Source: Guillardia theta CCMP2712 (Eukaryota; Protista; Cryptophyta). From it: a DNA stretch of 64,000 nt. This document shows positions 1 through 64,000 of the stretch, piece after piece. Under the pieces are notes generated by a model that worked only from the letters and a program-made list of their open reading frames with translations, was not told the DNA's origin and made no database searches. Every line of letters starts with the position of its first letter. Positions within the stretch are counted from its first letter, which is position 1. The translations under genes and the position numbers were made by a program. Where the stretch lies: contig NW_005434567.1 of the NCBI RefSeq assembly GCF_000315625.1, positions 143,515 through 207,514 on the forward strand, written 5' to 3'.

Positions 1-511
1 TCGTCACATAGTAGAGATATGTTGTGTGCGCAACATAGAGCGCCGCACGTGTAGGGAATAGGGTTCATGTCCTAGCCGACAGCAGTAGTCTGTCGTGCTC
101 GTCCTATTCTAGTAAACGCAGCAGTGATTGCTCTGGCGCTCTCAGGAAATCGTGGTCTTGCTCAAACTCTTTAGAGAACGTATGAAAGCCATGGACATAT
201 TGAGCCCAAAAATCATGAAGATGAATTCAGGGGGCGGCAACACTATCACAGGCGGCAACACTATCACAAAACGCAGAAGAATAGCACGGAACACGAAACA
301 AATTTGGCAATAGAGCATGGATGCCAAATCTCGTTTGGCAAGGTGGAATGATATGTTCCGCTTATTTTTCTTCAAGAAATAAAATTGGTAGGATACGAAG
401 CAAAGATACACATACTTCTAGTTACAACCACTTCTATTCGGATTCGCATCTCTAAATGCACATTTCTTAACATCGATGGGTCAAGCAGCTTGCTTCGTAG
501 TACTCATCTCT

Positions 512-1153
512 TTATTTTCCTTGTACGTGCTCAATTACCTCGTCAAATATAGTCTTTTCCATATACAGCTCTTCTTCGACTTTGACAACCTCGGTATGAG
601 ATGCCCTGTTTGTCTGTGATCCGTCACTTTCCTCCCAGCTATCTACAAAATCTTTTCCCTGTACATTCCCTTCATTGGCATCAACCTCCATTGCAGAAGA
701 GTCCCGCATTCTCCCGCGCTTGACTTTCTTTTTCTTGACCTTGGCATGATCGCCAGTTGCTGCATCATCGCTGAGAGCATGCTGTGCAATCTCATCGCCG
801 ATCTCCCGTCTCGGCAGCTCCATGTACGAGGCTTCGTTGTCTCCTTGGTAGCGATTGTTTGAGTCATTGTCTGCTGATTCAGACCTATCAGAAGAAGAGT
901 GATGCAGCTCTTTTTCCTCTTGCTTGCTGTTGTATTTCCTGTTGTACGGCCACCTTACGACCCCGAGACGTCTGCACGCGCCTTTGAAGCTCGTAAGCGA
1001 CAAGCCTAATTGCTGGGCAGCGTCCTCCTGCTTCATCTCGAAGAAGCGAGACACAAGTTCATACGTCAGCTCGACAGGTTCCTTGACTTCTGCCATGTCC
1101 TCTCCTCTCCTGCGCCTCGGAAACACCGAGACGCTTCCAGTTGGTTCTGTCAT
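512..1153 (-). CDS. RWP-RK domain transcription factor
   Basis: Single ORF with LTYELVSRFFEMKQEDAAQQLGLSLTSFKGACRRLGVVRWPYNRK, the RWP-RK signature. Start is ATG 1153 or 1096. Confidence 0.88.
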   Translation of the reverse strand: MTEPTGSVSVFPRRRRGEDMAEVKEPVELTYELVSRFFEMKQEDAAQQLGLSLTSFKGACRRLGVVRWPYNRKYNSKQEEKELHHSSSDRSESADNDSNNRYQGDNEASYMELPRREIGDEIAQHALSDDAATGDHAKVKKKKVKRGRMRDSSAMEVDANEGNVQGKDFVDSWEESDGSQTNRASHTEVVKVEEELYMEKTIFDEVIEHVQGK

Positions 1154-3278
1154 TCTCACTGACAGTGTCCTTGAAGGGATCACAGCATGCTCGATGGTTG
1201 AAAAGAACAGGTTGAGCGATTACAGGAGATCAGATCATTGTTGACCTGCACAACCTTTATCATAACAAATTCTCTCATGGAACTGGGTTGAACAAACCTT
1301 CAGTGCTGGGCAACTGTACAGCCAATAATGTGCGTTGTTGAAAGGAAACGGCGAAATTTCAGGATGTAAAGGTGTACCTGATGCAAATTATTCAAAAAAA
1401 TCTTGTACTAAAACATGGAAATGCACACGCAGTCAAGTGTTTTTCACCCGCACTAGAAAGATTACGGTCACAACACCAGCTAAACATGAACCAACGACAT
1501 GCGGGTTGACAAATGCCGTTTTCATCAGCAAGGGCGCAGATCTCATCCAGGAACAAAAAGATATTGCTTCAGAAACGTACAAAAACACTTTAACACCAGA
1601 ATTCACTCAGAGGGAAGGCTCGGCTAGAGGAAAAGTCTTCGAGACCCGTTCCATGCATGTGTATTTTGACAAGAGCTAGACTCCAGTCTCCACCCGGTGG
1701 TTAGCTTACAAGGAAAGAAAGAGCTGATAGCAATCGTAAGAACAGGAGAGATCAAAAACATATCGACTGTAGGAGGACAGACGTGGGGAGAGAAACGGGG
1801 AGATTGAAGTAGCCATACACACCATCTAACGCGCGGCGGCGCGGAAAGGAGTTGAGTGATAATTAGACTTGAGGCGTTATTACTTAACCTCCAAATCAAT
1901 CAGAGCACTGCTCCTTTGATACAGGGGTACCTACTTTTTAGAACCGGTACTTCTGAGGATGTTTGAGTGGGTACTGGGTAGCGTCATGTCGTACCGAAAG
2001 GTAGGGTCTATTTATAGGACGGTTTTCCCAGCGAAAAGTCGTCATACGGTACAATTACAAGTCAGTGCGACGTGATTTTATCGAAAACAAGTCTTTTCAT
2101 GTGATCACGAGACCGGCGATCGCAACGACAGAACGTGACAGAAAGCAAGACAGTCGGATGACTCCTGATGACTGATCCGGTTCGGGTATGGCAGGCGATG
2201 CTCGTGCGCAGGAGACGAGCCGCACATTCTGGTGGAACAAGCACCGTTCATGTGTTAGCACAGTACAGGATGTCAGTTGCAAAGGATGGTTGCGAAGAGA
2301 ACGTCAATACACAGGGAGCAAGCATCCAAAGGTTCTACTTGAACGCGCGTAGGTAGAGCCTTTCGATGCGCAATTCAAACACTGTTTGGGTACTGAATGG
2401 TTCATCTTTGTTTTCAATGCACCGAGATATAGCCGGTGATCGTTTCCGATGATAAAGTGAGAAACCGGCACGTGCCTTCTTAAGGCCAAATAAGGATCCA
2501 AGACAGAATGTTGGGGGCATCTAGATAGTGCATAGTTTCAACATGTTAAAGTCTGCAGGTTGGCCTTGACTACCCCGCAGGTGTGCTATCAAGAAACTCG
2601 ACACGTCAATCACTTTGCGCAGCAAAGCTCTGCGCAGCAAAGTACATCCTGCATAAACAAATAGGTCATTGTGAACCCGCAAAACGTCATGCTAACAAAC
2701 AACAACCTATTTATGTGTACTTTGATGCTTGACTGCATGCCGGATGCATCTGATACTGCTCTTTAGCCCTGCATCCGGTCAAATCAGGAGGAACTTGAAG
2801 CCGTGCCACCAAATGGATCTAAACACATGGTTTCGCGAAAACATGCAAAGATTAGATCTCTCTCTCTCTCTCTCTCTGTCGCGAACAAAGCTTGCAGGGA
2901 CTCAACACGATTGTTGCGACGTGAAATAACGACAAACACTCAGAAACAACTTGCATATCTGTCTGCAGCAAGCAGGGCGCATTGCATGCAAGATGTAAGT
3001 GCGATGAGTGTTTGTGTGTTTCTCAAAATCTTTGCGGGTTGCTTGAGAATAACATGCAAATTGTGCCTCTGCTTCGAGCACGTACAAGGGAGTGGCGATA
3101 TTATGGTTTCATCATCCTGGAGTAAATCAAATGTGGTCCGTGCTTCATCAGCCACCACTCAACAAGAGAATTTATAATCAAGTGTCAACCATCTTGTGCG
3201 GACGAGCATGCATATATGAGCACCACCCACCTACTATATGGACAAGCATGCTAGTCATCATGATTCTCAACGTGTACA

Positions 3279-3298
3279 GGAGGAGGAGGAGGAGGAGG

Positions 3299-3338
<40 letters not shown>

Positions 3339-3380
3339 GGAGGAGGAGGAGGAGGAGGAGGAGCAGCAGCAGCAGCAGCG
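3279..3380. repeat. Compound trinucleotide microsatellite (GAG)n(GAT)n(GAG)n(CAG)n
   Basis: Seen directly in the sequence. Confidence 0.95.
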
Positions 3381-3789
3381 ATTGGCTGGAAGCGGAACCT
3401 CCATTTTTGGTGCCTTCCCTGCAATTCTATTTGTACATTTTATATAGGGTATAATAATACTTTATAAGTGGTGTAGCCCGTATGAAGTTGACAAGTAAAC
3501 AGTACCACACATTTATACATTTTGTACCACTCTACTCCTTTAAAAAGCTACTACCAAATTCACCTTGTTACGCCCGCTAGCTATGGCGAAGGAGGGGAGG
3601 AGGCAGTAGGGGAGGCGTCTAGTGGTGCATCAAAGGAAGCAAAGGGAAACAGAAGATCGCACAAGGACGTAGAAGCAGACAAGCAGCTCTCCCACCTTGA
3701 ACGCCACTCGTTGAGGCCTGCTGGAGGAAGGTTTGGTGCTGTGTTACATCTTGCCCGGAGGCAGCTACCCTGGGCAGCTCTGCTCGGCC

Positions 3790-6700
3790 ATGGAGCGGTA
3801 TGATGCTGGGCTGAAGATCATTGCTGGAGCGCAAATAGCGAAGGAGAGAAATGAGCTGGAATATGCTCACTCTCAGTATGTCAAGGGCATCGAGGAGCTT
3901 ATCAAGCTTGTACAGGACGAGAAGGACGCCAACGTGGCGTTGCTGGTTAGGAAGCACGTGTCCAAGTAAGTCTTGTTGCAGCTAGAAATAGCTTCATCTG
4001 TGTATATATACGCACTTGTCGTTGCCTAGTACGTTAGATCGCATGTTTCATCATGCGCTTTCATGATATGCTCTAGTACGCTTCACAATGTGCAGTTTCG
4101 TTATGTGCTTTTCCTGCTTTCAGCGACGATGATCACTATCCGATGATCGTTTTATTCCTTGTTTTCCCATGTGCATAAATGCCAGAATCAACATGACTCC
4201 GTTATGATCCAGATTCATGGAAGAAGCAGAAAACCTTCTCAACAATCCGTCCGAGCATGCCAGAGAGCTGAGGAAACGCGCTGCCATGATTGAGGGCAGG
4301 GCGAAGGACGCGGAAAAGGGGTTCAAGATCGGTCTGGCCCTGCAGTACTACACAGAAGCAGCGGATACATTCACTGCACTGCGGCATGAGAGCTTTGGCG
4401 AGCTCAAGAAATGGGCAGGGGAGAAAGCATTGGCTGCGCTCAACAAGGCGGAATACTTCCAGAAGCTTCAGAAGTGCACTACCAAGACGAAGGGCAACAA
4501 CCCTGGCAAGTCGGCCGATGATGCTAACATCCTGGGCCTGCCCAGCGCGCCTGGAGGGGAGGAGGAGGACGCGTACTCTGTGCCTGCCAACATGACCGCC
4601 ATTGATCCCAACGACGAGGGGCCGAATCCGAACAGCCTGACAATGGTGTTCGCCAGGGTGAACAAGGCGGAAGTAGAGAAGATCCTCATACAGGGCAACC
4701 AGATTAACGGGAAGTTCTTTGAAAGGTTCTTCCTAACAGATGCTGATGAGAAGAACTATGAGGGGTCGGCCTGGAAGGACCCGGACGGCTACCCGAAGCT
4801 CTCGGAGGTACAGAGGGAGAGCCATGCCCGTTGGGGTCGGCCTTCTCAGATCTTTCTCTCGCCCTACCTCTTCCACTCCTTGGAAGGGAGAGTCATCGTC
4901 CAGAGCTCGGGCTACTCGCACAGCTTCGCCCTCTCGCTCAGCGTCTGCGCAGACTGGGAGAGGCGATTCGGCAAGAGTCTCATCAGCCGCTCCATCTACC
5001 CGCACGTGCGGGGGATCCCAGTGCTGAGCAGGTCGGGCAGGTACGTGCTGAAGATGCTGGTGAACGGGGCGGTGAGAAAAGTTTGCATCGATGAGTTCCT
5101 CCCTGTGAAGAGCGAGGGAGAGGTCGAGCTAATGTGTTCGTCCTCGTTAGGCAGAGAAGAGATCTGGGCCTGTCTGTATGAGAAGGCTTACTTCAAGCTT
5201 CATGGGTCGTACGACTTCACTGGCTGGACCAGCTGTGAGGATCTTCATGCTCTGTGCGGTTGGATCCCTGAAGAGATCCACCTGCATTCCATGGAGGGAG
5301 GAGGAGGAGGAGGAGGAGGAGGAGGAGAAGAGGTTGTGATCAGTGCGGTTCCTGTAGAGAATGTCGATAGCGGCAGTGATGACGGCATCGTTGAAGGTGA
5401 AGTCGAGCGATCTAATGACCGCTACTGCTGTTTCTGTTCTCCCACACGCTGTTGTCGTTTGATTCTGATAGATGCCTCTGTTGTCTCTCTTTACCACTCT
5501 TTCGCTTCCGAAAGAACCTCCCTCTAAATCTCGCTTGTCGTTTCCAGCTTTATCTGATATTCCTTTGATCGCAGCGATCCAGGTAGAGGAAGTGGATCAG
5601 GAGTGGAACAAGATCTCCATGGGAGTGAAGAAAGGCACTGGAATGTTCACTGTCCGCAGCAAGGCATGCTCGGAGGAGGAAGGGCTGCAGTCAGGGATCC
5701 CTTCCGAAATGACCTTTGCCGTGCTGGGTGCGGCGGAAGTGAATGGGTTGAAGCTGCTGAAGCTCAAGTCAGCCGACGTGGAAGCAGGATGGAAGGGGCG
5801 GGCGAGCATGGAGGACGCAAACTTTTGGACAGCCGACGCTGTGAGCTCGCTAGGCTCTGACGGTGAGAAGCTGGAGGAGGACAAGAAGTTCGGCGTCTTT
5901 TGGATGCCATGGGCAGACGTCAGGAGCCGCTTCCAGTCAGTCTTCTGCAGCTGGAGTCCAGCTCGCTTCCGCTACCATCGCAGCTTGCACGGGGTATGGA
6001 AGAAGGCAAGCCCCTGCAGCACCCACTATGATGACGCTCCTCAGTACCTGATCCGCTTCCGCTGCTCCGCCCACACCATGATATGGCTCCTTCTCTCCAA
6101 GCACTACTCTGACGCCAAGGACGCTACAAGGGTGGGCATGAAGTTGTTCCGATGGGGCCGCAAGGTGTACAGCACGGAAGGATCGATAGCGAGCAGTGAC
6201 ATGAAGTCCTCGCACTCTCTCCTCAAGATCCCCTGCCCTCCAGGCGATCATGCCTTCGTCTTCGTCCTCCTCGTCGACAGGCCCGCCGCCTCCCTGGGCT
6301 ACACCATCACCTCCTACTCCACCGAGCTCGTAGCGCTCTCCCCGGCACTGGACTGCCCCTCCCTTCAAGCGGGTGCATCCTCTATGTGCACTTTTAAGTC
6401 CTTTCGCCATGCCTGGTCCAAGATGCCCTTCCCCGGTGGTCCCCTGGGCTCCTCCCGCTTCCCCAACAACCCCATGTTCCGACTGGAGTGCATGGCGGAG
6501 GAGCGAGTTATGGTGAAGCTGCTGGCGAGGAAGGAGGCAGCTGGTCTGCTACCGGCCGTCTGCCTTCACCTCTTCGTCTCAGGTCGGAGGGTCGACAACA
6601 AGGACGTGAAGGAGATCGAGTGCAGGGCCGGCAGCTCCGACTACATCCCCGGGTCAGCATGGAAGGAGTACCTGCTTCCTCCTGGCACCTTTACGCTGGT

Positions 6701-7559
6701 CGTGGCGGCGGAGGAGGAGGGGGTCAGGCTTCAGGCGGAGTTTGAAATATCCTTGCTCGCATCCGACTTACTGGAAGTCGCCAGCATTGTCTACCCGACC
6801 ATGGACTTGTCGGAGAGGAAAGATCCTCCTCCTCCTCCTTCGCTTCCTCCTCCTCCCGTCTCGTCCCAGGACGAAGTAGACTTGGTCGATGCCCCTCCCA
6901 GGGATGAGAAGACCCGTCCTCCTCCTCCGCTCTACTTCAGCGATCGGCAAGAGGAGGACAAGGGAGTCAACAATCCTGATGGTAAGAATGTCACGGCGAA
7001 GATGGATGAAGGAGACAAACATCCTGGATACCTTCCTGTACTTGTCGAGGATGAGAAGGCCAATGAGGAGGAAAGGAGAGTGGACAAGAAGGATGAGGAA
7101 AGGAAGCAGGAAGAGGAGAGAAAACAGCGGGAAGAGCAGGTAAAAGAGGAAGAGAGGAGAGAGGCAAAGAGGAAGGAAGAACAGAGAAGGGAAGAGGAGA
7201 AGAAGAAAGAGGAGGAAACAAGGAAACAAGAAGAAGAAAGGAAAAGGCAGCAGGTGAAGCAAGATGAAGCGAAGAAAAACGCGGAGATGGAGGAAGCGAG
7301 GAAGGAGAAAGCGAAGAAGAAGGAGGAGGAGGAGATGGCCAGGAAAGAACGAGAGAAGGAAGAAGAGGAAAGGAGGGAGCATGAGGAGAGGAGAAAGGAG
7401 GAAGAAAGGAAGAAGCAAGAAGAGCAGCGGAGGGAAGCAGAGGAAGAAGAACGGAGACAGAAGGAGGAGGTGGAAAGAAATCAAAAGCGGGGAGACAACG
7501 AGCAGAACCCCGCGGGGGACGAGAAGCAGCAAGGCGAGGCTCCAAAGGACGGCGAGTGA
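3790..7559 (+). CDS. Calpain-7/PalB-like protein (MIT domains, CysPc, calpain-III domains, Pro-rich linker, charged coiled-coil tail); catalytic triad substituted
   Basis: Exons about 3790-3965, 4213-5332 (or 5401) and 5583-7559. The first splice gives VRKHVSK|FMEEAE (MIT-like). CAPN7-like motifs: SFALSLSVCADWERRFGKSLISRSIYP, GRYVLKMLVNGAVRKVCIDEFLP, EIWACLYEKAYFKLHGSYDF, GWIPE, GVFWMPW, NNPMFRL. Confidence 0.85.
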
Positions 7560-7906
7560 TGATGACGGCGATGATGAAGATGCGGAGGCAGCAGGAATTG
7601 GATCGTAAGCGACGAGCTTGAAGAGGAGGAGCAGCAGGAGCCAATGGATCTCTCGTTTCTGCTGTGATTGTTTTCATTATTAACATAAGTGATATGTAGA
7701 AATCCCTTCCTCTCTCCCATCCCCAAGTGCCCACACCCCCTCCCCGGACAAAATCCTCCTCCTCCTCCTCCTCTTCCTCCTCCTCTCCTCCTCCTTCTCC
7801 ATCTCCTCCTCCTCCTCCTTCTCCTCCTCCTCCTCCTCCTCCTTCTCCTTCTCCTCCTCCTCCTCGTCATCAACATGATCGTAGCAGCATGACAATTTTC
7901 ACGCGT

Positions 7907-10900
7907 TCAAAAGAATAATCCCCTTCCACCCTGCGTCCGCCCATTCTCCTCCTCCTCCTCCCCCTCCTCCTCAGCTTTCATCGACGCTGGTGAACTTGGC
8001 AGTACGTCAGAGCCGCAACTTCCCCCTCCTACAGTCACCTGGAGATCCTCCTTCCTCTCTCCCTCTTCGACCTCCTTGTCCTTCCCCGTGCTTGGGCTCA
8101 AGTTGCCCGCACTGAGGCCCATCAGAGGACGCAGCTCCTGCATGGCTTCCAAGCTTTCCCAAACATACAGAGGAGGGTCCTGAGGAAAGAGCATGAGCGA
8201 GAGGAAGGGAGGAGGACGGAGAAGAGGAAGCGGAAAGGGGAGGGGGGGGGGCGGAGAAAGGGGAATCATAGTGCAGCGAGGAAACGGGGGGGCAGGGCGA
8301 TAAGGAAGGTGGAGAGGGAAGGGGAGGGGGGGATGGGGCGAGGGCAGTAAGGACAAGGACGCGAGGAGGGAAATGGAGAAGGAACGGGGAAGAGACAAGG
8401 GTTGTCAAGATAAGAGGGAGAGAAAAAGGAAAGAGGTATAGGAGACCGAACGAACAACGACTCAGAAGAAAGGAAATTAAAATCAACAGAGGACAGAGCA
8501 AAACAAAAGAGAGCAGGCGCAGGAGTGAGGAGCGAAGAAGATTCCGTGTGAATGAATTTCTTACCTTGCTACGATCATTCTTAAGATCTTGGAGCCGTTG
8601 AATGCCTGATTGGAACTGTTTTAGATTGCGAAAACTGAATGGCTGAAAACCCCAGCACAGAGAAAAGGAAGATGTAACATGCCATTATCATTACCATCAT
8701 CATCATCACCAACAACAACAACAACAATATCAACATCAACATCATCTTTTTTATCATCATCTCACTGTATCTTCTTGGCTCGTCATCGTGCGGCAGGGAG
8801 CATGAATGTCGTTTGTACTCGATCTGGGCCAACCTCAGCAAGTCAAAGAAGAAGCAAACAACAGGAGGAGGAAGGGAGGAGGAGGAGGGGAGGAGGAGGA
8901 GGGAAACGTTGCAGCAGAAGAACCAAGACGAGGAAGATAGTTGAACTCACCACTGTGTTCTTTGGGAGGCTCAAAACTTCTAATATCGCCCTCCTCAAAC
9001 GCAGAGTCCCCTGTCGATCGCTGGAAAGGATTAGAGAGCAAATTAGATCACGGGCAACAAATTAGATCACGAGCAAATTAGTATCACTGCACGGTGCAGA
9101 GGAGCAAGGAACAATGCAATTCGAGATTGTGATGGCGGTGTACACAAGACATTACTGACCTATTGGGGAGTACAGATTTGTTTGCAAAGGTGGAGAACGC
9201 ACAATCAAGAAAGGGAAGGAGATCGAACCAGCGCAAAAGTTGCGTCGAGTGAGAATACATCCAAGGCAACGAGAGACAACACGAGACAGCGAGGCAATAA
9301 TCCGTCCACACTTGTCACTGCACGCAAACACACAACACACAATTGCACGCAACAACAGACTACAAGAGACATGTAAGAGCTTCACCGGTGATCGCACCAT
9401 ACTGAGAGAACATCCTCCTCTGGCCGGCTGCAGTCGCATCATCCCCAGCAGGAACACGGGTTAGCACAAGATCTACCTCGTCACAATTGCTCCGCAGAAA
9501 TCCTGACTCATGTTGTGAGCTCCGCCTGTAGGATAAAATCAGGCAAAGAGGAAGCTACGAAGTAGCGCAAGGAGCAGCAGCAACGAAGCTGTGAGGAGGA
9601 AGGAGGAATACCCAAGGACGAGAAAATGAATAAGTGAAGGACAGCAGCAGCAGCAAAGAAACAAGGCAAGTGAGAAACGCAACGGCGTACTCCATCAGCT
9701 TCCTGACATTTATCCACAACTTCGGCAGGGGAGATCTCACGACAACATTGTCATATATGGAGAGCGGGTCAAGATGTGCCGACCAAGGAAACATGCAAGC
9801 TCAATCAGCTGTTCCTGTCTCTCACCGATGCACGCTAGAATGACTTCCTCCCAAAACCTCGACGCCAGACCCTTCCTCAACCTCAGCGTCCACTGACAAG
9901 GAACTACTTCAGTCTTCCCCCCCCCAAAAGAAACAAGACCCTTTTCCCCATTCTCCGCTCTCCTCCTCTTCACCTTCCCTCCTCCCATGTTCGCCGGGTC
10001 GTCGGGAAACGGTTTGATCCCATCCTGTCAATGCTATCATACTGCCATCCACCATAGCACTCCCTTCCTCCCTTCCTCCCTTCTCGCTGCTCCTCATCGT
10101 TCTCCTCCTCCTTTTCTCCTCGTTCTCCTCTTCCTCCTCGTCCTCCTCCTCCATTCTCTGTCCTTAGTCCTCCGTGCTCTGTCCCCCCTCTACCTACCCG
10201 GAACAAGCAGCAGTCGAAGTTGGTTGACATCTCGTTTGGCCTGACGAGATGGTCGTAGATACTCCAGAACTCCTCGACCGTGTTGAAGGAGGGCGTGCTG
10301 TAAAGCTCACTCTCTGCCTGTTCTCCGACGTCAGACCTCAGGACAGGGCACGAGCCGTGTCGCCTCCTCCTACCCTCTCCGATGACTGCGAGTCCTCTTC
10401 GTCATTGTTTGCGATGAAGTAGAACCTGTCAGTCAGAGTCATCAGTGGAGGGAGAGAGAAGAAGGGGGAAGGGGGGGGGTGGAGCTAGTGGAAGGGCTAC
10501 CAGAGGGAGGAGGGAACGCGGAGGAGGGGAAAAGGAATCAGCAGCTGCATATGACGAGAGTACATGGAATCATCGCAAGCTGGAACAATGAGAAGTTGGA
10601 CAAGACTGAGATTTAAAACGAGGATGAGGGTGAGAGGAGAAGGATCAGGGGCAAGGGCAGGAGCAAGGGCGGGAGTCAGGGCAGCAGGAGGACGAGGAGC
10701 AGGAGGAGCAGGAGGAGCAGGAGGAGCAGGAGGAGCAGACGGAAGGAGGTCGCAGACCTGAACGTGTGAGCTAGCTGGTGCACGTCCATGTCATCATTCA
10801 GGACGTCAAACATTCCCGTCGCCTGGCGGGACATCAAAGGCCGACATAAGACATCGTGCACGCCGGGAGCGATGGCGCACAGAGCAGCAACAACGGCGAG

Positions 10901-10933
10901 TGATAGCAAACGTGTACAAGTTGCAGTATGCAT
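7907..10933 (-). CDS. eIF4E-family protein (class II/4EHP-like), multi-exon, with N-terminal hydrophobic leader and C-terminal extension
   Basis: Spliced core reads VHQLAHTF|RFYFIANN..SER|AESELYSTPSFNTVEEFWSIYDHLVRPNEMSTNFDCCLFR|DGIKPFPDDPANMGGGK|WTLRLRKGLASRFWEEVILACI|GGAHNMSQDFCGAIVT|SRPEEDVLSVWCDH|RDRQGTLRLRRAILEVLSLPKNTV|IEYKRH, with phase-consistent GT-AG introns. Exons and stop below about 8760 are uncertain. Confidence 0.82.
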
Positions 10934-11339
10934 TGAGTGGCATCGAAAACTATATAAGCAATCGATGTCGACTTATCTCCGGGCAACGGCTATCGAAAGC
11001 AACATGTTTCCCACACTATTTGTTTCCAGTTCATCGCAACAGCAATCATCATGGTCATCACCATCATCATCATATGCATAGGCGCCAATGCAACATCGAT
11101 GCCGATAACGACATCATTGGCATAGTTTCCACCATCTACGCCCACAGCAAGTCTGTCCTGCATCTTCACCCCTCCCTCCCTTCCTCATCTTCCCAATCTC
11201 CTTTCTCACCATTTTCGATGTAGCACGAGCTCGAAGGGTCGGGGTGGGGGTGTTGACACTATCAATAGGGGGTGGGGGTATTAGCAACATCCTGAAATGA
11301 AGCACTAATCGGCTCACTACTAGACATTTGCTGCCCTTC

Positions 11340-12290
11340 TCGTCCCGGGCCCAGCGTTCAAGTTGCAACCGTGACGCCGGGGCCGCGGCCACTGAGCGCG
11401 GCCGCCGGGACTGAGTCCGACTCCCAGTCACGGTCCGCAACTTGGAAACGGCGCCCGCCGGGCCCCCGCGGGCGGCCGGGCGGCCGGGTCGCCGCTGCAC
11501 GCCGGGCCGGGCCGCAATCGGATCCGGGCCGGGCGCCCGCCCGCGGCAATCCGAATCATTCATTGAATCAGCGGCCGGGTACTATAGCACTCGCGGCAAG
11601 TCAAGAATCAGCTACTGGTTCAGTGACCGGCCGGGCTGGCACAGCGGCACGACTCGGACTCGGTGCCCCGCTGCGAACTCAGATTCGGAAGTTCGCCGGC
11701 TTGAAGATCCAAGTCAAACCGGCCCCGCTGGAAGTTGAACTCAGTGACCGTACGGTCGAACGGTCACCCGGGTTTCGAGGCGGGCCGGGCAGGCCTGTGA
11801 GTCACAACCGGGCCGAGTGACCGTGGCAGTACGGTGGCCGGGCGTGACCGTGCCTCAGACTCTTCGGAGTGCGGCCCACTGCAATGCCCGGCCACTGAAC
11901 CGTGACTCCCGGGCCGTAAGCGGTTTCCGTATCGTGTACAGTGCCATGATTCGCAACAGCCGCTGAGCCGCCGCGCCCCGGCCCGGCGCCCCGGCGGCCG
12001 GCGGGGCGGGGCCCGCCGCCGCCTCAGTGCGCCTCGGAGGCTGAGTCAGTCTCAGTCCGATCTCCAAACGCCGCCGCCCGGCTGGGCCGGCCTCGCCGAG
12101 TCCGAGTCAAGCCGGCCGCCGGACCGTACCGGCCCCGGTCAAGCCGGGCCCCGCGGCTCCAACCACTCAGTGAACAGCCGGAGTCAGGTTCACCCTCCGA
12201 CTCGGCCGCACGGGCCGGGCGCGGCTTGGCCCAGTGGACCGTCGGACCATGAGTCATCGGAGTCATGAGTCACATTGTAAACGGGGGCCG
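11340..12290. other. GC-rich intergenic island of short palindromic words
   Basis: Abrupt shift to very high GC with recurrent CCGG, GGCC, CCCGGG, TGAGTC, GACTC and CGTACGG. No credible coding signal. Confidence 0.75.
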
Positions 12291-12553
12291 CTGAGGGATG
12301 TCAGCATGCTGTTCAGAACGATGCGGTTTAGGGACGCTGGGCTCTCGAAGGATATCTTACAGTAGTATTTTACTACAAGAATAAAACTAAGTTCTAATCA
12401 GCAAGGCACTAAGAATCTGTTTGCAAGCAATCGAGAAGCTTCCTTCGTACAGTAAAGACCCTGTAAGAGGTCGTTCCAGAATGCTGACATCCCTCCTCCC
12501 TTCAAATCCGGACCTCCCTCCCGACGCCTTCCCAACCTCTTTCCCTTGCCACC

Positions 12554-12826
12554 ATGACCACCGCCAGAGCCCTCGAGACCAAGAGCATTCACTTCCTCGC
12601 CCTCCACCCTCTCCTCGGCTATCAGCCCGTCGACCTCCACATCCCCGTCTCCTACTCCCCCGAGGAGGAGAAGGCCTGCTTCGCAAGGCCTTCTCGTGTT
12701 GATCAGCGCAGCCTCTCCTCGTGCGACCGCAACATGATCAGGGCAGCGGCGTGGGTGCTGTGCATGAACGTGGCGTCGACGATACTTGTGGGAGCCATGG
12801 GAGTAGCGATGGGGATGATCCACTAG
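12554..12826 (+). CDS. Small tail-anchored membrane protein, copy 1 (90 aa)
   Basis: The ORF is present three times almost identically and shares a motif with the diverged paralog at 15600-16025. C-terminal hydrophobic helix AAAWVLCMNVASTILVGAMGVAMGMI. Confidence 0.7.
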   Translation: MTTARALETKSIHFLALHPLLGYQPVDLHIPVSYSPEEEKACFARPSRVDQRSLSSCDRNMIRAAAWVLCMNVASTILVGAMGVAMGMIH

Positions 12827-13602
12827 CAGAGGGAGTGCGCGGGTATGCTAGAGCGGGATGTATGAGTAGGAAGCTCTTTGGAGAACGGGGTGTACAGAGA
12901 GGGTAGTGTGTAACATATGAGATGGAACATGAGGTGTTGTTGTAATAAAGATGTTTGCTCTGAGATTATAGACTGAATCTGTGGTTTGTCACGCTGGTTT
13001 GAGGCCTTCATGCCTGCTTTTTGTCAGGTTGGGTCAGGTTGGGTTTTCTGTGTGCCCTCAGCGTGTAATCTGTCTCGTCTTATTTGGTCCATGCAGCGGC
13101 ATGCGCCTGTCGAACGTGCTCTTCAAGAAAAACTGATGTTGGAAGCATACAGATTACTGACGACAGCAATCTGCTTCCTATTCCAAGCTTGGGCGGCGAG
13201 TTGCAAGAATCGAATCTTTCCGGCAAGAGAAAACAGTGCCATCGACTAAGGAGTAGCAAGCTGAGCCGAGTCGCAGTGAGCTCCTTTTCCAAACACGATA
13301 GGTTTGGACATGACAGCGAGGTTTTTCTATGCTTACGACAGACGTCTCAGTCAGATGTGATGCTAGAAATATGTTGATTTTCACAGTAAAGCAAGGATTC
13401 CCTTTAATTGGACCAGACATTCTCCTGCCATATCACTAGCAGGCAACAAACTCAAACGAAACAAATCGAAGCAAATATCTTTATTGCAACAACACCTCAT
13501 GTTCCATCTCATATGTTACACACTACCCTCTCTGTACACCCCGTTCTCCAAAAAGCTTCCTACTCATACATCCCGCTCTAGCATACCCGCGCACTCCCTC
13601 TA

Positions 13603-13875
13603 CTAGTGGATCATCCCCATCGCTACTCCCATGGCTCCCACAAGTATCGTCGACGCCACGTTCATGCACAGCACCCACGCTGCTGCCCTGATCATGTTGC
13701 GGTCGCACGAGGAGAGGCTGCGCTGATCAACACGAGAAGGCCTTGCGAAGCAGGCCTTCTCCTCCTCGGGGGAGTAGGAGACGGGGATGTGGAGGTCGAC
13801 GGGCTGATAGCCGAGGAGAGGGTGGAGGGCGAGGAAGTGAAGGCTCTTGGTCTCGAGGGCTCTGGCGGTGGTCAT
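13603..13875 (-). CDS. Small tail-anchored membrane protein, copy 2
   Basis: Inverted copy with one amino-acid difference (KSLHF vs KSIHF). Confidence 0.7.
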   Translation of the reverse strand: MTTARALETKSLHFLALHPLLGYQPVDLHIPVSYSPEEEKACFARPSRVDQRSLSSCDRNMIRAAAWVLCMNVASTILVGAMGVAMGMIH

Positions 13876-14142
13876 GGTCGCAAGGGAAAGAGGTTGGGAA
13901 GGAGGTCCGGATTTGAAGGGAGGAGGGATGTCAGCATGACGGTCGGAGCAGTTGCAGAAGCTCTGGAACGACCTCTTACAGGGTCTTTACTGTACGAAGG
14001 AAGCTTCTCGAATGCTTTCAAGAAGCTGACGCTGAGATGACATCTCAAGAGATCTAAACTTGTAGTAAACTACCACTGTAAGATCCACAGAAAAACCTCT
14101 ACCTCCCTCCCGACGCCTTCCCAACCTCCTCCCCTTGCCACC

Positions 14143-14415
14143 ATGACCACCGCCAGAGCCCTCGAGACCAAGAGCATTCACTTCCTCGCCCTCCACCCTC
14201 TCCTCGGCTATCAGCCCGTCGACCTCCACATCCCCGTCTCCTACTCCCCCGAGGAGGAGAAGGCCTGCTTCGCAAGGCCGTCTCGTGTTGATCAGCGCAG
14301 CCTCTCCTCGTGCGACCGCAACATGATCAGGGCAGCGGCGTGGGTGCTGTGCATGAACGTGGCGTCGACGATACTTGTGGGAGCCATGGGAGTAGCGATG
14401 GGGATGATCCACTAG
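14143..14415 (+). CDS. Small tail-anchored membrane protein, copy 3
   Basis: Protein identical to copy 1. Confidence 0.7.
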   Translation: MTTARALETKSIHFLALHPLLGYQPVDLHIPVSYSPEEEKACFARPSRVDQRSLSSCDRNMIRAAAWVLCMNVASTILVGAMGVAMGMIH

Positions 14416-15599
14416 CAGAGGGAGTGCGCGGGTATGCTAGAGCGGGATGTATAAGTAGAATGCTGTTTTTGAGAAGACAGCGGTGTACAGAGAGGGTAGT
14501 GATCAGGTAGGATGTACCATACAGGCTATTAACGTGATGTTTTTATACAATAAAGAATGCTACTGTAATTGTTTGTTTTTGCGATCAATGGAAAGTGCGT
14601 TCTAGTGGAATTCCCACAAACATTTCAAAGTCGACTATCTACATGACACTTACTGGGTGTGCTCCTCGAAGCGGCGAGAAACAGCAATGGATAAGGGCAT
14701 TGAAAAGCCGTGCAAGAGAAAAGAGACCAAAGAAGTGGGGGCGAGTTATTCGAGGCCAAAAGGCATTTGTTTGCAACTTCGTTACTACCATGATGGTCGT
14801 AGACAGAAGCCCCCCGCTTCTAGTCATCAATGGAGAAGAACAGATAACATTCCAACAGTTGTTGTTCAGAGACAGCATGATACTTGACAGCTTGTTTGGA
14901 ATAGCATCATTTCTCTTGTTTTGTCCTGCAATAGAATCACATTTCTCTTATTTGTCCTGCAATATAAGCATTATACTGGCACGCATGACGCCAAATAGCA
15001 TATCAATGAATTTGCTGAAAGGCTAAAAAACAAGAAATGCACGAAAGACAACGGCTACAATAGAAAGTTGGGCACTGTTAATAGTTGGAACAGGTTAAAA
15101 CAAGAAAGAATCTCCAACACAATTTGTCAGTGTCAGACAAGGCAACAATTTCACGAAGTCTCTGGAACAACTATCTTCGATCCGATCATCTGACAGTGCG
15201 CTGATCTCAAACTCGACTAGCAATGGCTCCAAGACATGTCCGATCACAAACACGTACAAAAGCTCTGGAATCTCGAGCGCTCTTCAAAAAAGCTTGTTGA
15301 TACGAAATCTGTTCGCCAAAGGCTGTCAACCGCGAAATCTGTTGCTGACCAGCAATAAAACCTCCATCGATGTTAAAGAAACACCATAGAGTCGGTTGAG
15401 GTGCAAGAAACGTTTCTTCGTTCAAGACAGGGCGCAAGCAGGGGTAAATAACATGTTGCATGGGCAAGAACAAAGAGCAAGCAGCAGAAAGTAGTTTTGC
15501 AAGATTTCATTAAATTACTAGTCTACAAACGAGTAAAGAAAGGTAGAAAGATCAGGCGGGATCAGAGAGTTGGTCATTCGCATGATTGCAGGTCTAGAA

Positions 15600-16025
15600 T
15601 TACACGCTGTGCTGGCGGGGCAAAAGGGCCATCAAAAGCATCACTGAGAACATTAAGATGTTGACAAAAAGCAGCATAAGCAGGACAGGATTGACCGTAT
15701 CCTCCCATTTCGGCTTCGGCTTCATAGAGCAGATGCTGTCCTCTGACTTGCACTTCCTGAGAGTCTCGTGGAGCCCTCTGAGATTCTCAGTCTCTTCTTC
15801 AGTGTAAAGCAAAGGGATCTGAAGGTCGATCTTTTGAACCCCCATGAGCGCATGCTCAGCAAGCACGTGGATGTTCTTGTACTCTCTCATTGTCTTCGAC
15901 AAGTACTGATCGTCCGCATTTTTCATGGCGTCGGCATGTCTTGGCGACTGTGTCGCATTGTTCATCGCCTCCGACATCGCGTGCGTGTTGGTCGTCACGC
16001 TGGCCAGTCTCCTTGAACGTCCCAT
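15600..16025 (-). CDS. Diverged paralog of the small tail-anchored family
   Basis: YKNIHVLAEHALMGVQKIDLQIPLLYTEEE aligns with TKSIHFLALHPLLGYQPVDLHIPVSYSPEE. C-terminal TM VLLMLLFVNILMFSVMLLMALL. Confidence 0.7.
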   Translation of the reverse strand: MGRSRRLASVTTNTHAMSEAMNNATQSPRHADAMKNADDQYLSKTMREYKNIHVLAEHALMGVQKIDLQIPLLYTEEETENLRGLHETLRKCKSEDSICSMKPKPKWEDTVNPVLLMLLFVNILMFSVMLLMALLPRQHSV

Positions 16026-17116
16026 CGTGACCAGCGACCCTGTTACTTTACTTCCAGAATATTCTAGATACATGTAATGTTGTTCACGTGACCCACTGAA
16101 AACGCGCAATTTGTCCAAGAGAGTCTTTTTCAGGGTGATGAGGGTATATTGCTTTACTCCACGCTAGGAGTTGTTTTGAAATTAAGCATTGAAAATAAAA
16201 GTCCAGTACTTTTGAAACTTCGCCCGCCGTGACGCCCAGGAAGTTAAGCCCGGCCCTCAGCAAGCTCCGGGCCCAGTGACTCAGTCACATCGGAGGCTTG
16301 GCGGGACTCGCGGCGGCGTACTACCGTACTGCCGTCGACGAACTTCCGAGGACTCCCGGAGACCTTCCTCAGTAGCCGTCTTGCTGAGGTCTTCTCAATC
16401 GCCCGGATGTCTGGATCGGATGCTGGGGTTTCACATACTAGCATGCAGTCTATCTCTCATGTGCTCCTCAATTCTGGTTTTGTCACAAAACCAGACTCAG
16501 AATTGCACGGTGCATTAAACTCGAGTCGGTCTTGAGCAAAAACTGTCTTGTTGCAACTAAGGTCGATGTGATATCTGCGTGACTAAGTTGAAGGCTAGTA
16601 CAAGTCTAACAAACTTGTATTCCGTCACCTTCAACGGTTGAACGGAGTTCCGGCGAACTTACTAACACCGCCCGGCCCCGGGCCCGGCCCGGCCGCCGGA
16701 CAGCTCAGCTGGCAGCTTGGACTCCTGAGTCCCGGAGTCCGGCCGGGCGATCGAGTGCTGAGCGGAGCTTATTACGTTGCAAGGCCGTTACAATATCGTT
16801 GGAACTATTTGATGGGTGGATGGGTGGGTGGGTGGTTGGCTCTTCACTGTAGAATTTGTTTTTGCCTCAGAATTGAAATGTTCTCTACATCCTGTATACC
16901 AATTCCAGATCCCCAAACTTTCTTCTATAGGGTAGGGTGATGCAGAGTTGAGAGAGGCAGCCGAGATGGCTTGCCATGTGCGGAGGAAGAGGGGGGTTGA
17001 GGGGGGGGGAGGGAGGTGGAAGGGAGGATGAGCAAGAAAGGTCCGAAATGCGAAGATAAAACAATAACATCCCAACAAGAACAGCGCGAGAGAAACTGGA
17101 TGGTGTAGAAAGTGTT

Positions 17117-18250
17117 ATGATGTGTTTGAGCCTTTGTGAGATGGAGGGTCGCTATGGGCTCGCAACAACACCGAAGGAACGAGTGGGCGATACGTGTAAC
17201 GATGGTACAAATTATTTTCTAGATGAGGGTGCGGACGACAACATGCTTGTTTGGAAGAGCTATCTTTGCTCTTCCTCTTGCATTTTGTGTCCCATGGAAA
17301 ATATCACGTTGGTAATTCTTGACGAGCAGAATGCCTGTCGTCCATGTAGTGTTCTGACAAACCTGTTACTATGCTCGATTGCTTCATCAAATTCGTTTAT
17401 CTTTTGTGTATATCGTTATGATATCTGAATCCTTGGCATAATTGTACCATGTCCATGCAGTGTTCAGCATGGCGCATTTCATTTTGTGGACTACAAAAAG
17501 CCGATCAGTTCGTGCCTTGGAGAGATATTGACAACACAGGGTGTATATCAATTTTCAAAATTGACCGAGAACAAACCCATAGATTTTGATTCTCAAACTC
17601 ACAACGCTATTTGCCTCTGAAAACCTGATGCCGTTTTTCATCTTGTGATTTTTTTTTTTGGCAAACACCCTCTTTAGCATGTTTTTTTTCTTTCAAGTAT
17701 GATATGATGGAATCGACGCACGGTTATGTATTGTCTCTGAAGCGTTCGTGTCAGGGATGTCCTACACGGTTGCTCACAAAGCAAGAGTTTGTAGGCTTTA
17801 TCGCCGAGCAATCAAAACTCTTATGGACTGGGTTGTCGACAGGTGAAAGATGATCTTTTACCGGATGAAAGACCTGATTTGACTATCTTGTGCAGAGAAG
17901 TTCTGTCTGAGCAAGCCATTCAGGTGAGAAACCAGATTGAGAGGCACAGGCACGAACCCAACATTGCGTATGCGGAGGACCTTTTGAAGGTCACTCTCTC
18001 AGCTATCGCAGATCTCACCCCTAACTATGCAAACAGGCTGGTGAGGCTCGGCTTAAGAAGTACGCCCATCCAGATCCTTATATTGTAAGGCTTCGATCGC
18101 CTTGTCAGGAACGGTCACAAGAAAGTTGTCCTGATTTTTAATGTTCAGCTCCCCGAGATGCCAGGAGGAACCAAGTGGCAGAGAAACCTTCCTGTACCAC
18201 ATGAGGTAGCAGATGGGCTGTTGGCCCAGATATCAACATGACACCGTTTC
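17117..18250 (+). CDS. Possible multi-exon hypothetical gene (structure unresolved)
   Basis: Short coding-like blocks bounded by AG/GT (EVLSEQAIQ, RHEPNIAYAEDLLK, LPEMPGGTKWQRNLPVPHE). No family recognised. Confidence 0.3.
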
Positions 18251-18480
18251 ACAGATTTGGGATCAACCCTATGTCAAGCATTAGATTTGAATCACACATG
18301 AGCTTGCGTGCTAGAAGGACTCGGCGAAACGAATTAGAAGCGAACGCTACAGGCTCACTTTGCCGTGCAATCTCAAACATCATATCTCTCATGCATTTTG
18401 GGCATGTGAAATAAAAAGCTGAACCTACATGCCATGGTATCAGGAGTCTGGCTCGCTTGCAAGGCGCTGAGGGAGCTTTA

Positions 18481-18945
18481 TTAGAGAGATATAGGGGGGA
18501 GTTCTGTCGATATGTCGCCTTCCACACACATGTAACTGATGCCATTCTTGTTGTCCGCGTCTTTCGGTTCCACTTCCAACCCTTTCACGCATACAGGGAT
18601 CGGGTGAAGGTTTGGGGTGACTTTGTTGGATCTAGCATTCTGGTCGACCGTTTCTGTTTCTGGTGAGTGGGGATTTGAGTCAGTATCACTAGCTTCACTC
18701 TTTTGCGTCAATGGATTCCTCTCCGCGATTTGTTTGGAAATAGCCCGTTCAGTTTCAAACCTGTTGTGACGTCTTCTCAGTACATTGTAAACCTCGCTGC
18801 GGAGTTCGTTGAAGAGTAACGAGGTTTTTCTGAGCGCAGCTACATTTGGAAGCTGCAGATCGTCTTCCTGTCTGAGAGCAATGCCCGGTTTCCATTCTGA
18901 TAAATGATTCCCTGTTCTCCGTTTCTTGAAATTCGGCTGAGTCAT
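18481..18945 (-). CDS. Hypothetical protein with basic N-terminus
   Basis: 154-aa ATG ORF of ordinary composition (KKRR; LRSEVYNVLRRRHNRFETERAISKQIAE), with TATA-like elements upstream. May be spliced. Confidence 0.4.
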   Translation of the reverse strand: MTQPNFKKRRTGNHLSEWKPGIALRQEDDLQLPNVAALRKTSLLFNELRSEVYNVLRRRHNRFETERAISKQIAERNPLTQKSEASDTDSNPHSPETETVDQNARSNKVTPNLHPIPVCVKGLEVEPKDADNKNGISYMCVEGDISTELPPISL

Positions 18946-19319
18946 GTCGTCTCAAAATAGGAAATCCTATCCAAGAAACAGCGAGACTGGTTGACGTGGA
19001 TATAAGTAGGCGAGTTGTTTGCAGACGGCAGATATAAGCTTATTATGCTTCAGCTTTGAGAGTGCACAGGCAGCGAAATTCCAAAATAAGGTTGATAAAT
19101 GCAAACTATGAACCGCAACAACAGATTACAATTATTTGGAGGCAGAAAAGTGAAGCGGAACGGGAGTATTCAAGAGGAGGAGTAGGAGGAGGAGAGGGCT
19201 CAGAAGGAAGAGTAAGTGAAGAGGAAGGGAGGAGGAAGGGAGGAGGAGGTGGTGGTTGAGGAACACAGGTGTCTGGGAGTGCTTGCTATTAGCAACTGTG
19301 TGGCGCGCGTGTGGGTTCT

Positions 19320-22140
19320 GTCGGGGGGACTCTTTTACAAGATCAGCATGTGTTCTGTTGACCAGGGGTTAATTTCCAGTAAAGCACTAGGGTAGGGTGG
19401 TCTCTATTGTAAGCCAAAAGGGGTAAGGGGTAGTGCTTGACCACTGGACGGGCACTACTACCCCTACCATAATGAAACAGGTTTCACGTGAAGGTGGGGT
19501 ACTTTCGGACGGGATGTGAGCCTTTTTGAGGGTAGGGGTCCCAGTTGGACGGTTGAGGGGTTGTGGGGGGCATTCATGCTGATTTGGTCAAACATGTTAA
19601 CGGGTCAGGCATACTGTTTGGGACAATGGTGGGTAGGGGTACTTTAAAGTTTATAAAGGGGTGGGGTGGGAGGGAACAGGTAAGCAGATTGTAGCTACGA
19701 GCGGGTGGTCTTCAAGGTACATAAAGGGGTAAGGTGTTTCTAGAAGGAAATTAGGGGTGGTACCAAATAACGAGTGTGGGTACGGTGGGGTGGTAGACCT
19801 CCTTTGGGTATCCCGCCGCTCGCTAAATGGTTTTTAAAACAAGTTTTAGGCCATTCATAAAGGAAAGAGTTCCTGGGGGTGGGGTGGTATTTCAGATATG
19901 TCACGGGGGTACTTGCCATCGGGCAGGAAGTCTACAATTTGTGGGGTCAAAAAACTGGAAAAGGGGGGTACGTGAGTTGAGTGAGGAATCATTTGTGGGT
20001 ACATGTACTGTATTGTCCTGTTGGGGTGGGTAGTATGGGTAGTGCAGTCCGTATTTGTTAACCCGTAGGATATCAGGATACTCTACCCTACCTCCGCTAT
20101 GCGACTCTTCGTACCCTACCCCTAATTCTACATGTACCCACCTTGAATGAAAAACTATGGGAGCCCCCACCAGGTATAACAATATATCACTACCCTACCT
20201 GTCCAGACTTCATAGAATTGAACAAATGTTTGCACCCTACCATAAAAACAATATACCCCTAACCAATCCTCATTTTCCTCCCACCCACCCCAGCAAATCA
20301 GCCGACCTTATAAAAGCGCATGTCACCTTTATTTTAAAATGTATCCCCACCACCTTAGCTCCATCCCATTGCTCGGAGGTTTCCCACCCGTATCCCACCC
20401 ACCCACCCACCATCACCTACAACCCCCTAGACTGCGACTACCCACCAGGGAGCGATAAGGAACTTGTCGGAGGAGAATACCGTATGCCATCATGACCTAC
20501 CCGGGGCTTCAGTTGCATTTCAAGTAAAGTAGATGTAGAGGGGGGTGGGAGGGGGGGTGGGAGGTACCTTTTGCTTTCAATTGTTTACTACGTAATATCT
20601 TTGAAAAGAAGAATCTATGAAATGGAGTGGTTTCGAGTACAGGGGACAGGTAAAAATGGTTTTTGATAGACACATAAAAGGTTGCTGAGTCCCTTCGGAT
20701 CAAGGAACAGACCCCCCGGCAGGCCCCGGGGGTGGCCCTCCGGACATCGGGAAGGGAACGTCAGCCTTTTCAGAAGATTATCCCAAGCATTCTCGTTTCA
20801 TGGAGGGAGAGAAAACGAAATTGCATGAGTTCGGCACTCCCAAGCCCAGCGGCCCTCGTACAGGTTTTTAGTACCGGTCCGATTACGGCAGTGACAGTGG
20901 GGCGGATGGCACTGTGGCACTGAGTTGGCGTGGTCGGCCGGGCGCCGCCCGCGCGGCCGGCGGTCAACCGCCGGTAGCCTGACACGGGGGGCCGGCCGCC
21001 GGGCTGGGCCGGGGGGGGCCGCCGGGACCGCCCGGCGGCCGGCGGCGGCCACTGGCTCCGGGCCGCGCCGCCGCGAGCGGCCTGGCAGTCACGACGGTGG
21101 GCCAGGCTGCCAGGGCCCGGCCCCCGGGGGCGCGGGCGCCCGGCCGGGCGAGGGCCTCGGACCGGGACTCCACCGCCTTGACTCAGGCGGCGGCCGGCAC
21201 TGGCAGGCTCAGTGCCGGGGGCGGGCCCGGATGGGTCACACCGGCCCGGCCCCGGGCCGGGCCCGCGGCGCCGTGCTTCACTGCGGCCCCCGGGGCCGCT
21301 AAACTTGGAACTAGCCGCGAGGCCAGCACTGAGCGGCCGCAGCCTCACTGAGTCAGGCCGGAGGCCTCCGACCAGCCTCAGCTTGCTGCACTGAGCGGCT
21401 GGCCGCCGGGGCCGGGCCCGGGGCGACCGGCGTACCTGGCACCGGCCGGGCGGCCCGGGCGGACTCGGACCGAGTCGGTAAGCCTTGAAGGCTGAGTGAA
21501 GTTCAGCATTGAAGGGCCTTGTGCCTTTACTCAAAGTTAAGTTAAAGATCAGTACGAGGACAATCAGGAGAGACTAGGAGGCTTGACCCTGACACTGTCG
21601 CACAGGGCCAAACGGCGAGAAGAGAAAAGACAGCGAGAACCAAACCCAATCCTGCCAACTGCTGTGACTCCGCCGGTGACCGGGCCCCCACCGTCACCAC
21701 TGGGCCGCCCGGCCGGCCGCGCCCGCCGGCGGGCCACTGCAGTGCCGTGCTGACGTCTTTTATGGGGGGCGCAAGGTCTATAGTCAAGATAATGTCACTA
21801 ATATTGACTACGAACGTGAAGACCTTCGAGGTATAAAGGCAGTGGCGAGTAGACAGGGGGTTCAAAATAAAATGATTGGGGGTACAGAAAGCTTATGGGT
21901 CCCTATCATAGGGACATGTACTGAAATACTTGAATTGCAATTGAAATTATTTCAGTCTTTATCTTCTCATTTCTTAATGACTCAAATTTCTGGGGTGGGT
22001 ACATTCCCAACCCTCCAAGGGTGGTGATATAGTCAAAGTTAGGATCTTCCATGGGGGTGGGGTGGGATGCAATGGGGTCATCCATATACCGGTGATATCA
22101 ACTCCAAATTGAAGGAAAAGGGTAGGGTAGTATTGCATTG
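19320..22140. other. Intergenic island: GGGT-rich, then ACCC-rich, then GC-rich palindromic core, then GGGT-rich
   Basis: G-skewed about 19320-20040, C-skewed about 20080-20500, GC core about 20710-21750, G-skewed about 21850-22140. Confidence 0.7.
21526..21670. repeat. Dispersed repeat, least altered copy (TTTACTCAAAGTTAAGTTAAAGATCAGTACGAGGACAATCAGGAGAGACTAGGAGGCTTGACCC...)
   Basis: Related sequence at 33636-33730, 34050-34127 (inverted), 58018-58038 and 49814-49832 (inverted, degenerate). Confidence 0.8.
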
Positions 22141-22569
22141 AAAACAGTATCGGAAGGTAGTATCGAAGCCGCCATGGCGTCGGAAAGATGCAGGTAAGGG
22201 AGAGCGAGGAGAGCGATAATTCATGCAAGCAAATGGATGAAGATGAAGTGAGAAAGACAGAAAGGAAAGGTTGTTAGATGATTAGGAAAGAAAACAATGC
22301 CCGATAAGGAGCAAATGGTAGGTTATTGGAAATTGGGCAAAGAAGTGAAACAATTAGAAACGCAAGATTCAGAGGTATGGACCAATGGATCACAAAGGAA
22401 TCCTGCCCGCAAACTCAGTCATCATTTAGTTACGCTGATCTCGAGTAGATATGCATGCTCTGATCAGAGATGTGCATGCTCTGAAAAACATCTCAATCCA
22501 GAGAGTCTCACTCATGTCATAAGACCAAACAAGCAATGTTCCAGTTATGGACGCGCTTGAAAGTAGCAA

Positions 22570-22668
22570 CTGCAAGCGAGTAGCTCCTGCTTGTCTGAGA
22601 TGCTGCAAGCAAGTAGCTCCTGCTTGTCTGAGATGCTGCAAGCAAGTAGCTCCTGCTTGTCTGAGATG
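22570..22668. repeat. 33-bp tandem repeat x3 (CTGCAAGCAAGTAGCTCCTGCTTGTCTGAGATG)
   Basis: Three head-to-tail units with one mismatch, about 250 bp upstream of the starch synthase ATG. Confidence 0.95.
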
Positions 22669-22924
22669 TCTCGATAAACCTCTTTGGCACAACGGTTCTC
22701 AAAGAACGAGAATGCATGCGAAAAGCAAGAATACAATATAGCTGAACGGTGCCTGGTTTGGGATTTGGGGTTTATGGATCATCGTTCTCATGTTCAATCA
22801 CTCGTTTCGTAGCTGCTTAGCAGTGTACCTTAGTGTAGGTAGGATAGTGAACACAGGCTTGTAGCATGCCAAGGATGCATCTTGAACTGTATCTGTTTTG
22901 TTGAAGCTCTTTTCCTGCAGCGCA

Positions 22925-23898
22925 ATGAAGCTGCTGCTTGTGGCGCTGGCAGTCATCGGCAGCTGCAGCGGGTTGCACACTTCGGTACTAGCTTACCGCA
23001 GCTCACTGTTGGCTCACGATCGCATGCAGCAGGGAGGAGGATGGGGGAGGATGAGAAGGTTGAGCCTGCGGGGAGGAAACGACGGCAACACGGGAGTAAA
23101 GAAGAACTTTAGCAACGAGCGGCTCGACGACGCCAAGTCGCGGCTCAAGAAGATTCTGGGAGCGAACTCCCAGCTGGAGAGGCAGGTGGCGGACTTGGCA
23201 GCGAGCTACGACAAGCTCGCCAAGAGCTACGGGCTGGGCAGTTTCAAGCCCACGCGCACGGCGTCCTACTCATGCCTGAACGACGTGACGCTGACGGAGG
23301 CTGCGGACAAGGCTCCCGAGCCGGAAGAATCGAAGACTCCTCCTGTTGAGAGCATCCAGAAGAAGATCGAGGCAGCGCTTGCCAAGGACAGCAAGCCTGT
23401 AGAGCCGACAGAGCAAGTGCTCCCTCCTGAGGAGAGACTCAAGATTGTGATCGTCTCCTCTGAAGTCGCTCCCTTCTCCAAGTCTGGAGGACTTGCTGAC
23501 GTTTGCGATAAGCTTGGAGTGAGTTCCTGTTCCTCCTCCCACATGTCAGCTCTTCCATCAGCACTTTCATCCCTTCGACCGAAACCTATCATCATCATCA
23601 TCATGATCATCATCCTCTTCTTCTTCTTCTTGATCATCATCATCATCATCATCATCTCCATCATCATCATCATCATCATTGTCGTCGTCGTCGTCGTCTC
23701 CCTCTCATCTTCGCCTTACTGCTCCAACGCTCCTGCTGGAAGTGAAGACTCACCCTATATCCATTGACTTGCGGTTACAAGGTTGCGCTGTCTCGCATGG
23801 GTCATCGCGTGATGACCGTCGCTCCTCTTTACTGGCGTTATGAAGGAGCCCAGTACACCGGGTGAGACGAAGCGAGGAGGAGGAGGAGGCGGAACAGG

Positions 23899-23958
<60 letters not shown>

Positions 23959-26441
23959 AGACACAAGGACTTGGAGGGGGGGAGCAAGAGAATGCGGAGG
24001 AAAGAAGGGGGGGGAGGGAGGAATGGGAGTAGGAAAGGATAAGCTTGGCAACGTAGTGATGACTCTTGGCAGTGTCTGGAAGGAGTTTGGCCTGTTCAAG
24101 CAGAAGCTCAGGATCGAATATTTTCGCAAGTTCAGGGAGACTGTTCCGGCAACTGAGACGCAGCCAGCACGCGTAAGTCACGTCACCCTGCCCCACATCG
24201 TCTTCCCCATTCCCTCCTTGGTTGTTCAAAAGCCTCTTCTCCCCTCTTGCACTTTAGTATCAACCTTTCTTTTCCAATCTCCTCCCCTCCCCTCCTCTCT
24301 CCTCCCCTCCCCTCTGTTCTCTTCCTTCCCCTCCTCCCCTCCCCTTTGTCCTCTCCCCTCCCCTCCCATCCCCGTCTCTACCCTTCTCGTCTCGTCTCTC
24401 CTCTCCTGCCTTCCGTCCACCTTGCTCCTTCTATCTCCTCCTCTCCTCTCCTCTCCTCTCCTCTCCTCTCCTCTCCTCTCCGCTTTACTCCTGTCTTCTT
24501 CACCTCTCTTGTCTTCTTGGCATCTAGTCCCCTCGGCTCTCCTTTCTCTTGAATCATGGGAAGCAAAACAGGGAAGGTCTGACCTAGCTGCAGGGTGTGG
24601 ACCATATCTTCGTACAGCAAGGCTGCTACGAGGTCAGTAGAACTCTGGACGATCGAGGAGGGCAGAGAAGCGCAGAATAGAAGGGGGAGAAAAGGGAGGA
24701 GAATGGGGAGGACAGGAATGAGGAGGATGATGAGGAAGAAGGGGGAGGGGGGAGCAGAAGGATTGAGAAGGGAGGAAAGTGCGAGGAGAGAGAAGGATTG
24801 AAGGAGGAGGAGTTGACGGGGAGAGGGGAGGAGGAGAGGAGAGGGGTTGACGCTGGAGCGCAGAGGCACGGCATGTATGGGCACAACGACGATCTGATGA
24901 GGTTCGCGCTCTTGTCATGGGCGGCGCTAGAGGCCCCGTTCTCCGTGGAGTGCGACGGGTCGGTGTACGGAGATGACGTCATCTTCCTGGTCAACGACTG
25001 GATGGTGGGACTTGTCCCCTTGATCATGACATCGCACTACCGGAGGTACGGCTGCTACAAGCAAGCTCGCACAGTCTTCGATATCCACAACATGGGCTAC
25101 TGCGGAAACTTCCCAGTCGTCGATCCGCACGACCTGGGACTGCCCGACGGCGCCTACTACGACAAGCTGTTCCACGACCGGCAGATCAAGCTGCTCAAGG
25201 GAGGGATCGAGATGGCGGACAGGGTCGTGACGGTGTCGCCGAGCTACAGGGACGAGATCATCACTGTGGAGGGAGGATGGGGACTGCAGGACACGTGCAG
25301 AGGACGCTTCCCGCACCTTGACGGAGTTCTCAATGGCATCGACTGTGACGAGTGGAACCCTGAGACCGATCGCTTCCTCTCTGCCAAGTGCCAGGGGTAC
25401 GACAACTTCTTCAACAAGGACGACACGACGGGCAAGCGATCCTGCAAGCTCCACCTGCAGAACTGCATGGGGCTGAGGGAGGACCCCAACATCCCCATCG
25501 TCGCCTTCATCGGGCGCCTTGCGTACCAGAAGGGTATCGATGTGATCGAGTCGATCTTCCCCTGGCTCATGAACGGCGACCATGCCGGAGTCACGGGGTA
25601 CGTGCAGGTGGTCATGATGGGGACGGGAGACGAGAAGTACGCAAGGTTTCTGAGAGACGCGGAGAACCACAACAAGGGGAGGGTGGCTGGTTTCGTAGGC
25701 TTCACCTCCGAGCTCGAGCACAAGATCATAGCAGCAGCAGATATCATTCTCATGCCCTCCAGGTACGAGCCCTGCGGCCTCCCGCAGATGTATGCGCAGA
25801 GGTACGGGACTGTGCCGGTAGTGCATGCCACGGGAGGGTTGAAAGATTCTGTGATACAGTACGACCCCTTCCAGGTAAAGGAAATTCCTCCCTCCCTCCC
25901 TCCCTCCCTCCCTCCCTCCCTCCCTCCCTCCTCCCTCCTCCCTCCTCTCTCCTCCCTCCTCTCTCCCTCCCTCTCCTCCCTCCCTCCTTGTCGCCTCCTC
26001 CACATCTCTCTCCATTCTCTCTTCTTTTCGTTACATTCTCCCCCTCGATTCTCCCCCTCCTCCCTCCTCCCTCCTCCCTCCTCCCTCCTCCCTCCTCCCT
26101 CCTCTCTCCTCCCTCCTCTCTCCCTCCCTCACTACTCCCTACTCCGTACTTCTTCCTCCCTTCCTCCCTTACTTCTTCCTCCTCCCTCCTCTCGCCCTCG
26201 TCTCACTCCCTCGCAGAACACAGGAACAGGATGGAAGTTCGACTGCTGTGACGCCGAGGGCCTCAAGTACGGCCTTTGGAACGCGCTCAACACGTACAAG
26301 AACCACAAGGACGCATGGGCCGGGATCGTGCGGAGGTGCATGGAGCAAGACTTCTCGTGGGAGCGATCGGCAAAGAGATACGTTGAGATCTTCAAGTGGG
26401 CGAGGATGGACCCTCCGTTCCATCAGCCCATCCCCTTCTGA
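22925..26441 (+). CDS. Starch/glycogen synthase (GT5) with signal peptide and transit-like leader
   Basis: Six exons (about 22925-23518, 23782-23861, 24073-24172, 24594-24632, 24864-25873, 26217-26441). Motifs SEVAPFSKSGGLADV, GHRVMTVAPLY, NDW, IHNMGYCG, NGID, FIGRLAYQKG, MPSRYEPCGL, TGGLKDSV, DFSWERSA. Leader MKLLLVALAVIGSCSG. Confidence 0.93.
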
Positions 26442-26822
26442 GGTGGAGAGGAGGAGGGAGAAGGGGGAGGGGAGGGGAGGAGGAGAGGGGAGAAGGGGGA
26501 GAGGAAGGGAGGAGAGGAGGAGGTGGTGGAAGGTGGTGGAGTAGATACGGGTGTTCTTATTGTTTTACAAGCACGGATATATAAATAGTTTGTTGTGTGA
26601 GTGAGGAAAGTATTGGGGGAGAGGAGCGAGGGAACGAGCAAGACAGGAGGGAGGAGGGAGAGGAGAATCAAGAGGGATGGAGAGGGCAGAGGAGGGACAA
26701 CACAGGATACTGAGGAAGGAAGAGAGAGGGAAAGGAGGGAATGGGTAGTAGATCACAAGGAGAAAGTTGGGATGTCGTCGGTAGACATCAAGATTTCTAC
26801 TAGATTTATTGTTCTTTCGAAA

Positions 26823-32953
<6,131 letters not shown>

Positions 32954-33149
32954 AGCATCCTATTCCAAAGATCGCCACGAAACCCTATGGTATATTGTCA
33001 ACTCTTCACTCCTCTTCCTCCCCTCCTCCTCCCCCTCCTTCCTCCTTGCCTACACGTGGTTAGATTCTCAACTCGTCCTCTTCCTCCCTTCTCTCTCCCC
33101 TTCCCCTCCCCTTCCCCTCCCCTCTCCTGCCTTCGTTACTGCCATCCTT

Positions 33150-35470
33150 CCCCGTCACTGGTGCCAGTCGACCGTCGGGCCCCGGTCCGTGGGCCCGTCG
33201 TTCAGCCGTGTACCGTAGCGTAGCCGGTCCGTCCGCGGGGCCGGCAGCCCGGCGGCCGGGGAGCGGCCGGGGAGCCTGCCGCCTGACGTACCGCGGCGCC
33301 GCACTGCGCAGGCGGCGGGGGCAGCGGCCTTCACTGTCGGTCACCGCCTGAGTCCGCGACGGACGGCGGCGGGCCGCCGCCGGGCGGCCGGCCGGGCCGG
33401 GGCCCCCGGGCCCCCGGCAGTGCCGCGGCCACGGTGCCAGTACGGTGTGTGCAGTGCCGCAGCGGGCCGCTGCCAGCCTGGCAGTACACCCGGCCATACC
33501 GTACCGTAGTACCAGCCTGGCAGGCTATGGCGGGCCGGGCCCCCCGCCGCCGCCGGACTCGACTCGGACCCGGAGTCAGTTGCCAGGCTGCGGCCAGCCC
33601 CTCGGCAGTTCAACCGGGTTATTCACTTGAAATTGAAGTTAAGTTAAAGATCAGCCTGTGCCGGTACTACGGTACGAGGACAATCAGGAGATTCGAGGCC
33701 CGAGGCTTGACCCGGGGCCCTGCCACCGTGCGGCCGCTCAGTCACCGACGGACTCACGCCGTCCGATCATCGCCCCGCTGCGCCCCGGGTGCCAGGATCG
33801 GACTCAGTGGCCAACTTGACGGCAAGCCGCGCTGATCATCGGATCCGCCGCCGGCGGACTCCAGTGAGTGGCACCGTCAGTGTCGGCACTCGGAGGGCCG
33901 GCCCGGGGCCCGGGGCCGGGACTGACTCCCGTCGGACGGTCCGAGCCCGGCGCGGACCGTGCCGTGTCCGATCAGGCTCCGAGTCCGACGGCCGTACTAC
34001 GCAGCCCCCCGGCCCCGCCGCCGGAACTCGCCGGCGCCCGGCGCGTCGGCCCCGGGCAGGCTCCGAGTCTCGGAACTGCCCTGGCATTGTCCACGCCGTA
34101 CTGATTTTTAACTTAACTTTGAGTAAACAGTTTGTAGGAGTCATCCAATCATGCGGCAGGGCCCTTCAAGTCACGCCAACTTGCTTGGCTGGTCCATGAC
34201 GGTCACGTTACTCTTACTACGTTGTATCTTGTAAGTCAATTTAGTGGTACCAAGAAAACAATGAAGCAGAGGGATCGAGATCGCGGGAGATAGGCGGCAA
34301 TCTCAACGATTCGGCGTTCCGCCCGTCACACGACTCAAGCATCTACACCACCCTACCCCATCTCATTCAGCAGATTTCACAGGAATCTGTGGGGTCATCT
34401 GATCGGACTGTGGAGATCGAAATGTATCTCTGGGGCACCGGGCCCGTCATGAGCTGACTCGGTCAACGAGGGGGTGGGGATATCCCCCAACCAGGGACGA
34501 GAAAAGGTGGGGGTGGTTTACACCCTACTTTTTTACGTCATTCGTACCGGTTCTAAGAGGAGTTCACTATTTACCTGGTAGTCAAAATAGCGACCTTGTG
34601 GGTAAGGGTGGGTCATTGTAGGGGTCACGTTGACCGATCAATGCGCAGTCCAGGTCGGATCGCCTATCTACCAGTGGGTAGAATGAGGTGAACGAGGGGG
34701 TGGAGGTAGTCTTTCGCCCCCATTTATTTATAAAACCTTATATTGAAAAACAATTATTTCCTCTCCATGGCCCCCGCCTCATCTCACCCCCACCCCTCTT
34801 TCTAGGCTTCCTAGGTCCTACCTACCCATGTCAATCAATGTCTTCTTGAGTGACTACCCCTCTGTTCCCGATCATTCTTCAGGTGATATATGTACCCCAC
34901 CCTACTTTTGACTCCCTCAGACTGAACCACCTACCCTACGAAGGTTCCCAATCAAACCTACGTCGCTTGACTTCTGTCCCCAGGTACGTCCTCCATCAAC
35001 ACCCCCACCCCTACATTTCCCTGCAACCATCCCTGGCAGTCCCTGCACATTACCCCACCCCACCACTCATAAACATCCCTTTTATGTACTGCACTCCCAT
35101 GACCTACCACCCCCTTGTGCTCAGGTTCCGACTACCCAAGTCCGAAAAACTCTATTCCGCCAGTACGCAACTCATCGTACCCCCTCTCTCCATTGATAAA
35201 TGACCGGTAGTATTTGCACCAGACCCCTTCGGGATGACGTAATCAAGTTCCGGAGGCCTCCGGACCGGTGGATTCATGATACCACCGGTCAGGTGGTCCT
35301 TCCACACACACGGGGTGGTTGTCAGTACTGGTACCCCCACCTACTTTGAGACTGGAACAGTACCCTACCAGTGCTCGATTGGTTTGTATCTACACGTGTA
35401 TAACCCACCATGCCATAGGTAGGTTGCTGTAGACCTACGCAACACCTGGGACCTTTTCCTAGGACATCGC
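33150..35470. other. Intergenic island: GC-rich core, then GGGT-rich, then ACCC-rich
   Basis: GC core about 33150-34100 containing two inverted copies of the dispersed repeat. G-skew about 34440-34710, C-skew about 34770-35200. Confidence 0.7.
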
Positions 35471-35724
35471 ACTACACAGTCATCTATGACCAAATGTATA
35501 GTATATAGCAGTGACTCCGAGAATTTTCAAGAAGGGGTGTTAGTGGTTAATATGGGGCAGAGTAGTATCTCCAAAGCTAAATATTGGTATTGAAAAGTTT
35601 TAGCTATATATTTCTCCGTAGACCAAACAAGAGTCCAAACTTCATTTCTCCAAGGGGAATGTCAACGGCTACCCCCTGACGGAAACTGGAAAACTCCCTT
35701 TAACCAGTAGGTTGTACGGGGGAT

Positions 35725-36308
35725 ATGGATCCGTCTGCTTGCAGTGAGGAGGTCGACTTGAAGACGAGCAGCAGCAGCAGCAGCAGCAGCCCTTCCCTCT
35801 TCCCTTTTCACCAGCAGCACGCTCGCAGATCGTCGCTGAGGAGCCTCCAAGTCCCTGCCAGAGCGAACTCATTCTTTGAGAGGACGTGTTTTGTGCCCAC
35901 CATCGGAGAATCGGCATTGAAACAAGCTCTTGCTGCCCAGCCATGCCCTTGAACGTGATTCAGGGAAACTCTTCCCAGAGCCCGCAGAGCCACGAGAAGA
36001 GGAGCTCTCCCATGGAGACAACTTCGCACCAGCCTGGAGTAGAGGACGCTCCTTGTACGCCTCCTGCATCACCCAGGAAGCTTGTACAGGCATACGATGA
36101 GAAGAATGTTCCCAAGGCTCCAATGAGGCAGAGGAGGATTGCCCTGCCTATCCCTCTGGAAAAGAAGAGAAAGCTGACGCAGGATATGATCGGGGACGAC
36201 GACATCCTGCTGCCTCCGATTGAGGGCAAGGCCTCGATGCCTGCACGGATCAACGTGGAGGATGCAATTGAGATGATCCTGCGCGGAAAGTTCAGGAGGT
36301 TGGTCTGA
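35725..36308 (+). CDS. Small Ser/Pro-rich basic protein (probably two exons)
   Basis: Exon 1 MDPSACSEEV...SFFER. Exon 2 from about 35964: NSSQSPQS...CTPPASPRKL...PKAPMRQRR...KKRKL...EDAIEMILRGKFRRLV*. Confidence 0.55.
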
Positions 36309-36830
36309 GGATCGTCGAAGCCTTCCTGATTGATTGATTGATTGATTGATTGTTCCTGTAGAAGTCCTTGACTTCTTTTGTATAACTAACTGATACCTGC
36401 CCGTAATTGAACTGTAGTAAGAGTTAACCTTCGTGGAGAAGTCATTAAATGGCCTAAACTAACACAGCCGGTTGTTGTTCGCTTACCCTTCGATCTTGGT
36501 TTTTGTCAAGGATACGGGAGATTGCTCCCTGTTTCTGATGTGTTTGTCCCTTTGCGGGTACTTCGTTGCGGATGTTCCGGGACTTTGTTCTTATCAAAGT
36601 GCAACAAAGAAACACTGTTCGAAATCTTGTTATGAGGAGATCTAATCTTGAATAGACCAGCGCGACGTAATCTTTCTCTACTATCGAACAAAGTTGATGA
36701 AGGTGGTTGATATCTGAGGTGTGAGAAGGTAACAGGACGACAAAATTTTCATGTAAACAAGAATAAACAGCGAACAGGCTTTCACAACATCTACCTTTTT
36801 GCCGGACCATCTGGACTGGCGCAGCGATCA

Positions 36831-39252
36831 TCACTGGCTCGTAGGAATCTCTAGTCCAATCAGGCGCATGGCATGCGACCTCGCCATGGCCGCAACTTGT
36901 AGCAGCTTCCTCATCTGCATCTTCCCTAGCAGTGCGATCGATCTCAGACGGGTCAACTGCCGGCCTGCAGGAGTGATGAGGGGCTGAGAGCTCACGAAGT
37001 TCTCCTCCTCACCCGCTCGCTGCTCTCTCTTCTCCTTCCACAGCTCTCCCAGTTGCGCTCTTGTCATGTTGACGTTTTGCAGGCAGAGTGCACTGGAGCA
37101 GGGGGCCGTCAGTTGTCAACGCAACCTCATGCGGCTTCGCCGCCGCGTCGACTCACCGAAGTGACAACCATGCTCGAGCTTCCAGCTGCTCATCGTCCAG
37201 GGCAGCAATGCAGCATGGTGAAGAGCCGTTGCGGCAACTGGCAGCCATGACATCAAGGGATGCGACGTGTGCACGCAGGCGGCACAGAACTCTGCGATAG
37301 GATTTGTCAATGGACGGAATGATCTCAGTCGAGTCATGGAAGGATTGTCAAGACAGCAGAGCGTGAAGGAGGTTGTTCTTGCGAGGAATGAAGATGTCGA
37401 AGACGATCCCATGATAGGCAACTGGTTACCTGGATCGCGCCAGGTCATTCTTATGCCCGAGCCAGTCGCCGGGTTGCTGCCATCGGTCATCAGGCACAAT
37501 GAAGTTGCGCAGCTATTGGAGCCTCTCACCCTTGCTATCTCTTGAAAGACTGTTGCGCCTGTGATTCCAGCAAGCAACGAAAGCTTCTACATCACCAATC
37601 ACGTTAACTCGGCAAAGACGAGAACAAGGCAAAGGTAGCTGAACAAGAGCATCAAGAGCATCATCGTAAGATCTTCCTCTTCCTTCTTATCCTTTTCCCT
37701 CTCTCCTCCTCCTCCTCCTCCTCCTCCTCCTCCTCCTCCTCAGATAAGCACGATCGCCATTCCTACCTCCTTTAATGCCGGGCCAAAGATCTGCTCCTCT
37801 TGGGCAAAGCTTATCCAACCAGCAGCATACAACTGATCGTCAAAGATCCCTGCTCGAAGTCAGAAGCCAAAGTAACAAAAGAAAACCAGCAGGCAGGCAG
37901 GCACGAACGCACGCACGCACACACGCACGCACGCACGCATTCCTCACCGTATCGGAAGAGGAACTCCTCTGCCGTCATCGACCAGGTGTACGCATGGCAG
38001 ACTTGCTGCCCTGCTAAGAACGATCTCCCAGCGTACAGTCTCACACTGAAATCCTCCCCATCTGGCTGCTCCAGCACCCAAACCCCCTTGGCTTCCCTGC
38101 AGTGATTGACCTTATCCAAGTACGGGACCAACATTGGCCTGCTGGTGCGGAGGGAGCGATGAGGCCAGCAACTGCACGTCTTCTCTACCGCGGGTTGCTG
38201 TGATGTCTGACGTAGCAAGCAATCTGACCTTGCAAGCGCTGGGTTGCTGTCGAAGCTCGTATTCGTATGCAAAGAGTGCTGGGACCTCCCTCCAAGAGGA
38301 ACAGGAATACCTCCCAGCAGGCTGCTCCTGGTCATCGGGTATGGCGGGGGATGGCGAGAGCTCGGGCTCAGCGGAACATTAAAGAATCTTGATATGAAGA
38401 GCGCCCAGCACCTCAAGAAGAATTCTTGACTGACCGTCCTGCCGCAATCCTCAGGATGAACCCATGGGGAAACAGGGGAGGAGCCCCAGGCTACCTCGGA
38501 AGCGCTTGCGGCATCAATCTTTGCACACTGTCAAGCAGCCTCCTCAGTCTCCCAACAACCTCCGTACGCAGCTGCTCCAGGCCCGTCGCTCTGAGCATCT
38601 GCCCTAACAGGTGACTCGCCCTAACTGAGAAGAAACTCACCTACCGCGCCGTCCTCTTCCCCCCAGTAGATGATGCTGTCAAGTTGATCTTGCGACGGGA
38701 GGGTGGAGAAGTAGAAAGAGAAGGAGGAGCTGTTCCCCTTAGCAAGCTCCGACGTGAAGTACCTGCATTCAACTTAACCCCACTCTCTCCATTGATCGTC
38801 TCCTACGTTAGAAGAGCGAGTTCCTCCGCATTCAGAGCAAAACCGCGGGGCCAGTCCTGCTTCATCCATCACCAGACATTCTTGCTGAGGGGCAGGTGCT
38901 TCCTTCATACCTCGAACTCTCGTCGCACAAACTCCTCAACTCTTGTTGTCATGGAGCCCATGTGCTCATGCGGGATGTTATCAGCAGACATGACACATCT
39001 GTAAGGGATCGAGAGGATCATCTCCCCTCTATGAATGTTCCTCACAGCCATCATGCTCTCTTGACCGTCTACCCGTTGGATCCTCAGAGCACTTGTCCCT
39101 GTCAAGTCCCCGCATGCATTCGTCGGCATGCTTCGGTGCCGAGCTGAGCATGATGCCAGGCTGAGCGGCATGACGAACAAGACCATGACGAACAAGACCA
39201 TAACATGAGCTGCCCTTGCTACCGCCTTCTCCACAGCTAGCACTGAGACCAT
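36831..39252 (-). CDS. SET-domain protein-lysine methyltransferase (Rubisco LSMT/SETD3/SETD6-like) with signal-peptide-like leader, multi-exon
   Basis: MMAVRNIHRGEMILSIPYRCVMS; WALFISRFF; MLVPYLDKVNH; RSFLAGQQVCHAY..EEFLFRYG; helical C-terminal exon at 36831-37070. Confidence 0.78.
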
Positions 39253-40399
39253 GGGGCTCTGCCGAGTTCTGTGGCACTTTCAGACGGGTCCCCCCATCCT
39301 TCTATTCCTCCTCTCCCTCCTTCATGGCGACGAGGTAGAAAATATCATGAGGGGGTGCTGAAAATCGTCGAATTACCGCGATTCATTTGTTTCCTGCAGT
39401 GGAAGAATTTCGAGAGATTGAATCAATTCTTCGAATCCAAACATGCTCACAAGCTGATTTCAACCTTCTTTCAAACTCTCCCTTCCATCGATCGGCATCT
39501 GATTCCATCATTGAGCTCGTCTGTCGAGTAGAGTGACTCTCCCTCCACTGATCACCTCTTCTCCTTCCGCTCTCCTTCCCCTCTCTTTTCCTTTGCTCGC
39601 CGTCCTCCCTCCCTCTCTTCTTCCACCTCCTCCTCCCTCCTCCCTCGCCCTTCCATGCATCCCCACAAAGTCCTGAAGTCTTCACGGAAGAAGAGCACAA
39701 AAAACTATTTGAGCTCAATCAATATATGTTATCATGATTATCTTACTAAGTTACTTCGAGATGGTAGTGGTGATCGTGAGTAGGGGTACACACTCACAAA
39801 TCGTCTTTCATCACGGGTATATTTCACTGTTTTTGATGGGTAATTTATATGGTGGGGTACTTCAATCACCCGTCCTCCCTGGAAATGAAGGGGTGATACA
39901 GCAAGGAACTTGCTACTCTCCAAGTGGGATTAGAATGGGGTATCTGGTGTGTTTGACGGGGTACTATAAGAAAAGTACCCCCAATTACACCTCGCAAAAA
40001 TGGTTTATGAGGGGGGTACTCCAACAAAAATGGGGGTACTTGTCCGGGAGAGATGGGTGCTCTCTTGGCTCGAGGGTGGGTAATATAGCGAAGGGTCAGG
40101 ATCCCAAAGGTCACATAGCAATGGTGAGCGGCGAAGGGAGGTGCATGCAGGATTGACGGCGATGCGCATCTGTTCGCGAGATGATGCATGGACAATCGTT
40201 TCTTATAATACATGATGTTGTGAAGTGAGGTCGTCTGTGCCATGGGATGTGTTGATCGCTCAGATGCATCATGAAGCTGCTTCATGCATTCTTCGATAGG
40301 GATAACGTTTCCGTTCGTTTCCTGTTCATGTGACTGGAATGTTCATCGTGACTGTGCTCTGTTTCTCTCATCCCTTTATCTGAAAAACTATCTCAGCAT

Positions 40400-43300
40400 A
40401 TGACAATCATGCGAATGCGTGTCTTTGTTCCAAGTCTTCTCCTTGTGGGGCTGCAACTTGTTACGATGCTTCGTGTTGTTTTTATGTAAATTTGTATGAA
40501 GCACAGTTGATCACCGGAACAACAAGGTGCTCTGTAACATTGCATGATTCCTCTTGGAGTCACTTTTTGTCTTCTGCTCGTGTGATTTTGTGTGTTCATC
40601 ACCTTGTTTGCGCATATGTTGCAGGCAAAATGCTGAGAAATGAAAATGATCGAACTGGTGTGACAGGTCTGGAGTGTAGAAACCGGTCTTGACAACGCGC
40701 AAGCCATCGGCGCTGCCGTTCCTCAGCGCATCACCACCTTGATGGCTGCTCCCATCCCTCAGCAGACCACCATGTACGAGGAGATAGCCTCGTGCGAGCG
40801 TTGCTGAGAGCTTGTTCAGGTTGAACTGGGCCAACCTGTCTGAGCGCGCACAGAAGATCAAGGGACTTAACTTCTGCGCCTCCCAGTTCGTCACTGAGGA
40901 CGAGGTTGAATAGTGTGTTGTTCCAGGGGATGATGAGATGACTGTGCTGAACAGGTCAAGTACTGCGTTGCCAAGCTGTTCTCCGGCGACGTCAAGTTTG
41001 CTACCATGGCAGACTATTAAACGACATCTATGATATCTTCCTTTAGTTTTGACAAACAGACTCTTCCGGATCCAAACTTGTCGGGTGTTGGAAACACTGC
41101 AATAAAAGACTTTGACAACAGTCATAGCTCATGTTTGATCCTTTATTTTAGTTGATTGGCTGATGTGGTGGCGAGAGTTTCTCATCTAGCTAAAGCTCTT
41201 GTTCCCTTGGTGACAGAGACGAAATCTCCCTATTCGACTCCAACATGCTGATCTTCTTGGCAAGGATCCGAACCTGAGTGCACTTTCACGAAGGGAGGGA
41301 TAAGCTTTAGGGATCCGCCAAGTACCTTTGTTTCAAGCTCTCTCTGCCTCAGCGTCTCATCTTGAACAATCTTCTGTGTTTCCTCCATAACAGCCATGGC
41401 ATCTGTCATCTACATCTCATCAGACTTGTTGAGCAAGTGAGACACGTTCAGGTACTTTGCGCAAAGTAGCTTCGAGCTGGCCATTGATGTAGTGCACAAC
41501 GTTGTCATTGTTCTTTCGAACTTCGTATATAAGAGACTGAGAAATCATTACGCGCACTCCCACCCATTTAAACAGACATGCCGACCTGCTTCAACTGATC
41601 GATTTCGTCCTGAGAGGGGTGCGCTTGGAAGGGTTGTGTGCAAGAGAAGGGCATCTGTAGAGATATCAGTTCAAGTCAGCAGAGCAGGCATGCGAGGCTC
41701 AGTCTCAGCTGCAGGAGGTGCCGGTGGGGTAAGGAGAGGAGGGGGAGGAAGAGCGCAGGTACCGACTGGTCCATCTGGAAGTCATCGGAGAGAATTTCTG
41801 CTGGGTCCGAACCCTCCGGCGCATCCTCCACGTTTCCTCCCTGCGGCCTTGAGCCGTTGATGCCATCGACAACAGCTGCATTGTCAATGTTCGATTCGTG
41901 ATCCCCTAGTGAGGAAGAGGAGGAGGGGGGGCACGGAGGAGGAACAGGCAGGCAGGAAGAAACGTGGAGAGACAGAGACGAAGACAGACACAGACACAGA
42001 CATCAAGATAAAGAGACAGATTGGGAAAGGAAGAAAGTAAGATTGATACTGTCTTTTCGTGATCAAGCAAATCACCTGCCGACTGCGAGGACTGCAACCA
42101 TTCCCTCACCCTTGACTGGGCGGACTCTGAGTGTATAGGCGGAGCCGCCTGCCAGCAGAGAGGAGAGCGGAGAGATTCAGCGGTCATGTCAAGGACAGCA
42201 ACAGCTCAAACAACTGCTCCCGGGGATAAGGAGGAGCGGAAGGAGGGAGAATGCTACTAAGTCTGTCTGTCCCTGACTTGTCTCAACAAGTCAGATCATG
42301 AGACTGTAATACCTTGGGAGAGAGGGAAGGGTTCAGCCTCGGCATGTCCTTGTATCTTCTTACAGTCACCCTCTCCGCATGATCTTGATCCGGACTCTTG
42401 ATCAGAAGCCGTAGGGTAGAGCCCACAGGGCCTGGTGGGACCACTATGATTTACTTGGAGAGGAGGAGGCGAAGAAGGGGGGAAAGAGGAAGATGGAGAG
42501 GGCAAAGGACGAGGACGACGAAGAGCAGGAGGAGCAGGAGGAGGAAGGTGAAGAGGGAAGAGGAGAAGCAGGAGGAGGCTTGCGATTTACCCATGATCAT
42601 CTTGCGTACGTCTTTTAGCTCCAAGTTGAAGACCGCCATGTCATCCACGCTAAGGATCACTGCCCCAGGGAGGATCCCGGCCTGAGCAACAGCGAGGACG
42701 AGAGCGGGAAAGGGAGGGGAGGGGCAAGCCGGGAGTCAGGGACCCGTCGGGTAAGATGTCAACAGCAGCAGCACCTGCTCGGCTGCTCCTCCTGCCTTGG
42801 TATCTTTGACGATGACGTTGCCAAGATTGTTCCGGAAGAGGTGCAGTCCAATCCCGACATTCTCTTCTCCTTCGCTCACTGGAGGCAGCGATCAGACTGG
42901 CGGGGTGTAGTCGAGCAATTACTCGCCAGTGTACTGTGGAAGTGATTTGCTGGAATGGTGAAACATGCTCGAGCTTCTGCAATGAACCATCCGGACATGT
43001 CAAGGTCAAGAACCTCCTAGTGTCTGCTGACCTCCCGCACTCCTCAGGATCGATCCTCACGTGGACCTCAAGTGCTCAGCGGCTCTGCTGAAGAACCATC
43101 CGGGTGAGATGAGAGGACCAGTGTGATGGAGGGATAAGCGAGGCAGCGTGCGTACCGTGTTTGCTGTCAACTCTGTCTTGCTCTTCCAGAGCTCTCAGTC
43201 GTGATGTGACCCAGGAGTCAAGATGAGGTCCTCGATAAGATCGCTCGCTCTCCTGCGGACTCTCCTCGTGTGGTCCACTACACTCAAAGTATAAGTGCCA

Positions 43301-43900
43301 CTGCCTCCATCCTCTATCCCTTCTGCTCATTGCGGGCTCCTTCCCTGATTCCCTCATACCTCCTTCCCTCCGTCTCCCTGCTCACTCTTCTCCTTCTAAC
43401 CCGAGCAACACAGCTCAAATGCTTGACGCAGCCGCAAGTTTCTTTTCTCCTCGTGCACGCTCCTGCGCTTTCCCCCGGCTTCTTCCCCTCCACCTTTGAA
43501 TTTCTCCCACCTCCACCTCCTACCTCCATCCTCCCATCTCAAATCTTTTCAGCCCCTGGCCTGCTCCGCCTAATGATTCCTCCGAGTCAGCCTGAAGATC
43601 TCCTATGCGGCCCTGGATCGACCTCCGTGGTTTCTCTCCTCCCAGCCCTAAGTTCGGAAGTTCCGCCACCTAAGCTGCGACTTTCTAGCGGGCAGCTTGC
43701 AAGCGTGTTCCAAGTTCCTATCGCTCTTCTACTGTCCTTCTCCTGCGCCAGGCTCATCCTGCCAGGTAGATGATGCTGCCAAGTTCCTCAACGTGTCGCA
43801 GTGCCCTGCCCCTGCTCTGGGAGTCCCGCAGGCTGACCTGACTCAGCCTCGGTCCTCCTCTACAGTACCTCCTCCTCCTCACTGAGTCCTCCCTCCCTCC
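40400..43900 (-). CDS. Multi-exon hypothetical gene, partly coiled-coil; boundaries unresolved
   Basis: Series of coding-like blocks with splice sites (ILSVDDMAVFNLELKDVRKMIMG; MEETQKIVQDETLRQRELETK; VRILAKKISMLE; LDVAGEQLGNAVLDLFSTV). No family recognised. Confidence 0.45.
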
Positions 43901-44921
43901 CTCTCCTCGCATGCCTTCAAATCGACGAGCCGCTTGTTTCTCGTCGGCCCTACCGGGCCCACTACTGGCACCTCGGCAACCTGCCGATAACCCGGGTTAA
44001 CTAAAATCGTCGCAATAATGTTTTAAATGTTTTAAAAGGGGAGTGGCCATACAGTTTTAACTTTCGACGGTAACAACATTATAGCCAGTACTGTGAATCT
44101 CTGTGATCGTGGTACCGGCTAGTGCGAAAGTTGCTTTGACGGTAGTCCACTCCACGGTAGTAACGGTACCCGGATGACGGAACGGTAGTCCAACGGTACT
44201 AGTACGGTAGTACCGTACCGTAGGCTAGCAGTGACTATCATGGCAGTGGGGCTCAGATTGTTGGTGACTCGGTGATCGGACGAGTCTCCTACTGCCAGGG
44301 TCAAGGGTCTGGCATGGCATGTCCATCAGAGTCATGAGCAGCTGCAGTGGCGCTACGGAGGGTCCGTTGAAGCGTCACCAGTCAGTGCCGCAACTTGACC
44401 GTACGGCAGTGACATGGTGCGCCGAACTTACTTGACGAATGACTTGAAACATGTCAGTCACCAGTAACGATCTTCACGGCGTGGAGTTCCGAGTCCATGG
44501 CGGACATAATGCCATAGTGTTCTGAGTTTGTACTGAATGTAAGCCTCCGATACAAGGCAGCATCCATTCAGGATCCGGGAAGAAGTTCCGAGCTCGGAAT
44601 CGGGAGCCGGCCACGTTTAACTTGACACCGTCCTACTATGACGCAAGGTTTCTTGTGTCCCGACCTCAATCAGCTGACAAAGCACGGTATGTCAGACCGG
44701 GCAATAAGAAGAGAGTGAGAACGCGGAAAGAAAACACAAGAGCCAAGATGGGGGGAGGGAAGGGAGATAAGGAAGGTGGAGGAGATTAAAGAACAGAGAA
44801 ACCAATATCAAAGGAGGAGAGAAACGAAACCAGAGAATAAGAAGCTACACAAAGGCAAGTAAAATGAAATCTATGACCTCAATCCCTCCCTCGCCTCCTC
44901 CTTTCATGTTGCCACTCTTGC

Positions 44922-47900
44922 TCATCCCTGCGATGGTGTCAATAGAGCAACAAGTCTAACGCTGACAGCACCATTACCAACAGAATCAACCTCCAGCAAG
45001 GGAAAGAAGCGAAGAGCTCTCGATGATAAGATGCTTCTTTTCAGCACACATAAACCAAAACAAGCAAAAATCAACAAACCACCAACAGAGACTCTGATCA
45101 AAATGGTATTCAAAAAGAAGGCACAAGTCCCCCCGTTGGGCCCTGTGTACCCAGCGTTGCACTTGCAGTCCGTCAGGTTGCTGCTGCCCGCGGCAGAGTA
45201 GGCGTGCTCGGGGCAAGCGACGCAGCCGCCGGGGTTACTGCCAAGCTTGTACGTCCCTGCCGTGCACTCACTGCAGGGACCCCCGTCAGGGCCCGTCCAG
45301 CCGGCGTTGCACTTGCAGTCCGTCACGACCAGCGAGCCCCCAGCTGACCATGACCCCGTCGGACAAGCCTGGCACGGGCCCTCCTCGGGCCCGTACCGAC
45401 CTGCGACGCACGTGCAGTTGTGTATGCTGACTGATCCTTCCATTGACGTCACGCCTGTGCTCTCCGTGCTGCACGCGCTGCACCCTGCCGACCCCGTCGA
45501 GCTCTTGTACGTGCCTGCTCGGCATGCCGTGCAGGCTCCCCCGTCGGGCCCTGTGTACCCGGCGTTGCACTTGCAGTCCGTCAGGTTGCTGCTGCCCGCG
45601 GCAGAGTAGGCATGCTCGGGGCAAGCGACGCAGCCGCCGGGGTTACTGCCAAGCTTGTACGTCCCTGCCGTGCACTCACTGCAGGGACCCCCGTCAGGGC
45701 CCGTCCAGCCGGCGTTGCACTTGCAGTCCGTCACGACCAGCGAGCCCCCAGCTGACCATGACCCCGTCGGACAAGCCTGGCACGGGCCCTCCTCGGGCCC
45801 GTACCGACCTGCGACGCACCGGCAGTCTGAGGGAGAGGTCGACGCCGGGGCTGCCGTGTCTGCCTCTGCCGGACACGAGGAGCATTGCCCTGCTCCGAAG
45901 GCGCTCTTGTACTTGCCCACGTCGCATGCTTGACACCTGGGCGTGTCCATGACAGCGTAGAGGTAGTATCCGTTGTAGGGGCAGGAGTAGTAGTAGGAGC
46001 TTGTTGTGATTGAGATGGTGATGGTAGTTCCCACAGTCTTGGTCACGCTGATAGGAACGGTTTGAAACCTGGATGGCTGACAGGAGTAGCCGCTGTATCG
46101 AAGGTATTGCCCGTAATACGACCCATCCACGTACACGTTGAAGTACTTGGTGGATCCTGAAAAGCCTGTATGCATCACATCGAAGCTGAAGGTCATGGGG
46201 CTGGAGGTGACGAGCATGTCGAAGGAGCATGACGGACTGTAGCTGGATGTCGACCCGCACACCGGAGCTTGCGTGTATCCCGGCAAGCATCCACAGTCCG
46301 CAAGGCTCGTCGACCCCTCTGGCGACGTCACGCCCGTGCTCTCCGTGCTGCACGCGCTGCACCCTGCCGACCCCGTCGAGCTCTTGTACGTGCCTGCTCG
46401 GCATGCCGTGCAGGCTCCCCCGTCGGGCCCTGTGTACCCAGCGTTGCACTTGCAGTCCGTCAAGTTGCTGCTGCCCGCGGCAGAGTAGGCATGCTCGGGG
46501 CAAGCGACGCAGCTCCCGGGGTTACTGCCAAGCTTGTACGTCCCTGCCGTGCACTCACTGCAGGGACCCCCGTCAGGGCCCGTCCAGCCGGCGTTGCACT
46601 TGCAGTCCGTCACGACCAGCGAGCCCCCAGCTGACCATGACCCCGTCGGACAAGCCTGGCACGGGCCCTCCTCGGCCCCGTACCGACCTGCGACGCACGT
46701 GCAGTTGTGTATGCTGACTGATCCTTCCATTGACGTCACGCCCGCGCTCTCCGTGCTGCACGCGCTGCACCCTGCCGACCCCGTCGAGCTCTTGTACGTG
46801 CCTGCTCGGCATGCCGTGCAGGCTCCCCCGTCGGGCCCTGTGTACCCGGCGTTGCACTTGCAGTCCGTCAGGTTGCTGCTGCCCGCGGCAGAGTAGGCAT
46901 GCTCGGGGCAAGCGACGCAGCCGCCGGGGTTACTGCCAAGCTTGTACGTCCCTGCCGTGCACTCACTGCAGGGACCCCCGTCAGGGCCCGTCCAGCCGGC
47001 GTTGCACTTGCAGTCCGTCACGACCAGCGAGCCCCCAGCTGACCATGACCCCGTCGGACAAGCCTGGCACGGGCCCTCCTCGGGCCCGTACCGACCTGCG
47101 ACGCACCGGCAGTCTGTGGGAGAGGTCGACGCCGGGGCTGCCGTGTCTGCCTCTGCCGGACACGAGGTGCATTGCCCTGCTCCGAAGGCGCTCTTGTACT
47201 TGCCCACGTCGCATGCTTGACACCTGGGCGTGTCCATGACAGCGTAGAGGTAGTATCCGTTGTAGGGGCAGGAGTAGTAGTAGGAGCTTGTTGTGATTGA
47301 GATGGTGATGGTAGTTCCCACAGTCTTGGTCACGCTGATAGGAACGGTTTGAAACCTGGATGGCTGACAGGAGTAGCCGCTGTATCGAAGGTATTGCCCG
47401 TAATACGACCCATCCACGTACACGTTGAAGTACTTGGTGGATCCTGAAAAGCCTGTATGCATCACATCGAAGCTGAAGGTCATGGGGCTGGAGGTGACGA
47501 GCATGTCGAAGGAGCATGACGGACTGTAGCTGGATGTCGACCCGCACACCGGAGCTTGCGTGTATCCCGGCGAGCAGCCACAGTCCGCAAGGCTCGTCGA
47601 CCCCTCTGGCGACGTCACGCCCGTGCTCTCCGTGCTGCACGCGCTGCACCCTGCCGACCCCGTCGAGCTCTTGTACGTGCCTGCTCGGCATGCCGTGCAG
47701 GCTCCCCCGTCGGGCCCTGTGTACCCAGCGTTGCACTTGCAGTCCGTCAGGTTGCTGCTGCCCGCGGCAGAGTAGGCATGCTCGGGGCAAGCGACGCAGC
47801 CGCCGGGGTTACTGCCAAGCTTGTACGTCCCTGCCGTGCACTCACTGCAGGGACCCCCGTCAGGGCCCGTCCAGCCGGCGTTGCACTTGCAGTCCGTCAC

Positions 47901-49469
47901 GACCAGCGAGCCCCCAGCTGACCATGACCCCGTCGGACAAGCCTGGCACGGGCCCTCCTCGGGCCCGTACCGACCTGCGACGCACCGGCAGTCTGTGGGA
48001 GAGGTCGACGCCGGGGCTGCCGTGTCTGCCTCTGCCGGACACGAGGAGCATTGCCCTGCTCCGAAGGCGCTCTTGTACTTGCCCACGTCGCATGCTTGAC
48101 ACCTGGGCGTGTCCATGACAGCGTAGAGGTAGTATCCGTTGTAGGGGCAGGAGTAGTAGTAGGAGCTTGTTGTGATTGAGATGGTGATGGTAGTTCCCAC
48201 AGTCTTGGTCACGCTGATAGGAACGGTTTGAAACCTGGATGGCTGACAGGAGTAGCCGCTGTATCGAAGGTATTGCCCGTAATACGACCCATCCACGTAC
48301 ACGTTGAAGTACTTGCTGGACCCTGAAAAGCCTGTATGCATCACATCGAAGCTGAAGGTCATGGGGCTGGAGGTGACGAGCATGTCGAAGGAGCATGACG
48401 GACTGTAGCTGGATGTCGACCCGCACACCGGAGCTTGCGTGTATCCCGGCAAGCATCCACAGTCCGCAAGGCTCGTCGACCCCTCTGGCGACGTCACGCC
48501 CGTGCTCTCCGTGCTGCACGCGCTGCACCCTGCCGACCCCGTCGAGCTCTTGTACGTGCCTGCTCGGCATGCCGTGCAGGCTCCCCCGTCGGGCCCTGTG
48601 TACCCGGCGTTGCACTTGCAGTCCGTCAGGTTGCTGCTGCCCGCGGCAGAGTAGGCATGCTCGGGGCAAGCGACGCAGCTGCCGGGGTTACTGCCAAGCT
48701 TGTACGTCCCTGCCGTGCACTCACTGCAGGGACCCCCGTCAGGGCCCGTCCAGCCGGCGTTGCACTTGCAGTCCGTCACGACCAGCGAGCCCCCAGCTGA
48801 CCATGACCCCGTCGGACAAGCCTGGCACGGGCCCTCCTCGGGCCCGTACCGACCTGCGACGCACCGGCAGTCTGTGGGAGAGGTCGACGCCGGGGCTGCC
48901 GTGTCTGCCTCTGCCGGACACGAGGTGCATTGCCCTGCTCCGAAGGCGCTCTTGTACTTGCCCACGTCGCATGCTTGACACCTGGGCGTGTCCATGACAG
49001 CGTAGAGGTAGTATCCGTTGTAGGGGCAGTTATTCACGTAGCTGGAAGTTTGGACTCGTACATGGACTGTTGTTCCCACAGTCTTGGCTACGCTTATGTT
49101 CACACGCTCGAACTTTAACTCGTCACAGTCGTATCCTTCGCTCTCGAGGTATTTTCCGTAATACGACCCATCCACGTACACTTCAAAGTACTCGGAGGAG
49201 TGCGAAAAATCGGTATGCATCACATCGAAGCTGAAGGTCATGGGGCTGGAGGTGACGAGCATGTCGAAGGAGCATGACGGTGCTGGGAGCTCTTTCGACT
49301 TGCAAATCGCATGTGCTCGAGCAACTTCCAAAGCATATCCTGCAGGACATGAGCACGTGGTATTGCTCAAACAAGTCATGTTGTTCTGAACAAATGCTTG
49401 CGCCTTCAATCTCAGAAGAAGGATTGAGAATGTGACAAGAACTCTAGCTGAGGACGTCGACTGCTTCAT
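44922..49469 (-). CDS. Large Cys-rich type I surface protein with ephrin-receptor-like (GCC2/GCC3) repeats and four beta-rich domains
   Basis: Intronless ORF of about 1,515 aa. Leader ARVLVTFSILLLRLKAQA; repeats C-C-AGY-GPDGG-C--C-AGTYK---G---C--CP; C-terminal TM ILIRVSVGGLLIFACFGLCVL. Internal DNA repeat periods of 879 and 408 bp. Confidence 0.9.
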   Translation of the reverse strand: MKQSTSSARVLVTFSILLLRLKAQAFVQNNMTCLSNTTCSCPAGYALEVARAHAICKSKELPAPSCSFDMLVTSSPMTFSFDVMHTDFSHSSEYFEVYVDGSYYGKYLESEGYDCDELKFERVNISVAKTVGTTVHVRVQTSSYVNNCPYNGYYLYAVMDTPRCQACDVGKYKSAFGAGQCTSCPAEADTAAPASTSPTDCRCVAGRYGPEEGPCQACPTGSWSAGGSLVVTDCKCNAGWTGPDGGPCSECTAGTYKLGSNPGSCVACPEHAYSAAGSSNLTDCKCNAGYTGPDGGACTACRAGTYKSSTGSAGCSACSTESTGVTSPEGSTSLADCGCLPGYTQAPVCGSTSSYSPSCSFDMLVTSSPMTFSFDVMHTGFSGSSKYFNVYVDGSYYGQYLRYSGYSCQPSRFQTVPISVTKTVGTTITISITTSSYYYSCPYNGYYLYAVMDTPRCQACDVGKYKSAFGAGQCSSCPAEADTAAPASTSPTDCRCVAGRYGPEEGPCQACPTGSWSAGGSLVVTDCKCNAGWTGPDGGPCSECTAGTYKLGSNPGGCVACPEHAYSAAGSSNLTDCKCNAGYTGPDGGACTACRAGTYKSSTGSAGCSACSTESTGVTSPEGSTSLADCGCSPGYTQAPVCGSTSSYSPSCSFDMLVTSSPMTFSFDVMHTGFSGSTKYFNVYVDGSYYGQYLRYSGYSCQPSRFQTVPISVTKTVGTTITISITTSSYYYSCPYNGYYLYAVMDTPRCQACDVGKYKSAFGAGQCTSCPAEADTAAPASTSPTDCRCVAGRYGPEEGPCQACPTGSWSAGGSLVVTDCKCNAGWTGPDGGPCSECTAGTYKLGSNPGGCVACPEHAYSAAGSSNLTDCKCNAGYTGPDGGACTACRAGTYKSSTGSAGCSACSTESAGVTSMEGSVSIHNCTCVAGRYGAEEGPCQACPTGSWSAGGSLVVTDCKCNAGWTGPDGGPCSECTAGTYKLGSNPGSCVACPEHAYSAAGSSNLTDCKCNAGYTGPDGGACTACRAGTYKSSTGSAGCSACSTESTGVTSPEGSTSLADCGCLPGYTQAPVCGSTSSYSPSCSFDMLVTSSPMTFSFDVMHTGFSGSTKYFNVYVDGSYYGQYLRYSGYSCQPSRFQTVPISVTKTVGTTITISITTSSYYYSCPYNGYYLYAVMDTPRCQACDVGKYKSAFGAGQCSSCPAEADTAAPASTSPSDCRCVAGRYGPEEGPCQACPTGSWSAGGSLVVTDCKCNAGWTGPDGGPCSECTAGTYKLGSNPGGCVACPEHAYSAAGSSNLTDCKCNAGYTGPDGGACTACRAGTYKSSTGSAGCSACSTESTGVTSMEGSVSIHNCTCVAGRYGPEEGPCQACPTGSWSAGGSLVVTDCKCNAGWTGPDGGPCSECTAGTYKLGSNPGGCVACPEHAYSAAGSSNLTDCKCNAGYTGPNGGTCAFFLNTILIRVSVGGLLIFACFGLCVLKRSILSSRALRFFPLLEVDSVGNGAVSVRLVALLTPSQG

Positions 49470-49849
49470 GACTGAACCTATCAAGTCTCTTGCTCACCAC
49501 CTATTTGTTGAGCATCCGCTGAGAAAGACAGACAGTCAATCAACGATCGTCTCCCTCATGCTCCTTGTTTCACCTTCTCTGCTTCAGCCGCCAGTCGCAC
49601 ATGCATGGCTGCAGGCCAGCTGCTCGTCTCGCAGGAAAAAAGCTTTTTATATACATACTAGTGACCAGCTCGTACCTTGCGGTACCAGTCTGAGATAGTG
49701 GTACTATGCTTTACTCATTAATAATACCTCCCTCTACCAAGTTATACACAGTGCTGCAACGACTAGAACAGTTGAACATAAAATGAGTATTACGATGGAG
49801 TACTCAGTTTTTCACTTAACTTTCGGAGTAAACTTGCCAAGTTGAGCTA

Positions 49850-51630
49850 GAGTCTCCGTCCGATCATGGGCCTGGTTCACAGCCGGGCCGCCCGGCGGCG
49901 CCGAGTCGGACTGACTCAGTGCGCCTCAGGCCGGACGTTAGCGCAAGGGGTAAATTTAGGTTGTTTTGCACGGGCATTTAAAATCGCTGTGTACAATAGA
50001 ACGTGGCATTAGCGGCGTATCGAGGCCCCAAGTTTTTTTTTCACGGTCTCCATTCAAGTCCAATTTGAACAGGCGGTAACGCTCACAACAGTGCCGCCGC
50101 AATCACATGTGGTGAAACGGCGAGGTGGGCTCGGGAAAACATCTTCATCTGGGGGAAAACAAGGTATTGTTTTCCCCCAGAAATAGCCGTTACGGAATAT
50201 TATTCAAATTTTCCTAACCGCTAATGCCACGTTTTTGAGAAATTGTGAGGGAAAACAAATACATTTTATTCTGCACCCCTTGCGCTAACGTCCGGCCTCA
50301 CTGAGCCTGAGTCAGTGACGGGCCACATCCGATGCCCGCAATGATGATCACCTGATCAAAGCCTCAGGTCCTGAGTGAGACTCTCCGATGCCGCCGCGGC
50401 CGCGCAGCCTGGCAGCCTTGAACCCGGACACTCAGAGAATCATGGCACGGTCCCAACATGGCCCTAAAGATCGGGACTCAGTTTCCGAAGTTCCGGGCCG
50501 CCCGGCAACTTGGCAACCGACCGTCGGGTCCAATGCCATGACAGTGATGCCATGATCCATTACTAGTACGTCATGATCTTGGATTTTGGGCATTTTCTTC
50601 CGCCAGTGGGTTGTCTTCAATCGAGAACAAAAGTAGGGTGGCTCCGGGGTAGTTGTATAAGTACTGTATTCTACATTTGCTGCTCTGGTACAAATTACAT
50701 GTTTTTAACAATTTCAAATCGATTTCAAAGCCTCTGAAATCGTCAAATCCCTAGCGCTTGCACGCCGGCACGTCTCCCCATGACCTTGGCACGCAGTACA
50801 CTGAAAGAGGACCCAGCGTGACGCCATAATGGAAGCGGACGGTACTAGGCTGGACTGGCAAACCGTGGCAGTGCCGCCGCCCGGGCCGCCCGGCATCCGC
50901 CGGATAGCGTGGCAGTCCCCCCAAACTGAGGCGCGGCCTTTCTCGACCCGGGATGATGCCAGGCGCGGCGGCAGGGCCGCCTTGCCCGGCCGCTTCAGGC
51001 GCCCGGCCGGAGCACTGAACTTCCGATTGGACCGTCCGAGTCGGGCCGCGCGGCCGGGGCCCTCCGAGAAAGGCTGCTGAGTGGAACGGCGGGCACCGTG
51101 TCAGTCGGCGGGGGGAGCCTCACAGTGACAGGCTCAGCCCTGGCAGGCGGGGGCCCTCGCCGGGCCTGTTGAAGCCAGTGAGCCTCGGAGACGTCCCTCG
51201 GAACCCGGCGACACTCGGCGGTCAAAACTCTCAGGCTTTGACCGGGGGGGGGGGACAGACTCGCCGGGCGGGCTGGGCCGGGGCCGCCCGCCCGCTCACT
51301 GCCGTGCCCCTGACTCTGGCAGTGACTCAGGCCGCCGGACTCCAGTCCTCAGTCACCTGGCGGCCGGGCGCCGCCGCTGAGTGATACCCGGTACCGTACC
51401 GCCGGACAGTCGTCCCGGCGGCGTGTGCCGCGAGTGCCGCATCCGATCCGATCGGACTCTGAGGAGCCTCCAAGTACGGTCCGAGTCAAGCCTATTACTA
51501 CGGAAGCAACTGTCAGCCCGGTGAGGCAGCGGCCGCGGCGGCCCGGCCCGGCCCCGGCGCGGCGGCCCGGCGGCGTGAACCGTTCACGGTTGAACTTTTA
51601 GGTCCGCGGCCGGGCCGGCCTCGGGTTGTC
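49850..51630. other. GC-rich intergenic island hosting the MITE
   Basis: Same word vocabulary as the other islands. Lies between two divergent genes. Confidence 0.7.
49929..50297. mobile_element. MITE (369 bp), PIF/Harbinger-Tourist-like
   Basis: Perfect 23-bp TIRs GGCCGGACGTTAGCGCAAGGGGT (49929-49951 / 50275-50297) flanked by TCA on both sides (49926-49928, 50298-50300). Subterminal inverted repeat ACGTGGCATTAGCGG (50001-50015 / 50218-50232). No ORF. Confidence 0.88.
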
Positions 51631-51701
51631 GGGCAGAGAGCAGAGTAAAGGACTACAACAACAGTACATGGGATAGTGCGAGGAGAAGACGTCGGAAGCA
51701 G

Positions 51702-51971
51702 GGGCAGGAGGAGCAAGGACAGCAGGAGCAAGGACAGGAGGAGCAAGGACAGCAGGAGCAAGGACAGCAGGAGCAAGGACAGGAGGAGCAAGGACAGGAG
51801 GAGCAAGGACAGCAGGAGCAAGGACAGGAGGAGCAAGGACAGCAGGAGCAAGGACAGCAGGAGCAAGGACAGCAGGAGCAAGGACAGGAGGAGCAAGGAC
51901 AGGAGGAGCAAGGACAGGAGGAGCAAGGACAGGAGGAGCAGGGACAGGAGGAGCAGGGGCAGGAGGAGCAG
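51702..51971. repeat. 15-bp minisatellite x18 (GGACAG[G/C]AGGAGCAA)
   Basis: Seen directly. Ends 20 bp before the ATG at 51992. Confidence 0.95.
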
Positions 51972-51991
51972 CTCGCCAACAGCATCTGCTC

Positions 51992-54049
51992 ATGAGGAGC
52001 ATGAAACCTGTTTGTCGCCTGCTCCTCCTCTCTTCCTGGATCATCCTGCTCTTTCCCTTGCTGGCTGTGATGGGACAAGAGGGAAGGAGAGTCATTCACC
52101 TTGTAGCATACAGGCGTCATGGACGCGCCTTGAATTTGTGGCTGCGCGCCATGATAGCCGGCTCGTTGCTGAGGGAAGGAGACGTCCTGGCTGTAAGCAG
52201 CGACTCGCCAAGGCTCTTGCTCGAGGTCCTGGAGCAGATGGGTCTGCCGAAAGAGAGGGTCTTAGTTCAACCTGCTCCTCTGTACGATGAGGAGGAGCTG
52301 CAGGTTTGGAGGCATCGAGTGCTGCTATCCCTGGAGGACTCGCTGTTGTCGACCATTGCGGAGACCCTTGTCATCGTGGACTTGGACGCCATGGCTGCGG
52401 ATCTGCACAGGATGGACATGGAGGGGGAGGGAGGAGAGGAGGCCAGTCTCTCTTGCTCGATGGAACATGAAGCGCTCAGTGGTATCGCTGTGACATGCAG
52501 GCAGGATCGTCGCCGAATGCTGCAGGACAAAGGAAGGGAGCCGAGGGGGCAGGAGGGACAGGAGGGGGAGCAAGGGATAGCTGGGGAGAAGATTCAATCG
52601 GAGGATAGCCTGGGCTGCATGGTGGACGGGGCGATCGTGGTCGGGCCGATCCACCAGGTCCTCGAACTTGTCTGGAGCATTGCGATGGTGGTGGAGGCGC
52701 TTGCGCTGCGTCATGCTCGCTTCAGCCGCCGGCTGATGCTGACGATCGTCAAGAAAGTCGTGCAGGTGCGACGGGGGCAGCTGAGTGCTCTCATGACGGT
52801 GAGGAGGGGAGGAGGGGAGGTACAGCTGTGCTTCCACAGCCTCGGACGGGAAGTAGCAGGCACGAGGAAGGAGGGGGAGGGAGAGTCCCGTCCGCTGCTT
52901 GCGTCACTTCAAAGATCTCTCTCCTCTTTCGTCTCGTTGGACCGACAAGGCAGCGCGCAGGAGGAGGAAACCAGGGAGGAGGAGGTGAAGCTGAAGGTAG
53001 GGGGAGGGGAATGGGGAGAATGGGAAGAAGGAGAGGGGTATCTGTCTATCGGGGGCTATCCGGGGAGGCTGGGCAACTGGCTTTTCCGAGCAGCGGTTGG
53101 GTTGAGCTTGGCGTGGGACTCTGGGAGAACGTTTGTGCTCCCTCGCTTGCTTCCTTGCCTCACGCAGCACCCTGGGGACCCCGATCCACCGCCCTGCTCC
53201 TTCTCCTCCTCCTTCTTGTCGGGGGTGAAGAGGATAGGCGGGGAGGAAGGGATCGTGTGGAAGTCAGCACACGAGGAAAGGAGGAGCGGGTTTGATCCAG
53301 AGCTGCGGGAAGAGATTCTTAACGACAGGGAGGACAACGTTCTTGTGATGGGATTCTTCCAGTCGTTCCGCTACTTCCACCACCACAGGAGCAGAATCTT
53401 GCAAGCTCTCCGCCTCCCCGTGGCCCTGGAGCAGGCTGCATATGCTCGTTTCCAGGATATCCTCTCCTCCTTCCTGCTCAGCGGCGGCGATCGCCGCCCC
53501 CTCCTATCTGTTGGGATCCACGTGCGCCGGAGTGACTACCTGCTGTACAAGGACAAGCACCCAGTGCTCCGGGAGGAGTACTACAGGAGGGCGATGGAGG
53601 AGGTGGATGCGAGGAGTAGTGGAAGGAGAGTCGTGTACTTGCTCTTCTGTGACGAGCCGGAGTGGTGCAAGGAACTGGGATGGGTGGAGGAGAGGAGGAG
53701 GGAGATGTTTGTATCCTCCTCCTCCTCCCCCGACTTCGTCGATCTTCTGCTCATGAGCCTGTGCCAAGTCCTTATCATTGCCAACTCCTCTTTCAGCTGG
53801 TGGGCGGCGTACATGAGCAACGCAACGACGGAGGAGGACGCAGGAGACGAGATGGGGGGGAAGACAGACGAGCGGTGGATGGGGAGCGAGGGAGAGCGGA
53901 GGAAGGAGGGAGGAGGAGGGGAGCGAGAGGTTGCAGATCTCGGAGAGGAGGCAGAGGGGTTTGTTATCTGCCCAAGGGACTGGTTCGGTCCAGCTGGACC
54001 CGAGCTGGATCTGAGTGATCTCTACCCGAAGGGCTGGACAGTGCTGTGA
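51992..54049 (+). CDS. Glycosyltransferase family 11 (alpha-1,2-fucosyltransferase-like) with long N-terminal region
   Basis: GRLGNWLF, GFFQSFRYF, VGIHVRRSDY, YYRRAM, LFCDEPEWC, DLLLMSLCQVLIIANSSFSWWAAY, ICPRDWFGP. N-terminal signal or anchor. Confidence 0.9.
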   Translation: MRSMKPVCRLLLLSSWIILLFPLLAVMGQEGRRVIHLVAYRRHGRALNLWLRAMIAGSLLREGDVLAVSSDSPRLLLEVLEQMGLPKERVLVQPAPLYDEEELQVWRHRVLLSLEDSLLSTIAETLVIVDLDAMAADLHRMDMEGEGGEEASLSCSMEHEALSGIAVTCRQDRRRMLQDKGREPRGQEGQEGEQGIAGEKIQSEDSLGCMVDGAIVVGPIHQVLELVWSIAMVVEALALRHARFSRRLMLTIVKKVVQVRRGQLSALMTVRRGGGEVQLCFHSLGREVAGTRKEGEGESRPLLASLQRSLSSFVSLDRQGSAQEEETREEEVKLKVGGGEWGEWEEGEGYLSIGGYPGRLGNWLFRAAVGLSLAWDSGRTFVLPRLLPCLTQHPGDPDPPPCSFSSSFLSGVKRIGGEEGIVWKSAHEERRSGFDPELREEILNDREDNVLVMGFFQSFRYFHHHRSRILQALRLPVALEQAAYARFQDILSSFLLSGGDRRPLLSVGIHVRRSDYLLYKDKHPVLREEYYRRAMEEVDARSSGRRVVYLLFCDEPEWCKELGWVEERRREMFVSSSSSPDFVDLLLMSLCQVLIIANSSFSWWAAYMSNATTEEDAGDEMGGKTDERWMGSEGERRKEGGGGEREVADLGEEAEGFVICPRDWFGPAGPELDLSDLYPKGWTVL

Positions 54050-54853
54050 GCTGGGTGTGAGCTGCTGATGGCTTTGAATGGTTGTACTGCATGTGTCAGG
54101 TAGCAACTCATGGCCGGTTTCATCAGGCGCACATTTCAAAAGGTTTTGCTCTCTTGCACGCCTGGCCACAAGGTGATATCCCTGCTCGCGGTGACCCGCT
54201 TACACCATCGAGCTGGTCGCGTTGATCGAACCATGACGCTGAACAGCATCAAAGTCCTTGATCTGTCTTGGAGGTTTCCTCCAGCATGGGCAGACCCATC
54301 AGTGTCGCAATATGTGCGGGTGGCGGACGACCTTTTGGATGCAAGTCATGTCTGGAGGTTCTCAGGTTGATCCACGTGCATGGGCACAAAGTCGCGGATG
54401 ACTCCAGAGCAGTCAACGCGCTGCACAGAGACGGGAACGTGTTGGAGTCGTTTGGAGGAATCGTGATGATGTCGTCAAGTTGGGCTGAGCCTCGGAAGAT
54501 CCTTGCGAACCTGAGCCTTCATTGTGGAAGGGACTTGGTTACCTCGGAAAGGAGGCAGCAGGCAGGATTCTAAACGTTTCTGATAAAGAGAGAGAGATGA
54601 GAGGAGGTCGGGCGAAATGGAGGAGAGGAGAAGAGAGTAGGGAAGGGAGGAGGGAAGGGAGGGACGTTAGCGGAGAGAGGGGAGGAGGAGGAGGAGGAGG
54701 AGGAGCATGACGCATTCAATATCTCAGTTGGGCACGACGCAACTAAGGAGATAGCAAGCTCGTGCAAACAGAGTAAAGAGAGCATAAGAAAGGAAGGAGA
54801 GGCGAGAGACGACGAGGGGAAGCAGAGAACGAGCATGAGGAAGGGCTGCGGGG

Positions 54854-57298
54854 CTAGACCCGATAGCTCAAGGAGCGGGGAGAGAAATCTTGCGTCTCAG
54901 TGGACCTGGTTGAAGGTTTCTTGTGTTCGTCGTGATGCTCAGCTCCGTCGCTCTTGACAGGTTGAAACCTCCGGTCGTTGGCCTCGATGAATTGATCGGC
55001 GTACAAGTCTGGGAGGGCATGTGAGGAGGAGGCGAGGAAGAGGAGGGAGGCGGAACACACAAGAGAGAAGCAAGGTGGAGGAGGAGGGAGGGGGGGAGGG
55101 GAGGGGAGGAGGGGTATGACGAAGGTGAAGAGGAGAGCGAAGAAAAGAAGGAGCGATCCTCATGTGATTTTTGTTGCTTCCTCACCTGGTTTGATGGTTG
55201 AGATCGGCTTTGGAGCGAAGAGATACTTGATGACATGCGCAACCTTCTTGCCGAACGTCCAGCCCTGTGACGATGCTGAGATGATGATGGAGACGACAAG
55301 AGGAGGAGGAGCTGCAGCAGGAAGAGGAGGAGCAGGGGAAGGGGCAGGAGCACAAAGTGCAGTAAGAATAGGAGGAGCAGGAGGAGGAGGAGCAGGAGGA
55401 CTGACCTGGAGGAAGTCGATAATCCCAATGTAGTATGCTCTCTGTATCCCTCCCTCCTCCACCACGTAGGGCTGGCCCGCGATACCACCAGGGGGAAAGG
55501 AAGGGGAGCCGCTCTCATGGCGACAGTCGCGCTCGATGACGCCAACAATGAGCGAGTAGTCCATCAGGCCGGAGGCCTTGAGAACTTTGACGTCCTCCCT
55601 TGCCGCCTCCACCACGTGCCTGCAGTCTTGGGGGAGGAGGTTGAAGACAACCTGCCTTGACTTGGTCTTGCCTTGCTTGTAGCGGATGCGAGAGGACGGG
55701 AGGATACAGTCGCAGAGGCCCTCGGAGACTAGCCAGTGCACCATAAACCACCTCTTGTGGACCTGCGGAATTGACTCGCCTTTCTGAGGGAGGAGGAGGG
55801 TGAGTGAGAGGTGCAGGAGAGCAGGGAGGGAGTGGAGGGGAAGATGAGCAATGGAGGGCTGGAGAGCACGAAGGGAGGAGAGGAGAAGATGAAAAGGAGA
55901 GAAGCAGAGAGGAGGGGGAGAGGAGCAAAAGAGCAGAGAAGAGGAGGAGAAGAGAAAAGGAGGACGACGACGAGGAGGAGGAGAGGAAGAGAGGAGGAGG
56001 AGGAGGAGAGGAGAAGAAGAGGAGGAGGGCAGTCAACGTCAAGGTCACCTCACGGATGATCTTGTCGTCTGCGCAGCCTTTAAGATCGAAGACGGTATGC
56101 AGCTTCTCAGGAGGGAATATGCTGGACATGACCACGTAATTCCTCTTGTCCTTGGGCCTGTCAAGCCGCTGAAGTGTTAGAGAGGAGGGGGAAAGAGGGA
56201 GGCGTGGGGAGGGAGGAAGAGGAGGGTGGAGGTAGGAGAAGGTGGAGGGTGGAAGGAGGAGGTTCGAGATAGGAGGTAGGAATTAGGAGGTAGGAGGGGT
56301 ACGAAGAAGGAGGCGGGAGGCGGGAGGGGGGAGGAGACCTATAAAAGTGGAAATAAATCCTGGCCAGCAGCGATGCCCTCCCGTGTCCCTACCAGCCGGG
56401 TCAGAGCAGAGCCCTTGCATACAGCAATGTCGTCGTGGTCGGTATCATAATCAGCATAGTTGTCATGATTGACATCTTCGCTACCGACAACCATAAACAC
56501 AACCACACCACCAACATCTCCATCATCGTCTCCATTGCCATCATCATCACCGCCGCCGCCGCCGCCGCCGCCACAAACCTGCAGGATTCGATTGCAGTAC
56601 GCTTCGAAGTGCTCGCACAAGGAATCATGGTCATCTTTGCTCAGCTGTTTCACCTGAGAGTTGCACATTCAGCAGCCACCCAACAAATCTACCTCAACAA
56701 GGATCTTCATGATTGAGTGCAGGTTTCCCATACTACGTGAACATCACCATCTAATTCAAACATATGCCCCCTCCCTAAGAACTTCGGTCTCGACTTCTCC
56801 TGCTCCTGCTCCTGCTCCTGCCCCTGCTCCTGCTCCTGCTCCTGCTCCTGCTATGCAAGGGCTCACCAAGAGGGCGCCATCCCTTGTGAACTGCATGAGG
56901 GAACCTCCCTTGCCTCCTCCGGCATTGAGCTCCAAGAAGGAGAAGCTGTCTTCGGAGAGCGACGTCGGTCTGACTCCCATCTGATCTCTGATCTTGACAA
57001 AGTGCTTGTCATTGTAAAGGCTCACTTCCTCTCCGCCGATCTTCACTTTCTCCATCCCAGTCGAAGGCATCCTGCCTATCAACGACCGTGCTGGGTGAAA
57101 GTGGGGGGGGTTGAAGCTCGAGCAGATCCCAAGACAGACGGAAGTGCAGAGAAGGAACAGGAAGAGCTCGGACGCTGTCCTCGGCAACAGCGAGCAACGC
57201 TGTCTGCTGCTTCGCCTAGTCACGATATCGTTGATTTCCTCTAGCGCTGGCCTTGACCCCTTGCGATCAGCACCATCCTTGCCCACCATGTCCCCCAT
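54854..57298 (-). CDS. Phosphatidylinositol phosphate kinase (PIPK family), multi-exon
   Basis: FVKIRDQMGV; GGKGGSLMQFTRDGALL|VKQL; SLLARIY; FDLKG; DVKVLKASGLMDYSLIVGV; YYIGIIDFLQ|GWTFGKKVAHVIK..ISTIKP|DLYADQF. Both termini are uncertain; the gene may extend to about 54200. Confidence 0.85.
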
Positions 57299-58249
57299 TG
57301 CACATTGCGATCATATTCTGCAAGAGAGCAAGGTCAGTCACGCATCCACACCCCAGAGACCTCCTCCTCCCTCATCCAATCCCTAATGGCTCGGCAACTG
57401 GCACGGTTGTACAATTCCTGTCCTGACCTCCACCATACCTCTTCTTGCACTGTTTCCCTTCTGTGCACTGACCAAAATTCTTCTGCTCCAAATGAACCAA
57501 TCAACGCCTTCCTCTCCCTGCCCTCATCTCCGCGTATTCCCTGAAATGTCGACTCATCCTTTGACGGTCCTACTTTACAGCTTGAACTCGCCCCACAAGA
57601 CGGCTCAGCAGGTGGATCATCCTATCAGCTACCATGAAGAGCAGGATCAAGTGTCTGGCTAGTCCTGATAAGGGGGGGGGACGGAGGAGCGGGATAGGCT
57701 TGCTTCCAGTACAGGCCCAATACAACCAGTGTTCACGTGCTGAGCAAGTTAACGAATCGGGAAAGGGGATACGTGGGTAGGAGGGAGACGCCGTATGGGA
57801 GGCCTTGGCAACTGCGACTGAGTACACGTGCGAGAGACTACAGTGTGGCATGGCACAGAGCAGGAAGCGGGAGCGGAGCGGAGCGGAGCGGAGCGGAGGA
57901 GGGGGAGCAGAGGAGAGGACAGCGAGGTGAGCATGGAAAGGGCGGAGGAGCGGAGCAGGGGAGTAGACTTTTAGTCAACACCGGGACACTTTTATTATTT
58001 ACCTGGGGGGCCTCTTATTTACTCAAAGTTAAGTTAAATTAGAGTCAGGAAGAGTTAATAGTGGTAGCAATAATTTTGTTGAGTAATAAACCTTTTAACT
58101 TTTTTAAAAAAGGCGATTTTTATACTGTTCAGGTTGATGGCATCATGACGAGGAAGAGGAGCAGGAGCAGGAGCAGGAGCAAGGCTGTGAAGGCGAGAAG
58201 GACAAAGAGGGATACGAATGAGGCAGAGCATCGGAGTCTGGCCAAGGAG

Positions 58250-59294
58250 AAGCTAAGATGAGGAGATCTGCACGTAAGGAAGGCATGTAGGACTCAACGG
58301 GTGTGGGCAGGGGCATCAAGGGAGTGGAAGAGGAAGGGGAAGGGGGGATGAAGGGGTCTGCTGCCATCCTCTTTGGTTTGAGAAGAACAGCCAATCCTTC
58401 CCCCAGTCTTGCAGTCAGCATCTATAAGCACTCATTGCAATCTCATTCCGTGCCGCGGCCTGTTCGTGCTCAACCTCTTATCAAGGTGTCCAAAATCCTT
58501 TGCAGACAGGTGACGATACTTTCCCGGTGGTCAGTTAGGGTCATTATGTGCTGGAACGCTCTTTCGAGCAAATTGCCCATGTTCCCCGATCTACTCTGTT
58601 TGGTGCGAGAACACTGCAGGGCACACGAGTATAGAGAAGAGAAGACCGAGGTAGAGGGAAGGAGGGAATATCGAACACAAGAACCAACATCATTGGGTGT
58701 GAGAGAACTTGCATGATGACAGCTTGATGGTAGTCTGTATGCCAGATTAAGGCAAGTGACAATGTAGGGAATCAACAGCTGCATTCCTCGCCTCATCCTT
58801 GCCATGAGCATGCACATTATCTGTTGGGCTTATCAGCTCTTGCGTCGGCTTGACCGGCAATTTCAAGGAGTAGACGAGCGGACAAGTATCAAACCTTCCG
58901 CACGGTGCTGCTGAAAGCTCGTCTTATAAGCCGACATGCCAACTTGATGCTTGTCCTTCCTGTTCAGTTTCAATCCTTAGCATCATGTTTCTTTTCCAAA
59001 GCACGCTTGGATCAGTAGCGTGTCCAAGCTCTATTACGATCAGTACTCGACTTTTTTCTGTTTCCCAGATCATCTGATTCCACCTGATGCGAAGGAGAAC
59101 TGGCTGTTGTTGTTGCCCTTGCAGCGAATGTAGAAGCCGAAAGGCTGACCATCAGCTTTTCCCTCCTCACCCATGATCTCGTGAAGGGCATCGGCCCATG
59201 ATTGCAAAACTTGAACTGAGTCGGAGCATGACTCAGGGTCAAGACTTTGAGATCGGACAGACTCTCTGCTCCTATCTTTTACTTCTTTACTCAA
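58250..59294 (-). CDS. Possible multi-exon hypothetical gene
   Basis: Coding-like blocks (VLQSWADALHEIMGEEGKADGQPFGFYIRC; LLERAFQHIMTLTDHRESIVTCLQRILDTL). Not resolved. Confidence 0.3.
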
Positions 59295-59923
59295 AGCTCC
59301 TTATCACCTGAGTTACACTGGTGAAAGGTTTCCGAGCCCACCGTCCGATCCTTGTGAAAAACCACCTGGTACCTGACGGGAGTCAGTGATTCTGCAAAGA
59401 CAGTTCCGAAGTTCTTTCCAGAAAATTCTGCCTTTTTCCATATTCTATATACAGCTCGGAGGCGGGCTTTTGCGTAGTAATAATGTGCTCGATTATGAGT
59501 TAACCCTTTTTAAACGGGTACTAGGTCATGAGGGGTCATGGATGCTGACTCCAGAGGGGGTAGGGGGGTCATGGGTGGCTCGACATTGGTAGGACATGAG
59601 GGGCGATGATGGCTTTACAAAGGTTTTTTAAGATACGTGACAAGGAGAATTTAAAACTCAAAAGTCATGATCTGATGATATTTTAAGACATAAATTAATT
59701 TAGAACTGTGATTAAAATGATTTTTTAACAGGCACCCTTGTGGCAGCACCCAACACCTCAACCAAGGACCCCTTATTTTGAGTGGTAAAAGTACCGGTAT
59801 ATTTACAGCTTAACCCACACCGGACCCATGTCAGCGATTACCTCAAGGAAGTCTACCCCTACCCCCTATCATGACACAACCTCCTATAGTACCCCACCCC
59901 CTCTGGTCATGTGGATCGGCCTC

Positions 59924-59930
59924 TATAAAT
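59924..59930 (+). promoter_or_regulatory. TATA-box-like element (TATAAAT)
   Basis: About 30 bp upstream of the SelW-like ATG at 59962. Confidence 0.45.
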
Positions 59931-59961
59931 ACAGGGTTGAAGTGAAGACAGATTAGACACA

Positions 59962-60777
59962 ATGGGGTAAGGCCATGTTTAGAGAGCGACGGCGATGACG
60001 GAGGAGGAGGAGATGGAGATGGAGATGATGATGATGATGGAGACGATGATGATGGAGACGATGATGATGGAGAAGATGATGATGGAGATGATGATGATGG
60101 AGATGATGATTCTGGATTGTGAAGATGGAGATGATGGATGAGGGGGGTTTCATTGATCGATCCTGACTTCTAGCTCGTTTGCAGAAAGGTTGTATTGCAA
60201 GTTACACATTCAGGCTGCTGAGGTTACGCTCGACAAGTCCGATGTGAGTGTGTAGGAGGAGGAGGAGGAGGAGGAGGAGGAGGATTTCTTATCAATTGAT
60301 CTCCTCCCACTGCTCAACCCCTTGATTTTGCTGTTTTTGACTTGGCGGTGCAGTGCTGCGGGAGGCAATCCAGGACAAGTTTAAGGCAGGTGAGACTATC
60401 GTATTCTCCATGGTGCCCGAGGAGCTTCGAGGATCTGACTGCCTCTCCTGCTCAGCAGACGTCGAGTTCAAGGAGAAGAAGAGGCTCGACACCAACGGGT
60501 TCTTTGAGGTGGAAATCCTGGCTCCTGCAGAGCATCGTAAGCTCCTGCACTCGATGCGGGCTGGACAAGGTGAGGAGACCTCTCCTCTCCCCCACTTCCT
60601 CTTTCCTCCCCTCCTCTCTTCTGCTCTGCTCTGCTCGACACCTTCTCTTGCTTTCTCTTGCCCTCGGGATCTCCGTAGAAGGCGGCTGGGCAGCAGGTTG
60701 ACTTTTGGACAGGGTTCGTGAACACGGACGAGAAGCGAACTACGATCTTCACGGGCATTTCCATGGCGATGAAGTGA
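59962..60777 (+). CDS. Selenoprotein W-like (Rdx family) protein with in-frame TGA (Sec)
   Basis: Exons 59962-59966, 60185-60243, 60354-60389, 60459-60569, 60713-60777 give MGKVVLQVTHSGCUGYARQVRLLREAIQDKFKADVEFKEKKRLDTNGFFEVEILAPAEHRKLLHSMRAGQGFVNTDEKRTTIFTGISMAMK. This matches the SelW motifs UGY, GFFEV and LxHSxxxGxGxVxT. TGA at 60219-60221. Confidence 0.88.
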
Positions 60778-60807
60778 AGGAAGAGGATGGAGGAGGAAGA
60801 GGGGAGT

Positions 60808-60875
60808 GAGAGCTCATGATGACGAGCCGTGCTGAAACCTCGCAAGAGGAGGACGACTCTGAAAAGCAGCTTCTC
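60808..60875 (+). promoter_or_regulatory. SECIS element (form 2) in the 3' UTR
   Basis: ATGA at 60819; helix GAGCCGTGCT/AGGACGACTC; unpaired AAA at 60835; mini-stem CCTC-GCAA-GAGG; TGAA at 60860; lower helix GAGAGCT/AGCTTCTC. Confidence 0.88.
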
Positions 60876-60920
60876 GCTTCCCCTTCCTCCCTCCCCACCT
60901 CCCTCTGTTCCGCTCTATCC

Positions 60921-62082
60921 TTAAAGTCGAGGAGGGGTCCCGCCTCCTGCCTTGACTATCTCCATGTACAGTCTTGTCTTCGTTAGAATGTTGTTAATAA
61001 TCAAGTCTCTCATACTGTAAACTCGAAGCTTCGTTCTTCCTTCGACTACTGCTTCTGTTACAACGCTCTCCTCCTCCTCCTCCTCCTCCGCCTCCTCCTT
61101 CCTCTCTCCTCTTCTCCTCCTCCTCTTGTATCGGTAGCTAATGAGCTCTGCTCTTCCTCTCTCCCGTCCCTTTCCCTCCTCTCTGCGTCGAAGCTTCAGC
61201 CTGCTCCGACTCGCGCTCGGCGGCGAGGCCAGCAGCCCTTGAAGCACGATTCTTGATATGACCCTCTGCTGCCTCAAGTTCCGCGGCTCCTGCTCTTGCT
61301 CCAGCGCCAACAACTGCTGCTGCTCCCGCTCCCGCTCGTGCTGCTCCCGCTCCTGCTCCCGCCCCTGCTCCTGTGGCTGCTGCTGCTGAAGCTGCTGCTG
61401 CCGCCGCTTCGGCTCCTGCACCTCGTGCTCCTGATGACAGTCCAGCTGAAAGCCGAGCACTAGCCCCAGCTGTCGCTGAGCCTCCTTCCGCCATCCTCGT
61501 GCTTGGCTGCTGCTGCCTTGCTCCCATGGATCGCAGAGACTGCACCACTCCCTCCGTCGCCGCAGCTCGCGAGCGCACTCCAACAGCCGCCTCCTCTCCT
61601 CTGCTCCCTGAAGCAGCGGGCAAGGATGACTCCCTTCCCCTCCTCGCCATCGCAACCAACGCCTGGTTCCTCTCCTCGCTGTCTCCTGCTGCTCCTGCTG
61701 CTCCTGCTGCTCCTGTCGTCTTCTCCTCCTGGCGTTGGAGGCGACCAGTGAGGGACTCGTGATCCCTTGCTCGCGTCGCCATCTTGTGGAGCTCGCCCTG
61801 CGCATGGCCGTCTCCTCCCTCCTCCTCAATCCTCTCACCCTGCCCTTCGGCAGACTCCTTGCTGGGCAGTAGGGCAGCCTCCATCGCAGACCGAGGAGGA
61901 GCGAGAGTGAGTCCATCGTGGGGGTCCCCTACGGTAAGTGAGACCGGTCCTGTATCCTCCAGCCACTGAGTTCTCACCGACAGTGAAGGAGATGTCGAAG
62001 ACAACAAAAGGAGCACCTTGGTCCTACAGGAAACAAGCTTGACCCCATTCCCCTTGCCCCCTGCCTCCCCATCCCCAGCCAT
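60921..62082 (-). CDS. Hypothetical low-complexity Ala/Gly/Glu-rich protein; frame and exons unresolved
   Basis: Two overlapping long minus-strand ORFs. The block SVVTEAVVEGRTKLRVYSMRDLIINNILTKTRLYMEIVK looks like a real terminal exon. Confidence 0.35.
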
Positions 62083-62752
62083 GTCCTCAGCCTTGCATGT
62101 GCTGATTCATCTCCCTTCCCTTCCTCCCCCTCGCTCCCTCCTGCCCCCTTCCCCATCCTTTCTCCTCTACCTCCTCGACCTTTTCTCTCTCCCTCCCCCT
62201 CCCTCCCTCCCTCCCTCCCTCCCTCTCTTGCTGTTTCATTGCTCTGCTTCTCTCTACCTTCAACGTCCTGAAGCGTAGGTAGCGAATGTAAAGCGGCGGA
62301 GTGAGAATGCCTAGAGCCAGCCACTGAAGTCACGAAGAACGCGAAACAAGAAGAGGGAGAGGGAGACAAGAGGGGAGGAAGAGCGAAGAAGAGAGAGGTA
62401 GAGGCAGGGGAAGGGGCAGAGGCAGAGAGAGAGCGGGAGGCAGGCGGGCAGGGAGGGAGGGAGGGAGGGAAGGGAGGGAGGGAGGNNNNNNNNNNNNNNN
62501 NNNNNNNNNNNNNNNNNNNNNNNNNNNNNNNNNNNNNNNNNNNNNNNNNNNNNNNNNNNNNNNNNNNNNNNNNNNNNNNNNNNNNNNNNTGTGATAGTTG
62601 GACATGTGCTTGTGTTGCTGACTTAGCACTGTTGGATTCTACCGAATCACACTCAGATAGATTCATTTCATGATCAAGACAAACTCGGATAGATGCATTG
62701 AAGTTTACGATCAGGACTGGTGCAGACAGTGTGAGCATGTTTCACGGGATGA

Positions 62753-63280
62753 TTGTGTGAAGATACAGAAGCGAAGATGGGTTCAATGCCAAGCTCTGTC
62801 GCCGGGAATTCATGGCGACGACTGTCTGTCATTTTCGATGCTAAGTGGCCTAAGAAAGAACCCGACCCAAACAGGGCAGTCATTCTCGCAGAGAGAGACT
62901 ATCACTTCATGCCTAACAACGCTATCCTTACCTACTTCCGCACGGACTGGTACGAGCAGCTTATGGATGACACTCCTCAAAAAACTCCTGAGGTGCAGAC
63001 TGACGAACAATCGTCCAGCACGGACTCATCCTTGTTCGATGAAAGTGTGCAGGAAAAAGTAGGGACTCGAGTAATCTTGTCCTCCAAGGAGGGGGTTATC
63101 AAGGTATATGAGTCTCAAGCAAAGCAGCTGATGCATCCAAGTGGAGTGAAAATGACCCTACGCAAGACAATTGACGCGCATACATGTCCTGTGGTTGGGC
63201 TGGGAGTAACTCTAGATGGGAAAAGAGCTATTTCCACAGATCAAAATGGAAGGTTTGCCATTTGGGATCTCAAGCGAGTG
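62753..63280 (+). CDS. WD40-repeat-containing gene segment
   Basis: LSSKEGVIKVYE and TIDAHTCPVVGLGVTLDGKRAISTDQNGRFAIWDLK. Follows an assembly gap; true ends unknown. Confidence 0.55.
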
Positions 63281-63457
63281 AGGAGGGAGGGAGGGAGGGA
63301 GGAGTGCATGAGATACCTGACGACTGGCTGTTGGGCTTCTCGAGCACATGTTTCCATGCTTCCGCAAGAGCTTCCGATAGATCGTAGGTGTACTGCAATG
63401 GGTGAGAAAGAGGAAGGGAAGGTTGAAGGAGCGGGAGCGGGAGTGGGAGCAGGAGCG

Positions 63458-63489
<32 letters not shown>

Positions 63490-64000
63490 GGCAGGGGCAG
63501 CAGCAGGGGCAGGGGCAGGGGCAGGAGCAGGAGCAGCAGATCACCGAGTAGACAGCCTCTTCCCTCCAGGTCTTCATCTTCGACACATGGGGAGTTGCAA
63601 GCACTGGAGGGAAACGTCATCCTCCGCCCATTCCTCTCCTCCGCACTTCTTCCTCCCCTCCCCTCCCCTCCCCTCCCTTCCTCTTTCTCTTCCCTCCACT
63701 CTCCCCTTCCTGGCTACTCTATCAGGAGAGTTAGGTAGCAGATTGGTGCACTATACTGCCATAATTTGTTGTAAATGTCTTTTCTCTCGGTTTTATTGTT
63801 TGCTTATTCCTTTTTCCTTTTCCTTACCTCATGATATTAGTTCTGATCTCCGTTGAATATCTCCTTGATTTTCTTTGTTTGTTTTTTTATGTATTTAACG
63901 TTCATGATTCCATCTTGTTTGAAGGTGGTATTCGTTAATCCATTGCATGTGTATGATGTTGTCCTCTTGATCTTAAGATGTCTTCTTTAGTCGGCTTCAT

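Follow-up and report, generated by a model that had tools for sequence, protein, structure and literature searches.

The window, by which we mean the whole stretch of 64,000 nucleotides analysed here, belongs to the genome of Guillardia theta CCMP2712 (87 Mb in 669 contigs). The region that we read, positions 59700-61100, carries on the forward strand a small gene resembling selenoprotein W (SelW), with an in-frame TGA codon in its second exon and a form-2 SECIS element downstream of its stop codon.

Gene structure and SECIS element

The coding sequence of the SelW-like gene runs from 59962 to 60777 and is divided among five exons joined at GT-AG sites in consistent phase, whose lengths (5+59+36+114+65) give 279 nt, or 92 codons and a stop. 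The coding part of exon 1 (59962..59966) is no more than ATGGG, followed by the donor GTAAGG; within the 2.2 kb that precede exon 2, no other ATG exon combines phase 2 with a GTRAG donor. Exon 2 (60185..60243) cannot be extended upstream because of an in-frame TAG at 60171-73, and its translation, (G)KVVLQVTHSGC-U-GYARQVR, contains the beta1 strand and the redox motif. It is followed by exon 3 (60354..60389), which reads (L)LREAIQDKFKA, exon 4 (60456..60569), which reads (A)DVEFKEKKRLDTNGFFEVEILAPAEHRKLLHSMRAGQ, and exon 5 (60713..60777), which reads (G)FVNTDEKRTTIFTGISMAMK and ends with the stop codon TGA at 60775-60777. All four introns begin with GT[AG]AG and end with CAG, and the codons that they split are, in order, GG/A, T/TG, G/CA and G/GG. 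Intron 3 (60390..60455) is special in that its 66 nt are stop-free and in frame, forming part of an open reading frame from 60353 to 60721, and in that it ends in a NAGNAG acceptor (cagcag); since 22 additional residues are found at this site neither in the SelW relatives nor in mouse SelW, its removal by splicing is the likelier reading. A preliminary description of this DNA had proposed five phase-consistent exons, the first with 5 coding nucleotides, and a product of about 91 residues; the exon-wise translation and the canonical splice sites uphold this gene model, and the size of the product comes to 92 residues on counting. The sequence TATAAATA at 59924..59931 on the forward strand, 31 nt upstream of the ATG, is possibly the TATA box of the gene. 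Simple repeats of the GAG/CTC type are plentiful in its introns and in the adjoining DNA.

The SECIS element (60810..60872, forward strand) starts 33 nt past the stop codon, in good agreement with the preliminary description, which had placed a form-2 element about 30 nt after the stop. It aligns to the full Rfam SECIS_1 model with 21.5 bits (gathering score 35) and has a complete core, consisting of AUGA at 60819-22, the unpaired AAA at 60835-37 and UGA at 60860-62. Helix II (60824-33/60850-59) has 10 pairs and two mismatches, and the mini-stem CCUC/GAGG (60838-41/60846-49) is closed by GCAA. A long purine/pyrimidine stem extends helix I on the same strand (60789..60895; MFE -60.4 kcal/mol, z -4.8 against shuffled sequences): the purine-rich segment 60789-60813 pairs almost perfectly with the pyrimidine-rich segment 60870-60895 over about 25 bp, which makes helix I unusually long.

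In a partial genome-wide scan, the element at 60810-60872 was the third-best SECIS_1 match, with an E value of 4.9 over all 87 Mb; from this figure, the odds of a chance match on the right strand at a distance of up to about 300 nt from this particular stop codon are roughly 1e-5. The SECIS elements of four other G. theta genes score 31.5 bits (canonical SelW), 27.2 bits (thioredoxin reductase TrxR-a), 26.4 bits (SelT) and 24.4 bits (TrxR-b), so that the element of the SelW-like gene is the lowest of the five seen in this genome. All of those checked are nevertheless below the gathering score of 35, and a sub-threshold score is thus typical of G. theta. Running RNAalifold on a MAFFT alignment of four G. 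theta SECIS elements, which is not a structural alignment, gave no consensus. The genome also encodes a tRNA-Sec (72.9 bits), and 14 selenoproteins in 12 families have been published for this organism (PMC7539508).

Relationship to SelW and to the canonical paralogue

Searching the genome with exon 4 led to one paralogue, 54% identical over this exon (locus L014, G000:C44), which encodes NCBI protein GUITHDRAFT_110229 and is named Selenoprotein W by UniRef. It reads ...RVLVTFCGG-TGA-GYAKYYRQLK..., then ...GWLEVEIVYPKEKTKLLHSKKNGQG and YIDTHEKLQRILKGIQDAV, and is therefore a canonical CxxU SelW. The gene consists of three exons (L014:1290-1702, G000:C44:267500-267950), followed by a form-2 SECIS at L014:1830-1896. 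Introns 2 and 4 of the SelW-like gene correspond in position and in phase (phase 1) to the first and the last intron of the canonical gene, respectively, and these two common introns point to an old duplication. The two genes differ in that the canonical one has C-G-G-U, a longer N-terminus and a stronger SECIS, whereas the SelW-like gene has S-G-C-U and two additional introns.

Homology to SelW was judged exon by exon, with an HMM built from the family of the canonical paralogue (its relatives P0003-P0006 and the environmental locus L021). When the window was cut into its 2,807 stop-to-stop fragments, the best match was exon 4 (E 1.9e-7) and the next best exon 5 (E 0.12), in collinear order. 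In the reference family, the part of L021 that follows its Sec codon matches mouse SelW (2NPB) from residue 14 onwards (E 2.6e-10), and this same part scores 20.9 bits against Pfam Rdx, slightly below the cut-off of 22.6 bits. Taken singly, exons 4 and 5 gave no match in Pfam, exon 4 gave none in a PDB search, and in the ESM Atlas exon 4 retrieved unnamed short clusters only. The SelW-like gene carries the family signatures UGY, GFFEV, LLHS and GQGF. It resembles SelW as represented by mouse 2NPB and Pfam Rdx (PF10262) in its size (92 aa), in the position of Sec, which stands some 13 residues from the N-terminus and directly before G-Y, in the common GFFEV, (L)LHS and G-x-G-F/Y-V-D/N-T signatures and in its 3'UTR SECIS; it departs from it in having S-G-C-U in place of C-x-x-U, and HSM for HSK. 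Overall, we consider it highly probable that the locus is a genuine Sec-decoding gene of the SelW family.

The preliminary description had also expected standard gene callers to truncate or miss such a gene, and this seems to be the case. Among 5.8 billion clusters (candidates of 22-70 and 67-213 aa), no protein has three 5-residue words in common with exon 4, and since no database protein contains this exon, the SelW-like gene appears to be unannotated. The canonical paralogue offers a parallel, since its public model (GUITHDRAFT_110229, P0002, 71 aa) joins MIVAVT straight to EILKVF and leaves out the CGGU part. This model is mis-spliced around the Sec codon, which supports the idea that gene callers miss or truncate genes of this kind.

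No orthologue that keeps SGCU was found by word searches, by phmmer with exon 4 or in two metagenome scans. A large phmmer search with the 39 residues of exon 4 returned 0 matches at E <= 0.001, a result that, with so short a query, does not speak against distant kin. The protein profile search recovered relatives of the canonical paralogue only. The first metagenome scan, with narrow patterns, confirmed no locus; the second yielded one, L021, a UxxU protein that is kin to the canonical gene and not to the SGCU variant, and the 3' part of which gave no SECIS_1 match. Three other sets of loci were set aside as candidate orthologues because they belong to other subfamilies: L001 (bacterial-type Rdx), L004 (SelT-like) and L005-L007 (SelH-like).

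The Sec codon and the SGCUG motif

The in-frame TGA of exon 2 (60219-60221) is codon 14 of the SelW-like gene. It lies at the Sec position of the SelW family and is followed by G-Y-A-R, where the relatives have G-Y-A-K. When the 2,322 TGA codons of the window were scored for similarity of their flanks to those of the relatives' Sec codons, that at 60219 (VLQVTHSGC*GYARQVR) scored 31 and the runner-up 15, which confirms the earlier proposal that this TGA sits exactly at the SelW Sec position. This TGA-anchored test replaced an ungapped scan with 19-mers from the N-termini of the relatives, a scan that lacked discrimination since the 19-mers extend into intron 2; its top match, at 19607, was dismissed as chance, the frame there having many stops.

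The TGA belongs to the S-G-C-U-G motif (TCA GGC TGC TGA GGT, 60210..60224, forward strand). Aligned on Sec, the SelW-like gene has V-T-H-S-G-C-U-G-Y, the canonical G. theta SelW V-T-F-C-G-G-U-G-Y and three environmental lineages (L015/16/17, L021 and L023) V-T-Y-U-G-G-U-G-Y, with two TGA codons. Mouse SelW, which was used in the same alignment, has V-Y-C-G-A-U-G-Y. The alignment needs no indel, and in it Ser at -3 replaces Cys and Cys at -1 replaces Gly. The motif that follows beta1, H-S-G-C-U-G-Y, is thus none of C-x-x-U, C-x-x-C or U-x-x-U, and the preliminary description, which had read it as HSGCUGY with the resolving Cys changed to Ser and a Cys adjoining Sec, was right on this point.

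SelW is described in the literature as a CxxU protein, and the only two cases of UxxU SelW in the publications that we found are those of amphioxus and Ostreococcus lucimarinus (PMC7539508); SxCU is not mentioned for SelW in these publications, which give CxxU or UxxU only (PMC7539508, PMC9404770, PMC13188914). The SGCU motif is thus unusual against published SelW. The UxxU proteins of amphioxus and O. lucimarinus (PMC7539508) and those of the environmental contigs (L015-L017, L021, L023) indicate that position -3 is variable within the family, but their -3 residue is a redox-active Sec and their -1 residue Gly, while in the SelW-like gene -3 is a redox-inert Ser and -1 is Cys. TCA, the codon for this Ser, differs from TGA by one base and can be reached from TGC by one non-synonymous and one synonymous step; being close to both, it is compatible with a UxxU as well as with a CxxU ancestor. 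The UxxU type, kin to the canonical G. theta SelW, recurs in environmental or Logan contigs in at least three lineages, with V-T-Y-TGA-G-G-TGA-G-Y (two Sec codons) at L015:~650-700, in L016 and L017, at L021:511-546 and at L023:~515-600.

The motif also resembles the C-terminal tail of thioredoxin reductase (TrxR), which the preliminary description had noted as a letter-for-letter match to GCUG. The organism's own enzymes extend this agreement: of the two G. theta TrxRs, one (TrxR-a, L018, G000:C9:797976-798038, minus strand) ends in L-S-G-C-U-G-stop and the other (TrxR-b, L019, G000:C115:159947-160003) in Q-A-G-C-U-G-stop, each being followed by a SECIS (27.2 and 24.4 bits, respectively), and these two elements were the top two SECIS_1 matches in the partial genome-wide scan. 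TrxR-a and the SelW-like gene are identical over the five residues S-G-C-U-G and over the 11 bases GGCTGCTGAGG. Since the DNA outside SGCUG is unrelated to TrxR, the resemblance looks like convergence rather than gene conversion or common ancestry. Unlike TrxR, the SelW-like product has no FAD/NADPH flavoprotein domain, and its motif lies within the chain, between beta1 and alpha1; with 92 residues, an internal motif and the pentapeptide alone in common, it does not belong to the high-Mr GCUG-type TrxRs. In TrxR, the neighbouring Cys and Sec, flanked by glycines and located on a flexible C-terminal tail, form a selenenylsulfide.

A putative Cys-Sec couple and its alternatives

The explanation that we favour is that the SelW-like gene is an old duplicate of canonical SelW, encoding a product of 92 residues. 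Its mRNA would be spliced as modelled above and the UGA at codon 14 would be read as Sec by means of the form-2 SECIS in the 3'UTR. In the duplicate, the partner at -3, which is Cys or Sec in the relatives, would have become Ser and the Gly at -1 would have become Cys, yielding S-G-C-U-G. The product would remain a small thiol/selenol oxidoreductase of predicted Rdx fold, with its redox couple shifted to Cys13-Sec14, since the one alternative candidate, at -3, is now Ser; this couple would alternate between the selenol/thiol state and an eight-membered selenenylsulfide ring, as in the GCUG tail of TrxR. A vicinal Cys-Sec selenenylsulfide had already been suggested in the preliminary description, on the strength of the motif. 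Judged from the sequence, the loss of Cys or Sec at -3 together with the gain of a rare Cys at -1 looks compensatory. Taken as a whole, this explanation (a second SelW gene, UGA-14 recoded, Cys13-Sec14 as the redox couple) has in our estimation about an even chance of being correct, and that the vicinal couple is the working redox centre is a proposition to which we give an even chance at most, perhaps slightly less.

Its closest competitor accepts the same gene and the same decoding of Sec, but makes Sec14 a lone selenol, in an SxxU centre of the kind derived from CxxC, with glutathione or the thiol of a partner protein as its resolving agent and with Cys13 incidental or regulatory. The chemistry speaks in its favour: vicinal Cys-Sec rings are strained and, to our knowledge, occur only in the flexible tail of TrxR, and ring formation may likewise be strained at the internal beta1-alpha1 site of the SelW-like product. 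The replacement of the -3 partner by exactly Ser would also suit a lone selenol, since T/SxxU and C/SxxU are among the motifs given for selenoproteins other than SelW (PMC13188914). What speaks against it is that the -1 residue is Gly in the relatives, so that the loss of the -3 partner and the arrival of the rare amino acid Cys in one and the same protein would be an unlikely coincidence, and that the flanking glycines recreate the GCUG context. We regard the lone selenol as rather unlikely, if the most serious of the rivals.

The two remaining alternatives question the gene itself. One is that this copy of SelW is silent or in decay: the disappearance of the -3 partner would then reflect a loss of function, and the gene would be unexpressed or untranslated past the UGA. 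This would fit with the fact that no transcript or protein record and no orthologue was found, and with a SECIS that scores weakest among those seen in G. theta. Neutral decay would, however, have broken some of the features that persist at about 50% divergence from the canonical paralogue, namely five exons in frame, eight of eight splice sites canonical, the UGY, GFFEV, LLHS and GQGF signatures and the SECIS core. The survival of the frame, the signatures, the splice sites and the SECIS argues for selection and makes decay the less likely reading, to the point that we consider it improbable. An error in the gene model itself would move the start codon further downstream, perhaps to the ATG that lies at 60410 within intron 3, so that exon 2 would be absent and the TGA never translated. 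Such a model could draw on the fact that intron 3 is stop-free, in frame and provided with an ATG, within the open reading frame 60353-60721, and on the NCBI model of the canonical gene, which avoids its TGA likewise. It would, however, produce a protein devoid of beta1 and of the redox centre, leave the SECIS without purpose, require at the site of intron 3 an insertion that the relatives do not have, and disregard exon 2, whose TGA flank is more SelW-like than any other in the window and which lies in the right order and phase. We thus hold an error of this sort to be very improbable.

The biochemical function of SelW is unclear, and the CxxU motif is regarded as defining the family. A natural SelW that has no Cys at -3 and a Cys beside Sec asks whether the Rdx fold needs the geometry of CxxU, or whether a reactive selenol plus any nearby thiol is enough. 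A vicinal Cys-Sec couple in the SelW-like product would carry such chemistry past TrxR. A bolder version of the favoured explanation, which we think unlikely and place a little below the lone selenol, is that a free-standing protein of Rdx fold rebuilt the selenenylsulfide centre of TrxR in its active-site loop after the ancestral second Sec or Cys had been lost, with a change from UxxU or CxxU to SxCU. If this were true, the protein would provide the first example of a vicinal Cys-Sec redox centre beyond TrxR, and the N-terminal dithiol of TrxR might reduce it directly, so that it would serve as a small carrier, much as if a TrxR tail were working in trans. The G. theta annotation for its part gains an apparently missing gene, and the public model of the canonical SelW is exposed as mis-spliced.

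Two further loci of the same genome deserve mention. The SelT-like locus L004 (L004:852-880; G000:C298, about 20350) reads I-L-Y-C-Q-A-G-TGA-G-Y-K-K, in which three residues separate Cys from Sec (CxxxU), one more than in the usual CxxU, and has a SECIS_1 match at L004:1677-1737 (26.4 bits). The bacterial-type Rdx locus L001/L003 (G000:C53:169707-170021, minus strand) encodes a Cys form that is split by an intron (IEYCTGCRW...LIWSRK..GRFPE) and is the strongest Pfam Rdx match in the G. theta genome, at 42.9 bits.
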